The notes under the pieces were generated by a model, which worked only from the letters and a program-made list of their open reading frames with translations, was not told where the DNA came from and did not search any database. Of a stretch of DNA of 56,995 nt, positions 1-56,995 are shown one piece after another. Source of the stretch: a virus. Its lineage: Duplodnaviria; Caudoviricetes. The first letter of the stretch is position 1; each line of letters opens with the position of its first letter. The stretch covers positions 1-56,995 of the IMG/VR virus record IMGVR_UViG_3300035703_000115; one strand, given 5' to 3'. The position numbers and the translations under genes are program-made.

Positions 1-1
1 A

Positions 2-697
2 ACTGGATGGACAAACGACGGGTTTAATCTGGGTTCTGAAGCGCAATACAACGCATCTGGTTTGTCCATCATAAATTGGTGCCTCCTCCGCGCCCCCGGC
101 TTCTTTGATGTGGTTTGCTATACGGGGGATGGGGTTGCGGGGCGCACCGTGACTCACAATTTGGGTGTTGCGCCTGAGATGATGATTGTTAAACGCAGGG
201 ATTCTGCTGGGTCATGGCCTGTTTATTACGGTAACGCAGGTGGAACCATACTGTTAAACAGTAATGGAAACGCAATTGGTGGCCCGTGGAACGATACAAG
301 TCCAACATCCTCCGTATTTACAGTATCTAGTTCGTCAGATGTAAATGCCAGTGGCGCAACTTATGTAGCATATTTATTTGCGTCTTGTCCGGGAGTTAGT
401 AAATTTGGATCGTATACGGGGACAGGCACAACTTTGCAAATCAACTGCGGGTTTACTAATGGTGCAAGATTTGTACTAATCAGAAGGGTGGCATCATCAA
501 GTGACTGGTACGTCTGGGACACCGCAAGAGGCATCGTTTCTGCCAACGATCCGCGCTTGAGTCTCAATAGCACCGCCGCTGAAGTCACCACAGACGACAG
601 CATTGACCCGGACTCCAGTGGATTCATCGTGAATCAGGTTGCTGCCACGAACATCAACGTCAGTGGCGGTAGTTACATCTTCCTTGCCATCGCATAG
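2..697 (+). CDS. Tail/receptor-binding-type virion protein, 3' part (5'-truncated at contig edge)
   Basis: Frame is open from base 2. Repeated FFDVVCYTGDG / GSYTGTG and DTARG motifs match the same family as the ORF starting at 56758. GC is lower than the rest of the genome. Confidence 0.65.
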   Translation, partial: TGWTNDGFNLGSEAQYNASGLSIINWCLLRAPGFFDVVCYTGDGVAGRTVTHNLGVAPEMMIVKRRDSAGSWPVYYGNAGGTILLNSNGNAIGGPWNDTSPTSSVFTVSSSSDVNASGATYVAYLFASCPGVSKFGSYTGTGTTLQINCGFTNGARFVLIRRVASSSDWYVWDTARGIVSANDPRLSLNSTAAEVTTDDSIDPDSSGFIVNQVAATNINVSGGSYIFLAIA

Positions 698-705
698 AGG
701 GCCAG

Positions 706-1308
706 ATGACTCAATACATCAACACAGAAACCAACGCCTATCCGGTATCCGAGGCCCAGATTCGGGCTGAGTTTGTCAACACTAGTTTCACCGTGCCGTT
801 CGTTGCGCCCGAGCCGTATGTGGTGGTGTTCACGACGCCGCAGCCGCAGCACGATCAGGTTATCCAGGCGGTGCGTGAGGCTGCGCCCGTGCTGACCGAC
901 ATGGGCCACTGGGAGCAGCAATGGGAGGTGGTGCCTCGCTTCGTCGAGTACGCCGACGATGCCGGTGTTGTGCATACCGTTGCGGAGCAAGAGGCTGCTG
1001 CGATTGCTGCGGATCAGCAGGCCAAGGCGCAGGCGCTGCAAGCGTCCATCGTCGCTGCGGTGCAGTCCCGGCTTGATGCGTTCGCCAAGACGCGCAACTA
1101 CGACGGCATCCTGTCTGCTGCCACCTACGCGGCGAGTACGGTGCCAAAGTTCGCGCAGGAGGGGCAGTACGCAGTGCAGGCCCGTGATGCAACGTGGGCC
1201 ACGCTCTACACGATCTTGGCTGAAGTGCAGGCCGGTACGCGCCCCACCCCGTCCGGCTATGCCGACATCGAGGCCGATCTTCCGGTGCTTGAGTGGCCTG
1301 CTGCCTGA
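706..1308 (+). CDS. Tail fibre assembly/chaperone-like protein
   Basis: Follows the tail gene; C-terminal LDAFAKTRNYDGILSAATY...RDATW...LPVLEWP is typical of phage fibre-associated proteins; SD GAGG. Confidence 0.55.
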   Translation: MTQYINTETNAYPVSEAQIRAEFVNTSFTVPFVAPEPYVVVFTTPQPQHDQVIQAVREAAPVLTDMGHWEQQWEVVPRFVEYADDAGVVHTVAEQEAAAIAADQQAKAQALQASIVAAVQSRLDAFAKTRNYDGILSAATYAASTVPKFAQEGQYAVQARDATWATLYTILAEVQAGTRPTPSGYADIEADLPVLEWPAA

Positions 1309-1310
1309 CC

Positions 1311-1538
1311 ATGAAGCAACGCATCCTGTTCATGGCTATCGCCTTGGATCAATTCCTGTGGTGTTGGCTGACCCTCGGTCGCTACCACCCTGATGTCACG
1401 CTCTCGGCGCAGGCATGGCAGTGGGAGTTGGACGGCAAGCGTTCGGGGCCGCGCAAGGTCATTGATTTCATCTTTCGCCCGGTCGAGCAGGATCACTGCC
1501 GGGCCTCTTGGATTGCTGAAAAACAGGGAGCGGCTTGA
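1311..1538 (+). CDS. Small conserved phage hypothetical protein
   Basis: IALDQ...TLSAQAW...IDFIF...DHC motif; tightly packed in the operon. Confidence 0.6.
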   Translation: MKQRILFMAIALDQFLWCWLTLGRYHPDVTLSAQAWQWELDGKRSGPRKVIDFIFRPVEQDHCRASWIAEKQGAA

Positions 1539-1981
1539 TGGAGGGCCAGTCGAACAACGAGATCAGCCAAAGCCTGGCGGTTTTCCAGGCCGAGATGCGG
1601 GCCGAGTTGAAGACCATCGGCGGTGCCATTGACAACATCAATCGGCAGCTTGATTCCGTGGTCCAGATGCGCGATGAGATCACGCGCATGGCAAGCAACT
1701 ATGAGAACTGGAAGCAAGAGAAGGAAACGATGTGGCGCAAGGTGGATGGTCTGCGTGAAGACCTTGAAGCCTTGCGCGACAAGGAACTGGCAGAGGTCAA
1801 GCGTGAACTCCATGCGTGGGAGGGTGCGAGCAAGTTGGCCCGTGGTTTCTTTGGCGTGATGTCGGCGCTGTTCACCGCATCCATCACCTACCTTGCGGTG
1901 TCGATGGTGGACTTGAAAGTGATGGCCGAGAAGGTGCGCGTTCTTGAAATTCATGTGCAGCAGTTGGAGGCACGGCGATGA
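1538..1981 (+). CDS. Coiled-coil protein with one TM helix (holin/antiholin-like candidate)
   Basis: TGATG coupling; heptad-rich N-terminus followed by a hydrophobic segment; lies upstream of the lysozyme. Confidence 0.5.
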   Translation: MEGQSNNEISQSLAVFQAEMRAELKTIGGAIDNINRQLDSVVQMRDEITRMASNYENWKQEKETMWRKVDGLREDLEALRDKELAEVKRELHAWEGASKLARGFFGVMSALFTASITYLAVSMVDLKVMAEKVRVLEIHVQQLEARR

Positions 1982-2220
1982 CGAAGAATCTCGAACTCCC
2001 GAGCGAGGGCTACTACTCACCGCAGCAGTTGAGCACTCGCTTGTTCCAGTTGGACTTGCAAGTGGCTAACCTGGCCGCGATGGTCAAGCGCCTGTACCAA
2101 GAGGTACACGGCGACCACAAGCACATCAACGACATTGATGTGATGCTGCTTGACCTCCAGAACCAGATTCATGCGTGTCGCGCACTGCACGACAAAGACA
2201 TTGAGGGGGCACCAATATGA
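1978..2220 (+). CDS. Hypothetical protein
   Basis: ATGA overlaps at both ends; SD GGAGG. Confidence 0.55.
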   Translation: MTKNLELPSEGYYSPQQLSTRLFQLDLQVANLAAMVKRLYQEVHGDHKHINDIDVMLLDLQNQIHACRALHDKDIEGAPI

Positions 2221-2690
2221 TTGCTGAATCCATCCTGGGGGGCCTGCTTGGCGGCGTGCTGCGCCTTGCCCCCGAGCTCATCAAGTTCTTCGACCGCAAG
2301 GACGAGCGCAAGCACGAACTGGCGATGGCGAACGTGGAACTCACGATTGCCGAGAAGAAGATCGAGTTTGGTATGCGCCAACTCGACGCCGAGGTGGATG
2401 TCGCAACCATGCAGGCGATGGGCCAAGCCTTGAAGGGTCAGGCCGAGATGGCAAAGGCCGGTGGCAAGTTCATCAGCGCCATCAGTGCTGCTGTGCGGCC
2501 TGGGGTCACGATCTGGTTTGTGGGCCTGTACAGCGCCGTCAAGGTTGCTGTCATGGCAATGGCAGTCGGCCAGGGTGCGGCATGGCAGGAGGTCATCCTG
2601 CGCGCCTGGACGGCAGATGATGCGGCGATTCTCTCGGCCATCATCATGTTCTGGTTTGTGGGTCGGCCAATCGACAAGCGCACGGCATGA
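2217..2690 (+). CDS. Putative holin-like membrane protein
   Basis: LGGLLGGVLRLAPE start, VRP motif, two C-terminal TM segments ending FWFVGR; directly upstream of the endolysin. Confidence 0.6.
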   Translation: MIAESILGGLLGGVLRLAPELIKFFDRKDERKHELAMANVELTIAEKKIEFGMRQLDAEVDVATMQAMGQALKGQAEMAKAGGKFISAISAAVRPGVTIWFVGLYSAVKVAVMAMAVGQGAAWQEVILRAWTADDAAILSAIIMFWFVGRPIDKRTA

Positions 2691-3145
2691 ACATCGACCG
2701 CGCCCGCGAACTGGCCGAACCCCTCATCAAAGCGTTTGAGGGGTTGCACAAGCGCGTGGGTGCGATGGTCCACGCATACATCTGTCCTGCGGGCTACCCC
2801 ACCATCGGATGGGGAATCGTTGTGCCGAGCCTGGATGTGCCGCCCATCACGCCCGAGCAGGCCGATGCGAAGTTCTCGGCGGTGCTGCCCGCGTACATGC
2901 TCGACGCGCTCAAGCTCTCGCCTGTCCTGGCCGCTCACCCGGCACGGTTGGCCGCAGTCACCTCGTTCGTGTTCAACCTGGGCGCGGCCCGCTACAAGTC
3001 CTCCACCCTGCGCCGCCGCATCAACGCAGGTGAGTGGGCTGATGCCGCCGAGGAATTCGACAAGTGGGTCATGGCCGCAGGCAAGAAGATGCCCGGTCTG
3101 GTCAAGCGCCGCGCCGCGGAGCGTCAACTGTTTGAGGCCGCCTGA
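2687..3145 (+). CDS. Endolysin, GH24 phage lysozyme
   Basis: FEG...AYICPAGYPTIGWG, SFVFNLG and GLVKRRAAERQLF motifs. Confidence 0.93.
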   Translation: MNIDRARELAEPLIKAFEGLHKRVGAMVHAYICPAGYPTIGWGIVVPSLDVPPITPEQADAKFSAVLPAYMLDALKLSPVLAAHPARLAAVTSFVFNLGAARYKSSTLRRRINAGEWADAAEEFDKWVMAAGKKMPGLVKRRAAERQLFEAA

Positions 3146-3354
3146 TGGAAGAACTCGACATTGCATCAGAGCGTGAGCAGCTTGAGCGGGACTCGCTCGT
3201 GGCTGCCATCCGCAAGCGCCCGTCCAGTGGACTGCTGCCGTGCGGCCAGTGCCACTGGTGCGACAGCGCGGTTCAAGGGCAGCGGATTTTCTGCGACGGT
3301 GAGTGCGCAGACCAACACGAATTGATGCGCCGCAGGGGCGCAATGAAGGGCTGA
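3145..3354 (+). CDS. DksA/TraR-like C4 zinc-finger protein
   Basis: N-terminal DIASERE helix plus CHWC...FCDGEC. Confidence 0.6.
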   Translation: MEELDIASEREQLERDSLVAAIRKRPSSGLLPCGQCHWCDSAVQGQRIFCDGECADQHELMRRRGAMKG

Positions 3355-3355
3355 T

Positions 3356-5587
3356 ATGGGCTTGATCTTCACGGGCGACTTTGCCAACTTCGACGCCAAC
3401 CAAAAGGCGGACTACTACAAAAGCCTGCAGGGCCTGGGCTACTCGGACGGCGAAATCCGACAAGCTGCCGAGGGCGTTGCCGGCGCGCAGACCGATGCCA
3501 ACTGGAATGCGCTCAAGGGGTTGGCGGACTCGCGCCCGGCCGGCGCCGCTTTCGCAACAGGCGTTCAAAATTTCGGAGCGCCGCAGAAGGCCCAGTTCTA
3601 CCGTGACCTGCGAACCTCGGGCCTGACAGATGGCCTGATCCGTCAGGCCGCCGAGGAATCATTCGGCGCGCAGACCGATGAGAACTGGAAGGCGCTGCAA
3701 GACATGTCGGGCTACGTCGCGCCGAAGAAGGCCGCGGCATCCCCTGCTGCATCTCCTGCGCCTGCCCCCGCCCCGGTGTTCACGGCTCCCCCAGTCGCCA
3801 CCTACCAAGCGGCGGTGGCGCAGCCGGCGCGAGACGCCACCTTCCGCGGCTACGACGCGGCCACGATTGGTGATTTGCCCAAGGCTCAGATCGAGCGCAT
3901 CGTCGTTGACGATAACCAGACCGTGCAGGGCCGCCTGCGTGGACTGCTTGCCGAGGACAGTCCGATCCTGCAGCAAGCCCGCGCACGCGCCCTGGCGTCG
4001 ATGAATGCGCGCGGCCTGATCAACAGCAGCATGGCAACAGGTGCAGCGGACTCCGCTCTGTACGACGCGGCCACGCCGATTGCCGCGGCAGATGCCGGCA
4101 CGTTTGCAACGGCAGCCCGGGAAAATGCCGACGCATTCAACACCAACTCTCGTTTCAACGTCGAAACGGAAGCGAACCGGCAGCGTTACAACGCTGACGC
4201 AACCAACCAGAGTCGCGCCTTTGGAGCCCAGGCTTTCAACACCGCCGAGCTCACAAACACCGGCCGACTGCAGGAAGTCAATCTGGCCAATGCCGGCTTC
4301 CAGAATTCCGCAGCCCAGTTCAATGCCGGCGCGCAGAACACCGCCAACCTCGCAGGCTTTGACGCCAATGTCCGAAGCAGTCTGCAGAACTCTCAGCAGC
4401 AGTTTCAGCGCAGTGAAAGCGCACTGGATCGCGCGCAGCAAACGAGCCTGCAGAATGCGGCGCAGACCTTCCAGGCCAGTCAGAGTGAGATTGATCGTGC
4501 TCAGCAAATTATGTTGGCCGACAAAAACATCACGGCGCAGCAGGCGTTGCAGCAGGCGCAACAAAAGTTCCAGTCAAGCGAGTCTGCCCTGGACCGCACG
4601 CAGCAGACCGCGCTGAACCAGGCGACCCAGGCATTCCAGGCGACTCAAGCAGAGAAGGACCGCGCCCAACAGATCATGTTGGCGGATAAAAACATCTCTG
4701 CCCAACAGGCACTGGAGCAGGCGCGGTTCACGTTCCAGGCGGAGCAGTCCGGTCTTGACCGCACGCAGGCCGCATCTCTGGCCGAGGCCGGTCGGGTGTT
4801 CCAAGCGTCGCAGGCCGAGAAGGATCGTGCGCAGCAGGTCATGCTTGCGGACAAGAACATCTCCGCTCAGCAGGCGCTTGAGCAGGGCCGGTTCATCTTC
4901 CAGGCCGAGCAGGCGGGACTGGATCGGACCCAGGCCGTCAATCTTGCAGAGGCCGGCCGCACGTTCCAGGCATCGCAGGCTGAGCGCGACCGGGCTCAGC
5001 AGATCATGCTCGCCGACAAGAACATCTCCGCGCAGGTCGCGCTTGAGCAGTCGCGCCAGACCTTCAGCAGCGTCGAGGCCGGACTGCAGCGGGACTTTGA
5101 AGCGAAGATGACCGAGCTTCGCTTCTCTCAGTCCACGACGCTCGGCTCGCAGCAGTTCGCCACCAATGTCTCTGCAAGCCTCAATAACCAGATCAGCGCG
5201 ATCCTCGCAGACGGCAACCTGACGCCGGAGTCCAAGGATGCGGCCATCAGCAACTTGGTCAAGTCGGCCAACTCCACGCTCGCCTGGGGTTCTGCGTTCT
5301 ACAAAACGCCGCTGCCGTCAGTAACAGCGCCCGGCGCCACGCCTGGGCAGACCGGCACAACGGCCACCACAGGCACAACGGGCACTTCTGGTGGCGGTCT
5401 TATCAACACCACGGTAGCCGGCCCTGGCGGTCAGGCCACGCAACTGCCGGACTACTTTTCAAGGTACGGTGATGTGGCTCGTGCCTACGAGTCGGAAAAC
5501 GCTGCCGCGCGTGGCATCACGCCGGAGCAGTACGCGCAGATGCACTACGACAAGTTCGGCCGCACTGAGGGCAGGGCAGCGCCGTGA
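3356..5587 (+). CDS. Putative internal virion/ejection protein with tandem repeats
   Basis: 743 aa, Ala/Gln-rich; RGLINSSMA motif; lies in the ejection-protein block. Confidence 0.6.
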   Translation: MGLIFTGDFANFDANQKADYYKSLQGLGYSDGEIRQAAEGVAGAQTDANWNALKGLADSRPAGAAFATGVQNFGAPQKAQFYRDLRTSGLTDGLIRQAAEESFGAQTDENWKALQDMSGYVAPKKAAASPAASPAPAPAPVFTAPPVATYQAAVAQPARDATFRGYDAATIGDLPKAQIERIVVDDNQTVQGRLRGLLAEDSPILQQARARALASMNARGLINSSMATGAADSALYDAATPIAAADAGTFATAARENADAFNTNSRFNVETEANRQRYNADATNQSRAFGAQAFNTAELTNTGRLQEVNLANAGFQNSAAQFNAGAQNTANLAGFDANVRSSLQNSQQQFQRSESALDRAQQTSLQNAAQTFQASQSEIDRAQQIMLADKNITAQQALQQAQQKFQSSESALDRTQQTALNQATQAFQATQAEKDRAQQIMLADKNISAQQALEQARFTFQAEQSGLDRTQAASLAEAGRVFQASQAEKDRAQQVMLADKNISAQQALEQGRFIFQAEQAGLDRTQAVNLAEAGRTFQASQAERDRAQQIMLADKNISAQVALEQSRQTFSSVEAGLQRDFEAKMTELRFSQSTTLGSQQFATNVSASLNNQISAILADGNLTPESKDAAISNLVKSANSTLAWGSAFYKTPLPSVTAPGATPGQTGTTATTGTTGTSGGGLINTTVAGPGGQATQLPDYFSRYGDVARAYESENAAARGITPEQYAQMHYDKFGRTEGRAAP
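4472..5060 (+). repeat. 165-bp (55-aa) degenerate tandem repeat, about 4 copies
   Basis: QASQAEKDRAQQIMLADKNISAQQALEQ units start near 4472, 4637, 4802 and 4967. Confidence 0.85.
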
Positions 5588-6024
5588 TTCAGCTTCGCAA
5601 AGCCAAGCTCTCCGACATCCCCGCGGTGGTGGACATCGCGGTGGAGTCGGTGTCTCGCAACCAGTGGCCGGTGGAAATCGACCGCGCGGCAATGGCCGAG
5701 ACGGCTCAGACGGCGCTCAACCCTGCCCATTTCCTGTGGGTGGCTGAAGCTGACGGCAAGGTGGTTGCCGCGTTCGGCGCAGTGGTGCAGCCGTCCTTTT
5801 GGTTCAAGAAGCTGTCGTGCTCGGTGCTGCTGTTCTACAGCCGAGTGCCGGGCGCCGGGCTGCCGCTGATCCGCGAGTTCATCCGGTGGTTCAAGGGTCG
5901 CAGTGCGATCAAGTGTGTGATGTGGGAGGTGGAGCAGGAGTGTGATCAGCGCATCGCCAAGTTCCTGCGCCGCGCCGGTTTCAATCGTGAGGCTCGAACC
6001 CTCACTTATGTAAGGGGGTTGTGA
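5584..6024 (+). CDS. GNAT-fold acetyltransferase-like protein
   Basis: LRKAKLSDIPAVV start, WVAEADGKVV, and FLRRAGF near the end. Confidence 0.65.
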   Translation: MIQLRKAKLSDIPAVVDIAVESVSRNQWPVEIDRAAMAETAQTALNPAHFLWVAEADGKVVAAFGAVVQPSFWFKKLSCSVLLFYSRVPGAGLPLIREFIRWFKGRSAIKCVMWEVEQECDQRIAKFLRRAGFNREARTLTYVRGL

Positions 6025-6791
6025 TGTCAAGAGCGGTCAAGTCAGTCGGCCGATCACTGGGCAAGGTGGTCAAGGGGGCGGCAAAAGTCCTGGTGCCGAT
6101 TTACGGTCTGACTCAGTCAAAGACTGGGCGCAAGATTCTCAAGGTTGCGGCTATTGCTGCGGCGGTGTACTTCGGCGGTGCTGCGCTCATGGGGGGTGTC
6201 GGAAGTGCAGCAGCCGGGGGCAGTTTCCTTAACGGAGCCAGTGCTGGCCTATCAAGTGCGGCCTCTGGCATCTCCTCGGCATGGACAGCCTTGGCGGGCG
6301 GGAGCGTTTCCGGCGCAGGCTCCGCCCTTGCCGGGGGCTTTACGGGGGCGGGGGCGGCCGGTGCTGCCACGGCTGGTGCGGCGACTGCCGCCGGCGCTGC
6401 CGCCTCTACTGCTGCGGCGGCATCCCCGTGGATGACGACCTCAACTGGCCTGAACGTTCTGGCCGGCGAAGCCGCGGGCGCAGGGATCGGTGCCGCCAAC
6501 GCAGCAACCGGCCTGGGCTACACCGCAGCCGAGATGGCTGCGCTGAGTTCCCCTGCGGCACAGGCTGCGGCAGCTTCCGAGGCTGCGCTTTCTGCCGGTG
6601 GTGCGGCCGCCAAGGGGGCCGGGATGCTGTCGTCGGCCTGGAACGCACTAGGCCCATACGGCAAGGCCGCGGCGATCCAGGTTGGCGGCGGAATGATTGG
6701 CAGCGCGATGCAAGCAAAGGGGCAGCAGCAGATGGTCAATGACGAGCGTGCCCGCTACAACCGCAACATCGGCACCCGCCTGTGGAGCTGA
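6024..6791 (+). CDS. Gly/Ala-rich internal virion (DNA transfer-like) protein
   Basis: Basic N-terminus and long Gly/Ala hydrophobic tract; follows the GNAT gene, as in P22-like ejection modules. Confidence 0.55.
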   Translation: MSRAVKSVGRSLGKVVKGAAKVLVPIYGLTQSKTGRKILKVAAIAAAVYFGGAALMGGVGSAAAGGSFLNGASAGLSSAASGISSAWTALAGGSVSGAGSALAGGFTGAGAAGAATAGAATAAGAAASTAAAASPWMTTSTGLNVLAGEAAGAGIGAANAATGLGYTAAEMAALSSPAAQAAAASEAALSAGGAAAKGAGMLSSAWNALGPYGKAAAIQVGGGMIGSAMQAKGQQQMVNDERARYNRNIGTRLWS

Positions 6792-6802
6792 AAGGAAACC
6801 AC

Positions 6803-7312
6803 ATGAATGGATTGATTCAGCAGGCACAGGGTCCGCAAAATCCGCAGATGCCGCAAGAGCCCCAGATGCCCCCGGATCAGGCCGAGCCGACAGACGCGGC
6901 AGGCCAAGGTGCGCCCGAGGATGACCCTGGATACGACCAAGCGATGACGTTCGCGATGGAAGTGCTCTACAAGCAGAAGGCCGCCATCAACATTGCCGAT
7001 TCCCTGAAGTCCGGCGATCCGGTGGAATCCCTCGCCAACACGGCATATGAGGTCGTTAGCATCGTTGACGAACGGACTGATGGCGCCGTGCCGGACGAAT
7101 TGCTCGTGCTGTTTGCAACGCGAATCCTTGAGGAAGTTGCCGAGATTGCCGAGGCCGCTGGGGTGGAGGTCAAGCCCTCGACCGTGGCCCAGGCTTTGAA
7201 GCAGATGATCCTGCGCTACCTGGGGGAGCAGGGCATTGACGCGCGCGAACTGCAGGCCGCGATGGATCAGGTTGATCCTGGCGAGTTTGACCGGATGGCG
7301 GAGGCAGCATGA
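6803..7312 (+). CDS. Hypothetical acidic protein
   Basis: SD AAGGA; GC3-rich codons; ATGA overlap with the next gene. Confidence 0.65.
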   Translation: MNGLIQQAQGPQNPQMPQEPQMPPDQAEPTDAAGQGAPEDDPGYDQAMTFAMEVLYKQKAAINIADSLKSGDPVESLANTAYEVVSIVDERTDGAVPDELLVLFATRILEEVAEIAEAAGVEVKPSTVAQALKQMILRYLGEQGIDARELQAAMDQVDPGEFDRMAEAA

Positions 7313-8277
7313 GCGGTCTTTTGTGGAGCGCCCTCGGCGGCGCGATTGCCAACGGCAGCAACGCATTTGCCAACGCCTACATCCGCGAGGCCGAAGAAGA
7401 TCGGCGCCGCGCGGACGAGGAGCGGCGCGAGAAGCGTGCTGACGACCGCGACGAGGCCAAGTTCCAGCGTCGCAAAGATGCCGAAGAAGCCGAGCGGATA
7501 AAGCAGGCTGGCATCTACGACCGCGCTGAGAAGAACGCTCCTGCGCTTGGCGATGAGCGCCGCTTCGAGAAGTTCCGCAAGGACGCCCGGGATGCGGGCT
7601 ACGAGGCCGACGACGCCACCCTGCGAGAGCAGTTCGATAAGACCTACAACCAGAAGGTTGTTGCCGGCTCCGACCGCTACCTTGAGCGCTACAGCAAAGA
7701 GCGCGAAGACGTGCTTAATGAGGTCCGGCGCTTGGGCGGTAGCAGCGACACCATCAAGCAGGCCCAAGTCGCCTACGACACGGCGCGAAAGATTGAGTCC
7801 GATGATGCGCGTGCGGCACGAGAAGAGCGGCGACTCATTCAAGAGCGACAGCTTGCCGAGGATCGTGAAGACAACCGCGAGCGCCGGGCCGAGAGGCGCG
7901 ATGAGACGATTCGGCGCGGCCAGGACATCCAGCGCGATAGGGTCTACGGAGGCGGAAGTGGTGGCCGCGGCAGCGATGGAGGAAAGCCTCCGACGGGCGT
8001 TGACCTTGAGCGCAGCGCCAAGGCTGCCGAGAAGCGTCTTGCCCTTGAGTTGGGAGTCCCGCTCAACCGCGTGCAGGAAGAAGTCACCCGCAGGAAGAAG
8101 CGCGGGGACATGACTTCTGAGCAAGAAGAAGCCTACACCGACTACCAATCTGCCCTTCGTAAGTGGCGCGAGTTCAAGCCTGGTTCCGGTGGCTCGACAG
8201 ACTCCCCGCCAACCAAGCCTGCTGGCAGCAAAGACCGCCCACCGCTTTCATCCTTCCAACTCCCCACAAAGAACTGA
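7309..8277 (+). CDS. Putative internal virion protein (charged coiled coil)
   Basis: 322 aa, E/R/D-rich; immediately upstream of the giant gene. Confidence 0.55.
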   Translation: MSGLLWSALGGAIANGSNAFANAYIREAEEDRRRADEERREKRADDRDEAKFQRRKDAEEAERIKQAGIYDRAEKNAPALGDERRFEKFRKDARDAGYEADDATLREQFDKTYNQKVVAGSDRYLERYSKEREDVLNEVRRLGGSSDTIKQAQVAYDTARKIESDDARAAREERRLIQERQLAEDREDNRERRAERRDETIRRGQDIQRDRVYGGGSGGRGSDGGKPPTGVDLERSAKAAEKRLALELGVPLNRVQEEVTRRKKRGDMTSEQEEAYTDYQSALRKWREFKPGSGGSTDSPPTKPAGSKDRPPLSSFQLPTKN

Positions 8278-8289
8278 GACAGGGTCACC

Positions 8290-11200
8290 ATGCGCTTTGA
8301 TGTCAACGCCGCTCGCAAGGCTGGGTACACCGACGATGAGATTGCCGACTACCTTTCTGAGCAGCGCGGGTTTGACATTGGCTCGGCGCGGGAATCGGGC
8401 TATTCGTCTCGGGAGGTCTTGGACTTTCTGAGCAAGCCGGAGGTCAAAAAGCCGGCCGTCGCCAACACCCCGGCCTATGTCGAGGAGCCCATCAACTACG
8501 ACGATGCGGCAACCTCGATGGCGGGTACGCCTTCGCAATCAAACGGCGGCGGCGTCCTTCAGCGCATCGGCGCGGCGCTGCGGCCCGACCAAAATCGCAG
8601 CGTGCTTGAGGGGTACAAGCAGCCGGAGGCCGAGCGCCAAGCGGAGGTTGATCGTCGCCTGTCCTACGGTCAGGGTCCAATCAGCCAGAAGGTCGCGGCC
8701 GATGCTGACCGTGTTCGCAGTGCGCGTGGCACCAACGACCAGATCAAGTTCACCAGCCCGACCTATGAGAGCCGGGTGCGGGGGGTCGTTGACGCGATGG
8801 ACGAGCGCGGCGAGCGCTCTTTTGGCGACCTTGCCGCGCTTGGGCGTGATGGCGAGATTCAGCGGGCATTGACTCAGAGCAAGGCCGACGAGTTCCGCTC
8901 TGCCGGCGAGTGGGCCATCGACACCGCATCCAATGTGATGCAGGGCGCCGTGTCTCTGGCGCAGATGCCGGTCAATCTGATCGCGCCTGACGGCTCTCTG
9001 GCCGAGTCGCTGCGGCAGACCCAGAAGGAATTGCAGGCCGAGGAGTCTGATGTCCTCAAGGCCAGCCGTGAAGTCCTCAAGCAGCGGGTGATGAACGAGG
9101 AGGGCTTCTTCGGGCAATACGCCGCCACGGTCAAGCAACTGATCACAAACCCCACGCTCGCTATCTCTGAGGGCTTCAAGCAGTTGCCGATGTTCCTCGG
9201 GATCGTGGGCGCAGCCCGTGGTGGTGCGGCGGCGGGCGCTGCCGGCGTGGCCGCCGCAGGGCGTGTTGCTCCTACGGTTGCGCTGGCAGATGCGATTGGC
9301 GGCGGCGCTCTGACGGCGCGGGCCGCCGCTATCGGCAGCACTGTGGGCGGTGGCGCCGCAGCGGTGACGATGGCCGCGGGTGATGCGGCCGGTCAGACCT
9401 ACGAGGAACTGACCGATCCCCGGCGCACTCCGCGAGAAACCTGGGAGCAGAACCCAGACTATCAGCGCCTTGTGGCCGAGGGCAAGTCTCCGGATGAAGC
9501 GATCAATGAGTTGGCCGTTGCCAAGTCGCGCATGGCCGCGCTTGTGGCCGCGCCTCTTGGCATCTTGGGCTTCATGGGCGCAGAGGCGGCAGTCGCAGGC
9601 CGCGGTATTGTTCAGGCCGCAAGGGATGCGCTGACCTTCAAGGGTGCCGCAAAGTCTTTCGGCAAGGAAACGGTTGGTGAGCAGTTGGAGGAGGGCGGTA
9701 CACAGGCCGCATCCAACTTCGCCGTTTCTACGGTGAACCCAAACAAGTCAATCCTTGAAGGCGTGCCCGAGGCGATGGCACTGGCCGGCGTGACATCGAC
9801 GCCATTCGGCGCGATTGGTGCCTTGAGCAACTATCAGCAGGCGCGGGCTCAGTTGGACTCCGGACCTGATGTGGCGGCCCTCGTTAGCCGGGATGGTCAG
9901 ACCGCAATTGATGACCGCTTCGGCGACACCCTGCGCCCCGAGCGAGTGGCTGCCGAGCGCGAGCGCCTGGAGCGTATGCGCCGCCTGTCTGAGGCGCAGA
10001 GCGTGGATGAGGCGATTGAGTTGGCCAATGAGGTGGCCAATGCGCCGGTTGCGCCGCAGACGCCTGCTGCGCCCGCGGCGCCGGTAAACGCCGGGGATGA
10101 TCCGGTTCTGAGCAATGTGCTGACATCGCTCGGGGCACTGAGCAATCAACCAGGAGGCGTCAATGTCGGGGCATCAAATCAGCCTGCACCCACAGCTACA
10201 GGAGGCCCTGGAGTTGGGGGCGGTGACGTTCTCGGAAGCCTGGTTGCTGATGGACGAAATCCTGCTGCAGGACTGCGAGGTGGTGATGATGCCGGCGGAG
10301 TACCTAGTGTTAGTAGCCAAGGTGCAGTTGTGCTGGGCGGAGGTGCCGCCGGGGGTGGTCGTCCAGTAGTTCTCCAGAACCGCGACCGATCAACGGCGGC
10401 GTCCATCTCGCAGATGAACAGCATCGCGGCAGCACCCGACTATCTCAGGGCTGGCCCGAGCCGTGAGATGGTCACGGGTGCCCCGGTGGTTTTCGGGGAT
10501 GTGCCGGATTTTGCAGCGCTGGGGCGGCAGGAGACGGTTGTGGACGGGCGTGGCAATCGAGTTGCCGTGCAGTACGCCGTGGTGGATGCTGCCGATCTGA
10601 TCCCGTCCAACCGTGCGGATGGCACCCCGGTGTCTGAGTACGAGCAAGGCGCCGCCGGCAAACTGCGCGCGGTGGCCGGCAACGGCAGAACGGCTGGCCT
10701 GCAGGAGGCGTACAACCGCGGCACTGCGGGCGCCTATCAATCCGAGATGATGGCCGACTTGCCCAATCTCGGCGTTGACCCGGCTGCGGTGCAGTCGATG
10801 CAGCGTCCGGTCCTGGTACGGGTCATGTCGCAAGATGATGTGACACCCGACATGGGCGACCGCACGAACACGGCGGTGACGCAGAACTTGAGTCCTGTTG
10901 AGCAGGCGGCCAACGATGTGCGCCGAGTGGATGTTCGCGGGTTTGAGTTCACCGATGCGGGCGACCCGACACCGCAGACTGTTCGCTCGTTCGTGTTCTC
11001 TTTGCCTGAGTCCGAGCGCGGCAACTTGCTCAACGCTGACGGCACGCCGACGCGGCAGGCCGTTGACCGGCTCATGGGCGCCACATTCCGCGCCGCCTAT
11101 GGCAATGATGGGTTGGTGCAGTTGTACGCGCAGGCCACCGACCCGGATGCGCGGTCGGTGATCAACGCCGCGGCGATGGCGGCGGGCTCCATGTCCAGCC

Positions 11201-14200
11201 TGGTTGGGTCCGCCCCGGAGTTCGACATTCGAGGCGTGGTGTCGGATGCCATCGGGATGGCGGTCAATGCGTCCAGGCAGGGAGTTCGCCTCGCTGACTA
11301 TGCAGCCAACACCGATCTGACCACAGACGCTTATGCGGCTGACATTGCAAGGTTCCTGGGTGAGAATATCCGCTCACCCAAGAAGATGGCCGAGGGGCTG
11401 CGGGCGATGGCGAACTTTGCCGCGCAGCAGCAGCAGGCTCTGGTCAGCAACGCCACCAATGCCGGCCTGTTCGGGGATCAGCCCACGGCCAGCCGCCAGG
11501 AGATCATCAATGCCGTCTTCGGACAAGCCAACGGTCAACCCCAAGTCGCTGCTAGAAACGCCGCAGTGGCGCAGGATGGCGGTCAAGGTGCTCAACGGGC
11601 AGCAACCGACCCAGCAGGAGCAGGACGAGTTTCAGTCGATGGCGCTGCAGGAAGCCAAGCGGCGACTGGACGAAATGAGCAAGGCTCAGACCAGCAAGGA
11701 CTGACATCTCCCACGGTCGATCAGGTTCTGCAGCAGCAGGACCGTGCGGCCAATGAAGCGGAACTTGATCAGCGTGATCAGGTTCGACGCGAGAGCGAGG
11801 CGGGCGCCGATCAGTTCACGCTGCAGGCGCAGGATGGCCGGGTAGACAACACCGGCAGCCTGTTCTCAAACGACAGGGAGCAGCAGGACGAGGACTTCCT
11901 GCGGACCGTGTTCGGCGCCGAATCCGGCCAGGCCGGGCAGTCCAACTCTGGAGGCGGCACCACCAATTCCGCATCCCGCCTGCCGACCGTGGAGGGCGTG
12001 GGCTCTGTTGTGCAGATGAAGGTCGGGCAGACCTTCCAGATCCGTGACCAAGGTCAGGTTCACCAGGTTCGCGTGGTGGACTCCAAGTCATCGGGCGTTT
12101 CGTCCAGGGCTCTGGACATCATCGCCAAGGTGTTCGGCAAGCGTGTGGTGTTCGTGGACCCCGGCACCTTGGATGTCGATGGATTCGTGCGGCCTGACGA
12201 CAACCGCAACATCTACATCAGCGTGCGCTCCAGGATCAACCCGCTGGCCGTGCTTGGCCACGAGTTGACGCACCTGCTCAAGCGCGACAACCCGCAAGCC
12301 TACGCCGCCCTGGAGGCGGTGGTGATGCGCGAACTGCGCGAGGGTGCGGGCAAGAGCTTCTCTGCCTACTACGGACCCGGCGCCAATACCGAGGAATTGG
12401 TTTCCGACCTGGTGGGCAACCGCCTGATGGACAAGGACTTTCTGGTCAAGTTGTTCGCCGAGATCCAGGCTCAGAACCCGCAGGGCGCGCAGGGCATCAT
12501 CGCCAAGTTGGCCGCGATCATCAACCGGGTGGTTTCTCGGTTCATGGAGTTGTCCAAGCAGGCCGGCTTTGAGACGGACGCCTTGGTCAAGCGAGTGGCC
12601 CCGATCCAGGATGCGGTGCGGCAGGCTCTGAAGGAGTACGCGCTGCAGCAGGGTCTGCGGCCGGCGCAGATGGAGGTTGCGCTGGCGCGTGCGGGAGCGG
12701 GCTTGAGCATTGAGGGTGCGGCGCCCGTGCGGCGCAGTCCGGTTCGACCGGCCAGCGCGGATCGTGCAGACCTCAACCGTTCGCTCGGCGCGCAGCGCGT
12801 CTCTCCGCGACTGCCAACCGCAGTCAAGGCCACGGAAAATCCGATGGGCAACGACCGACTGCAGCCGGACCTAGATTCAGCCAAGCGGGACGCTGTTGTC
12901 TTCGCGCACAACATCAACCTGATGGCGCAGTACCCCAACTTCGTCAATGTTGGCGGCTCTGTGGACCAAATGGCCGAGGCCATGATCACGCAGATGAAGG
13001 ACAACCTGGTGTGGCTGCACAACCAGTGGCGTCCTGAACTGCGCGAGCGGTCCCGACTCTGGTATGTGGGTGGGAATCGAATCTCACACCGTATGGCTTC
13101 GCGGTTTAGGACCGAGCCCTGGCGTGTGGCTGCCGTGATTGCGGCGACCAGCCCTCAGAAGGACTGGTTCCAGAACGTCTCTTTGGCCGAGCGCATTTTG
13201 GAGGCGGTGGTCAACAACTCGCAGATGGCCTGGACGGCGCAGATGACCGAGACGGTCAACTCCCGCGACTGGGGCGGCAAGGAGTCGCGCGATCTGGGGT
13301 TCACGCCGCGCAATGAAATCTCTCGCCTGCAGGGCAAGACCTTGCGTGATCTGTACGACCCTCAGAATCCGCAGTCTCTTTTGGATATGGCGGTATGGGT
13401 TCGCGCTTGGGATGAAACGTACAACCCCCGCATGGCCAGGGTGATCTCGCCTGAAGGCAAGTTCATTGATGAGTTCGACTCGACCAAGGACGGTCGTCCA
13501 ATCGGCCTGCGTTGGCAGAGTTTTGCGACCATTGCCAAGACGCTGGACATCCTGACTGCGCCTGATCGGGCGACAGTGTCTTCCATGATCGGCTCGAACC
13601 ATAAGGTTCGCTCGTTCTACAACAACATCATCGCGCCGTTTGATGATGAGGACGTGACCATCGACACCCATGCCGTGGCCGCCGCGCTGATGCGACCACT
13701 GGGGTCGTCAGCCACCGAGGTGGCTCACAACTTTGGCACCAACGAAAAGGGGATGCCGGGGCCGAAGAACAGTGCCATCACGGGACTTTTCGGCACCTAC
13801 CCGATCTACGCTGAAGCGTATCGCCGGGCTGCCCGCGAGGTTGGGGTGCTTCCTCGCGAGATGCAGTCCATCACTTGGGAGGCGGTGCGCGGCCTGTTCC
13901 GTCCAGAGCAGAAGAATGAGAGAATCAAGGGCGAGGCAGACCGCATTTGGCGCGAAGTCTCTGAGGGAGAACTGGATGTCAACGAAGCGCGGCAGCAAAT
14001 CTCTGGCCTGGTTGGTGGCATCCAAGACCCCGCCTGGGTCCGATCCCCTGCTGGAAGTAATGAAGCAGCGCGGGATTCCTCTTACGCAGGAGGAGTACCT
14101 GAAGATGGCGTACCCGGAAGGGGTGCCCAACCCGGTGCCGCCCGAGGTGATGGCCGAGATGCCAGCGCAACTCCGGCAAGCCTGAGTCGCGGGCGACGAG

Positions 14201-17200
14201 TCGCGCCCAACCCTGACTCCGCAAACTTCAAGCGTTGGAGCGGTAACGCCCCGCTGATCACCTCTGCAGCAGCGGTTGACCATGTCTTCAAGACGGGTCA
14301 GAAGGTGGTGCTTGAGGGCTTCCACGGTACTGGCCGGGGTGATCGTGTTGGCACGGTGTTCCAGCGCAAGCGCGCCACCTCCGGCCCGATGGCGTTCTTC
14401 ACCAGTTCGCCGGTGCTTGCGAGTTCATACGCGCAGGGGAAGCCAGACACCAGCCGCGCACTGGAGGACAACCCGTTTGAGAGTTGGTTCAAGTTCAAAG
14501 GGAAGGGAATGCGAACGGCGGTCAACCTCGACCGCGCGTGGTATTTCCTTGATCAAGAGAGCAAGGCCAAGATCGCCAAGCGGATGCCTGACATTCGCAC
14601 GGACGATGACGGCAACATCGTCTACGAAGAGGGCGGCGGCGACCTCGGCAACTACGACTGGGAACTGAAGCAAACCAAGTCGGCCTACCTGCGTGAGGGT
14701 AACCCGCTGAAGGCGGCCGTTGAATCTTGGTTGAGCAGCGGCTCCATCTACGGCGACGAGGGCAGTTTCCGCCAGGTGCTGCGCTTGGCCGGCTTCCCGA
14801 TGGATGCGCTAGATTACGACAACCCGCAGGAGACGTACCCGTTCGTCTACAAGGTCTATGTCTCCATGCTCAACCCGCTGGTGACCAGCGACATTCCGAA
14901 GGAAGTGGACGATGCCTTGCGCGCGGCTGCCGCAAAGGACCGCAGCAAGGCCAAGTCACAGTTCGGCGTGGACTCATGGGACAAGAACACCCGCACGCTC
15001 AAGGAGTGGGTGGGCGAGTACCTGAACCCATCCAATGGGGATAACCGCTACGTTTGGACGAGCATCCCTGATAAGGTGACCGAGGTTTTCAAGAGCCTGG
15101 GTTATGACGGGATCATCGACTACTCGGGGAAGAACGGTTCCACCGAAGTCGCGCCGGTCTACATCCCGTTTGAAGAGGGTCAGGTCAAGAGCGCCCTGAG
15201 CAACAGCGGCGAGTTTGACCGCAGCAAGAAGGACATTCAGGCCAGCAGATCGCGTGAGCGCCTACTGTCAATGCCTGCGGTGCCGGTGAGTCCGCTACCC
15301 GATGGTATGGCTCTTGGTGATCTTCGAGTCTTGGCTAGTGAGCGGTACAAGGCCGCTGCCAAACTTGGCCCCGTCAGGATGAAGGATGACCGCGCCGTGC
15401 TGTTGACATCGGTGGGGATGAAGAAGTCGCGCAGCCACAGCGCCGACAAGCGGGTGCTGGACTTGATGGGCTCAATTCGCGAGGTGCTTGGCGCGGCCGA
15501 GCCCGTGGCTTCGATTCCGCATCAGAAGGAAAACCCAGGCGACTCAATCCGCGCGTGGCACTACTACGGCGCGAAGGTGGATATCGATGGCGAGGAGGCG
15601 TTTGCCAAACTCGTTGTGCGCGAGTCCGTCAACGGCGAGATTTACTACGACACCGACCTGTCTGGCGTGGAAGATATCAGCGGTCGTGCTGGTGACGCTG
15701 CCCGATCCAAAACCGGGGCGGCAGCCGTTTCCGCTGACAAAAGAACTCTAGCCGATCTTTTGGGCGCGGGCAATCTTGGGAGTGAGGTTGAGTTGAGCCG
15801 CGGCCGCTCCGAAATCGGTTTCTACTCCGCCCTGTCTGAGGGCATTGACGGCATCAAGGTCAGTGCTGCGCCTGCAGCCGGATGGCGCGATGCCATCAAG
15901 GGCCTGGTGAACAAGGGTGCGGCCAAGGCCGATGAGGTGGAGTGGTCGGGGGTCAATGACTTCCTGAGCCTGCAGGCCGGCAAGGTGACCAAGCAGCAGG
16001 TGCTGGACTACCTGGGCGCCAATGGGGTGCGGGTAGAGGAGGTGGTGCTGGGCGGCAACACCGCATTGACGCCAAGCGAGCAGACCGAGATGGACGAACT
16101 GCTTGACTTGCGCCGGCGCTACGAAGAGGGAGAGGCCGGAGTCTACGAGGCGGCCGACGCCGACAGGTTGGAAGAACTGATGCGCAAGCGCATGCAGGAC
16201 GCCGAAGACGTGGCGCTGCCAAAGTACGGCCAGTACACCCTCCCCGGCGGCGAGAACTACCGCGAGGTGCTGCTGACGCTGCCAGATAGGCGCGAGCTGC
16301 CAGAGGGCTACAAGGTCAAGAATGACCCCGACTATGGGTGGATGGTTGAGAGCCCCGAGGGCGGCATGGTGTGGCAGGGCAGAACGCGAGAGGAGGCTGT
16401 CGCCAATGCCAGAAGCAGCCCGACTGTGCTGGGCCAGAAGCAGCCGGACAAGTCTTACCGTTCCTCACACTGGGACCAGCCCAACGTCATCGCCCACATC
16501 CGCGTCAACGACCGCACCGATGCCGATGGCAAGCGCGTGCTGTTCGTGGAGGAGATTCAATCTGACTGGGGCCAGGAGGGGAAGAAGAAGGGTTTTGCCG
16601 AGAAGTCCCCGAGGCCGGTCCGCGTGTTTGACCGGCGAACTGGGGCGGAGGTTGCACGGTTCAATACCGGGCGCGAGGCTGAGGAATTCATCGCGTCGGA
16701 AGATCCGCGCATGGACAGGCTTGAGTACGAGGAGGACCAGGGTCGCAACTCCGGCATCCCATCCGCACCCTACGTCACCAAGACCGAAGGCTGGCTGAAC
16801 CTCTCCCTCAAGCGCGTGATGATCATGGCCGCAGAGGGAGGCTATGACAAGGTTGCGTTCGTCAATGGCGAGCAGTCTGCTGATCGGTATGACCTTTCAA
16901 AGCAGATCAGCAAGGTTCGCTACGAGGACAGGAGCATCCAAGGCTCTGGCAAGCCCACGTTGGATGGTTCGCCTGAGAGCGGGGAGTTCTATGCCTATGA
17001 CCTTGAAGGGAATCTACAGATTAACAGGCGCCTCAATGACCCAGTCAAGGAGTTGCCTGACCTAATCGGTAAACAACTGGCTGAACGTCTTTTGAATGCT
17101 GAGCCGACAGAAGCTCGCGGCTATGGCGGTGGCTTCCGTCGCCGAGAGGTTTCTGGCGTTGACCTCAAAGTCGGCGGCGAAGGCATGAAGACCTTCTACG

Positions 17201-20200
17201 ACACCATCGTGCCCACGGCGCTGAAGAAGCTGCTGCCCAAGGTGGGTGGTGGGCAGATGAGCAATGTTGATGTTGTCTTGCAAGAAGCATACGAGCGCGA
17301 TCCCGAAGGCTTCCCGGCCAAGATTGCCGCTCAACCCGGCTTTGATGTCACCCCCGAGATGGTGCAGAAGGTATCCGATGGGGTGCCGCTGTTCAGCCGC
17401 GGCCGCAACTCTCAGATCGACACGCCTGAGTTCAAGCGGTGGTTTGGGGATTGGGAGGCTGTTATGCACCGCGTCTTCCTAGACGGCCCCCCGGTCGCCT
17501 CAGTAGCTGGCGACACATTCAGCTCTGATGGAGTGCCGCTAACGGAGAAGGTGCCCAAGTGGTACGCGGAGCGCGGCTTCTCTACGGTGGATGTGGCCGG
17601 TATCGGGCCAGTCTCGCTAGACGAGAAGGCCGTAAAAAACAGCCTTTCGCACGGTATCGGGAGGGATAAGGCCGCTGCGTTTGCGGTGGTCCCCGATGTT
17701 CTTCTAAAGGGCCGCATCATCCACCGTGAGCGGCATGATGGTGGCCGCGACACCGACATGGTGTATCACATAGCCGCGCCGGTCAGGATTGGTGGCCGCG
17801 ACTTTATCGCTGACGTATTGATTCGCGAGGACAGCAACATCCGCCGCATGTACGTCCACGAAGTCGTGCTCAAAGAAAAACTCCAGCAGTCCGCCTTCAA
17901 GACCAGTGCAGATGCAGTCGAAACTGGGGTGCGTGCTGGAGCGGGTGCTGGAGCGATGCGTAGTGTGCTTCAGAGAGTTTTCACCGTCAACCCCGCAACC
18001 GTCTCCAAAGTCGTCGATGCTGATGGCAAGCCGATGGAGGTGTACAACGGCTCGCCGGACGGGATTGAGGCGTTTGAAGAAGGCCGAGACGCCTACTTCA
18101 CCAGCAGCCGCCGATTGGCCGAGGAGTACACCGACCGCCGAGGTATGTGGTTGTCCAAGGGCGCGAACCCGACTGTCACCTCTGCTTACCTGTCAATTCA
18201 GAACCCGTTGGTGATTGACGCGCTTGGCAAGCGCAACGACAACATCCCGGTGCCGTGGCAGGAGTGGAGCCCGAAGGTATTCGGCAGGCTTCCAGATGGT
18301 GCAGTGAGCGTTGAGGCTGCGGCCAAGCGTGCCCGTGAGATGGGTTACGACGGTCTGATTGTTCGCAACGTGGTGGACAGCGCCACGACCGATGGCAAGA
18401 CCAAGGGCGACGTGTTCGTGGCCTTCAGCCCCGAGCAGATCAGGGAATCGACCGGCGACAGCAGCGACATCACGAAGTCCTCTGGCCGCGCCACCAGTGA
18501 CCTGGACCTGATCGCCAAGCGCGACGAGATGGGCCGATTGAAGTTCGGCCTGGGCAGCAAGGCTTACAGCCTCGTGGCCGAGGTGGCCAACAACGTGCTG
18601 GATCGGGTTCGCATGAAGCCCATCTCCGAAGACCTCGCTCGGGCCATGCTCAAGATGAAGGTCGCCATCGAGCAGGCGCAGGAGCGCACGGTGGATGTGG
18701 CCAAGTCCATGAGCGAACTGGACCCCGCCGAGCGGCAGATGATCTCGGATGTGATTGAGCAGGAACTGACCGCAGGCGTGGTGCCCCCAACTCGTGTGCT
18801 GCAGATCGCGGCCACCCTGCAGGGCATCATGTCCGAGCAGTCCAAGGAACTGATCGACCTGGGCATGCTGCGCCAGGAAGATGCTGACCGATGGGATGGA
18901 CGCTACATCCCGCGCTTCTACGAGCAGACTCTTGGCAAGGAAGCCTCGGCCTGGATGAAGGCGGTCAAGCAGTTGTTCACTCGCCCGCGCGCGATGATGG
19001 GCATCAAGGGCAACAACCTGAAGTCTCGCGGTCTGTGGGAGACGATCCCTGCGGACGAGTTGGCATCGTGGACGGCCAATGGTTGGGAGGCTCGCGACCC
19101 CGCGTTCGATCCGGCCACCTCAACCGAGGTCCGCATCTGGCGCGACTACACCCGCCCCGAGCGGGATGGCATGGGCGAGATTCGGGACGCCATGTTCCGC
19201 TTCGTCATGGGCTACCAGAAGGCCCAGCGCGACATCGCCTTGGGCAAGATGTACCGGCACATCAACCAAACGATGGCTAGCAGCGTCGAGAAGGATGGAT
19301 TCGTTCGGGTGCCGGACTCCAGCATCGATGGCGTGGACGTGCCGTCCTACGGCGAGCTGGCCGGCAAGTGGGTTCCGCGCGAGGTGCTGGATCACCTGAG
19401 CGCATTCGACTCCACGCAGCGCAACGCCCTGACCCGCTTCTACCAAAAGGCTCTTTCCTACTGGAAGGAGGGCAAGGTGGTGCTCAACCCGGTGAGCCAT
19501 GCCAACAACATCCTGTCCAACCTGACGATGGCCCACTTCGCCGGCGTGTCGTACTGGGACGGCGGCAAGTACATGGCCGCCCTGCGTGACATGGTCAAGG
19601 GCTCGCCCATGCTGGACGAGGCCAAGGACGCGGGCCTGTTCGTGGGATCGTTCAACCAGGCCGAGATCGCCAAGGCGCTGCCCGAGGAGTTGAAACTCCT
19701 GGCCGGCAAGTCCGAGAGCAAGGCCGGGCAGGCGGTGGACTTCGCCTTCACCGCGATGACGTTCTTCTTGCGAAAGCCGATGAACATGGCCTACGAGGTG
19801 GAGGACCAGTACTTCCGGTACCTGCTGTACCGCGACGCACGACAGCGCGGCATGGAGCCGGAGGACGCGGTGCGCCACTCGCAGCGGCACATCTTCACCT
19901 ACGACGACCTGCCGCAGGGCGCGCGCGTGGTGCGCGACACGGCGCTGCCATTCTTCGCCTACACCTACAAGGTGATCCCGGTCCTGGCCAAGACGGCGCT
20001 GGAGTACCCGCATCGGTACGCGATGCCAGCGGCCATCCTGTACACCCTCAACGCCCTTGGATTCGCGATGGCCGCCGGCGATGAGGACGATGACTGGATG
20101 GAGATCATCCGCAAGTACGCCACCGACGCCGACTTCCGCAAGAAGGTCAGCGACCTGGAGGGCCAAGAGCGCGAGAACCTGCCGCCGTGGATGCAGGGCG

Positions 20201-20859
20201 CAAGCGCCTCTCTTGGAACGCCCAAGGCGATCCGCCTGGGCGAGGATGACAAGACCGGTCTGCCGGTGTACCTGGACGTGAGCAAGATCTTCCCCGGCGG
20301 CGATCTGTTGGATGTCACATCGAACGCCGGCGGCCTGCCGTGGCTGCAGCCGCTCACGCCTTCAAGTCCTGTGCTCAACGCGGCCGCGGCGCTGTTCTTC
20401 AACCGCGATCCGTTCTACGGCAAGGACCTGGTGGACAAGAACGACACCCCCGCAGAGGCCGCAGAGAAGCGCGCCGAATGGGCGTGGAAGCAGTTCTCGC
20501 CGGCCATCACGGTCTACAACTACCACTGGGACCGCGGCATGAACGTCTTGGCCAACGCCACCGGAACGGACATCCTGGGCTACACCGGGCGCGGCAAGGA
20601 CGGCATCCCGGTAGATGCGATGTACGCGGCCATGCAGACCTTCGGCATCAAGGCTCGGCCCATTGATCTGGAGAAGTCGGCCGACATCAACGCCAACAAG
20701 GAGAAGTCCATCATCCGCTCCATTGAGGCAGAAATTTCGCAACTCAAGCGCCTGGAGGCCAAGGGCGCAATGACCTCGGAGAAGGCTCAAAAGCAGATCG
20801 ACCTTGAGAACGAGAAGATCCAGCGCATGCGCGACAAGCAAACTGAGTCAGTTGATTGA
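8290..20859 (+). CDS. Giant polyvalent protein (probably virion-injected): ddrB-like ParB domain, zincin peptidase-like domain, TIDTHA domain, two ART-PolyVal-like domains, two BECR/LPD3-like RNase domains, EEIQSD domain, helical C-terminal region
   Basis: 4189 aa uninterrupted. Motifs: LQNRDR/YAVVDAADL/VAGNGR (~10372-11480); HELTH (~12259); VTIDTHA (~13654); FHGT..FFTS..GYDGII (~14320-15120); WHYYG..KLVVRE..YYD (~15555-15650); EEIQSDW (~16549); FKRWFG..YNGS..YFT..GYDGLI (~17430-18360) interrupted by YHIAAPV..ADVLIRED..MYVHEV. Confidence 0.85.
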   Translation: MRFDVNAARKAGYTDDEIADYLSEQRGFDIGSARESGYSSREVLDFLSKPEVKKPAVANTPAYVEEPINYDDAATSMAGTPSQSNGGGVLQRIGAALRPDQNRSVLEGYKQPEAERQAEVDRRLSYGQGPISQKVAADADRVRSARGTNDQIKFTSPTYESRVRGVVDAMDERGERSFGDLAALGRDGEIQRALTQSKADEFRSAGEWAIDTASNVMQGAVSLAQMPVNLIAPDGSLAESLRQTQKELQAEESDVLKASREVLKQRVMNEEGFFGQYAATVKQLITNPTLAISEGFKQLPMFLGIVGAARGGAAAGAAGVAAAGRVAPTVALADAIGGGALTARAAAIGSTVGGGAAAVTMAAGDAAGQTYEELTDPRRTPRETWEQNPDYQRLVAEGKSPDEAINELAVAKSRMAALVAAPLGILGFMGAEAAVAGRGIVQAARDALTFKGAAKSFGKETVGEQLEEGGTQAASNFAVSTVNPNKSILEGVPEAMALAGVTSTPFGAIGALSNYQQARAQLDSGPDVAALVSRDGQTAIDDRFGDTLRPERVAAERERLERMRRLSEAQSVDEAIELANEVANAPVAPQTPAAPAAPVNAGDDPVLSNVLTSLGALSNQPGGVNVGASNQPAPTATGGPGVGGGDVLGSLVADGRNPAAGLRGGDDAGGVPSVSSQGAVVLGGGAAGGGRPVVLQNRDRSTAASISQMNSIAAAPDYLRAGPSREMVTGAPVVFGDVPDFAALGRQETVVDGRGNRVAVQYAVVDAADLIPSNRADGTPVSEYEQGAAGKLRAVAGNGRTAGLQEAYNRGTAGAYQSEMMADLPNLGVDPAAVQSMQRPVLVRVMSQDDVTPDMGDRTNTAVTQNLSPVEQAANDVRRVDVRGFEFTDAGDPTPQTVRSFVFSLPESERGNLLNADGTPTRQAVDRLMGATFRAAYGNDGLVQLYAQATDPDARSVINAAAMAAGSMSSLVGSAPEFDIRGVVSDAIGMAVNASRQGVRLADYAANTDLTTDAYAADIARFLGENIRSPKKMAEGLRAMANFAAQQQQALVSNATNAGLFGDQPTASRQEIINAVFGQANGQPQVAARNAAVAQDGGQGAQRAATDPAGAGRVSVDGAAGSQAATGRNEQGSDQQGLTSPTVDQVLQQQDRAANEAELDQRDQVRRESEAGADQFTLQAQDGRVDNTGSLFSNDREQQDEDFLRTVFGAESGQAGQSNSGGGTTNSASRLPTVEGVGSVVQMKVGQTFQIRDQGQVHQVRVVDSKSSGVSSRALDIIAKVFGKRVVFVDPGTLDVDGFVRPDDNRNIYISVRSRINPLAVLGHELTHLLKRDNPQAYAALEAVVMRELREGAGKSFSAYYGPGANTEELVSDLVGNRLMDKDFLVKLFAEIQAQNPQGAQGIIAKLAAIINRVVSRFMELSKQAGFETDALVKRVAPIQDAVRQALKEYALQQGLRPAQMEVALARAGAGLSIEGAAPVRRSPVRPASADRADLNRSLGAQRVSPRLPTAVKATENPMGNDRLQPDLDSAKRDAVVFAHNINLMAQYPNFVNVGGSVDQMAEAMITQMKDNLVWLHNQWRPELRERSRLWYVGGNRISHRMASRFRTEPWRVAAVIAATSPQKDWFQNVSLAERILEAVVNNSQMAWTAQMTETVNSRDWGGKESRDLGFTPRNEISRLQGKTLRDLYDPQNPQSLLDMAVWVRAWDETYNPRMARVISPEGKFIDEFDSTKDGRPIGLRWQSFATIAKTLDILTAPDRATVSSMIGSNHKVRSFYNNIIAPFDDEDVTIDTHAVAAALMRPLGSSATEVAHNFGTNEKGMPGPKNSAITGLFGTYPIYAEAYRRAAREVGVLPREMQSITWEAVRGLFRPEQKNERIKGEADRIWREVSEGELDVNEARQQISGLVGGIQDPAWVRSPAGSNEAARDSSYAGGVPEDGVPGRGAQPGAARGDGRDASATPASLSRGRRVAPNPDSANFKRWSGNAPLITSAAAVDHVFKTGQKVVLEGFHGTGRGDRVGTVFQRKRATSGPMAFFTSSPVLASSYAQGKPDTSRALEDNPFESWFKFKGKGMRTAVNLDRAWYFLDQESKAKIAKRMPDIRTDDDGNIVYEEGGGDLGNYDWELKQTKSAYLREGNPLKAAVESWLSSGSIYGDEGSFRQVLRLAGFPMDALDYDNPQETYPFVYKVYVSMLNPLVTSDIPKEVDDALRAAAAKDRSKAKSQFGVDSWDKNTRTLKEWVGEYLNPSNGDNRYVWTSIPDKVTEVFKSLGYDGIIDYSGKNGSTEVAPVYIPFEEGQVKSALSNSGEFDRSKKDIQASRSRERLLSMPAVPVSPLPDGMALGDLRVLASERYKAAAKLGPVRMKDDRAVLLTSVGMKKSRSHSADKRVLDLMGSIREVLGAAEPVASIPHQKENPGDSIRAWHYYGAKVDIDGEEAFAKLVVRESVNGEIYYDTDLSGVEDISGRAGDAARSKTGAAAVSADKRTLADLLGAGNLGSEVELSRGRSEIGFYSALSEGIDGIKVSAAPAAGWRDAIKGLVNKGAAKADEVEWSGVNDFLSLQAGKVTKQQVLDYLGANGVRVEEVVLGGNTALTPSEQTEMDELLDLRRRYEEGEAGVYEAADADRLEELMRKRMQDAEDVALPKYGQYTLPGGENYREVLLTLPDRRELPEGYKVKNDPDYGWMVESPEGGMVWQGRTREEAVANARSSPTVLGQKQPDKSYRSSHWDQPNVIAHIRVNDRTDADGKRVLFVEEIQSDWGQEGKKKGFAEKSPRPVRVFDRRTGAEVARFNTGREAEEFIASEDPRMDRLEYEEDQGRNSGIPSAPYVTKTEGWLNLSLKRVMIMAAEGGYDKVAFVNGEQSADRYDLSKQISKVRYEDRSIQGSGKPTLDGSPESGEFYAYDLEGNLQINRRLNDPVKELPDLIGKQLAERLLNAEPTEARGYGGGFRRREVSGVDLKVGGEGMKTFYDTIVPTALKKLLPKVGGGQMSNVDVVLQEAYERDPEGFPAKIAAQPGFDVTPEMVQKVSDGVPLFSRGRNSQIDTPEFKRWFGDWEAVMHRVFLDGPPVASVAGDTFSSDGVPLTEKVPKWYAERGFSTVDVAGIGPVSLDEKAVKNSLSHGIGRDKAAAFAVVPDVLLKGRIIHRERHDGGRDTDMVYHIAAPVRIGGRDFIADVLIREDSNIRRMYVHEVVLKEKLQQSAFKTSADAVETGVRAGAGAGAMRSVLQRVFTVNPATVSKVVDADGKPMEVYNGSPDGIEAFEEGRDAYFTSSRRLAEEYTDRRGMWLSKGANPTVTSAYLSIQNPLVIDALGKRNDNIPVPWQEWSPKVFGRLPDGAVSVEAAAKRAREMGYDGLIVRNVVDSATTDGKTKGDVFVAFSPEQIRESTGDSSDITKSSGRATSDLDLIAKRDEMGRLKFGLGSKAYSLVAEVANNVLDRVRMKPISEDLARAMLKMKVAIEQAQERTVDVAKSMSELDPAERQMISDVIEQELTAGVVPPTRVLQIAATLQGIMSEQSKELIDLGMLRQEDADRWDGRYIPRFYEQTLGKEASAWMKAVKQLFTRPRAMMGIKGNNLKSRGLWETIPADELASWTANGWEARDPAFDPATSTEVRIWRDYTRPERDGMGEIRDAMFRFVMGYQKAQRDIALGKMYRHINQTMASSVEKDGFVRVPDSSIDGVDVPSYGELAGKWVPREVLDHLSAFDSTQRNALTRFYQKALSYWKEGKVVLNPVSHANNILSNLTMAHFAGVSYWDGGKYMAALRDMVKGSPMLDEAKDAGLFVGSFNQAEIAKALPEELKLLAGKSESKAGQAVDFAFTAMTFFLRKPMNMAYEVEDQYFRYLLYRDARQRGMEPEDAVRHSQRHIFTYDDLPQGARVVRDTALPFFAYTYKVIPVLAKTALEYPHRYAMPAAILYTLNALGFAMAAGDEDDDWMEIIRKYATDADFRKKVSDLEGQERENLPPWMQGASASLGTPKAIRLGEDDKTGLPVYLDVSKIFPGGDLLDVTSNAGGLPWLQPLTPSSPVLNAAAALFFNRDPFYGKDLVDKNDTPAEAAEKRAEWAWKQFSPAITVYNYHWDRGMNVLANATGTDILGYTGRGKDGIPVDAMYAAMQTFGIKARPIDLEKSADINANKEKSIIRSIEAEISQLKRLEAKGAMTSEKAQKQIDLENEKIQRMRDKQTESVD
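10163..10369 (+). CDS. Nested small ORF 1 (68 aa) in the +1 frame of the giant gene
   Basis: AGGAGG 5 nt before the ATG; nearly all codons end in G/C in this frame, while the host frame becomes Gly-rich filler with A/T-ending codons. Confidence 0.7.
   Translation: MSGHQISLHPQLQEALELGAVTFSEAWLLMDEILLQDCEVVMMPAEYLVLVAKVQLCWAEVPPGVVVQ
11510..11704 (+). CDS. Nested small ORF 2 (64 aa) in the +1 frame of the giant gene
   Basis: AGGAG 7 nt before the ATG; helical-looking product MPSSDKP...EAKRRLDEMSKAQTSKD; begins just after the ParB-like domain. Confidence 0.6.
   Translation: MPSSDKPTVNPKSLLETPQWRRMAVKVLNGQQPTQQEQDEFQSMALQEAKRRLDEMSKAQTSKD
13976..14185 (+). CDS. Nested small ORF 3 (69 aa) in the +1 frame of the giant gene
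   Basis: GAGGGAG 6 nt before the ATG; product includes DPLLEVMKQRGIPLTQEEYLKMAYPEG; its stop coincides with the SRGR module junction. Confidence 0.7.
   Translation: MSTKRGSKSLAWLVASKTPPGSDPLLEVMKQRGIPLTQEEYLKMAYPEGVPNPVPPEVMAEMPAQLRQA
15668..15738 (-). ncRNA. Candidate antisense structured sRNA 1, downstream of RNase-like domain 1
   Basis: Closing stem GUCAGCGG/CCGCUGAU, inner GCUGCC/GGCAGC, and CCCGG-UUUUGGA-UCGGG; G-U pairs form only on the minus strand; the 5' end lies 7 nt from a predicted -10. Confidence 0.55.
15745..15773 (-). promoter_or_regulatory. Antisense sigma70-like promoter TTGCCC-N17-TAGAGT
   Basis: Reverse complements of gggcaa (15768-15773) and actcta (15745-15750), 17-bp spacer. 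Confidence 0.55.
17872..17954 (-). ncRNA. Candidate antisense structured sRNA 2, downstream of RNase-like domain 2
   Basis: Closing stem GCUCCAGCA/UGCUGGAGU, inner CCGC/GCGG and CCAG/CUGG, CAGU-UUCG-ACUG tetraloop, 3' UUUUUCUUU tail. Confidence 0.6.
17962..17990 (-). promoter_or_regulatory. Antisense sigma70-like promoter TTGACG-N17-CACACT
   Basis: Reverse complements of cgtcaa (17985-17990) and agtgtg (17962-17967), 17-bp spacer. Confidence 0.5.
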
Positions 20860-20891
20860 ACAGAACCGGAATCCCCTGTCAATAGGGTGAA

Positions 20892-20919
20892 TTGACACTT
20901 CCTGCAAAAACGCTATCAT
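20892..20919 (+). promoter_or_regulatory. Sigma70 promoter TTGACA-N16-TATCAT, overlapped by a 10-bp inverted repeat
   Basis: Near-consensus boxes; IR AAACGCTATC (20908-20917) / GATAGCGTTT (20930-20939). Confidence 0.7.
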
Positions 20920-20949
20920 TTGTACTGTCGATAGCGTTTCTTCTCAATG

Positions 20950-20990
20950 GCCCTGCGGAATTACAAGTTCTGGCAGGGCTTTTGTCTTTC
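20950..20990 (+). terminator. Intrinsic terminator between the promoter and the moron ORF
   Basis: GCCCTGC...GCAGGGC stem followed by TTTTGTCTTT. Confidence 0.7.
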
Positions 20991-21002
20991 AGGAGGTGAA
21001 CC

Positions 21003-21236
21003 ATGAAGTTCAGCGAAGCAATCGACCATCTTCGCTTGGGCCATCTGGTCCAGCATCAAGATTGGGAGCCCACGAGCAAACTGTGGTGGTGTGACCAGAT
21101 GCAGATCCTGCGCGTGTCCACGCGGCGCGGCGACTTCATCTTTCGCATTGAGTCGGCCGACCTGATGAGTGACGGCTGGCGACTGTGCGCGCCCGAGCAC
21201 GATGTGCTGCTCCACGAAGAGGCCGCCTGGGTGTGA
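21003..21236 (+). CDS. DUF2829/Tad2-like protein (possible immune-signal sponge)
   Basis: MKFSEAIDHLRLGHLV...W and SADLMSDGW resemble the Tad2/DUF2829 pattern F.EAL..L..G..V.R..W ... S.D+LA.DW; SD AGGAGG. Confidence 0.5.
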   Translation: MKFSEAIDHLRLGHLVQHQDWEPTSKLWWCDQMQILRVSTRRGDFIFRIESADLMSDGWRLCAPEHDVLLHEEAAWV

Positions 21237-21266
21237 CCTAGTACCTAGGCACCAAATGCTCATCGC

Positions 21267-21482
21267 TTGCATGATGTTGGTGTGGGCGTGGACGCGATCC
21301 GTGTTTCTTCGTTGACTGAAAGACTCCCGGCTGGCCTGAGGATCGGCACGCCCACGCCTCCTGCCGAAGCGGGCAACCCGCTGAATATCCCGGCCAGGAT
21401 TAAACAGGCCGAGGATGTGCGCCTCTACAACGAGCGCAGGGGGTACGTTCCGGGGCAGGGGAACGTCATTGGTGTGGCCTGA
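21267..21482 (+). CDS. Hypothetical protein
   Basis: 71-aa ORF only; start site uncertain. Confidence 0.3.
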   Translation: MHDVGVGVDAIRVSSLTERLPAGLRIGTPTPPAEAGNPLNIPARIKQAEDVRLYNERRGYVPGQGNVIGVA

Positions 21483-21486
21483 AAAC

Positions 21487-21716
21487 CGTGGGAATACCCC
21501 GGCTGCAGGCCGCATAAACACTAGGCAATTTTTGTGGCCTGGTTTCCCACGAATCGTGCTGCAACCCGCATGAATGCTAGGTTCGGCGAATCGGACTCTT
21601 AATCCGTTGGTCGAGTGTTCGAGTCACTCAGGGCCCACCACATTCATGCGCTTTTGCCGGTAAGCGCACGCTAACTTATCACGCCAAAATTTCCCACCGT
21701 TTCCCGCGTGGGAAAT
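21487..21716. repeat. Putative integrase arm-type sites (TTTCCCAC/GTGGGAA repeats) and an IR flanking the att core
   Basis: cgtgggaa 21487, tttcccacg 21543, atttcccac 21689, tttcccgcgtgggaaa 21700-21715; cgcatgaatg / cattcatgcg bracket the core. Confidence 0.6.
21592..21640 (+). other. attP core: 3' half of tRNA-Lys(CTT)
   Basis: CGGA-CTCTTAA-TCCG anticodon arm, GAGTG-TTCGAGT-CACTC T-arm and GGGCCCACCA end; no D-arm or 5' acceptor strand; adjacent to the integrase 3' end. Confidence 0.9.
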
Positions 21717-21723
21717 GGACGGC

Positions 21724-22761
21724 TCAAAGTGCCTTGCGCCTGGACGCTGCCGAGCGGTCGTAAACCTTGGCCGTGGTGGTCGGGCTGGCGTGGATTTCGG
21801 GCAGTGTTCCAAGCTGTTCCTTGTGGGCCGTGACGTAGTGCGCCCGCAGATCGTGGAAGGTGAATTTGCGCCGGATGACCTTGGCGTCCAGCGCGGCCTT
21901 GATGAACTTCTGCCACTGCGCGGCGAACCCGAAATAGGTGTACGCATTGCCGTGCTGATTGCGGAACACCGTGCCCTCGCGCGGGTTGGTTGCAAGCGCC
22001 CGCATCCTGCCCAGCAGTTCGCGCATGGCGGGGCTGATCTCAATGCGCTCAACACGCTCATCGCGTCCACGCTGTTTGCTGCGCTTCAGACGCACTTCGG
22101 TGCTGGTCACCTGAGTCCATGTCATGTCGAGGAATTCGGCCTGACGGGAGCCTGCCAACGCAGCGAATTCAGCCGCCCCGCAGATGATCAGACTCTGCCC
22201 GCCACGGGCTTGAGCAAATGCCGCCAGGGCCTTGAGGTCTGCTGTCTCGGGAGAGACAGTGCGCGGCCTCTCTTTGTTGCGCTTGACTTGCCGCTCACGG
22301 CAGGGATTGACCAGCGCCTCCCCCCTCTCAATGGCTAGACCGATCAGGATGCTCAACAGCGAAATCTCGCGGTTGGCACGCACTGGGGCGTCAGACCTCT
22401 CCACGCGCAAATATTGCGCGATCATGGGCGCGGTGATGTCGGCGGCCTGCATGGCTCCGAAAACCCGCAGCACCGCGACCGAGTAGGCCGTGTAGTCCTG
22501 CTGTGTGCGGGGCTTGAGATCACGCCACAGTGGTGTGAGTTGGTAGGTGTCCCACAGACCCGCTATCGTGCCGATGGCGGGGCCGCTGCGGGTGAGGTCA
22601 AGCACCTTGCGGATCGCCGCCTCGCGGTCTGTGCCGAGGTTGATTGGCTTGCCGCGCAGGGGGTGGTAGCGGTAGGTGACGGTCTTTCCATCCTTCCAAG
22701 GCCGCGCCTCCATCAGCGGCAACAAGCCTTGAGCACTGGCGCGGTCTTTGGGTCGGATCAT
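21724..22761 (-). CDS. int: Tyrosine integrase
   Basis: GSRQAEF (R), FHDLRAH (HxxR), H...VY (catalytic Tyr); next to attP. The start could also be 22776. Confidence 0.92.
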   Translation of the reverse strand: MIRPKDRASAQGLLPLMEARPWKDGKTVTYRYHPLRGKPINLGTDREAAIRKVLDLTRSGPAIGTIAGLWDTYQLTPLWRDLKPRTQQDYTAYSVAVLRVFGAMQAADITAPMIAQYLRVERSDAPVRANREISLLSILIGLAIERGEALVNPCRERQVKRNKERPRTVSPETADLKALAAFAQARGGQSLIICGAAEFAALAGSRQAEFLDMTWTQVTSTEVRLKRSKQRGRDERVERIEISPAMRELLGRMRALATNPREGTVFRNQHGNAYTYFGFAAQWQKFIKAALDAKVIRRKFTFHDLRAHYVTAHKEQLGTLPEIHASPTTTAKVYDRSAASRRKAL

Positions 22762-22970
22762 GCTGACACTCTCCATTTCGGCCCATTGACGGGCGTTGCC
22801 TGGGCCATATTACGCCTGTCCCAATCTGCCCTTCGCACCAGAGGCTTGCCGTTGGGCTTCACATCGACCGGCAGGCCAAGTCCGCGCAGGAAGCGAACCT
22901 GGGCGTGGCCCTGTACCAGCGGCTCGCAGATCGCGTCAATCTCTTGCTGAGTGAGGATAGGCAGGCTCAT
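22758..22970 (-). CDS. Putative excisionase, DUF4224-like
   Basis: LTQQEIDAIC...AQVRFLRGLGLP...GKPLVRR; overlaps the int start. Confidence 0.7.
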   Translation of the reverse strand: MSLPILTQQEIDAICEPLVQGHAQVRFLRGLGLPVDVKPNGKPLVRRADWDRRNMAQATPVNGPKWRVSA

Positions 22971-23170
22971 GCTGTTTCCTTCTTGAGCGGACGCCACGGC
23001 TTGCCCTGCAAGGAGGCAGACCGCCCGGTCGTGATGTTGAACCAGATGCCGTCCCGGTACTCTTCGATTGATGGGCTCAGGTGGTCGGCGTAGAGGCGTT
23101 CGTACAAGCCGTTCTTGGTCGGCTTGGTCGTCCGGTTCCAATCGTCGCGTTTCATTCGGTTGTCAGCCAT
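22967..23170 (-). CDS. Hypothetical protein
   Basis: Coupled to its neighbours in the early left operon. Confidence 0.55.
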   Translation of the reverse strand: MADNRMKRDDWNRTTKPTKNGLYERLYADHLSPSIEEYRDGIWFNITTGRSASLQGKPWRPLKKETA

Positions 23171-23402
23171 GCTGCCCCCGTGCGGCCAGCATCGCGTCGG
23201 CCATGTGCCACGCTGTAGTCGCATAGATCACATCGTCGCCGTCACCCAGCTTCGACCAATCGCCGCTGTGCGCCATCAGTCCTTGCAGTGCTGCGGCTGC
23301 GAAGTAGTCCCTGAGCGATAGCCCTTGCGCGTGCTCTGCCGGCGTGGTGCTGTGCGTGTGCGCGGTGCTTGGGAATGCGGGGCCGCCGTTGTTTGTGGTC
23401 AT
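23163..23402 (-). CDS. Conserved phage protein (GGPAFP...GLSLRDYFAA family)
   Basis: Recognisable motif ending ADAMLAAR; SD AAGGAG. Confidence 0.75.
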   Translation of the reverse strand: MTTNNGGPAFPSTAHTHSTTPAEHAQGLSLRDYFAAAALQGLMAHSGDWSKLGDGDDVIYATTAWHMADAMLAARGQHG

Positions 23403-23542
23403 GTGCTCTCCTTCATTTCCAGCCAGCGGTTGAGGAACGCGAACGCGACCAATGCGCCACTCAGCACCACAGCGACCTCATAGGTCATGTGAGGCGCAAC
23501 GAAGATCGCAGCGCACAGAAACATTCCATCAACGCGGGTCAT
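23399..23542 (-). CDS. Small membrane protein (47 aa)
   Basis: Manually translated MTRVDGMFLCAAIFVAP...; ATGA overlaps on both sides. Confidence 0.55.
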   Translation of the reverse strand: MTRVDGMFLCAAIFVAPHMTYEVAVVLSGALVAFAFLNRWLEMKEST

Positions 23543-24030
23543 GCGCTCTCCTTCAAGCGGTCGCGCAGGGCGGTGATGGCAGCATTCACGGCTTGCTCAT
23601 CAATCACGCCGGGGTGATCGGCTTCGGTTTCCAAAGCGTCCAAACACTGCCGCAGCAGGGCGGTGTCGTCTACGGGACGGGTGTAGAGGGGACCCCAGCC
23701 GTCCTCGTCTGGTCGTTGTTTGCCCCACACGACTTCGGGTTCGTCAAGACCAATCGCACGACCATCATCATCTTCAATAAAACTTGCTCGGCTCCACGCC
23801 ACCGGCTCCTGCCAAGGCTCCGCAATTCCACGCGCACAAGTTGCGCACAACTTGGCTCGCTCACAAGTCTCGCCACACTGATTGAGTGGTTCAGACTCCG
23901 ACAGTGCGGTGCGGAGGGCGGCGACTGTCTTGTTAAGATTGCTCCCCGGAACTAGCTTAAATATAGAACTTGCGTTTTGTGTTTCGATAAGTTTCAACGC
24001 CATCTGCGCTGCTTCTCTCAGTGTTGTCAT
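23539..24030 (-). CDS. Hypothetical protein (mosaic early gene)
   Basis: LREAAQMAL, EPVAW, PLYT and AITALRDRL motifs typical of phage early ORFs; AT-rich insert near the 5' end. Confidence 0.65.
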   Translation of the reverse strand: MTTLREAAQMALKLIETQNASSIFKLVPGSNLNKTVAALRTALSESEPLNQCGETCERAKLCATCARGIAEPWQEPVAWSRASFIEDDDGRAIGLDEPEVVWGKQRPDEDGWGPLYTRPVDDTALLRQCLDALETEADHPGVIDEQAVNAAITALRDRLKESA

Positions 24031-24257
24031 GCTTCACCTCCTGCATCGGACTCGCGCTTCGTCACGGAGACGTCCCACACGTAGTCCCCGCTGCGGATCT
24101 GGAAAGCCCCGCCGTGGAATTCAGCCTTGCTGATGAGTGCGCCCATGACGTCACTGGTCACATCACGCTTCTCGCCGATGAAGTGGGTTCCGGTTTTGTT
24201 GACGCGACCGGTGTAGATCGTGCCCGTCAGAGGGCTGCACGCAATTCGGGTGCTCAT
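24027..24257 (-). CDS. Conserved phage hypothetical protein
   Basis: SPLTGTIYTGR...KRDVT motif; coupled to neighbours. Confidence 0.65.
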   Translation of the reverse strand: MSTRIACSPLTGTIYTGRVNKTGTHFIGEKRDVTSDVMGALISKAEFHGGAFQIRSGDYVWDVSVTKRESDAGGEA

Positions 24258-24532
24258 GCTTGCTCTCCTGTAGCCTTTGCGATGGCTGCGCGGGCTTTGG
24301 CTGCTGCGTCGCTGCCGTATGCCGGGGCTTCTTCCCAGTTCGTCAGCATTGCCTTCAACGCCTCCAACAACTCAGGCGCGGCTGCGATCAGGCGGGCGTT
24401 GGCTTCTGCCTGCTCACGCGGGATGGTGTCCCAATCTTCAACCCGTGTAATCGCCACATACTCACCAGCGGACTCGGCCCAAATCTGATGCGGATCATCG
24501 ACGCTCCACGGCCCCGGTGTGTGTTTGCTCAT
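24254..24532 (-). CDS. HTPGPW-family phage protein
   Basis: MSKHTPGPW...ANARLIAAAPELLEAL...AIAKATG. Confidence 0.75.
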   Translation of the reverse strand: MSKHTPGPWSVDDPHQIWAESAGEYVAITRVEDWDTIPREQAEANARLIAAAPELLEALKAMLTNWEEAPAYGSDAAAKARAAIAKATGEQA

Positions 24533-24822
24533 TTGGTTTCTCCTGCCTTGGCGATGGCTGCGTCGATTCGCGAAACGAACTCAAACATTTCCGGCTCGAC
24601 TTTCAGTTCTTCGCGGGCCTCAATCAGCAATTCAAGCAGTTCCGCATTCACCGCATGAAGGCGGCGCAGTTCGGCAGCGCATCGGTTGTGCATGTTGGTG
24701 TTGTATGACCTCGCCCAGTCAGCCAAGCGCAGGGCAAGGGTGGGCGCTGCCGATACCGGCCCGGTCTGTTCACCACCGCCTGACGGCAATGGATCAGCAG
24801 CGCCCGAATTCAGTTCACTCAT
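24529..24822 (-). CDS. Hypothetical protein
   Basis: ALRLAD...AAELRRLHAVNAELLE motif; coupled to neighbours. Confidence 0.6.
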   Translation of the reverse strand: MSELNSGAADPLPSGGGEQTGPVSAAPTLALRLADWARSYNTNMHNRCAAELRRLHAVNAELLELLIEAREELKVEPEMFEFVSRIDAAIAKAGETK

Positions 24823-25057
24823 CGTCATCCTCCACCTCCACCACCTTGTCCGCAATACACGCGATGACGTCCTCCAATCGCACCACCGTGTAGCCGTCCA
24901 CCATTCCCCTGCGGTGAAGCGTCTGCACCCGGCGCATCAGGTTGTGCTGCATCAGGCGCAGCGCGGCCAGTTGACGAATCAACTCCTCGCCCTGCGTGAT
25001 GATTTCGCTCGGCGGCACGGGGTCACCCAGCCGCAGTCGCGCTAAGAGTTGCTGCAT
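24815..25057 (-). CDS. Hypothetical protein
   Basis: Tiles within the operon. Confidence 0.5.
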   Translation of the reverse strand: MQQLLARLRLGDPVPPSEIITQGEELIRQLAALRLMQHNLMRRVQTLHRRGMVDGYTVVRLEDVIACIADKVVEVEDDDE

Positions 25058-25341
25058 GAAAACTTTCTTTCAAGGAATGAAGCCAAGTCGCGGCTGACCT
25101 TTTTGGGGGTCGTCCAACCGGACGGGCCTTGATGATTCGTTGGTGCGGTGCGTCCGCGAAGGTTGTGACCAGCGCGGCTGGCCGTTCGAGGGTCAAGCAC
25201 CTCAACCTGACCGGGGCGCTTGACTGCTTTCCATCGGTGAGCGCATTCCAAGCAAATGCGAGTTCGTACAACAACATCATTTGATTTGCGCCTTGTCTCA
25301 ATGACGGCCATTCGCAGCCCCTGACAACTCGGACACTTCAT
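25042..25341 (-). CDS. Zinc-ribbon protein (NrdR N-terminus-like)
   Basis: MKCPSC...VIETR...RTRICLECAHRW. Confidence 0.6.
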   Translation of the reverse strand: MKCPSCQGLRMAVIETRRKSNDVVVRTRICLECAHRWKAVKRPGQVEVLDPRTASRAGHNLRGRTAPTNHQGPSGWTTPKKVSRDLASFLERKFSCSNS

Positions 25342-25344
25342 ACT

Positions 25345-25446
25345 TCACCAAAACTTCACAACCACGAAACCCAACACCGCCAAGGCAGCGATTGCCAACA
25401 CGAACAACCGGCCCAATACCTCCAGGCCATCGTCTTCATCGCGCAT
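25345..25446 (-). CDS. Small single-TM peptide (33 aa)
   Basis: MRDEDDGLEVLGRLFVLAIAALAVLGFVVVKFW fills the gap between two genes; SD GAGG. Confidence 0.45.
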   Translation of the reverse strand: MRDEDDGLEVLGRLFVLAIAALAVLGFVVVKFW

Positions 25447-25660
25447 CTAACACCTCGATCAACTTGTCGATGTAGTGGCGGGCTTTCTTCAGTTCCTGCA
25501 CCTGTTCGTCCTTGCTGCCCATTCGCATCAGGTACTTCACGGCATTGCCTCTGAAGAATCCGATGCGCTGCTCAAGGGGCCATGTGTCCACTACGTCCCA
25601 CGGCTGCACGGACATCTGAACGTAGTGGGTGCCGCCTTCTTGCTTTCGCTTGGCGTTCAT
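25436..25660 (-). CDS. DUF3310 family protein (T7 gp1.7-like)
   Basis: QEGGTHY...QPWD...GFFRGNAVKYLMR...ELKKARHY. Confidence 0.8.
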   Translation of the reverse strand: MNAKRKQEGGTHYVQMSVQPWDVVDTWPLEQRIGFFRGNAVKYLMRMGSKDEQVQELKKARHYIDKLIEVLDAR

Positions 25661-26007
25661 GCTGCTTCCTTGAACGTCTCATTGACCTGGTTCCATGCGT
25701 CTTGGTTTGCGACCAAGATGGCCCCAAGATGGAAAACCGAAGCAGGCCGTGGCAGTCCTGGCGGCAAAGCAATCTCGCCCGATCCACGGCCCTCTGCCGT
25801 GTCTGCAAACCGCCCGTAGAACGAAGTGGGATACCCCCCGCCCAACTGCTTGCGGTAGGCCACATGGACGGCATCGCGGCAGACCATTGCCAAGAGCGAA
25901 TCCCGCACACGCTTGATGGGCAGCTTCAGTTCAGCGGCCAGTTCGTTTGCCGATTTCGGTACGTCCAGGGCGGCGAAGATGAGCATGGCTGCGGTGGGTC
26001 GGGTCAC
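25657..26007 (-). CDS. Putative winged-HTH protein
   Basis: PKSANELAAELKLPIKRVRDSL HTH-like segment. Confidence 0.5.
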   Translation of the reverse strand: MTRPTAAMLIFAALDVPKSANELAAELKLPIKRVRDSLLAMVCRDAVHVAYRKQLGGGYPTSFYGRFADTAEGRGSGEIALPPGLPRPASVFHLGAILVANQDAWNQVNETFKEAA

Positions 26008-26198
26008 TGCTGCCCCTCCGCTGCCAGGACTGCGCGCAGACGCTCAATGCGGGTTGCGTTGTAGGCGGCAAGAGCCTGGGCGTACTCCATCGCAGACTGC
26101 GCCTGCAGCCGCTCGCGTTCGGCCTGGGCCAGCTCGGCCGCGGCCAACTCAATGGCGGTCTTTTGCCGGAACACGCCCTTGACCATTTCACTCAACAT
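26004..26198 (-). CDS. Hypothetical coiled-coil protein
   Basis: ELAAAELAQAERERL...RIERLR; start uncertain. Confidence 0.55.
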   Translation of the reverse strand: MLSEMVKGVFRQKTAIELAAAELAQAERERLQAQSAMEYAQALAAYNATRIERLRAVLAAEGQQ

Positions 26199-26526
26199 CC
26201 ACAGACTCCCGTTGCTGTTTTGCTTGGCTTGCCCGCTCAGATCCCTCGTCAGGGCGGGTGCGGCGGTTGCGCCGCTCCGGCTCAAATAACTTGGCATCCC
26301 GGCCACACGGACCGCTGTATCTCGCATCGATGCAGGTGCTGTACTCACGCCGACTCCCTTTACTTCTCTTGCACACCATCACGCGGTTGATTTCCATCTT
26401 TCGCCGCGCCCCACCGACCGCTTCTGCGTAGTGCCTGCAGGCCATGCAGGTCTTGCGCTCCTCGCCCCAGGTGTAGTCGGGCAGGGTCCACTGCGGATCG
26501 GCGATGTAGACGCGGCGCCAGTTCAT
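26188..26526 (-). CDS. Hypothetical Cys-rich protein
   Basis: CMACRH...C...C...CGRDAKLFEP. Confidence 0.55.
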   Translation of the reverse strand: MNWRRVYIADPQWTLPDYTWGEERKTCMACRHYAEAVGGARRKMEINRVMVCKRSKGSRREYSTCIDARYSGPCGRDAKLFEPERRNRRTRPDEGSERASQAKQQRESVDVE

Positions 26527-26720
26527 GCCGCCTGTTCAATCTCACGCTGTTGAGCGTTCAGCCGGTCGCGCAGGCGCTCGGCTTCCTGTTGGAAGAACTT
26601 GTGTTCGCCGCAGGGCGTACCGTGGAAACCATCAATCACGATGAACATCCCGCCAAAAACGGTGCGGTCAAAGCGCACGAAGTAGCGGGCGCTTGGGTCG
26701 TTGTTTAAGGCGAGGCTCAT
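26523..26720 (-). CDS. Hypothetical protein
   Basis: MSLALNNDP..., ATGA-coupled. Confidence 0.5.
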   Translation of the reverse strand: MSLALNNDPSARYFVRFDRTVFGGMFIVIDGFHGTPCGEHKFFQQEAERLRDRLNAQQREIEQAA

Positions 26721-27034
26721 GCGGCTTCTCCAGTTGCTTTGGAGATGGCGGAACTTGCTGATTCCAGCGCGTGCGCTATGCCGCTGTCGGTGAAGGAAAG
26801 GCCACGCAGTTGGCGCTGGCAAAGCGTCAGCGCGTTTAGTAGTTCTGGAGATGCCGCCATCAAAAGCGCGTTTGTGACTGACTCCTCGTTGCGGCGAGGA
26901 ACTTTCGCAATTGGAAGATTGATTGGCCTGCCCATCACAACTGGCTGTATTGCAATGTTTGGGGTTGGCTTCGCGGGCCACCCGTAGGTTTGATCAATCT
27001 GCGCGTACCAAGGCCCCGGCGTGTGCTTGCTCAT
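26717..27034 (-). CDS. Second HTPGPW-family protein
   Basis: MSKHTPGPW...NALLMAASPELLNAL...AISKATG. Confidence 0.7.
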   Translation of the reverse strand: MSKHTPGPWYAQIDQTYGWPAKPTPNIAIQPVVMGRPINLPIAKVPRRNEESVTNALLMAASPELLNALTLCQRQLRGLSFTDSGIAHALESASSAISKATGEAA

Positions 27035-27642
27035 GCCGCCACCTTTGAAAGCCGCTCAACCATCTGATCAACCTCAATCAGGAACTGCTCAACCTCAAAC
27101 TCCAGCTCCGCAATGAGCTTGTCGTCGCGCTGGATGCGCGTGACGAACAACTGCAGATGAGCCGGGAAGCGGTCGTCGTAGCTGACGAAGTCGCACCAAC
27201 GACGGCCGGTGCAGGACATCTGCCACTGCATCTGCGTGACGTACTTCCCGTCTGGCTTGCCCGTGAGAAGCGTGTTCATGTGCGTGGCGCTGTTGGGCAC
27301 CTTGATCTCGAGCAGACCATCGGTGTTGATGACCCCGTCCGGCGAAGCGCCCGACATCTGCAGCCGGGGGTGCAGGATCAGCCCCACCTCCTCCACGATC
27401 TCGCCGCTCATGGCCTCGTAGGCCGCGCGGGCCACCGGCTCCATCTCCGTGCCGCGCTGCATGGCCGCGTTGGTGAAGGACTCCTGCCGGCGCCCGGTCA
27501 TGCGCTCCAGGACCAGTTCTGCCAAGTAGTTCTGGCGGGAGGTTGAGTACCCGGACTTGGTCTTGGCAATAACATCGGCCACGCGGCTAGCGGTCACCTT
27601 GCCCAGGCGCGCAGCGAACCATTCATCTGTGCGCTGGTCCAT
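27031..27642 (-). CDS. exo: YqaJ/lambda-type exonuclease
   Basis: QRTDEWFAARLGKVTAS, GASPDG, LEIK, QMQWQM. Confidence 0.92.
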   Translation of the reverse strand: MDQRTDEWFAARLGKVTASRVADVIAKTKSGYSTSRQNYLAELVLERMTGRRQESFTNAAMQRGTEMEPVARAAYEAMSGEIVEEVGLILHPRLQMSGASPDGVINTDGLLEIKVPNSATHMNTLLTGKPDGKYVTQMQWQMSCTGRRWCDFVSYDDRFPAHLQLFVTRIQRDDKLIAELEFEVEQFLIEVDQMVERLSKVAA

Positions 27643-28403
27643 CACTTGACCTCCGCATCGACGACGTTTGCCGCGGCAATGGCTGCGTTGAATGCATCCC
27701 GGCGCTGCAGCACCAGGTCTTTCAACTCCTCGTAGCCCGAGACATCACGGGCCGCATTGGCCAGGGCGCACTGCGCTTTCCAGATGCGCTGCAGTTCATC
27801 TTTGTCGGGAGCGGCGAGCACCAGGGCCTTGGCGGCATCCAGGTCGAAGGTGATGATTTCACCGGTGTCGGAGTTGATGACCTTCGGGGCGACGGATTCA
27901 ACGATGCGCTCGGCCTCGTCCTGCTCGTAGATGCCCACGAAGCCAAAGGCCAGACGGGCGCACTGGATCATGGCCTTGTGGCGCAGCATCCTCTTGGGGT
28001 GAGACTGCCACGGCCCGGTGCCACGCTTGCACTCCTCCATCCATTCCGTGACCTTCACCGGGTGAGCGCGGTCCTTGCGGTAGATGATGCAGGTGCAGGA
28101 CTCGTTGTCCTGCTGGAAGTCCATGCCATCAAACTGCGGGTGCGTGTTGATGATCCGGCTCCAACCGTCCACGCCGACCACCGGCACGATGCCGTTTGAC
28201 TTGTCGGGGAAGGCGTAGATTTCCTTGGTCCAAGGATTCAAGCTGTACTGGTTTGCGACCACCAACAGCGCGGCCATCTGCGCATCGGACACTTGGCCCT
28301 TGAAAGCGGTGGCCTTCAGGACGCCAACCAACTCCTCGGGCTCCCCGCCCAGGTTGAGTGCCGTTGCCAGCTTGCTGGCGTTGGCAAGAACGATGTTGCT
28401 CAT
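27642..28403 (-). CDS. bet: Bet/RecT-family single-strand annealing protein
   Basis: LNPWTKEIYAFPDK, VVGVDGWSRIIN, PWQSHPKRMLRHKAMIQCARLAFG. Confidence 0.93.
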   Translation of the reverse strand: MSNIVLANASKLATALNLGGEPEELVGVLKATAFKGQVSDAQMAALLVVANQYSLNPWTKEIYAFPDKSNGIVPVVGVDGWSRIINTHPQFDGMDFQQDNESCTCIIYRKDRAHPVKVTEWMEECKRGTGPWQSHPKRMLRHKAMIQCARLAFGFVGIYEQDEAERIVESVAPKVINSDTGEIITFDLDAAKALVLAAPDKDELQRIWKAQCALANAARDVSGYEELKDLVLQRRDAFNAAIAAANVVDAEVK

Positions 28404-28615
28404 TGCTTCCTCTCAAAGATGGCCCGAAGGACTCGGGCGATCAAGTTCTTGTAGTAAGACGCCCGGGTCATCGGGCGGGTGCGGCGGTACGGTCCGGTGA
28501 TGGCGCCCGTGTCGATCAATCGCTGAATCACCACGGTGCTGCCTCCCAGTTCGGCGCGAGCCTGGGCTTGCGTGTCTTGCGAAACGTTTTGCCCTTGAAG
28601 GTTGGAAATGGCCAC
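28400..28615 (-). CDS. Hypothetical protein
   Basis: SD GAGGGAG; coupled to bet. Confidence 0.45.
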   Translation of the reverse strand: MAISNLQGQNVSQDTQAQARAELGGSTVVIQRLIDTGAITGPYRRTRPMTRASYYKNLIARVLRAIFERKQ

Positions 28616-28640
28616 GCTCCCTCCCGTACAGACTGCGGAA

Positions 28641-28754
28641 TCAGACGATGCCCATCCACCACAGCGCCACCGGCAGGAAGACGCACATGGCCAGGAACAG
28701 CGCGCCGAGCAAGTCCATCGCGCCCTGCCGGCGCTGCTCGTAGGTCGTGCTCAT
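28641..28754 (-). CDS. Small single-TM peptide (37 aa)
   Basis: MSTTYEQRRQGAMDLLGALFLAMCVFLPVALWWMGIV; ATGA-coupled. Confidence 0.45.
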   Translation of the reverse strand: MSTTYEQRRQGAMDLLGALFLAMCVFLPVALWWMGIV

Positions 28755-28954
28755 GCGATTGCATGGTTGGCCAACACTTCTTCTTCAATGCGGCGAAGGG
28801 TGGCCTCTTCAAGCTGGCTGGTGATGTCCAGGCCGCCGACCCAGACCTTGAGGTTGGCCACCGCATCGCCGGCGCCGGGTTCGTCGTCGCGGTCGGCATA
28901 ACCGGGCGTGATGTCGAACTCGACTTCCACTTCAAGGGTGATTTCGAGGTTCAT
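28751..28954 (-). CDS. Hypothetical acidic protein
   Basis: MNLEITLEVEVEF...; SD GAGG; ATGA-coupled. Confidence 0.6.
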   Translation of the reverse strand: MNLEITLEVEVEFDITPGYADRDDEPGAGDAVANLKVWVGGLDITSQLEEATLRRIEEEVLANHAIA

Positions 28955-29142
28955 GCGGCCACCTCGCTGCGCTGTCCCGCAAGAGATGCCTGAATGGCCT
29001 GCACCATCTGCTCTGCCGCGGCGCGGGAGAGGTGAAAACTGAAGTTGCTGGTGCCGGTCTGCACATACAGCCAAGCGCCGGGCCGGTCGCCGTCCCACTC
29101 GTCTACCGACACACACACTTCCGTGTCATCAATCGTCTTCAT
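28951..29142 (-). CDS. Hypothetical protein, first gene of the left operon
   Basis: SD AGGAGAGG; directly downstream of PL. Confidence 0.6.
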   Translation of the reverse strand: MKTIDDTEVCVSVDEWDGDRPGAWLYVQTGTSNFSFHLSRAAAEQMVQAIQASLAGQRSEVAA

Positions 29143-29184
29143 CTGCCTCTCCTTGTTGCGCGTGTTGCGCTGTTGATGGAGAGG

Positions 29185-29214
29185 AGTTTAGGGCAATCTA
29201 AACGATACAGTCAA
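29185..29214 (-). promoter_or_regulatory. PL promoter (TTGACT-N18-TAAACT) with operator GTTTAG-N6-CTAAAC
   Basis: Palindrome at 29186-29203 has the same half-sites as the operator at 30390-30407. Confidence 0.75.
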
Positions 29215-29255
29215 GTGTGACCTAAACTTTTTTCATCAAAGCAAACCCTTAGATG

Positions 29256-29279
29256 AAAAAAAGCCACCCGAAGGTGGCT
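29256..29279 (-). terminator. Intrinsic terminator of the cI/lipoprotein transcript
   Basis: GCCACC-TTCG-GGTGGC followed by a T7 run on the minus strand. Confidence 0.8.
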
Positions 29280-29299
29280 GGTAGCGGATGCGGGTTGGT

Positions 29300-29644
29300 C
29301 TACGGCTTGGCGCGGGGCTTGTCGCTCTCGTCTCGCCAGTCGATGTCGCCAAAGTCCATGACGCTGTCTTCGGCCGGGCAGTCCATGCTCACGCCCTTCG
29401 GGCTTTCCCAGACGTAGCAGATTCGGTAGTCCACATGGATGGTGCCCTTCATGGGGATGCGGACCACGCGCAATGTGGCGTTGGGCATTTCATAGACACG
29501 CTCAATCGGCCCCTGCTTGAACATCTCGGCGACCTTGGCCCGCTCCTTTTCCCGGCGCTCCTTGGCCCGCCTTTCTTTGTCTGAATCGCCCGTGCAGCCG
29601 GCGATTGCGACTGACGCGACCAGGGCGAAAAGTGTTGATCTCAT
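29300..29644 (-). CDS. Lipoprotein co-transcribed with cI (possible superinfection exclusion)
   Basis: Signal peptide with lipobox IAG-C; ATGA overlap with the cI stop. Confidence 0.6.
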   Translation of the reverse strand: MRSTLFALVASVAIAGCTGDSDKERRAKERREKERAKVAEMFKQGPIERVYEMPNATLRVVRIPMKGTIHVDYRICYVWESPKGVSMDCPAEDSVMDFGDIDWRDESDKPRAKP

Positions 29645-30342
29645 AGCCCTCCCGAGCCCGACTTGTCCCTCACCCGGCCGATGATGCTGATGTGCTCTTG
29701 CACGGACTCGGGGTCGATTTCCTCGTCCTGAGGGCGGTGCGCAGGATTGTCACTGTGCAAAATGATTCCGCCATCAAGTCGCTTGTAGACGCGCTTGATT
29801 CTCAGTTCATCGCCGTAGCGCAGCGCGTACACCTTGCCATCCAAGATCGTGACCTCGGCTAGGTTCACCAGCACGGTGTCGCCCGAGTGAAGAAGGGGTT
29901 CCATGCTGTCGCCGCGGACTTGGAACCGCCTGGCTGACTCGGGCTTGATGCCCTGCTTCTGAAACCACTCCCGGCGGTAGGTCGCGAGGGTTGAGTCTTG
30001 GATCTCCTCGACGATGGGGATTCGCCCCGGCCCGGCGCTGAAGGTGACCGTGTGCTCGGGGATCTGGACGTAGTCTTCGCCCAAGTCCTCGTCGTCATCG
30101 TGCGCCCGAACCGCGACCGCCTGTATGACGCTGGATGGCGCGTCCATGAGGAAGTACGTCTCGGGCAGTCGCAACCTTTCCGCAAGTCGTGTTGCCACCA
30201 ACTCCCCGAACGGCTCGTTTTCGTCCAGCAACTGTGTGATTCGCCCCTTGCTGTATCCCGTTCGCCTCATCAATTCTTGGCGGTCCGACTTGAGCTTTGA
30301 CTCAAAGTAGGCGACGAATCGATCCCTGCGCTCTTTGTCCAT
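29641..30342 (-). CDS. cI: CI-like repressor with S24 peptidase domain
   Basis: N-terminal HTH (TGYSKGRITQLL), SAGPG cleavage site, VRGDSMEP and IKR; the real start is the internal ATG at 30342, divergent from cro. Confidence 0.9.
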   Translation of the reverse strand: MDKERRDRFVAYFESKLKSDRQELMRRTGYSKGRITQLLDENEPFGELVATRLAERLRLPETYFLMDAPSSVIQAVAVRAHDDDEDLGEDYVQIPEHTVTFSAGPGRIPIVEEIQDSTLATYRREWFQKQGIKPESARRFQVRGDSMEPLLHSGDTVLVNLAEVTILDGKVYALRYGDELRIKRVYKRLDGGIILHSDNPAHRPQDEEIDPESVQEHISIIGRVRDKSGSGGL

Positions 30343-30378
30343 CCTGGCAATGCTATGACGCGGGCGTTCAGCAATTTC

Positions 30379-30408
30379 TTGACAGCATCGTTTAGACTGA
30401 TCTAAACT
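30379..30408 (+). promoter_or_regulatory. PR promoter (TTGACA-N18-TAAACT) with operator GTTTAGA-CTGA-TCTAAAC
   Basis: Perfect -35; palindrome at 30390-30407; cro ATG lies 7 nt past the -10. Confidence 0.8.
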
Positions 30409-30414
30409 TTGCGC

Positions 30415-30630
30415 ATGAACCTGAACGATTGGCTTGACTTGGAACTTGGCCGCTCGGTCGCCTTGGCCCAGCACTTCGGATTGACCCGCAGTGCCATCAG
30501 CCAGTGGCGAACGAACGGCGTTCCACCCTCGCGAATGAAAGCCGTTCGCGACTTCACCAATGGCGAAGTGACCCTGGAGGAGATGGTGCCCGACACCGGC
30601 TCCGAGGCCGACAGCCGCACGGCGGCCTGA
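30415..30630 (+). CDS. cro: Cro-like regulator (YdaS-like)
   Basis: ALAQHFGLTRSAISQW...TNGEVT; divergent from cI. Confidence 0.85.
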   Translation: MNLNDWLDLELGRSVALAQHFGLTRSAISQWRTNGVPPSRMKAVRDFTNGEVTLEEMVPDTGSEADSRTAA

Positions 30631-30730
30631 CACCTCACCCGCGCAACTCACGCGCCATTTCCTCCCACTCCCAGGCCGCGTTGTCCATACAGCGCCGGAT
30701 GACCCAAGACAGTTTCTGAGTCGCCCAAAC

Positions 30731-30985
30731 ATGATCATCGATCCGATCCATTCGCTTTCCTCTCGTGGGCGCTCTGACGGCGCGCTGCAGGTTGAACTCC
30801 GAGGGATGTGCCCTCGGCTGACGGTCGATGTGCTGGACGCTGTGGCTTCTGCCCGCGGCTCCACCCGCACCGACCTCGTCAACGAACTGCTCTCCAAGTG
30901 GGCAGAGCAGCAGTTGCGAGAAGCAAGTCTCATCGCAAGGGTCACGCGCGGCAATCCCGAGGTCGCGGACGCATTCGGAGTCTGA
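30731..30985 (+). CDS. Ribbon-helix-helix-like regulator (CII position)
   Basis: ELRG...DVLDAVASARGSTRTDLVNELL pattern. Confidence 0.55.
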   Translation: MIIDPIHSLSSRGRSDGALQVELRGMCPRLTVDVLDAVASARGSTRTDLVNELLSKWAEQQLREASLIARVTRGNPEVADAFGV

Positions 30986-30988
30986 TGG

Positions 30989-31351
30989 ATGAACGCCCAA
31001 CTCGCCATTGACTTTGACCCGCCGCGCCTGGATCGGCCGCAGGGCCTGATGCAGTCGGCCCGCAAGCGCGGACAGCGCCTGGGGGACTTGGCCGCAGACC
31101 GTGCAGCAGAGGACTTCCGCGAGCGCGCCAAGGCATTTGCCGTGCGCTACCTGCAGGTGCATGGACCCAGCAGCAGCGAGGTGATCACTGACGCCGCGAA
31201 GGCCGCGGGGATCACGCCGCCGGATGACCGCGCGTTTGGACCTGTGTATGCGGCCCTGGCCAAGAAGGGCCAGATTGAGTTCGCCGGCTGGTGCGCCCGT
31301 GTCAAGGGTCACGGCACGGCGGGTGGGCGACTGTGGAGGGTGGCGGCGTGA
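30989..31351 (+). CDS. Hypothetical protein
   Basis: PPDDRAFG motif; GC3-rich codons. Confidence 0.6.
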   Translation: MNAQLAIDFDPPRLDRPQGLMQSARKRGQRLGDLAADRAAEDFRERAKAFAVRYLQVHGPSSSEVITDAAKAAGITPPDDRAFGPVYAALAKKGQIEFAGWCARVKGHGTAGGRLWRVAA

Positions 31352-31563
31352 GGGACTCGCGGCGCGTGTTTTCCGCGAAGCAAAAAAGGCATCTGTATTT
31401 GGCGCAGCGTGGTTGTTGCGCCAAGTGTGGTGGGCAACTCGGCCAACGCTGGGATGCCCACCACGAAGTTCGGCACGCCGATGGCGGCGTGACCGAGATC
31501 GTCAACGCGGTAGCCCTGTGTCTAGGGTGTCACCGCACGATTCATGGAGCTAAAAGTGATTGA
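31348..31563 (+). CDS. Small HNH endonuclease
   Basis: CAKC...AHH...GGVT..NAVALC..CHRTIH; GTG start in a GTGA overlap. Confidence 0.8.
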   Translation: MRDSRRVFSAKQKRHLYLAQRGCCAKCGGQLGQRWDAHHEVRHADGGVTEIVNAVALCLGCHRTIHGAKSD

Positions 31564-33247
31564 ACCAAGAGGTTGGCAAACCAAGGCCGTTGAGCGTTTC
31601 AAGAATGAGGACGCGAAGGCGTTTCTCGTCAACGCTTGCCCAGGCGCCGGCAAAACCATTTTCTCGGGTATCTGCTCGCGTCATGCCATTGACAGTGGCG
31701 AAGTTGATTTCGTGGTGATCGTAGTCCCGACCACCGCGCTCAAGGGCGACAAGGCCGCCGGCTTTCTGGGCGATTGGAACAAGGTTGGCATCCAGATCAC
31801 GACCGTTCTCAAGGATGGCAAGGGCCGCCCCGAGGAGTTCAGTGGAGCAGTGGTGACCTATCAGCAACTCGGCAATCTGCTCTCCACATTTGATGCTTGG
31901 GTTGGCGGCGGCTTGAGGCTGATGTTCGTGTTCGATGAAATCCACCATGCAAGCGAGTCCAACACATGGGGGATGGCCGTGGACCGTTGCGGCGAGTTGG
32001 CGGTCAAGGTGCTGGCGATGACGGGCACGCCTTTCCGCGGCGACGGCAGTCGCATTTCCTTCGTGCGCTACGACCAGGATGGCAAGGCCAAAGCTGATGC
32101 CACCTACACCTACCAACAGGCAGTTGCTGATCGCGTCTGTCGCCCGGTGGAATTTATGACCGATGACGGTCTGGCCCAGTACATCTACAACGAGCAAGAG
32201 GAGGAGATTCGAATCTCCGAGGCAACTGCTGATGATGAGGCCAGCAAGGCCGCTCGGGTGATCTTCAGCGCGGAGTCGGACTGGCTGCGTCAGGTCATAG
32301 AGAAGGCCGACAGTCGCCTGGAGCAGTACCGAGTCGCCGACATTGATGCCGGCGGGATCGTGATCTGCCGGCCCGGCAAGGACGAGCGAGATGACCGGCA
32401 CCTACTCCAGGTGGCCAAGGTTCTCAAGGCCATCACGGGTGAGACGCCGGAGGTCATTACCCACGACGATCAGGATGCCAACGCCAAGATCGAGCGGTTT
32501 CGAGAAGGTTCTTCAAAGTGGATCTGCAGCGTTCGCAAGATCAGCGAAGGCGTGGACATCAAGCGCCTGCGCGTGATGGTCATGGCGAACAACCCTGGCA
32601 CAGAGCTTCTGTTTCGCCAGTTGGTCGGGCGGGTCGTGCGCGTCGAGGACCGCACGATCACCGAGGACGCAACCATCTTCATGGCCAAGTTCCCGCAACT
32701 TGTGGGGTGGGCCAAGCAGATCATGGAGGAGGCCAGCGCGGGCTTGAGGACTCGGGAGGCGGAAGATGAGGCGCAGCAGAAGGAGATGACCGAGGAGCGC
32801 GTCTCCTCCTTTGTGGCGCTTGGTGCAACGCACGAGCATGGCGGCGGCGTTTCATCGTATGGCGAAACCTTCCAAGCCCATGAGATCAACTTCGCGGAAA
32901 GCTTCAAGCGAGGTGACCCCCAGATGACCAACATCCCGGCCACCGTCATTGCGCACATCTTCCGCAAGGCCAACGTGCAGGCGCCCGCTGATGTGGCCGT
33001 CACTGAGCCCTTGGCCGTCCAGAAAACCAGGGTCCGAAAGTCACTGAACAACTTGGCTCGCCAGTACGCATTCATGCGCAACCCGGACAAGCCTGATTTC
33101 TCTGGCGTCTTCCAAATGATCCATCGGTTCACGGGCGCGAAGAACTTGGACGACCTGCACGACAACCACAGCATCGACAAGATGCGTCAGGTTGAACGCG
33201 CCCTGCGCACGGCAATCGCTGGGAGCAGTGATGCAGCAGCAGCCTGA
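31544..33247 (+). CDS. Superfamily 2 DEAD/DEAH helicase
   Basis: PRGWQ, PGAGKT, DEIHH, MTGTPFR, ISEGVDI, QLVGRVVR. Confidence 0.9.
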   Translation: MELKVIEPRGWQTKAVERFKNEDAKAFLVNACPGAGKTIFSGICSRHAIDSGEVDFVVIVVPTTALKGDKAAGFLGDWNKVGIQITTVLKDGKGRPEEFSGAVVTYQQLGNLLSTFDAWVGGGLRLMFVFDEIHHASESNTWGMAVDRCGELAVKVLAMTGTPFRGDGSRISFVRYDQDGKAKADATYTYQQAVADRVCRPVEFMTDDGLAQYIYNEQEEEIRISEATADDEASKAARVIFSAESDWLRQVIEKADSRLEQYRVADIDAGGIVICRPGKDERDDRHLLQVAKVLKAITGETPEVITHDDQDANAKIERFREGSSKWICSVRKISEGVDIKRLRVMVMANNPGTELLFRQLVGRVVRVEDRTITEDATIFMAKFPQLVGWAKQIMEEASAGLRTREAEDEAQQKEMTEERVSSFVALGATHEHGGGVSSYGETFQAHEINFAESFKRGDPQMTNIPATVIAHIFRKANVQAPADVAVTEPLAVQKTRVRKSLNNLARQYAFMRNPDKPDFSGVFQMIHRFTGAKNLDDLHDNHSIDKMRQVERALRTAIAGSSDAAAA

Positions 33248-33800
33248 GCGCGATGTGCTTGAGGTGTTCCTGAGTGAATACCGCAGCAACCTCGCGCAGA
33301 CGCTTGAGGGGATCGCTTGGTACATCAAGAAGATCATCGCGCAGCGTTCCTGGGAGTCCAAGAACGATCAGGGTGGAAAGCCTTTCACATCGTTTGAGCA
33401 CTGGGTGGTGGACCGCGGCTATTGGGGCTTGCGCTCCACCATCTCCCAGTTGCTCGACTTCTGCAAGGCTGATCACGAGGCCCAGGCCCTCATTCGCGCG
33501 GAGGTTGGGACTGCGCCGAAGAACGGCGAGATCGGGAACGGCAGAAGTAGGGTTGATGCCATCAAACCTACAGATGGGGGCACATCGCAGACCTACTTGC
33601 TGAAACGCATGAAGCGCGACTTTCCGGACGCCGCACAGCGTGTGGTTGATGGGGAGTCCGCGCACTCAGTTGCTGTTGAACTTGGAATCCTTCCCAAGTC
33701 CATCAGGATCACAGACAAGACGGATGTTGATGTCGCCGCAGCGCGGATCAAACAGGTGCTTGGTGACTCGTTTGCGAAGCGCCTAAGGGAGGTTCTGTGA
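33231..33800 (+). CDS. Hypothetical protein with C-terminal YLLKRxKRD...SAH module
   Basis: Overlaps the helicase end; SD GGAG. Confidence 0.6.
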   Translation: MQQQPERDVLEVFLSEYRSNLAQTLEGIAWYIKKIIAQRSWESKNDQGGKPFTSFEHWVVDRGYWGLRSTISQLLDFCKADHEAQALIRAEVGTAPKNGEIGNGRSRVDAIKPTDGGTSQTYLLKRMKRDFPDAAQRVVDGESAHSVAVELGILPKSIRITDKTDVDVAAARIKQVLGDSFAKRLREVL

Positions 33801-34417
33801 CAGCGGGAATCTACGCAATCAATGATTTTGAAAGGGGTGTCCCGGTTTATGTTGGTCGATCAAAAAACATTGAGCGCCGCATTAAACAGCACCTCAAGGA
33901 TTGGATTTCATGCGAACGCAATGCAATCCTCGACGGGTGTATTGAGGCCCCATTCATAAGGTCGAAGAAATCCTTGTTTTCGCTTCTAGCGATAGAGGGA
34001 CTGCCATTTGATTGGGAGGTCATCGAGGAAACGAATGACTTGGAAAAAGCTGAGTCGTTTTGGATAGACGAGCTTCTTTCATCAGGGGTTCAACTTGCGA
34101 ATGGATATGGGACACACACCATGCAAGGTCGCGCACTAAAGCTGCCCTGCCCGTATTCAGAAAAGTATGGCGTTGGGCCTGCTGCTCTTTGCTATGTGAC
34201 GAAGGTGAGGATCGAGCAGACATACCTCCTCAAGCGCCTCAAGCGTGACGAGCCCGCGCTGGCCGAGAAGGTGGTGAGCGGAGAACTGTCGGCCCATGCC
34301 GCGGCGGTAGCGGCAGGCATCAAGAAGCGCCTTGTGCAGATTGAGCCCACGCCAGATGGGTTTGCCAAGGCAATCGAAAAGCACCTTCCGGGGTGGACAT
34401 TGGTGAGGGCGGCATGA
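33797..34417 (+). CDS. GIY-YIG nuclease domain fused to a YLLKRLKRD module
   Basis: GIYAI...YVGRS..IERRIKQH...E...N in an AT-rich 5' two-thirds. Confidence 0.75.
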   Translation: MTAGIYAINDFERGVPVYVGRSKNIERRIKQHLKDWISCERNAILDGCIEAPFIRSKKSLFSLLAIEGLPFDWEVIEETNDLEKAESFWIDELLSSGVQLANGYGTHTMQGRALKLPCPYSEKYGVGPAALCYVTKVRIEQTYLLKRLKRDEPALAEKVVSGELSAHAAAVAAGIKKRLVQIEPTPDGFAKAIEKHLPGWTLVRAA

Positions 34418-35223
34418 ACTTCTTCAAGCTCTACATCGGCGACTATCAGCGTGATACCGCACATCTTTCAGTCACTGAGCACGGCGCATATCTGCTGATG
34501 CTCCAGCACTACTACGCCACCGAAAAGCCGCTGCCCGTGGGCAGAGCCCTGCACCGGATGCTGCGCGCACAGGACAAGCACGAGCGGGACGCGATAGATG
34601 TGGTCGCCCAGCGGTTCTGGCGGACGACTGATGAGGGGCTCGTGAACGATAGGGCGGACGTTGAGATCGTCAAAGCGTCAGCGCAGCGTGAGACGAATTC
34701 GGCCATCGCAAGGACACGAGAGGCTAAACGAAAGACTCGCGAAATGGAGCACGAATCGTGTAACGAATCGTGTGACGAAGCGAGCACGAATCGTGCAACG
34801 AACGATCAACCTAACCAGACACCAGACACCAGACATAAACCCCCCTTACCCCCCAAGGGGGCTGACGACGAGGGCCAAACCCCGTCGGTGCCTTGCCCGT
34901 TTGAGACGATTGTTGGGCTGTACCACAACATCCTTCCTGAGCTTCCGGCCGTCAGGCTGATGACGGAAAAGCGAAAGCGAGCGATGCGCAAGTTCTGGGC
35001 TTGGGTGCTTTCGTCCAAACGGCTCGATGGCACTCGCAGAGCGGAGAGCGGCGACGAGGCGCTTGAGTGGCTTCGGACTTACTTTTCGACGGCGCGCCAA
35101 AACGACTGGCTCATGGGGCGGACAGCAAGGTCAGCGGAGCATCAGAACTGGGAATGCGATCTGGACTTTCTGCTGTCCGAGCGGGGGATGACAAAAGTGA
35201 TTGAGAAGACGAGGGCCGCATGA
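34414..35223 (+). CDS. Replication initiator, DUF1376/YdaU family
   Basis: YIGDYQRDTAHLSVTEHGAYLLML; C-terminal W.CDLDFLL; precedes DnaB. Confidence 0.85.
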   Translation: MNFFKLYIGDYQRDTAHLSVTEHGAYLLMLQHYYATEKPLPVGRALHRMLRAQDKHERDAIDVVAQRFWRTTDEGLVNDRADVEIVKASAQRETNSAIARTREAKRKTREMEHESCNESCDEASTNRATNDQPNQTPDTRHKPPLPPKGADDEGQTPSVPCPFETIVGLYHNILPELPAVRLMTEKRKRAMRKFWAWVLSSKRLDGTRRAESGDEALEWLRTYFSTARQNDWLMGRTARSAEHQNWECDLDFLLSERGMTKVIEKTRAA

Positions 35224-36581
35224 GCGCCATCCTGGAAATCCAAAACGCTGCGGCGGACACCTTCGTCCCTCCCTACAGCCTTGAGGCCGAGCAAAGCGTC
35301 CTCGGCTCCCTGCTGGTCGATCCGTCGAACTTCAACGGTGTTGCTTCGCTGGTCACCGAGGAATCTTTCTTCGTCGGTTCTCACCGGGCCATCTGGTCGG
35401 CCATCCAGGCCAAGTGCAATGCAGGGCAGGCGTGTGATCCGTTGACCGTCTTTGCCGCTTTGCAGGAGGCGGGCGCGGAAACGGGCGGTCTTCCCTACCT
35501 CACGCAGTTGGCCTCAAGCGTGTTCGGAGCAAGCCCTGTGCGTCATGCCGGGATCGTTCGGGAGCGGCACCTTCAACGTCAGATCATCGGCGCGGCTTAC
35601 AAGGCCATCGAAATCGCCCGAGAGCCTGGTGCGGTTGCGGAGAAGTTGGATCGCATCAGCGGAGCCTTCCAGGGCATCGAACGCACGCAGATGCGTAAGG
35701 TGCCGCGCCACATTTCCGAGTTGGTCATCCGCGCCATTGATCGCTACAACGACATGGCGGACGGCAAGGCCCCGAAGGCGTGGCCCACCGGCATTCAGCC
35801 GTTGGACAGGTTGCTCAACGGCGGCATTCGTCCGGGCAAGCTGTACGGGGTTGCCGCACGTCCGAGCGTTGGGAAGTCCTCCGCAGCTCGCTCGATGGCC
35901 GCGACTCTTGCTGCAGCCGGGGTCACCACGCTCATCCTGAGCCAAGAGATGCCGGTCGATGAGGTGGCAGATTGCCTTGTTGCCCAAGAGGGCAATCTGA
36001 GCGGCGCTCGGATTGCATCGGGAGAGTTTGAGCAAGAGGATTGGTCGCGAGTTGTGGACGCTGCGGAGGCCCTGCGGCCCATGAGCCTGTACGTTGACGA
36101 TGACGGTGGCCTGACCATCAACCAGATCGCGGCCAAGTGCCGGGATGTGAAAGGCTTGAAGGTCTTGGTGCTGGACTATCTGCAACTGAGCCAGTCAACC
36201 AACACCAAGGCCACGACCAACGACCAGATCGCGGAAATCTCCAAGGGGCTCAAGCGTCTTGCCTTGAACCTCGACATCGCCGTCATCGTCCTGAGCCAGT
36301 TGAATCGGGATGTCGAGAAGCGGGCCGACAAGGAGCCTGTGCTTGCTGACCTTCGGGACTCCGGGGCTATTGAGCAAGACCTTGATGTGGCCATCCTCTT
36401 GTGGACGGCTCAGATGCACGAGGACTCGCGCCTGGTTGGGTGGAAGGTCGCCAAGCACCGCGGCGGTCGCATTGGAACCTTTGGGATGCGTTTCACCCCG
36501 AGCGTGTATCGCTGGCACGAGAGCGCCGAAGACTTGCGTGCGCCTCCCGTGGCGTTCAAGCGCAAGGGAGACGGCCTGTGA
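35220..36581 (+). CDS. dnaB: DnaB-like replicative helicase
   Basis: EAEQSVLG, AARPSVGKS, LDYLQL, LSQLNR, DLRDSGAIEQD. Confidence 0.95.
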   Translation: MSAILEIQNAAADTFVPPYSLEAEQSVLGSLLVDPSNFNGVASLVTEESFFVGSHRAIWSAIQAKCNAGQACDPLTVFAALQEAGAETGGLPYLTQLASSVFGASPVRHAGIVRERHLQRQIIGAAYKAIEIAREPGAVAEKLDRISGAFQGIERTQMRKVPRHISELVIRAIDRYNDMADGKAPKAWPTGIQPLDRLLNGGIRPGKLYGVAARPSVGKSSAARSMAATLAAAGVTTLILSQEMPVDEVADCLVAQEGNLSGARIASGEFEQEDWSRVVDAAEALRPMSLYVDDDGGLTINQIAAKCRDVKGLKVLVLDYLQLSQSTNTKATTNDQIAEISKGLKRLALNLDIAVIVLSQLNRDVEKRADKEPVLADLRDSGAIEQDLDVAILLWTAQMHEDSRLVGWKVAKHRGGRIGTFGMRFTPSVYRWHESAEDLRAPPVAFKRKGDGL

Positions 36582-36718
36582 CGATCAATGAATTGATCCT
36601 CATGTGCGCCCGTCGAGTGATCGACAACCACCGCATCGGGCGAAAGGTTGGACAGGAACAACTGGCATGGGCGCGGGCCATTCTCACGCGCCACAACTCT
36701 ACTAGGGAGAGCAAATGA
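36578..36718 (+). CDS. Small hypothetical protein
   Basis: GTGA/ATGA coupling between dnaB and ssb. Confidence 0.5.
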   Translation: MTINELILMCARRVIDNHRIGRKVGQEQLAWARAILTRHNSTRESK

Positions 36719-37158
36719 ACTCATTGACCATCACCGGCAACCTTGGCAAAGACGCCGAGATGCGAAGCCTCAGCAACGGAGATCCCGTGCTGACCTTCAG
36801 CGTGGCCGACAGTCAGGGCAAGGAAAAGCCCGCGATCTGGTGGAACTGCAGCCTCTTTGGCAAGCGCGGCGAGAGCCTGTCGCAATACCTCACCAAGGGA
36901 CAGCAAGTCACGGTTGTGGGGACCGTCTCCGAGCGCGAGTACACCGACAAAAACGGCATGGCCCGCAAGGCGATGGACGTTCGCGTGTCTGACGTTGCGC
37001 TGCAGGGCGGTCGTCGCGAATCGGCAGACCCGGCGCCCGCGCCTGCGCCAGTTCGCAAGATGAGCAGCTTTCACCCCGACCACCCAGACAACCGCCAGCC
37101 CGCACAGAACAAGCCGGCGCCGTCCCTGGCCGACATGGAAGACGACATCCCGTTCTAG
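36715..37158 (+). CDS. ssb: Single-stranded DNA-binding protein
   Basis: GNLGKDAE, YLTKGQQV, C-terminal DDIPF. Confidence 0.95.
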   Translation: MNSLTITGNLGKDAEMRSLSNGDPVLTFSVADSQGKEKPAIWWNCSLFGKRGESLSQYLTKGQQVTVVGTVSEREYTDKNGMARKAMDVRVSDVALQGGRRESADPAPAPAPVRKMSSFHPDHPDNRQPAQNKPAPSLADMEDDIPF

Positions 37159-37179
37159 CGATTACTTGGACAAATCGCT

Positions 37180-37362
37180 GTGAAGTGCGTCATGTGCGGC
37201 AAGACCCTCAAGCGTGCAGCCCTGCTGCTAGGCACGGTGGCCATCGGCCCCAAGTGCGCGGCCAGGATGTTCACCAAGACCGGCCGCGCCCGCATGACGG
37301 TTCTGATCCGAAAGCAATCGCCCCAGACGAGTCCCGACCAAATGAGCCTGGAGTTCGCATGA
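37180..37362 (+). CDS. Small zinc-finger protein
   Basis: CVMCGKTL...IGPKC. Confidence 0.55.
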   Translation: MKCVMCGKTLKRAALLLGTVAIGPKCAARMFTKTGRARMTVLIRKQSPQTSPDQMSLEFA

Positions 37363-37772
37363 CCGACAAGCAAATCTTCTTCATGGCCCACGACGAGGCG
37401 CGGCGTCGGGCAATGGATGCCGTCAGCAAGGCCCCTGCAGGGTTCAAGGTGACGATTTCTCCGCCCACCCGCACCCTGGATGCCAACGCGGCCCTTTGGC
37501 GCATCCTGACGCTGTTTTCCGAGCAAATGCTGTGGCCGGTCAACGGCAACATGGTTCGGATGGAGCCCGAGGAGTGGAAGGCGGTACTGTCGGCGGGCTT
37601 TAGGCAGGAGCAGGCGCGGCTTGCGATGGGGCTGAACGGCGGGGTGGTGATGCTGGGCTTGCGCACGAGCAAGATGAGCAAGCGCGAGTTCTCGGAGTTC
37701 CTCGAGTTCCTGCACGCGGTGGCCGCCGACCGCGGCGTGGACCTGCAGGAGCGGGTGGAGGCGCACGCATGA
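37359..37772 (+). CDS. ninB: NinB/Orf-family recombination protein
   Basis: RTLDANAALW, EEWK, RTSKMSKREFSEFLE. Confidence 0.85.
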   Translation: MTDKQIFFMAHDEARRRAMDAVSKAPAGFKVTISPPTRTLDANAALWRILTLFSEQMLWPVNGNMVRMEPEEWKAVLSAGFRQEQARLAMGLNGGVVMLGLRTSKMSKREFSEFLEFLHAVAADRGVDLQERVEAHA

Positions 37773-38110
37773 TCCTCACGCTGCCCTGGCCACCCAAAGA
37801 CCTGAGCCCCAACGCCCGGGTGCATTGGTCGCGACTTGCCCGGGCCAAGAAAGCCTACCGGGCCGCATGCGCGTGGAGCGCCAAGGGGCAGGGTGCTGCC
37901 AAGAAGGACGCGCAAAGCCTGCAGGTGTCCCTGACCTTCCACCCGCCCACCCGGCGCGCCATCGACATCGACAACTGCCTGTCCCGGTTCAAGGCCGGCA
38001 TTGATGGTCTGGTGGATGTCCTGCAGGTTGACGACTCCCTGTGGCGCATCACGATTGCCAAGGCCGAGCCCGCCAAGGGCGGCAAGGTGGTGGTGGAGAT
38101 TGCGGCATGA
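37769..38110 (+). CDS. rusA: RusA-like Holliday junction resolvase
   Basis: LPWPP..LSPN, PPTRR..DIDN...DG...DD. Confidence 0.85.
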   Translation: MILTLPWPPKDLSPNARVHWSRLARAKKAYRAACAWSAKGQGAAKKDAQSLQVSLTFHPPTRRAIDIDNCLSRFKAGIDGLVDVLQVDDSLWRITIAKAEPAKGGKVVVEIAA

Positions 38111-38523
38111 AGCGCACCGGATTCAAGCGCCCGACTTACGAGGCACCCCCGGCGCCGCCCATCAGGCCCGTGCCGGCAGAACTCCGCGCCCGCATCACCA
38201 TGCCCCGGTGCGAGCAGACCGCCAAGCCTGAACCCAAGGAGGGTGCTTGGCGCAGCGAAGCCTACCGCCGCGAGATCGCCGGCATGCCCTGCAGCGCCTG
38301 TGGAGCCCCACCTCCAACCCAGGCCGCGCACGCCAACCACCGCGGCAAGGGCATGGGGATGAAGTGCAGCGACATCTTCTGCTTCCCCCTGTGCCCGCCT
38401 TGCCACGCCGAATTCGACCAAGGCAAGAACTACACCCGTGACCAGCGCCGCGCTCTGGCCGACGACTGGACCCTCAACGCCATCGCCAAGCTCGCCAACG
38501 CCGGAAGGATCAAACTCGCATGA
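38107..38523 (+). CDS. HNH-like nin-region protein (DUF968-like)
   Basis: RSEAY...PCSACG...AAHAN..KGMGMK.SD...PLCPPCH. Confidence 0.7.
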   Translation: MKRTGFKRPTYEAPPAPPIRPVPAELRARITMPRCEQTAKPEPKEGAWRSEAYRREIAGMPCSACGAPPPTQAAHANHRGKGMGMKCSDIFCFPLCPPCHAEFDQGKNYTRDQRRALADDWTLNAIAKLANAGRIKLA

Positions 38524-39044
38524 CCAAACTCCTCAACCGCTACGCCTCGGCCATCAACTCCGATGACCTCACGAGCAACCCCAAGACGGTCTGGTCGGAC
38601 TCCGATGTGGTCGGCGCTGCCGGCATCGCATCCCGGCACCACCCGATGGCCGCGGCCCTCACCCGGATGCTGCTGGGCGACAAGCGCGCGGCCAATGAGG
38701 TTGTGGAGGCTTTGGCCGAGGGTCTGGTGGGTTACGCCTGGAGGCAGGGGCGGCACCGCTTGCCCCGGCAGATCGCCACCGAGATCGCGCAGGCCACCCT
38801 CGCATGGCACCGATTCGGCACCTGCTCCCACTGCGACGGCACCGGCTACGCCAAGGTCAAGGACGCCCCGGTGCGGGTGAACCTGTGCGTGCCCTGCAAC
38901 GGGACTGGCCGCACCCACCTTGACCACCAGGTTGAACCGCAGCACCGGCAGTACGCCAACTGGGCCGCAGCAGAGATCGACCGCCGGATGCATGAGGCGG
39001 GACCGGCCGCCATGCGCTCGCTTGCGCCGCAGTTGGCCTTGTAG
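38520..39044 (+). CDS. Late antiterminator Q-like protein
   Basis: Last early-right gene; CSHCDGTG...CVPCNGTG zinc motif; followed by terminators. Confidence 0.65.
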   Translation: MTKLLNRYASAINSDDLTSNPKTVWSDSDVVGAAGIASRHHPMAAALTRMLLGDKRAANEVVEALAEGLVGYAWRQGRHRLPRQIATEIAQATLAWHRFGTCSHCDGTGYAKVKDAPVRVNLCVPCNGTGRTHLDHQVEPQHRQYANWAAAEIDRRMHEAGPAAMRSLAPQLAL

Positions 39045-39212
39045 ATCGCGCCCCAATGGTGGAAACCCGCCAAAAAACCCAACTCTGCCCGTTGATCAAC
39101 CGACCAGAACCTCAGAAAATGACACCGTCCCCGAGGAATCGGGCTACCCGCAACCACCAGGTTCGGGCCAAGTCGCCGTAACGTAACGGCCAAACTCACC
39201 CCAAAATTTTTG

Positions 39213-39242
39213 AACCCGCCCTGGAAACTCGGCGGGTTTTTC
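39213..39242 (+). terminator. Intrinsic terminator (tR'-like)
   Basis: AACCCGCC...GGCGGGTT followed by a T run. Confidence 0.75.
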
Positions 39243-39350
39243 GCTTTCGGGGGCGGTCAATCAACCCGCCAAGCGCTAACCCTGTGACCTGTCCCCCGAC
39301 CCAAACCTCTCCCGGGCCGTTACTCCCTCAAATCTCCGTCGGCCCGGTTC

Positions 39351-39376
39351 GCCCCCACTAGCGGGGCTTTTTTATT
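39351..39376 (+). terminator. Intrinsic terminator
   Basis: GCCCC...GGGGC followed by TTTTTTATT. Confidence 0.7.
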
Positions 39377-39533
39377 CCGCAAGCAGCGTGTGCGGCCAAC
39401 TGCTGCAGCCCTGCGATGTAGACCAGCGCGGCCACGACCTGAGCGCAAACCGCAGTTGCCGATTCCTGGCGCGGAACGCGGGCAGGCGCAGGGCAGACAG
39501 CCGGGAAAGACCGGCACCACCCGAGGACACCCC

Positions 39534-39791
39534 ATGAAGTGCATCTGCATCTGCATCGCTGACGACGGCACCTACACCGTCCACCCCGAGGAGTACGACG
39601 CTCCTCCCGAGGGAGCGCAGCAGTTCGCCTCCGAGGAGGAACTGATGGCCGCACTGCCTCAGATGCTCTCCTCTGACTCCATGCCCGATGACGGCGATGT
39701 GGAGATGGAAGGGGAGGCCGAAACCAAGGCCGCCATGAGCCAAGCCTTCGAGGGCGGGTTCAAGGGTGCGCGTGGGGGCTCGGGGTTCTGA
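39534..39791 (+). CDS. Hypothetical acidic protein
   Basis: SD GAGGA; first late gene. Confidence 0.6.
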   Translation: MKCICICIADDGTYTVHPEEYDAPPEGAQQFASEEELMAALPQMLSSDSMPDDGDVEMEGEAETKAAMSQAFEGGFKGARGGSGF

Positions 39792-39792
39792 G

Positions 39793-40269
39793 ATGACTGC
39801 CAGGGGCAAGGGGAAGAAGTCTGCGCTGGAGCAGCCGGCCAAGCCGGTGAAGGCAGGGCGCGAGGCGATTCCTGAAATCCTGGAGGCAATGACAAACGGC
39901 GCATCTGTGCGCTCTGAGTGCGAAAAGCGGGGAATTGCCATTGGGTCGTTCTTTCGCTGGGTTGGCGAGGACGAAGAACTCTCGGAGCAGTACACGCGCG
40001 CACGCGAGGCGCGGGCCGACCTTGCCTTCGAGGAGATGGACGACCTGAGCGACCAAGCCATGAGGGCCGAGAGTCAGGTCCAGGTCGCCGCGCTTCGTCT
40101 GGTGGCCGACAACCTGAAGTGGAAGCTGGCCAGGATGGCGCCCAAGAAGTACGGCGACAGGACGGCCTTGGACCACGGCGGCAGCGTGAATGTCACCCTG
40201 TTCGACGGCGAGCAGGCCCGCCGCATGGCCCAGCAGTTGATCCGAGACGATGAAGGCGACGGCCGCTGA
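39793..40269 (+). CDS. terS: Terminase small subunit (Sf6 gp1-like)
   Basis: GASVRS..., QYTRAREA, KWKLARMAPKKYGD; overlaps terL. Confidence 0.85.
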   Translation: MTARGKGKKSALEQPAKPVKAGREAIPEILEAMTNGASVRSECEKRGIAIGSFFRWVGEDEELSEQYTRAREARADLAFEEMDDLSDQAMRAESQVQVAALRLVADNLKWKLARMAPKKYGDRTALDHGGSVNVTLFDGEQARRMAQQLIRDDEGDGR

Positions 40270-41656
40270 ACTCGAAGCCCTGGCTGCAACGGCGGCCAGT
40301 CAGCGACTCCTGGCCTATGCCATTGGACTGAACCGAGAGTACAAGACCCCTCCGCACATCGAACTCCTGGCTGATGCGCTGGAGGCGGTGGAGCGGGGTG
40401 AAATCAAGCGGCTGATGGTGTTCATGCCGCCTCGCCACGGCAAGTCGAATCTGGCCAGCGAGATTTTCCCGGCGTGGTACTTGGGCCGAAAGCCTCACCA
40501 CCAAGTCATGTTCACGACCTACGGGCAAGACCTCGCGGACGGATTCGGGCGCAAGGTGCGCAACGCGGTTGCAGACCCCAGGCACACGCGGGCATTCCCG
40601 GGCAGTCTCTTGGCAGAAGATTCTCAATCTGCCAAGAGATTCAACACGGGCGCAGGCGGCGTGTACTACGCGGTCGGCGCGGGTGGCGCGGTTACTGGCC
40701 GGGGCGCGGACCTGCTGATCCTGGACGACCCGCTGAAGAACCGCGAGGAGGCGGATTCGCGCTTAATCCGGGACAAGCTCTGGGATTGGTACGCATCTAC
40801 CGCTTACACCCGCTTGATGCCCGGTGGCGCGGTGGTGCTCATTCAAACGCGCTGGCACGAGGATGACTTGGCCGGCCGACTCCTCAAGGGCGAGGAGAAC
40901 TGGAAGGTCATCAACCTCCCGGCCATTGCCGAGGAGAACGATCTTCTGGGGCGCAGTCCTGGTCGAGCCCTGTGGCCCGAGCAGTACGACATCCAGGCGC
41001 TTGAGAACATCCGCGGCACGATTGGCCAGCGAGAGTTCGCCGCCCTGTACCAGCAGCGGCCGGCTCCCCTGGAGGGCGCTCTGTTCAAGCGCGACTGGAT
41101 CAGGACGGGTCGCAGCCCTGGGGCTGGCGTTCGGATCGCAATGGGCGTTGACCTCGCTCTGAGCACCAAGGAGAGCGCCGACTACACAGCCATCGCTGTG
41201 ATGGCCAGGGACGAGTTCGGCAAGCTCTACGTCCTGGACGTGGTGCGCGAGCGGGTGGACTTCCCCAACGCTCTGCGCCTGATCCGCAACATGGCCGACA
41301 AGTGGAACCCCAGGGCCATCGCCATCGAGCAGGTGGCCTATCAGGCGGTGGTGGTGCAGGAGCTTCTGCGTCAGACCACGCTGCCCATCCGTGGCGTGCT
41401 GCCGGACAAGGACAAGGTAACGCGGGCGCAGCCCCTTGCCTTGCGCTATGAGCAGGGTCTTGTGCAGCACGCGCATGACCTGCCCGGGTGGTTCACCGAT
41501 GAACTGTTTGCTTTCCCCAACGGGCAGCACGACGACGCGGTGGATGCCCTGGTGTACGCCTATCAGCAGGTGATGAAGCTGAGCGTGGGGGGCGCATCGC
41601 TGCCCGATCCGCGCGAGGTGGCCTGGACGACTTTTGACCCTTCGATGGGAACCTGA
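40250..41656 (+). CDS. terL: Terminase large subunit
   Basis: MPPRHGKS, GRGADLLILDDP, QTRWHEDD, YQQRP, GVDLA, FPNGQHDDAVDA. Confidence 0.96.
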   Translation: MKATAAELEALAATAASQRLLAYAIGLNREYKTPPHIELLADALEAVERGEIKRLMVFMPPRHGKSNLASEIFPAWYLGRKPHHQVMFTTYGQDLADGFGRKVRNAVADPRHTRAFPGSLLAEDSQSAKRFNTGAGGVYYAVGAGGAVTGRGADLLILDDPLKNREEADSRLIRDKLWDWYASTAYTRLMPGGAVVLIQTRWHEDDLAGRLLKGEENWKVINLPAIAEENDLLGRSPGRALWPEQYDIQALENIRGTIGQREFAALYQQRPAPLEGALFKRDWIRTGRSPGAGVRIAMGVDLALSTKESADYTAIAVMARDEFGKLYVLDVVRERVDFPNALRLIRNMADKWNPRAIAIEQVAYQAVVVQELLRQTTLPIRGVLPDKDKVTRAQPLALRYEQGLVQHAHDLPGWFTDELFAFPNGQHDDAVDALVYAYQQVMKLSVGGASLPDPREVAWTTFDPSMGT

Positions 41657-41665
41657 GGAGATTGC

Positions 41666-42031
41666 ATGGCAACAAGAAACGCAACCGTGGACTATGAGGT
41701 GTCCGAGCGGTGGCACGCGCGGCTCATCCGCTGGGCCGGCCTGACGTTCACGACGCTGGACGATGGCGCTGCGGCTCAGTGGGTTGAGTTCGCTGACCGC
41801 TGCTTCCAGGTCACGGGCACCTTCGGCACGGGCGGCTCGCTCACGATTGAGGGCAGCAATGACGGGACAACCTGGCATCCGCTGTCCGATCCGCAGGGCA
41901 ACCCACTGACTTTCACCACGGGCCGGATCGAGCAAGCCCTGGAGTTGCCGCGCTTCGTTCGTCCGCGCGTGACAGCAGGCGACGCCACCACCAACCTCGT
42001 TGTGACTCTGATGATGCGGAGGGTCCAGTAA
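41666..42031 (+). CDS. Beta-sandwich hypothetical protein (possible virion decoration)
   Basis: QVTGTFG...IEGSNDG..W...RFVRP; SD GAGGAG. Confidence 0.6.
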   Translation: MATRNATVDYEVSERWHARLIRWAGLTFTTLDDGAAAQWVEFADRCFQVTGTFGTGGSLTIEGSNDGTTWHPLSDPQGNPLTFTTGRIEQALELPRFVRPRVTAGDATTNLVVTLMMRRVQ

Positions 42032-42573
42032 TGGCCACGAAGAAAGCAGCAATCGAGCAGGCCCCGTTCCTGGAGGCCGCCGACAACATCCGCCGACTGG
42101 CCAAGCAGTACGAAGGCTTCATGGTCGCGGCCGAGGCGCTGGAGAAGGTCGGCTCGGTAGACCAAGCCCTGCGCGAGCGTGAGGCTGCGCTGGATGCGGC
42201 CGAGAAGGAAACCGCCGAAGTCAAGGCCAAGCTGGACAAGGCCAAGGCCGCGCTCAAGGGCGCCGAGGCTGAAGCTGAGTCGCTGATTGCCGGCGCCACC
42301 CAGAAGGCCGAGCAGATGATCGAGGACGCCAAGACGCTGGCCAAGGAGGCCGCCGACAACATCGTGGCCAGGGCCAACGCCGATGTGGACAAGACCATCG
42401 ACCAGGGCAAGGCTGCGCTGCAAGAACTGCAGGCCAAGGCCAAGAAGGCCAAGGCTGATGCCGATGCCGCTCAGGCCAAGGCTGAGTCGCTGGGCGCCGA
42501 GATTCAGTCCAAGCAGGCCCAGCTTGATGCGCTGCAGGCCAGCCTGGATGCGCTCAAGGCAAAGCTCTCCTGA
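42031..42573 (+). CDS. Coiled-coil protein
   Basis: A/E/K-rich heptads; TAATG coupling. Confidence 0.7.
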   Translation: MATKKAAIEQAPFLEAADNIRRLAKQYEGFMVAAEALEKVGSVDQALREREAALDAAEKETAEVKAKLDKAKAALKGAEAEAESLIAGATQKAEQMIEDAKTLAKEAADNIVARANADVDKTIDQGKAALQELQAKAKKAKADADAAQAKAESLGAEIQSKQAQLDALQASLDALKAKLS

Positions 42574-42578
42574 CATAG

Positions 42579-43238
42579 ATGGCTGACAACACCACTCTCA
42601 ATCCTGCGCAGGTTGAGGGCGGGGATGTCATTGCGTCCGATGACGTCAATGGCGTCAAGTTCCAGCGGGTCAAGCTCACGCTCGGAGGTGACGGTCAGGA
42701 CCAGGGCGATGTTCACGCGGGCAACCGACTGCCGGTAGCGGTCCAGTTCCCTGCGACTCAGCAGGTGTCCGGTACGGTGGCCCTCGACGCGGCATCACTT
42801 GCCGCGCTTGAGACGGTCAACGCCAATGTGAGCGGGACGGTTGCGCTCGATGCGGCCACGCTTGCTGCGCTGGAGTCGGTAAACGCTGCTGTGACCGGCA
42901 CCGTTGCGGTGAACAACCTTCCTGCCGTTCAGGCCACGACCGACAGCACTGACACCGAGTATCTGCGGGTGGCAACGAGCGTGATGAACGCAGGCGACAC
43001 CACCTTGGTCACGCCCGCAGCAGGCAAGCGCATCAGGCTCCAGTGGGTCTACGCGGTCAATGATCCGGTGGCGTCAAGCAGCACGCTTATCACGATCAAG
43101 TTGGGCACGTCTGTTCAATATGTTGCGTGGGCCATCAGCAAGCGGCAGCAACTCACGGGGCCGGTCGATGGTGCGCTGATCGTCAACCTCTCCGCTCCCG
43201 GCAATGTGGCCGTGACGGTGTTCTATCAGGAGGTGTGA
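42579..43238 (+). CDS. Hypothetical structural-type protein with an internal repeat
   Basis: VSGTVALDAA.LAALE.VNA occurs twice. Confidence 0.6.
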   Translation: MADNTTLNPAQVEGGDVIASDDVNGVKFQRVKLTLGGDGQDQGDVHAGNRLPVAVQFPATQQVSGTVALDAASLAALETVNANVSGTVALDAATLAALESVNAAVTGTVAVNNLPAVQATTDSTDTEYLRVATSVMNAGDTTLVTPAAGKRIRLQWVYAVNDPVASSSTLITIKLGTSVQYVAWAISKRQQLTGPVDGALIVNLSAPGNVAVTVFYQEV

Positions 43239-43426
43239 TGGCACCAGATGGGTTTGAGCCGAACGTGGTTGCAGTGCCGATCAACTCCAAGGGCGAGTTG
43301 GCAAGGGTCGTCATCCGCAAGGGTGATGGGCGTGTTTACGACCTTGGCAAGCCAGGAACATTGATGTTCAAGGTGCGCCTTTGGAATTACAAGCGATTGA
43401 TGAAAAAGGGGGTCAGCCGTGGGTAG
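43238..43426 (+). CDS. Small protein, likely the N-terminal part of a gene split by the HNH
   Basis: TGATG coupling; VVIRKGDGRVYDLG motif. Confidence 0.5.
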   Translation: MAPDGFEPNVVAVPINSKGELARVVIRKGDGRVYDLGKPGTLMFKVRLWNYKRLMKKGVSRG

Positions 43427-43868
43427 ACCCGTTATCGGCTATGAAGCCAACCTACGGTCTAAGTTCACTCAGGGTGATGAAGGCGCTTGCTGGGTGTGGG
43501 CGGGCTATAAGCCGGAAACTCACTACGCCAACTTCATTTTCAAAGTGGACGGCAGGTCTAAATCAAAGACCGCTCACCGCGCGGTCTACGAGTTGCTGAT
43601 TGCGCCAATACCGGATGGGATGGTGTTAGACCATCTCTGCAAAAACATTCACTGCGTGAACCCGGCGCATCTTGAGCCTGTCACTCAAAAAGAAAACTTG
43701 CGCCGGAGCGACAACTACATTGGGAAAAACGCTCGTAAGACTCACTGCGTAAATGGACATGAGTTCACGCCAGAGAACATTTATCACCCGCCTAAAAAGC
43801 CAACACACCGTTATTGCAGGGCGTGTGCAAATGCGCGGGCAAAGCAATACGCAAACTTAAGGGGTTAA
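43419..43868 (+). mobile_element. HNH homing endonuclease (free-standing)
   Basis: CWVWAG, AHRAVY, LDHLCKN..CVNPAHLEPVTQKEN, KTHCVNGHEF; AT-rich relative to the flanks. Confidence 0.9.
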
Positions 43869-43869
43869 C

Positions 43870-44241
43870 ATGGATGTCGTAACCAACGTAGGCCGAGCGC
43901 AAGCGGCGGGCTATCTATCCAACACCGTCACCCAGATTGCCACCTATCACGGCAATGTAGGCACGGGTGCGGGCACTGCGGCAGTGGGGGATACCACGCT
44001 GTTCACTGAAACCGGCACTGCTCGCATTGCCATCACGCCCACTCGCGTGACTCGGGCGTTCACCAACGACACGGCTCAGTATGTGTTCACCTACACCGCC
44101 ACGGGGCCGATCAACGTGACCAATGCGGGGTACTTCACCGCAGCCACTGGCGGCGTGCTGATGCAGAAGTCGGACTTCGCCACGATTCCGCTACAGGCCA
44201 CGGACTCCATTGAGTTCACGTTTCAGAATATGCAAACCTAA
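43870..44241 (+). CDS. Phage structural-type protein (VVTNxG...GTG...DTTL...NAG family)
   Basis: Motifs of tail-collar/baseplate-like beta proteins; begins 1 nt after the HNH stop. Confidence 0.6.
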   Translation: MDVVTNVGRAQAAGYLSNTVTQIATYHGNVGTGAGTAAVGDTTLFTETGTARIAITPTRVTRAFTNDTAQYVFTYTATGPINVTNAGYFTAATGGVLMQKSDFATIPLQATDSIEFTFQNMQT

Positions 44242-44244
44242 GAG

Positions 44245-45336
44245 ATGGCACTGGTTCGCGCCACCTTCAGAGCGCCACGCTCTTTCAGCGTCACCGTCAC
44301 CGGCACGATTGTCGGCAACACGGTGGTGCTTGAGGGCATTGGTCGAGGCGGTGGCGGCGGTGCATCTGGTGCAACCTTTGGCGGCGGCGGCGGTAAGGGC
44401 GGCGGTTATGCCAGAAGGAACGCGCAGGCAGTCGCAACCAACGACACCCTGGCCTTTGTCATCCCCGCAGCGGGCACGGGCGCAGGAACCGCCACCACGG
44501 TAGCGAGGAACGGGGCCAACGTCTTGACGGCGGGTGGTGGCAACGCGGGCGCGAACGGACAAGCCACGGCAGGCGGCGCGGGTGCTACCGCTCAAGCGCA
44601 GGCCAGTGTGGGTGATGTGACATTCACGGGCGGCAACGGCGCAAACGGTGGCCTGACCACAGGCGGCGCAGGCGGTGGTGGTGCTGGTTCAACGGCGAAC
44701 ACCACGGGTGCGGCGTCATCGCTCCAGTTCGGCCCCGGCAATACGGGCGCTGGTGGCGCATCGGCTGCGGCGGGTACTGCTGCGGGTGGTGCCGGTGGTG
44801 GTGCTTCAACGCTTGCAGGCGCAGGGCAGGGTGCGGCGGGTCAGGCAAGGCTGACACTGGACACCGGGCCGGGAACGATTGCCCACAGTGCTGTGTTTAC
44901 TCGGCGCTTGACGCTGTTTCGTCGCGTGACGGCAGCGATCACGAATCTTGCTGTTTTCAGCCGCAGGATCACGGCACGCAGGGCTTTCACGGCTTCAATC
45001 ACGCATCTGTCGCGGGCACTCAAGACGATCAAGCTGACCCGCAGCGCGAGCGTGACCCATGTGGCGGCTTACACGCGCAAGGCGATCCGGCTAACCCGCA
45101 CGGCGGCGATCACGCATTTGGCGCGGATTCGCAGGTCGCTTAGGTTCAGACGAGTGGCGACCATCGTACACAGCGCGGTGTTTCGCCGGTTGGTGACGCT
45201 TCGCAGGCGCTTCGTTGCTTCGATTCAGCAGCGGGCAAGGACGTTCCTGAAGTTGGAGGCGAGGCTGATCCCTCGCGCAGAAGGTGGCGGCACTGTTGTT
45301 CAGCAGTTCCGCAGCCTGTTTATCTTTGAGGACTGA
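44245..45336 (+). CDS. Gly-rich protein with Arg-rich beta-repeat C-terminus
   Basis: GGGGGG tracts followed by about 7 repeats of I.H.A...R...L.R. Confidence 0.65.
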   Translation: MALVRATFRAPRSFSVTVTGTIVGNTVVLEGIGRGGGGGASGATFGGGGGKGGGYARRNAQAVATNDTLAFVIPAAGTGAGTATTVARNGANVLTAGGGNAGANGQATAGGAGATAQAQASVGDVTFTGGNGANGGLTTGGAGGGGAGSTANTTGAASSLQFGPGNTGAGGASAAAGTAAGGAGGGASTLAGAGQGAAGQARLTLDTGPGTIAHSAVFTRRLTLFRRVTAAITNLAVFSRRITARRAFTASITHLSRALKTIKLTRSASVTHVAAYTRKAIRLTRTAAITHLARIRRSLRFRRVATIVHSAVFRRLVTLRRRFVASIQQRARTFLKLEARLIPRAEGGGTVVQQFRSLFIFED

Positions 45337-45337
45337 G

Positions 45338-45817
45338 ATGCTGAGGCGCGACTTGTCAGCATCGGATTTGCTCAACCGTCTGATGTGGTTGCCAAAGGCC
45401 ACCATCATCGTTGGTCTGGTGGCAATGACTTATTGGGCCTTTGATCGTAAGCCGCCGTTCGTTGTGCATTCGGCGCGGGTTGTGCCGCCGAGCATTCCGG
45501 GTGGCGCTCTGCTTGTTGAGGGGGAAGTTAGCCGGGATGTCTCTAGGCCATGTGACCTGACAGTGCATCACTGGGTTGAGGACTCGCAGGGGTATAGGCA
45601 CTACCTTCCTGTTGTGCAAATGCCTGCTGAGTCGATCAAGCGGTTAGAGCAGTCTATTAGCCCCGGCCGCACGAAATTTTCAACGATGCTGGCAACAGCG
45701 GTGCCGTTTGGTGCGGCGACGTACCACGCTGAAAACCAGTATGTGTGCAACCCAGTTCATGTGTTGCTGCCTATTTCGGTCATCACTCGTATTCCGTTCA
45801 CGGTCACATCCAAATGA
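45338..45817 (+). CDS. Membrane-anchored hypothetical protein
   Basis: N-terminal TM helix, DRKPP, C...YVCNPVH. Confidence 0.6.
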   Translation: MLRRDLSASDLLNRLMWLPKATIIVGLVAMTYWAFDRKPPFVVHSARVVPPSIPGGALLVEGEVSRDVSRPCDLTVHHWVEDSQGYRHYLPVVQMPAESIKRLEQSISPGRTKFSTMLATAVPFGAATYHAENQYVCNPVHVLLPISVITRIPFTVTSK

Positions 45818-46053
45818 GCGCCGAGCCGATCAAGATTTACAGCGGCCCGGAGCGCAGGAGCGGGCTCAGCATCAGCCGCGATCAGTTGGACTCCATTGCT
45901 GAACACGCGGCAGAGCGGGCCATTGAAAAGATGAAGGATGCATTCTTCAAGGAGTTGGGTCGCAAGGCTTTGCAATTCTTAATCTGGTTGGGCGGCGCTT
46001 TGGTGGTCGGCGTGTTTGCCTGGGCGCAGTCGAGTGGTTTGTTGCGGTGGTGA
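45814..46053 (+). CDS. Small holin-like membrane protein
   Basis: YSGPERR start and a C-terminal TM helix. Confidence 0.5.
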   Translation: MSAEPIKIYSGPERRSGLSISRDQLDSIAEHAAERAIEKMKDAFFKELGRKALQFLIWLGGALVVGVFAWAQSSGLLRW

Positions 46054-46260
46054 GCGGTTGTGAATACGCCGACACCCTTGATTGATTTTTAAGGGCTAGA
46101 AATGCTTGCTGCGATCCTGCTGAACCTGCCGGACTACCAGCGCAGGCGCGAACGTCACGGTGGTTCCGGCCAACGCGATTCATCTGAGCATCACAGTGCA
46201 GTGTTCGGCAGCAGCGGCCAACGTCACCCGTGGCGCTTGGGCTACGGTGGGGAATTGACC

Positions 46261-46470
46261 ATGATCCAGAGCAACACCCTGCAAGTGCGCCGCGTGATGC
46301 AGCGTGAGTTGGACGTAGACGGAAACGCCTCCTTCCACGAGACGCTGCAATTCCGCACGCGGGACGTCCTGGTGGCGGTACTGGGCGTCTCGCTTGGTTC
46401 TTGGAGCGCGTGGCAGAGCATCCCGCGCACCGAACTCATCTATGTGGATGAGGAAGGGGCGGCGCTGTGA
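46261..46470 (+). CDS. Hypothetical protein (the in-frame ORF extends back to 46102)
   Basis: MIQSNTLQVRR...WSAWQSIP; the upstream part looks chimeric. Confidence 0.45.
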   Translation: MIQSNTLQVRRVMQRELDVDGNASFHETLQFRTRDVLVAVLGVSLGSWSAWQSIPRTELIYVDEEGAAL

Positions 46471-46637
46471 AGATCACCAAGACCATCACCATCGACGGCA
46501 AGACCGCTGAGGAGTACGAGCAGATCAAGGCGCACCTTGAATCGCTCAAAGAGCAGTTCCCCGGCTGGACGATCACCTACGACCCGTTGCTGAAGCGGGC
46601 AACAGCCATCCGAAGCGACGAAGTGACGAGTCTGTAA
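46467..46637 (+). CDS. Small hypothetical protein (56 aa)
   Basis: GTG AAG ATC ACC..., GC3-rich; GTGA and TAATG coupling. Confidence 0.6.
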   Translation: MKITKTITIDGKTAEEYEQIKAHLESLKEQFPGWTITYDPLLKRATAIRSDEVTSL

Positions 46638-46732
46638 TGCTCCTCGCCCTCCAAAACAACCTGCTGCTGGCGCCGAGAAACAACGGCGGCGGCCTCTACA
46701 TCCTGCAGCGCCGTCGATTCCGCCGCGCGTGA
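46637..46732 (+). CDS. 31-aa peptide MLLALQNNLLL...RRRFRRA
   Basis: TAATG coupling; its stop overlaps the portal SD. Confidence 0.45.
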   Translation: MLLALQNNLLLAPRNNGGGLYILQRRRFRRA

Positions 46733-46740
46733 GGTAACAC

Positions 46741-48996
46741 ATGGACCAGATGACCGACTACACCGAGGAAGAACTGCAGGCGGCCAAGGAAAAGCTCGCC
46801 GCCAAGGTCGATGCCTTCGGTTCGGCCCTGTCGTCCAAGAGGCAGGAGGCCATCAACGGGCGCAAGAACTCGGGCATCGAGGACGAGTGGACGCTGGCCG
46901 AGGAGTCCTACCAGGGCGTTGATGACGCCAACCGCAAGGAGAACCAGGGCAAGCCCAGTGGCTCAGAGGGTGGCTACATCAACTCCTCTGTGCGGCCTTC
47001 TGTGGGCACCCGCTCGACCGTCTACCTGAACATCACCCGTCCGTATGTGGATGCGGCGGCAGCCAAGGTGGGCGACATGCTGCTGCCAACAGACGACCGC
47101 AACTGGGGTATCAGCCCGACTCCGGTGCCGGCGATTGCGCAGGTGGAGGAAAGCCCCGAGCTTGCCAACACCCCGATGGCGCAGGCGATCCTGCAGCTTC
47201 AGGCCCAGGCGCGCGAAGCCTGCAAGGGCGCGGAGCGGCAGATCGAGGACTGGCTTGTGGAGTGCCAGTGGCACGCCGAGTTCCGAAAGGTCATCGAGGA
47301 CTGCGCCCGCCTGGGCACAGGCATCCTGAAGGGTCCGTTCCCGGTCAAGCGCAAGTCCAAGGCTGTCAAGCGCATTGGCGGCATGACCGCAATGATGATG
47401 GAGGAGCGCATCGCACCCACCTCTCAGAGCGTCAACCCCTGGAACTTCTACCCCGATCCCTCTTGCGGCGAGGACATCCAGGACGGTAGCTACTGCTGGG
47501 AGAAGGATCTGATCAGCGCCAAAAAGCTGCGCGACCTCAAGGGTGTGCCGGGCTACCTGGAGTGGCAGATCGACAAGGTGCTGGAGGAGGGTCCGGGCGG
47601 CAAGCACAAGACCGACACGTTCGCCCCCGGCAAGGTCAAGGCGCAGGACGACGACCAGTTTGAAATCTGGTACTTCTACGGCACCGCCTCGCGTGAGGAT
47701 CTGGCTGCCGCAGGCGTGGAAATCCCGGGCGATCAGATGCTGGCCGTGCCGTGCCTTGTCACGATGGTCAACGACTGCGTGATCCGTGCGGCACTCACGC
47801 CGATGGATGACGGCGAGTACCCGTATGACGTGATGCCCTGGCAGCGCAAGCCCAACATGCCGTGGGGTACGGGCATCGCCATCCAGATCAACACGCCCCA
47901 GCGCATGATCAACGCGGGTGCGCGCAACATGATGGACAACGCCGGCTATTCGGCCGGTCCTCAGTTCGCCATGCGACGCGACGCGGTGGAGCCTGCAGAT
48001 GGCACATGGCAGATCACGCCGCGCAAGATTTGGTTCATCAAGGAAGGCGCGGATGTCAACGCGGTGCAGCAAGCCATTGTTGCCATCAACATCCCCACGA
48101 TGCAGCAGGAACTGCTGAACATCATTCAGTTCGCGCTGAAGATGGCCGAGGACGTGACGGGCCTGCCCATGATCATGCAGGGGCAGACTGGCCAGCAGGG
48201 CAGGGCGGCCGAGACGGTGGGCGGCATGCAGATGCTCAACAACAACGCCTCTGTCGTGCTGCGCCGCATCGCTCGTCTGGCTGATGACCGTGTGACTGAG
48301 CGCCACATCCGCCGCTACTACCGCTGGCTCATGGAGTTCCACGAGGACGACTCGATCAAGGGTGACTTCCAGATCGACGCCCGCGGCAGCACGGCCCTGG
48401 TGGAGCGCGATCTGCAGAATCAGAACATAGCGGCAATGGCTGAACTGGTTCTGAATCCTTCATTCGGTATCAGCCCGCAACGGTGGTTCTCAGAATTTCT
48501 CAAGGCCCAGCGACTTGATCCCGAGAGGTTCTTGTTGACCAACGAAGAGAAAGAGCAGATGGCCGCGCAGGCTGGGCAACAGCCCGAGGCGCCCCAAATT
48601 GCAGCCGCCCAAATTAGGGCTGAAACGGAGTTGCAGAAGACGCAGATGCAAGTCGAGGCCGATCTACAGAAGGCCCAGATGCAGACGCAGGCCGGCGTGC
48701 AGAAGATGCAGATGGATTCGGACAGGGATTGGGCCTATGTCCAAGCGGAAAACGAGCGCACCCAGATCGAGCATCAAGCCCGCATGGCTGAGCTTGAAGT
48801 CCGCAGGGAACTTGAGTTGTTGAAATACGCAAACGAGCAGCGCACGACACTGGAGTCGGTGAAGGCCCAGTTGGCCGCCACGGCTATGAAGCTCAATGTT
48901 CAGAAAGAGTTGGCCGGTCTGAAGGTTGGTCAGGTAGCAAAGCCCGAGGTGGAGCCCGCTGGGCGAGCGCCTGATGGACAGGCATTTGCTCGGTGA
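46741..48996 (+). CDS. Portal protein (P22-like)
   Basis: 751 aa; GTGILKGP, PWNFYPDP, PYD..W...WGTG; Gln-rich barrel C-terminus. Confidence 0.88.
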   Translation: MDQMTDYTEEELQAAKEKLAAKVDAFGSALSSKRQEAINGRKNSGIEDEWTLAEESYQGVDDANRKENQGKPSGSEGGYINSSVRPSVGTRSTVYLNITRPYVDAAAAKVGDMLLPTDDRNWGISPTPVPAIAQVEESPELANTPMAQAILQLQAQAREACKGAERQIEDWLVECQWHAEFRKVIEDCARLGTGILKGPFPVKRKSKAVKRIGGMTAMMMEERIAPTSQSVNPWNFYPDPSCGEDIQDGSYCWEKDLISAKKLRDLKGVPGYLEWQIDKVLEEGPGGKHKTDTFAPGKVKAQDDDQFEIWYFYGTASREDLAAAGVEIPGDQMLAVPCLVTMVNDCVIRAALTPMDDGEYPYDVMPWQRKPNMPWGTGIAIQINTPQRMINAGARNMMDNAGYSAGPQFAMRRDAVEPADGTWQITPRKIWFIKEGADVNAVQQAIVAINIPTMQQELLNIIQFALKMAEDVTGLPMIMQGQTGQQGRAAETVGGMQMLNNNASVVLRRIARLADDRVTERHIRRYYRWLMEFHEDDSIKGDFQIDARGSTALVERDLQNQNIAAMAELVLNPSFGISPQRWFSEFLKAQRLDPERFLLTNEEKEQMAAQAGQQPEAPQIAAAQIRAETELQKTQMQVEADLQKAQMQTQAGVQKMQMDSDRDWAYVQAENERTQIEHQARMAELEVRRELELLKYANEQRTTLESVKAQLAATAMKLNVQKELAGLKVGQVAKPEVEPAGRAPDGQAFAR

Positions 48997-49199
48997 AGCT
49001 CACCCAGTATGAACTCCAGAGCGCCGTGTGGGTCAAGTTGCGCGAGCACCTGGAGCGGCAGCTTCAAGACAGTCGCAGTCGCAATGACGGCGATCTGAAC
49101 GAAATCGACACGGCACGCCTTAGGGGGCGAATTGCCGTGATCAAGCAGATCCTGGCGTTCGGGGAACCGACACCAGAGCAAGCGGAGCCGGACGCTTAA
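48993..49199 (+). CDS. Small conserved head-module protein
   Basis: W.KL...R..ND..L....TA.LRGRI; lies between portal and scaffold. Confidence 0.65.
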   Translation: MKLTQYELQSAVWVKLREHLERQLQDSRSRNDGDLNEIDTARLRGRIAVIKQILAFGEPTPEQAEPDA

Positions 49200-49224
49200 A
49201 GCGCCCATGCTTCATCCCCGAAAT

Positions 49225-49251
49225 GCCCGCCTTGTGCGGGCTTTGTCTTTT
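49225..49251 (+). terminator. Hairpin/terminator
   Basis: GCCCGC-CTTGT-GCGGGC followed by TTTGTCTTTT. Confidence 0.65.
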
Positions 49252-49262
49252 CTGGAGCCCGT

Positions 49263-50144
49263 ATGACCACGGAGGCTATGCAAGAGCAAGTCCAAGATCA
49301 AACCACCGTCACCGCTGATGAGCAGCCGCAGGTTGAGCAATCAACCCCCGCGGTGGAGTCTCAGGAGCAGGCCGCGCCGCCGCAAGACGACGCAGCCGCC
49401 TTTGAGGCCGGATTCAATCAGGCGCAGGGAATCGAAACCCCTGAGCCTGAGCCCGCGCCTCCTCCCGAGCCCGTGCTGATTGCCGGCATGACCGAGGAGC
49501 AGATCAAGGAAGCTGTCGCCAAAGCAGCCGAGGTAGACAAACTCAAAGAGCAGCAGGCAAAGGTTTTCGGAACCATCGGAAATCTCAAGCAGGCGCTGGA
49601 CCAACTGAAGTCAGCACCGAAGCCCTCCGCGGCCCAGGTCCAACTGACCAAGGAGAAGTTCGCCCGTCTGTCAAAGGACTTCCCCGAGATGGCCGACATG
49701 ATCGCGGCCGACCTCAACGAAGCACTGCAGGGTGCGGCTGTTGGGGCGGATGCGAGCCAGTTCGAGGGCGTGGTGCAGCAGCAGGTGTCCTCTGCGGTGG
49801 ATCAGGTGAAAGCCGAGATTTCGCAGCAGTACGAACGCAAGCTGCTGAGCATTCAGCACAAAGACTGGCAGGAAGTCGTCAAGTCCAACGAGTTCGCGCA
49901 GTGGACGCAAACGCTCCCCGAGGACGTTCGCAATGAACTGGGCAGCACTTGGGACTCGACCTTCATCGGCGACAAGCTCACCGAGTTCAAAGCCTGGAAA
50001 CAGCAAAGCGCCACAAGTGCGCAGACCAAGCAAAAGCGCCTGGAAGCGGCCATCACCCCCAAGGGGACGCCGACAACCGGGAGCAATCAGTCCGAGTACG
50101 ACGCCTTCGTGAGCGGCTTCAAGTCCGCCCGGGGCATCAGTTAA
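49263..50144 (+). CDS. Putative scaffolding protein
   Basis: Acidic, helical; H.DW..V....F..W motif; upstream of the capsid gene. Confidence 0.7.
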   Translation: MTTEAMQEQVQDQTTVTADEQPQVEQSTPAVESQEQAAPPQDDAAAFEAGFNQAQGIETPEPEPAPPPEPVLIAGMTEEQIKEAVAKAAEVDKLKEQQAKVFGTIGNLKQALDQLKSAPKPSAAQVQLTKEKFARLSKDFPEMADMIAADLNEALQGAAVGADASQFEGVVQQQVSSAVDQVKAEISQQYERKLLSIQHKDWQEVVKSNEFAQWTQTLPEDVRNELGSTWDSTFIGDKLTEFKAWKQQSATSAQTKQKRLEAAITPKGTPTTGSNQSEYDAFVSGFKSARGIS

Positions 50145-50176
50145 GTAAGTGAATCGCGGTTGCGGTTCGGTTCTGT

Positions 50177-50273
50177 TTGAGTAATTGAAAGGCAAGGGCT
50201 AAAATAAGCGAAGGGCTGAAACCGCGCCAACGGTTGCAGCCCCTCTGACCAATCAACCTGTAAGAGAGGCTGA
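50177..50273 (+). promoter_or_regulatory. HEG promoter TTGAGT-N17-TAAAAT, leader hairpin and RBS-occluding hairpin
   Basis: GGGCTG..AACCG/CGGTT..CAGCCC stem at 50213-50242; TCAACCT/AGGCTGA pairs over the SD. Confidence 0.6.
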
Positions 50274-50274
50274 A

Positions 50275-50967
50275 ATGGCTAAGACCATTCTATCGGGCAT
50301 CTACCGAATAGACGGGCCGAGAGGCAAGTTCTATGTCGGCAGCGCACTCCACATTCCTCGCCGCTGGATCGAGCACAAGCGCGATCTTCGCCGGGGCGAC
50401 CATGCCAACGCCAAGTTGCAGGCCGCGTGGAACAAGTACGGTGAAAGCTGCTTTGTGTTGAGCATCATTGAGGTTGTGGCCTCCAAGGAGATGCTGATCG
50501 CAAGAGAGCAGCACTGGCTTGATGCGACGCAGGCTGCCAGCCGGGGTTACAACCTAACCCCTACGGCCGGAAGCCTGCTTGGCAAGAAGCACACCGAAGA
50601 AACACGGCGCAAGATGTCCGAGGCGCACAAGGGCCGCAAGCACGGACCGATGAGTGAAGAACAGAAAGCTCATTACTCCGAGTTGTATCGGGGCAAAAAG
50701 CTGTCTGAAGAAACTCGTGCGCGGATGTCTGCGGCCAAGACGGGTCGAGTTTTTTCGGATGAAACGCGTCAGCGCATCTCCGACGCTCATCGTGGTCGCA
50801 GTCTTTCAGAGGCGACCAAGCAAAAGTTGCGACTTGCCAACCTTGGCAAGAAGGCATCTGAAGAAACGAGAGCCAAGATGCGGGCTGCACAGGCGAATAG
50901 ACCCCCCATATCGGAGGAGACTAGGCGCAGACTGATTGCAGCGCAGGCCCGAAGAAAGAGTCAGTAA
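50275..50967 (+). mobile_element. GIY-YIG homing endonuclease with NUMOD3 repeats
   Basis: GIYRI...FYVGSA...RW..H...REQ...GYN followed by repeated SEETRxKMS motifs. Confidence 0.92.
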
Positions 50968-50980
50968 TTGCCGTGAACAG

Positions 50981-51006
50981 AAGCCGCCATGACAAGCGGC
51001 TTTTTT
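50981..51006 (+). terminator. Intrinsic terminator of the HEG cassette
   Basis: AAGCCGC...GCGGCTT continuing into a T6 run. Confidence 0.75.
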
Positions 51007-51060
51007 ATTGCTTAAACAGAACCGAACCAATACCGCAAGCCATTCTTGAAAGGAACAATC

Positions 51061-52128
51061 ATGGCTATCCAAAATATGGGTATTGGTAATGTCGGCGCGA
51101 CTCAGGCCGCCAGAATTGGAAAACTGAAGGGTGAGGTGTTGGCCCACGCCATCCCGGTCGAAGTGCTGGGCATGTGCGGCATGCAAAAGCAAATCCCGAA
51201 GAACCAGTCCGACACGGTGCTGTTCCGCCGCTGGACGCTCTCTGGCCCTGGCTCGGTGGACAACCGCTGGATCACGGGCGCCAACGTGAACACCTTTGCA
51301 GGTGCTCACCTGACCTCTGAGGGTGTGACGCCCACGGCTGATGCGCTGACGGCGACCGACATCACCGCCACGCTCAACCAGTATTCGTGCCTGTACTCGG
51401 TGACTGACCGCACCGTGGACATGTACGAGGACGACATCCCCTCGGAGATGAAGAAGCACACTGGCGAGCGCATCGGTCTGGTGCGTGAGATGGTGCGCTA
51501 CGGCGTCCTGAAGGGCATGACCAACCTGTTCTACGGCGGCACTGGCAACAGCAAGGCCACCACGAACGGCACGGTGTCGTTGAACCTGCTGCGCAAGATC
51601 ACGCGCTCGATCAAGGCCAACCACGGCAAGATGATCACCTCCACCCTGGCGGCGAGCCCCAACTTCGCCACTACCCCGGTTGAGGCCGCGTACATCGTGT
51701 TCTGCCACAGCGACCTGGAGCCGGCGATCCGCGATCTGCCCGGCTTCAAACATGTCTCGGAGTACGGCCAGCGCAAGCCGGTGCATGAAATGGAAATCGG
51801 CTCTTGCGAGTCCTTCCGCTTCGTGCTGTCGCCCGAGCTCGCTCAGGACATCAACGCCGGTGCATCGGTCGGTGCCACTGGCCTGCAGTCCACGGGCGGC
51901 GCCAACATCGACATCTATCCGATGATCGTTTGCGGCGAGGACGCTTGGGGTCAGGTCGCTCTGCGCGGCATGGACTCCATCGACGTGACCTACATCGCTC
52001 CTGGCCAAAAGGATAAAAACGATCCTCTGGGCCAGCGCGGCTTCATTGGCGCCAAGACGTACTTCACGACCGTTGTGTTGAACAACGGCTGGTCCGCCTT
52101 GGCCTGGGTGGGCACGCCTTCGCTGTGA
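51061..52128 (+). CDS. Major capsid protein, N4-gp56 family
   Basis: PKNQSDTVLFRR, LTSEGVTP, HEMEIGS, DPLGQRG. Confidence 0.92.
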   Translation: MAIQNMGIGNVGATQAARIGKLKGEVLAHAIPVEVLGMCGMQKQIPKNQSDTVLFRRWTLSGPGSVDNRWITGANVNTFAGAHLTSEGVTPTADALTATDITATLNQYSCLYSVTDRTVDMYEDDIPSEMKKHTGERIGLVREMVRYGVLKGMTNLFYGGTGNSKATTNGTVSLNLLRKITRSIKANHGKMITSTLAASPNFATTPVEAAYIVFCHSDLEPAIRDLPGFKHVSEYGQRKPVHEMEIGSCESFRFVLSPELAQDINAGASVGATGLQSTGGANIDIYPMIVCGEDAWGQVALRGMDSIDVTYIAPGQKDKNDPLGQRGFIGAKTYFTTVVLNNGWSALAWVGTPSL

Positions 52129-52135
52129 TCTGAAT

Positions 52136-52158
52136 GAGGGGCTGCGGCCCCTCTTTCT
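52136..52158 (+). terminator. Hairpin after the capsid gene
   Basis: GAGGGGC-TGCG-GCCCCTC followed by TTTCT. Confidence 0.55.
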
Positions 52159-52180
52159 CTCAACTCTATAGGAGCCCAAC

Positions 52181-52372
52181 ATGGCACTTCCCGAGTCCGT
52201 GTCGCAGAGCGTTGCGGCACTGCAGATTGACAAGATGAGCGAGCGCGAACTGCGCAAGCTCTTGGCCGCCTTGGTCGATGGCATCCAAGCCATCACCGCC
52301 AAGCTCGACGCCGATGCCGGCGTGACCGACACCAACTACACGGCGACCTTCGCCAACTTCGTGCGCGACTAA
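52181..52372 (+). CDS. Small virion-associated protein
   Basis: AKLDADAGVTDTNY motif; SD AGGAG. Confidence 0.65.
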   Translation: MALPESVSQSVAALQIDKMSERELRKLLAALVDGIQAITAKLDADAGVTDTNYTATFANFVRD

Positions 52373-52392
52373 CCCTCAAGCACTTCACCCCC

Positions 52393-52428
52393 AAAGCCGC
52401 CACGGTTCGCCCTGGCGGCTTTTCTTTT
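52393..52428 (+). terminator. Intrinsic terminator
   Basis: AAAGCCGCCA...TGGCGGCTTT followed by TCTTTT. Confidence 0.75.
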
Positions 52429-52443
52429 ACCAGGAGAAAAGCA

Positions 52444-52929
52444 ATGCCCCGTGGAATCCCCAACTCTCGCTACCAAGACGCCGCAGAAGTCGCCCAGCGC
52501 CCCGGCCTGGACATGCCCACCACCGGCTCGGTTGACGACATCCAGCGCACCGACCTGAACATCGAAATCGCCACGCCCGACATGGCCGGCGACTACGCTG
52601 CGCAACTGGCGTTCATGGAGGAGAAGCTGGATGTGATCGTCCACGAGTCCACCGACAAGAACGCCGACCCCATCGTGGACGTGTACGTCAACGGCGTGCC
52701 CCAGCGTTTCATTCGCGGGCAGGTCCAGACCGTGCGCCGCAAGTTTGTGGAAGTCCTGGCCAACGCCCGCGAGACTTCCATCCAGACCAAGAACCTCACC
52801 GGCAATGATGGCGAGGTCATGCAGCGCATCAACAAGCACACCGCGCTGCGTTATCCGTTCTCGGTGTCCAACGACCCGAGCGGCCCGCGCGGCGCCGTGT
52901 GGCTCAAGCAAGTGCTGTCGGCGGCCTGA
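52444..52929 (+). CDS. Conserved phage protein
   Basis: VNG...RG...RKFVEVLA...YPFSV..DP..RG..WL; SD AGGAG. Confidence 0.7.
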   Translation: MPRGIPNSRYQDAAEVAQRPGLDMPTTGSVDDIQRTDLNIEIATPDMAGDYAAQLAFMEEKLDVIVHESTDKNADPIVDVYVNGVPQRFIRGQVQTVRRKFVEVLANARETSIQTKNLTGNDGEVMQRINKHTALRYPFSVSNDPSGPRGAVWLKQVLSAA

Positions 52930-52931
52930 AC

Positions 52932-53603
52932 ATGGCGACGTACCTGGAACTGTGCCGCGACCTGCGGCAAGAGGCCGGCATTGCCGGGATGGGGCCGCTG
53001 TCGGTGGCCAACCAGTCCGGCGAGGCCAAGCGCATCGTGGACTGGGTGCGCCGCGCTTACAACGACATCCAGCTGGAATCAACCCAATGGCGTTGGCTCA
53101 CGGCAGAGTTCCAGTTCGTCACCACTCCAGGCAAGCAGGCGTACAGCCCGCTTGAAGCGGGCATTACCGCTAGGTTTGATCGGTGGAATCCCCGCTCAAT
53201 TCGGTTGAGTCTCGTGGGGGTTCAAGATCAAATCGAGCTTGAGTACATCAGCTACGACGAGTTCCGCGCGATCTATCTGACGGGGCCTCGAACAGAGTCC
53301 CGGCCCACGGTGGTCAGCATCTCGCCGCAGCAAGAACTTCTGCTAGGTGACGTGCCCAATCTCGCATACACGGTGGTCGGTGAGTATCAAAAGACCCTGC
53401 AAAAACTGCAGGCTGACTCCGACACCCCCGAGATGCCAGAGCAGTACCACGACGCAATCCTGTACTGGGCATTGACCAAGTACGCGCGCTACGAGTCGGC
53501 CCCTGAGATTTACCAGGATGCGATGGCCAACTTCAAGCGCCTGATGGGCGGACTGCGCCAGCACCAGTTGCCCTTCATCGCCCAGCCGGAGCCGCTGGCG
53601 TGA
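52932..53603 (+). CDS. Head-tail adaptor
   Basis: TYLELC start, W.W, L..D.DTP.MPEQYHDAI; position in the module. Confidence 0.7.
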   Translation: MATYLELCRDLRQEAGIAGMGPLSVANQSGEAKRIVDWVRRAYNDIQLESTQWRWLTAEFQFVTTPGKQAYSPLEAGITARFDRWNPRSIRLSLVGVQDQIELEYISYDEFRAIYLTGPRTESRPTVVSISPQQELLLGDVPNLAYTVVGEYQKTLQKLQADSDTPEMPEQYHDAILYWALTKYARYESAPEIYQDAMANFKRLMGGLRQHQLPFIAQPEPLA

Positions 53604-55618
53604 TCACGAACTTCTCGGACATCCGCTACGACTTCGCGCGTCTGGCCGGGGGACTGGACCAGATCACGCCGACCCTGGCGCTCAAGCCGGGCGTGGCGCG
53701 GCGCGCTGCCAACTTCGAGTGTTCGATCACGGGCGGCTACACCCGCATTCAGGGCTACGAGCGGTTTGATGGCCGCACGCGTCCTTCTGCTGCCGGCTAC
53801 ACCGCCCTGGTGGTGGCCAATGCCTCGGGTTTCACGGTCGGCCAAACCGTCAGCACCGCAACAGGGTCTGGCGTCATCGTGGCCATTGATGGCGTGACCC
53901 TGGTGCTCACCAAGGCCGCCGGATCGTTCGATGCCGGGCAGACCATTGGGTCCACCACCATCACCTCGTTCTCGCTGATCGTCGCAGACCCTGCAGCGGA
54001 TGCCAGGTATCGGCACCTCGCAGCCAATGAGTACCGCAAGGACATCGGCCTGGTTCCGGGTGTCGGCCCGATCCTGGGCGTGGCGTACTACTCCGGCAAG
54101 GTCTATGCGTGGCGCAACAACGCCGCGGGCACCGAGGCCGTGATGTGGGGCTCAAGCGCCACGGGTTGGCAGCAGGTCATGCTGTTTGAGGAGGTGCCCT
54201 TCACCAACGCCAACACGAGCGTGAACGAGGGCGACACCTTGACCCAAGGCGGCGTGAGCGCCCTGGTGCGCCGGGTGGTTCTGGAGAAGGGCTCACTGGC
54301 CTCGACTCCGAACTCTGGGCGTCTGATCGTCAGTGGCCGCACGGGAGGCAACTTCACGGCCGCGGCTGCGACCTCCACCGGGGGCGGCGCGCTCACATTA
54401 GGCGGCCCGGCGGTGGCCATCAAGCTCTTGCCCAGTGGCGAGTTCAATTCGGTCGTGGCCAACTTCGGCGGCGGCCCGCAGAACCGGCGCCTGTATGTGG
54501 CTGATGGCGTGAACCGCGCCTTCGAGTTCGACGGCACGGTCCTGGTTCCCATCTCAAGCGGCATGTCGCCGGACAAGCCCAGGCGCGTGGTGGCCCACAA
54601 GCAGCACCTGTTCCTGAGCTTTGGCTACTCGCTGCAGTATTCGGCCGTGGGATTCCCGTACTCGTTCAGCCCCATCCTGGGCGCCGGCGAGATTGCGCTG
54701 AACACCGACATCACCGACCTCGTGCAGTTGCCCGGCGACCAGTTGACCGGCGCCCTGGCGGTGTTCACCACCGACGAGACGGCGATCCTGTACGGGTCAA
54801 GCTCGCTGAACTTCCAACTGTCCAACTTCAACACCCGCACGGGCGCGGTGATTGGGACAGCGCAGAACCTGGAGCAGACCTACATCCTGACGGACCAGGG
54901 CGTTGTGAGCCTCGCTGTGACGCAGCAGTTCGGCAACTTCCTGCCCGCGTCGCTGACCACCACGCTGCGGCCTTTCATCCGGCAGCACCTGCCCTTTGCG
55001 ACCTGCAGCGGCCTGTCGCGTGAGAAGGCCCAGTACCGGGTGTTCTTCAGCGACGGGTTTGGCCTGTACGTCACCGTGCGCAATGGTCAGTTCCTGGGCG
55101 CGATGCCGGTGCAGTTCCCGGACCCCGTGCTGTGCATGACCGAGGGCGACCGCGCGGACGGATCCAAGACGAGCTACTTCGGCTCGGCCAACGGTTACGT
55201 CTATGAGATTGACGCCGGCACCTCGTTCGATGGCCAGGACATCCCGGCCAACGTGAGCTTGGTTTTCAACTCGATGGGCAACAGCCGCCTCCTCAAGCGT
55301 TACCGCAAGGCGTCGTTCGAGATTTTTGGTGACGCCTACGCGCAGTTCGCGGTGGGCTACGACCTGGGCTACCGCTCGATGGAGTACGAGCAGGCGGCCG
55401 ACACGGCAAGCGCCACGGACCTGCGCTCGTCGTATTGGGATCAGTTCGTTTGGGACGACTTCCTGTGGGACGGCAAGGAACTGGCGCCCGCTGAGTTTGA
55501 TGTGACGGGCTCTGCCGAGAACGTCGCATTCCGAGTTTCTTGCGTGGCACCGGATGTTGAGCCGTTCACCCTCAACAGCATCACGGTTCACTACAGCCCA
55601 CGACGGGGTATCCGATGA
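53600..55618 (+). CDS. Tail nozzle/packaged-DNA stabilisation-like protein
   Basis: GGLD...NFE...GGY.RI.GYERFDG; beta-propeller-like; follows the adaptor. Confidence 0.7.
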   Translation: MITNFSDIRYDFARLAGGLDQITPTLALKPGVARRAANFECSITGGYTRIQGYERFDGRTRPSAAGYTALVVANASGFTVGQTVSTATGSGVIVAIDGVTLVLTKAAGSFDAGQTIGSTTITSFSLIVADPAADARYRHLAANEYRKDIGLVPGVGPILGVAYYSGKVYAWRNNAAGTEAVMWGSSATGWQQVMLFEEVPFTNANTSVNEGDTLTQGGVSALVRRVVLEKGSLASTPNSGRLIVSGRTGGNFTAAAATSTGGGALTLGGPAVAIKLLPSGEFNSVVANFGGGPQNRRLYVADGVNRAFEFDGTVLVPISSGMSPDKPRRVVAHKQHLFLSFGYSLQYSAVGFPYSFSPILGAGEIALNTDITDLVQLPGDQLTGALAVFTTDETAILYGSSSLNFQLSNFNTRTGAVIGTAQNLEQTYILTDQGVVSLAVTQQFGNFLPASLTTTLRPFIRQHLPFATCSGLSREKAQYRVFFSDGFGLYVTVRNGQFLGAMPVQFPDPVLCMTEGDRADGSKTSYFGSANGYVYEIDAGTSFDGQDIPANVSLVFNSMGNSRLLKRYRKASFEIFGDAYAQFAVGYDLGYRSMEYEQAADTASATDLRSSYWDQFVWDDFLWDGKELAPAEFDVTGSAENVAFRVSCVAPDVEPFTLNSITVHYSPRRGIR

Positions 55619-56754
55619 GCACAGAGTATTTCATCCCAACTGGCAACCCGCAGCCCAACTCGCCCGGCGCGTCCAACCAGATTCGCTCTGAGTTCGCGCT
55701 TGTCCAGGCTGGCTTTGCCAAGCTGCCCGCCATGATGGCCAACGGCAACAAGGCCGTGGTCGTCAACTCGGCCGGCACCGCGCTGACCACGACGACGACG
55801 TTCACCGGCTTCACGCTGAACACCCCGACGATCAATGGCGGCACGGGCACGTTCAACAGCCCGACGCTGACAACGCCCACCATCACGGGCGGCACGATCA
55901 ACGGCGCGGTGATCGGCGCGACCACGCCTGCTGCGGCGACGTTCACAACCGCGACGGCCACCTCGTTCGTCGGCAACCTGACGGGCAACGCCTCCACGGC
56001 AACGACTGCGCTCACGGCCAACACGGCCAACAGTGCAACGACTGCGACCACGGCAACCAACGTCAATGGCGGGACGGTCAACGCCACAACCGGGACGTTC
56101 TCGGGCACGGTCACCGCGCCGAACTTTGTGGGCGTCATCTCGGACGCAACCAATGCTCAGTTTGCTGTCACGCAGCCCCTTGCTGACAACAGCACGCGAA
56201 TCGCCACAACGGCCTTCGTCATGCAGATCGCCTTCCAGAACGCTCTGCCGGATGTGGACAACACGGTGGCCGGGTATGTGCCGACGAACGACGGCACCAA
56301 CTCATTCTGGTCGCCGCTCAAGACCATCGGAGGTCAGACCCTATTGGGCACTGGCGAAGTGGCTGGAGTTGTCACAGCAACCGGCACCGATACGCTGACC
56401 GACAAGACCATCGAGGATGGCATCTTCTCCAACGGATACCGGGAAGAGACATTCACCGCCAACAGCGGCACCGCTTTCACGGTGGACATCCTCAATGGAT
56501 CGCTTCAGGTCATCACACTCACTGGCAATGTGATGTTCACCTTCCCCACGCCCACGGCAGGGCGCGGTCTGGTGATCCTGCTCAAGCAAGACGCCACGGG
56601 CGGCAGGACGGCCACATGGCCGATGACGGTGAAGTGGCCCGGAGGTACTGCGCCGACGATTACGTCAGCAGCGAACAAGCTGGACAAGTTCGCGTTTGTC
56701 GCGGATGGAATCAACTGGTACGGCACCAATGCCGGCCAGAACTACACGGTGTAA
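55615..56754 (+). CDS. Tail fibre-like protein
   Basis: Thr-rich repeats, STRIATTAFV, LKQDATGGRTATWP..VKW.GGTAP. Confidence 0.7.
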   Translation: MSTEYFIPTGNPQPNSPGASNQIRSEFALVQAGFAKLPAMMANGNKAVVVNSAGTALTTTTTFTGFTLNTPTINGGTGTFNSPTLTTPTITGGTINGAVIGATTPAAATFTTATATSFVGNLTGNASTATTALTANTANSATTATTATNVNGGTVNATTGTFSGTVTAPNFVGVISDATNAQFAVTQPLADNSTRIATTAFVMQIAFQNALPDVDNTVAGYVPTNDGTNSFWSPLKTIGGQTLLGTGEVAGVVTATGTDTLTDKTIEDGIFSNGYREETFTANSGTAFTVDILNGSLQVITLTGNVMFTFPTPTAGRGLVILLKQDATGGRTATWPMTVKWPGGTAPTITSAANKLDKFAFVADGINWYGTNAGQNYTV

Positions 56755-56757
56755 GCG

Positions 56758-56995
56758 ATGCTCGGTGGGACGAATCAATCGGCTATCGCGCAGGTGTTTG
56801 AGTACGTCGAAGACGTATTCAGCACCTATCTGTATACCGGCAACGGCTCTACGCAGACCATCACTAATGGGATTGATCTGTCCACGAAGGGTGGACTGGT
56901 TTGGATTAAAGCCAGAAATGGGGCGGGCAATCACAGACTTTTTGACACGGCAAGAGGACTTGGTTCGACAGGATTGCTAATAAGCAATCTAGAAA
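56758..56995 (+). CDS. Tail/receptor-binding-type protein, 5' part (runs off the contig)
   Basis: MLGG...VEDVFSTYLYTGNGSTQTITNGIDL..GGLVWIK.R...DTARG; open to the end of the window. Confidence 0.7.
   Translation, partial: MLGGTNQSAIAQVFEYVEDVFSTYLYTGNGSTQTITNGIDLSTKGGLVWIKARNGAGNHRLFDTARGLGSTGLLISNLE

Follow-up and report, generated by a model that had tools for sequence, protein, structure and literature searches.

The window analysed here, the whole 56,995-nt stretch of a caudoviricete virus record (IMGVR_UViG_3300035703_000115), contains a giant open reading frame for a polyvalent protein in which Pfam recognises ddrB-ParB, DUF7178, two copies of LPD3 and two of ART-PolyVal (Table 1). Polyvalent proteins are regarded as the weapons that a phage delivers first into a cell. 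Against a gathering cut-off of 27 bits, LPD3 (PF18798) scores 50.2 bits for copy 1 and 38.1 bits for copy 2, and the two copies are only 25% identical to each other (BLASTP E 0.83). The last strand of copy 2, MYVHEVVL (M at 17848), extends to 17871 and leads into a linker that is predicted to be disordered (pLDDT < 50) and whose peptide, FKT ... RS[VI]L ... VN, is conserved among relatives. The DNA of this linker forms the core of the RNA element described below. The phage also encodes a CI-like repressor, which makes lysogeny plausible. A DNA similarity search of GenBank phages and PLSDB plasmids returned no match. Two wastewater runs labelled RNA-Seq, rated as probably DNA, yielded short exact contigs at 17493-17709, 17508-17762 and 17763-17908; these have a depth of 2-4, come without strand or end information and have no bearing on expression.

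Table 1. Positions of genes, domains and predicted antisense features in the window
Feature	Position	Strand	Remarks
Giant polyvalent-protein ORF	8290..20859	+	4189 aa; gene of about 12.5 kb
First LPD3 domain (copy 1)	15337..15648	+	aa 2350-2453
Sister hairpin, 65 nt	15675..15739	-	closing stem UGUCAGCGG/CCGCUGAUA; 5 nt after the -10
Sister promoter-like TTGCCC-N17-TAGAGT	15745..15773	-	-10 from rare codons Thr ACT and Leu CTA
Second LPD3 domain (copy 2, PF18798)	17545..17853	+	aa 3086-3188
U-tract UUUUUCUUU	17872..17880	-	adjoins closing stem; antisense of rare codons AAA-GAA-AAA
Rod-like hairpin, 75 nt	17880..17954	-	25 pairs in 5 helices; MFE fold and comparison
Closing stem, 9 bp	17954..17946 with 17888..17880	-	GCUCCAGCA pairs with UGCUGGAGU
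Internal loop UCUUGAA	17896..17902	-	7 nt, unpaired
Apical hairpin CAGU-UUCG-ACUG	17926-17923 with 17918-17915	-	loop UUCG, 17922-17919
Putative transcription start, A17957 or G17954	17954..17957	-	5-8 nt past the -10, at the hairpin base
-10-like hexamer CACACT	17962..17967	-	17-nt spacer from the -35
-35-like hexamer TTGACG	17985..17990	-	TTGAC(A/G) in most relatives
Second ART-PolyVal domain	18016..18465	+	aa 3243-3392; downstream of the element, same module

Parts of the antisense element

The original prediction placed a promoter on the minus strand behind LPD3 copy 2, followed by a structured, self-terminating RNA. Each of its parts, from the -35, spacer and -10 to the stem, tetraloop, tail and position after MYVHEVVL, was found where it had been placed, and the MFE fold reproduced the helices described. 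The -10 had been called weak, which was borne out: CACACT matches the consensus at 3 of 6 positions and the whole promoter at 8 of 12. The hexamers taken together are near consensus and their spacer lies within 16-18 nt, as in a predicted sigma-70-type promoter. Within the rod, GGUCUUGAA, which surrounds the UCUUGAA loop, hardly varies, not even among short and distant versions, and codes as well for the conserved peptide F-K-T.

Self-termination is plausible in the window, where the GC-rich 9-bp stem runs directly into UUUUUCUUU as in an intrinsic terminator, although the hairpin is non-canonical, the closing stem enclosing 56 nt of further helices instead of a compact loop of 3-8 nt. A U-tract (at least 6 U of 9) is kept in 12 of 20 family members and missing in the other 8, so that self-termination is not a rule for the whole family.

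Taken as a single sequence, the element is within chance apart from its T-run. Its fold has a z of -1.82, with 12 of 200 shuffles folding as well, and 440 of the 2498 sliding minus-strand windows of the gene fold at least as well as the element. A promoter match of 8/12 is one of 24 on the minus strand of the gene, or one of 8 if A2 and T6 of the -10 are required. No promoter was listed at the element by a consensus scan requiring at least 4/6 in each hexamer, and no terminator by a terminator scan. A stretch with 8 or more T in 9 positions, in contrast, occurs nowhere else in the 12.5-kb gene, both strands counted. Once homologues are compared through covariation, promoter and strand, the element does go beyond chance.

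The same prediction described LPD3 as RNase-like, a label that we could not establish. Pfam lists a domain of unknown function, and LPD3 function is listed as elusive by Iyer et al. 2017 (PMC5512222). An AF2 model of the domain (pLDDT 79.8) gave nothing at E <= 0.001 in Foldseek, and a PDB profile search with LPD3 gave 0 matches. Weak fold hints were obtained with VIA-align, at Z 3.5-5.1 (7m5f_C 5.1, CdiA-CT 4.8, colicin D 4.0, RelE 3.9 and MqsR 3.8), values at or below 5.1 being rated by that method as possibly just a common arrangement.

Several other readings of the locus were tried and rejected. An antisense protein gene downstream of the promoter, in the form of a 115-aa ORF (17412..17759, minus strand), is not preserved, its frame being altered or interrupted in 9 of the 19 loci examined, the window among them. 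By eye, the sense strand offers no in-frame slippery heptamer for programmed frameshifting, the ATG after GGAG that might serve as an internal start is Ile in most relatives, and the GTTRRRY core of an integron attC-like site is absent. A search of Rfam 15 over region 8000-21000 at E <= 1 gave just a chance snoRNA match (20845-20921, E 0.98). Literature searches for a prior description of the element, and for H66/F116 transcriptomes, found nothing relevant among the records listed; the article of Iyer et al. 2017, whose supplementary alignments may describe the LPD3 tail, uses none of the terms 'antisense', 'small RNA' and 'noncoding'.

Comparison with homologues

The original prediction was to be refuted by an inactive promoter and a structure not conserved in homologues; as to the structure, 95-100% of cells were found paired, with pairs kept through compensatory changes at 4, 11 and 21 pairs in sets of 6, 13 and 20 sequences, respectively. 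The MFE structure derived from the window is paired in 150 of 150 cells across the window and five relatives. Between the window and the relative L002, 13 of 75 nt differ, of which 8 make up the 4 compensated pairs, 5 are unpaired and 0 are disruptive. Among same-length homologues, 24-25 of the 25 pairs are kept in 12 of 12. RNAalifold, given a MAFFT alignment of 13 sequences, returned the same 25 pairs with 95.1% of cells paired, and in an alignment of 20 sequences 95.7% of cells were paired and 21 of 25 pairs covaried; alignment A5 is one fitted to the covariance model. In the shuffle controls 0/500 reached 100% pairing for the 6-sequence set, for which slid controls were 17-47% paired, and 0/500 matched the 13-sequence alignment, counts that are not probabilities because the sequences share kinship.

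An internal control was provided by 297 sliding 83-nt segments of block 17470-17997, described as equally conserved. Pair retention of 100% was seen only in minus-strand segments over the element, and the 220 LPD3-core segments kept a mean of 54.5% of pairs, with a maximum of 75%. In held-out relatives (L086-L089, L102, L103, L022 and L011-19) the covariance model found its matches at the corresponding place, again on the minus strand. Nucleotide identity is 80% in the element region and 63% in the LPD3 core, and no other DNA of these divergent genes is as conserved as the element region. The linker peptide is itself conserved, so part of this conservation comes from the protein; at invariant residues the element shows no clear excess of codon identity over the LPD3 core.

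As to the strand on which the structure is kept, the minus strand shows 48 G.U cells against 7 A.C cells. The plus-strand mirror keeps just 20-24 of 25 pairs in the 12 same-length homologues. Comparison shows that the predicted hairpin is selected in the single-stranded form of the minus strand.

The putative promoter is conserved along with it. It was found in 17 of 20 members, matching the consensus at 8-10 of 12 positions, with a spacer of exactly 17 nt and an end 6-9 nt before the stem, and at 300 random antisense positions none of these reaches a frequency above 0.02. A2 and T6 of the -10 are kept in all 17, and relatives with a weak -35 offset it by a strong -10 (TTGGCG/TATAGT, TTGCCT/TAAAAT). 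In one relative, L011, the boxes (TTGACA-17-TAATAT) have moved by one codon with respect to the peptide. These boxes are moreover built with rare codons, Ser AGT in the -10 of the window and Ile ATA in relatives. In the window AGT accounts for 21 of 283 Ser codons, AAA for 14 of 188 Lys (7%) and GAA for 62 of 268 Glu; ATA makes up 7-8% of Ile codons in the relatives L094 and L097, and in L011 ATA stands at 6% and TTA at 2%. Comparison shows that nucleotide-level selection keeps the predicted promoter hexamers and the U-tract in place in spite of the codon bias. Strong support for an antisense promoter giving rise to a short structured RNA, here a predicted transcript, comes from the covariation, the strand-specific G.U pairs, the conserved promoter and the rare codons.

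Recurrence with the LPD3 module

The layout had been said to occur behind both LPD3 domains and to have been noticed nowhere else in the gene, and a count over the whole gene agreed with this. Of its 8 minus-strand promoter-like sites, the only two followed within 5-7 nt by a 9-bp closing stem around a single long hairpin (those at 17990 and 15773) both sit behind LPD3 copies. The sister element behind copy 1 ends in the tail UCUUCC. Covariance model R1 did not detect it, the best other match in the window (13.3 bits, E 0.057) lying elsewhere; the two copies therefore share a layout and not a detectable RNA homology. For the copy-1 element one homologue was found, in a near-identical phage, with an identical hairpin.

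Outside the window, cultured carriers of the copy-2 element are Pseudomonas phage H66 (30.2 bits) and Pseudomonas aeruginosa phages of the H66/F116 group. The same layout is shown, in unrelated sequence, by about half of the distant LPD3 relatives, among them TTGACA-17-TAGAAT, at a locus of 73% GC, and TTGACA-17-TATATT, with boxes matching at 10-11 of 12 positions over different peptides. The element lies directly behind LPD3 in every case seen, and the position of ART varies, being after the element at copy 2, before it at copy 1 and not downstream at all in H66. With respect to the nearest relative phage the LPD3-RNA-ART block has been swapped as a unit, with boundaries at 15817/15818 and 18465/18466. 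Comparison shows that the predicted element and the LPD3 module move together, even between phages that are only distantly related.

Candidate roles of the predicted RNA

The reading that we prefer, and to which we would give a probability of about 0.45, is that the element represents a new family of cis-antisense small RNAs that travels with the LPD3 module and is nested in the polyvalent-protein gene. Transcription by the sigma-70 RNA polymerase of the host would begin at TTGACG-N17-CACACT and produce an RNA of about 80 nt, its 5' end at the base of the 75-nt rod hairpin, and in this phage the 9-bp closing stem and UUUUUCUUU would end the transcript. The predicted promoter being on the opposite strand, the RNA would by construction be complementary to the mRNA that it overlaps. 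It may then act in cis and form, with the part of the giant mRNA to which it is fully complementary, a duplex that would expose the message to double-strand cleavage and cut its translation. Effector modules (LPD3, ART) expressed leakily or at the wrong time could be held down in this manner in lysogens or early in infection, much as a type I antitoxin RNA or the OOP RNA of lambda would do. The stable UUCG-type tetraloop, which is not a typical kissing loop, fits pure cis-antisense pairing less well.

Known antisense systems offer partial likenesses. Lambda OOP and P22 sar are, like the element, short RNAs of about 70-80 nt with their own host-type promoter, which lie opposite a phage protein gene, are fully complementary to its mRNA and end in a hairpin and U-run. 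In contrast to OOP, which sits at a gene end in a regulatory region, the element lies deep in a linker of a 12.5-kb virion-effector gene, is a single long rod with its 5' end at the stem base, is conserved with covariation in very distant phages and is present at two places of the same gene; neither by sequence nor in Rfam was a relation between the two RNAs found. The type I antitoxin RNAs Sok, SymR and RalA are constitutive small antisense RNAs of comparable size that overlap mRNAs of potentially harmful proteins. Here, however, the candidate 'toxin' is a domain in a 4189-aa polyprotein and not a small separate gene, and the overlap is internal and not at a ribosome-binding site. Plasmid CopA, RNA I and ctRNAs are likewise stable, bulged stem-loop antisense RNAs with their own sigma-70 promoter and a U-tail right after the hairpin. 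These countertranscripts control replication genes or primers by loop-loop kissing, whereas the element overlaps a structural/effector gene and bears a UUCG-type loop.

A second possibility, which we regard as doubtful, is that the RNA is a partner of the LPD3 domain, whether as a type III-like antidote, a cofactor or a substrate, the two making up one mobile, intragenic two-part module. Such a pairing would account for the constant place of the element directly behind LPD3 whatever the ART arrangement, for the return of the layout in unrelated sequence behind distant LPD3 relatives and for the joint exchange of the whole LPD3-RNA-ART block. It is also consistent with the invariant H, K and Y-x-H-E residues of LPD3, with the faint fold matches to RNase toxins, and with a stable UUCG-capped rod that resembles a scaffold for protein binding more than an antisense RNA of the kissing type. 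These fold matches, however, stay at Z <= 5.1 while Foldseek and the PDB profile search gave nothing, and the RNA sequence shows no conservation between distant LPD3 subfamilies. A likeness to the type III system ToxIN, in which a structured RNA is tied to an RNase-like protein, would hold only if LPD3 has an RNase fold. Known ToxI-type RNAs are same-strand tandem repeats upstream of the toxin and are processed by it; the element is a lone antisense copy that has a predicted promoter to itself and no repeats. Were an LPD3-RNA module real, the effector domain would carry its RNA, as antidote or cofactor, inside its own coding sequence, and the module would be shuffled as a unit among giant injected phage proteins, with several copies possible per gene.

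It is unlikely, in our view, that the RNA has its targets in trans, among the transcripts of the host or in competing phages, with the gene overlap as a convenient hiding place. It could then operate through the UCUUGAA loop, or else block, as an antisense RNA, the polyvalent genes of related phages that enter the cell. The near invariance of the unpaired GGUCUUGAA and the rank of the element region as the most conserved DNA of the giant genes would suit such a role, as would the U-tail after a GC stem, which is the usual end of an Hfq-type sRNA. The loop sequence is absent in H66, however, and doubles as F-K-T coding sequence, so that its invariance needs no RNA function.

Less probable still is that the hairpin is selected as ssDNA or in the sense mRNA with no discrete antisense RNA. 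It might then serve recombination or priming where modules join, or make translation pause from one domain to the next, and the promoter-like boxes would be by-products of the conserved peptide RS[VI]L...VN. The element does lie near the recombining junctions, its boxes coincide with conserved residues and the plus-strand mirror still keeps most of its pairs. The excess of G.U over A.C cells on the minus strand speaks against a sense-mRNA structure. The boxes are also written in rare codons, keep their 17-nt spacing despite the one-codon shift against the peptide, trade -35 strength for -10 strength and reach 10-11/12 in distant relatives with other peptides and up to 73% GC, none of which would be required of an element that works as DNA or sense RNA. 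That a GC-rich Gly/Ala linker merely folds beside a chance promoter match, as the unremarkable single-sequence statistics would allow, is scarcely credible in the face of the covariation, the internal control and the other comparative results.

The presence of the element in cultured phages of the H66/F116 group makes the idea of such an RNA gene directly testable. A conserved RNA gene hidden antisense in the linker after LPD3 would give this domain its first functional handle and would bring RNA into a system whose analysis has until now been confined to protein domains. It would also show one sequence coding at once for a disordered linker, a promoter and a structured RNA, an overlap of a kind that is missed both by gene-centred annotation and by intergenic RNA screens.

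The element in its host gene

The record, an estimated 97% complete, 56,995-bp whole IMG/VR virus, encodes a CI-like repressor, a DnaB-like helicase, a large terminase and a portal, and is therefore assigned to a temperate tailed phage. The element lies in the linker separating the second LPD3 (Pfam PF18798) and second ART domains of a giant polyvalent protein. Each of the originally predicted motifs was found at 17872-17990, and the helices were reproduced by MFE folding. Judged from this single sequence, however, the site is unimpressive. Its fold (z = -1.82) was equalled by 12 of 200 shuffles, and 440 of 2498 minus-strand sliding windows of the gene folded at least as well. The promoter matches 8/12 consensus positions and is one of 24 minus-strand sites in the gene to do so (eight when A2 and T6 are required), and a consensus scanner listed neither promoter nor terminator of the element. 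Only the T-run stands out, being the sole run with at least eight T in nine on either strand of the gene. Antisense folding in the gene is most stable (MFE down to -46.5 for 82 nt) in Gly/Ala/Pro-rich low-complexity sequence near aa 570-615, where it is probably compositional.

Features of the polyvalent-protein gene and of the counterpart in phage H66
Feature	Position	Strand	Details
Polyvalent-protein ORF	8290..20859		4189 aa; contains the element; Pfam: ddrB-ParB, DUF7178, LPD3 x2, ART-PolyVal x2
Second LPD3	aa 3086-3188		Pfam
Second ART	aa 3243-3392		Pfam
Element promoter (predicted)	17990..17962	minus	TTGACG-N17-CACACT
Element hairpin	17954..17880	minus	25 pairs
Element U-tract	17880..17872	minus	
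Copy 1 promoter (predicted)	15773..15745	minus	TTGCCC-17-TAGAGT, behind first LPD3; built from Thr ACT (19/188), Leu CTA (11/293)
Copy 1 hairpin	15739..15675	minus	65 nt, starts 5 nt after promoter; 9-bp closing stem, fold z -2.19
Most stable antisense folds	10000-10131	minus	
Block replaced in G001 (L105/L106)	15818-18465		unknown 530-aa module, then LPD3, RNA, ART
Module between the LPD3-containing modules	15820-17406		529 aa
LSRGRRV	14185-14196		S-[RS]-G-R motif
LSRGRSE	15796-15807		S-[RS]-G-R motif
FSRGRNS	17395-17406		S-[RS]-G-R motif
KSSGRAT	18478-18489		S-[RS]-G-R motif
H66 (L107) element	NC_042342.1, about 55955-56120		

An AlphaFold model of LPD3 (21 sequences, pLDDT 79.8) gave a confident alpha/beta domain with four long strands at its end. 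Beyond it, aa 3200-3218 are disordered (pLDDT below 50) and precede a helix; the predicted RNA core is encoded in this disordered part. The domain had been described as RNase-like. Neither Foldseek with the model (E <= 0.001) nor a PDB profile search returned a match. The VIA-align matches (Z 3.5-5.1) mix unrelated folds with several chains of CdiA-CT, colicin D, RelE and MqsR, a hint that falls short of a match. LPD functions were called elusive by Iyer et al. 2017 (PMC5512222), the accessible part of which makes no mention of antisense or small RNAs.

Conservation and polarity of the hairpin

Protein-pattern scans yielded 80 viral loci, to which an alignment query added 8 viral, 6 metagenome and 8 genome loci, the latter from a Lysobacter MAG, a betaproteobacterium, Pleomorphochaeta, Methylococcaceae and Thiothrix. 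Identity to the giant protein was mostly 10-30% overall and 50-73% over the LPD3 domain and the next 45 residues. Because conservation extends to the linker peptide (KEKLQQSAFKT...GAxRSVLxRxxxVNP), constraint on the protein had to be ruled out as the sole cause. A structure predicted from the window sequence by itself was paired in 150/150 cells of the window and homologous loci L002-L006, with four compensated pairs; 0/500 shuffles reached this and slid controls were 17-47% paired. Of the 13/75 positions at which window and L002 differ, eight belong to compensated pairs (four in all) and the other five fall at unpaired sites; no pairing is lost. Five of these eight compensating changes alter an amino acid and three are synonymous, as would be expected from nucleic-acid constraint over a tolerant linker. 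In each of the 12 homologues of equal length, 24-25 of the 25 pairs are retained, with varying apical stems (CAGU/ACUG, CAGC/GCUG, CAGG/CCUG, CGGC/GCCG) and second helices. The covariation analysis proposed with the original prediction revealed compensated pairs across homologues: RNAalifold on a plain MAFFT alignment (n=13) returned the identical 25 pairs, 11 compensated, with 95.1% of cells paired (0/500 shuffles).

A covariance model trained on the same 13 sequences recovered members kept out of its training, on the minus strand and at the corresponding site, with scores of 37-38 bits in Methylococcaceae, 29-34 bits in Thiothrix and 21-25 bits in L102, L103, L022 and L011-19. The 20-sequence alignment that resulted, which was fitted to the model, had 95.7% paired cells and covariation in 21/25 pairs; both sides had changed in 89 cells, against 25 in shuffles. 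As an internal control, folding was run on both strands for each 83-nt segment of the gapless block 17470-17997, and pair survival was scored in L002, L004, L005 and L006. Retention of 100% was confined to minus-strand segments over the element, while 220 LPD3-core segments averaged 54.5% (maximum 75%). Minus-strand cells comprised 402 Watson-Crick, 48 G.U, 7 A.C and 13 other combinations; the plus-strand mirror kept 20-24/25 pairs, and its survival in the internal control was 85% as opposed to 100%. The G.U excess over A.C and the poorer mirror indicate that the folded molecule has minus-strand polarity. We regard selection on a minus-strand single-stranded structure at the element as very likely (probability about 0.95).

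Probable promoter, tail and related layouts

Among -35/-10 pairs whose end lies 5-14 nt ahead of the stem, the best scored 8-10/12 in 17/20 members, always with a 17-nt spacer, an end 6-9 nt ahead of the stem base and A2 and T6 present; such scores were reached by at most 2% of 300 random antisense positions in the same locus. The exceptions were L103, L102 and L022, the last having, by eye, TTGTAA-17-TATACT just beyond the scanned range. Box strength is traded, TTGACG occurring with CACACT or GACACT, TTGGCG with TATAGT or TATGCT, and TTGCCT with TAAAAT; the L011 pair, TTGACA-17-TAATAT, is displaced one codon further along the peptide. Boxes and tail are built from rare codons (window gene: AAA 14/188 Lys, GAA 62/268 Glu, AGT 21/283 Ser; L094 and L097: ATA 7-8% of Ile; L011: ATA 6%, TTA 2%), and the Glu at the apical loop is GAA in 7/7 alignment rows, which supplies UUC to the UUCG or UUCC loop. 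Transcription of the minus-strand structure from this conserved promoter is probable. The predicted self-terminating RNA of about 80 nt has its U-tract in the window, but the tract is not shared by all members, at least 6 U of 9 being present in 12/20; in the window phage, the RNA rather more probably than otherwise would end there, at about 80 nt.

Recurrence of the layout behind both LPD3 domains and nowhere else in the gene was borne out, as two of eight minus-strand promoter-like sites carry such a hairpin, namely copy 1 and the present element. The covariance model gave no link between the two. Since the sole relative found for copy 1 has an identical hairpin, its case is made from layout and codon use. 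Among 15 distant LPD3-like loci (22-35% identity), the linker promoter match was reached by at most 5% of random windows in seven, with an eighth at 5.5%; four scored 10-11/12, one within 73% GC DNA. Most promoter-bearing loci have a long hairpin a few nt downstream, often with a U-rich tail, and nothing convincing was found in 7/15. In the distant loci L049, L051, L021 and L023, near-consensus antisense sigma-70 linker boxes (10-11/12) precede long hairpins, which may represent separate RNA subfamilies.

Module exchange and possible function

Identity to the window in G001, the nearest relative phage, is 96% up to 15817 and 90% from 18466; the intervening 2.65 kb is replaced there by an unrelated 1.1-kb segment without the element. 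Flanks of such identity around a different insert mark the LPD3-RNA-ART block as an exchangeable module. The break points adjoin S-R-G-R motifs; S-[RS]-G-R recurs at module borders of the giant protein, H66 having a similarly placed FSRSG, and may denote processing or recombination junctions. The 529-aa module has no Pfam family, with a faint DUF1028 alone (E 0.16). Two wastewater runs from a single study contain short low-depth contigs identical to window 17493-17908, which places the module, or else the whole phage, in that habitat type.

A search of Rfam gave no family for the element. In the simplest functional reading, which we infer tentatively and at somewhat under even odds, the antisense RNA would act in cis as a brake on the giant effector gene. 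Functional coupling of the RNA to LPD3 as a protein-RNA module seems unlikely, and is kept alive by the tight linkage of element and domain. An antisense protein gene downstream was rejected, there being no conserved antisense ORF.

The phage records matched were Pseudomonas phages in 32/34 cases, a cultured P. aeruginosa phage group. In the cultured Hollowayvirus H66, the element (30.2 bits; TTGCGG-16-TACACT, tail UAUUCUUUU) lies within gp60, a mass-spectrometry-verified virion protein, with no ART domain after it. The cultured H66 group offers an experimental system for the element.
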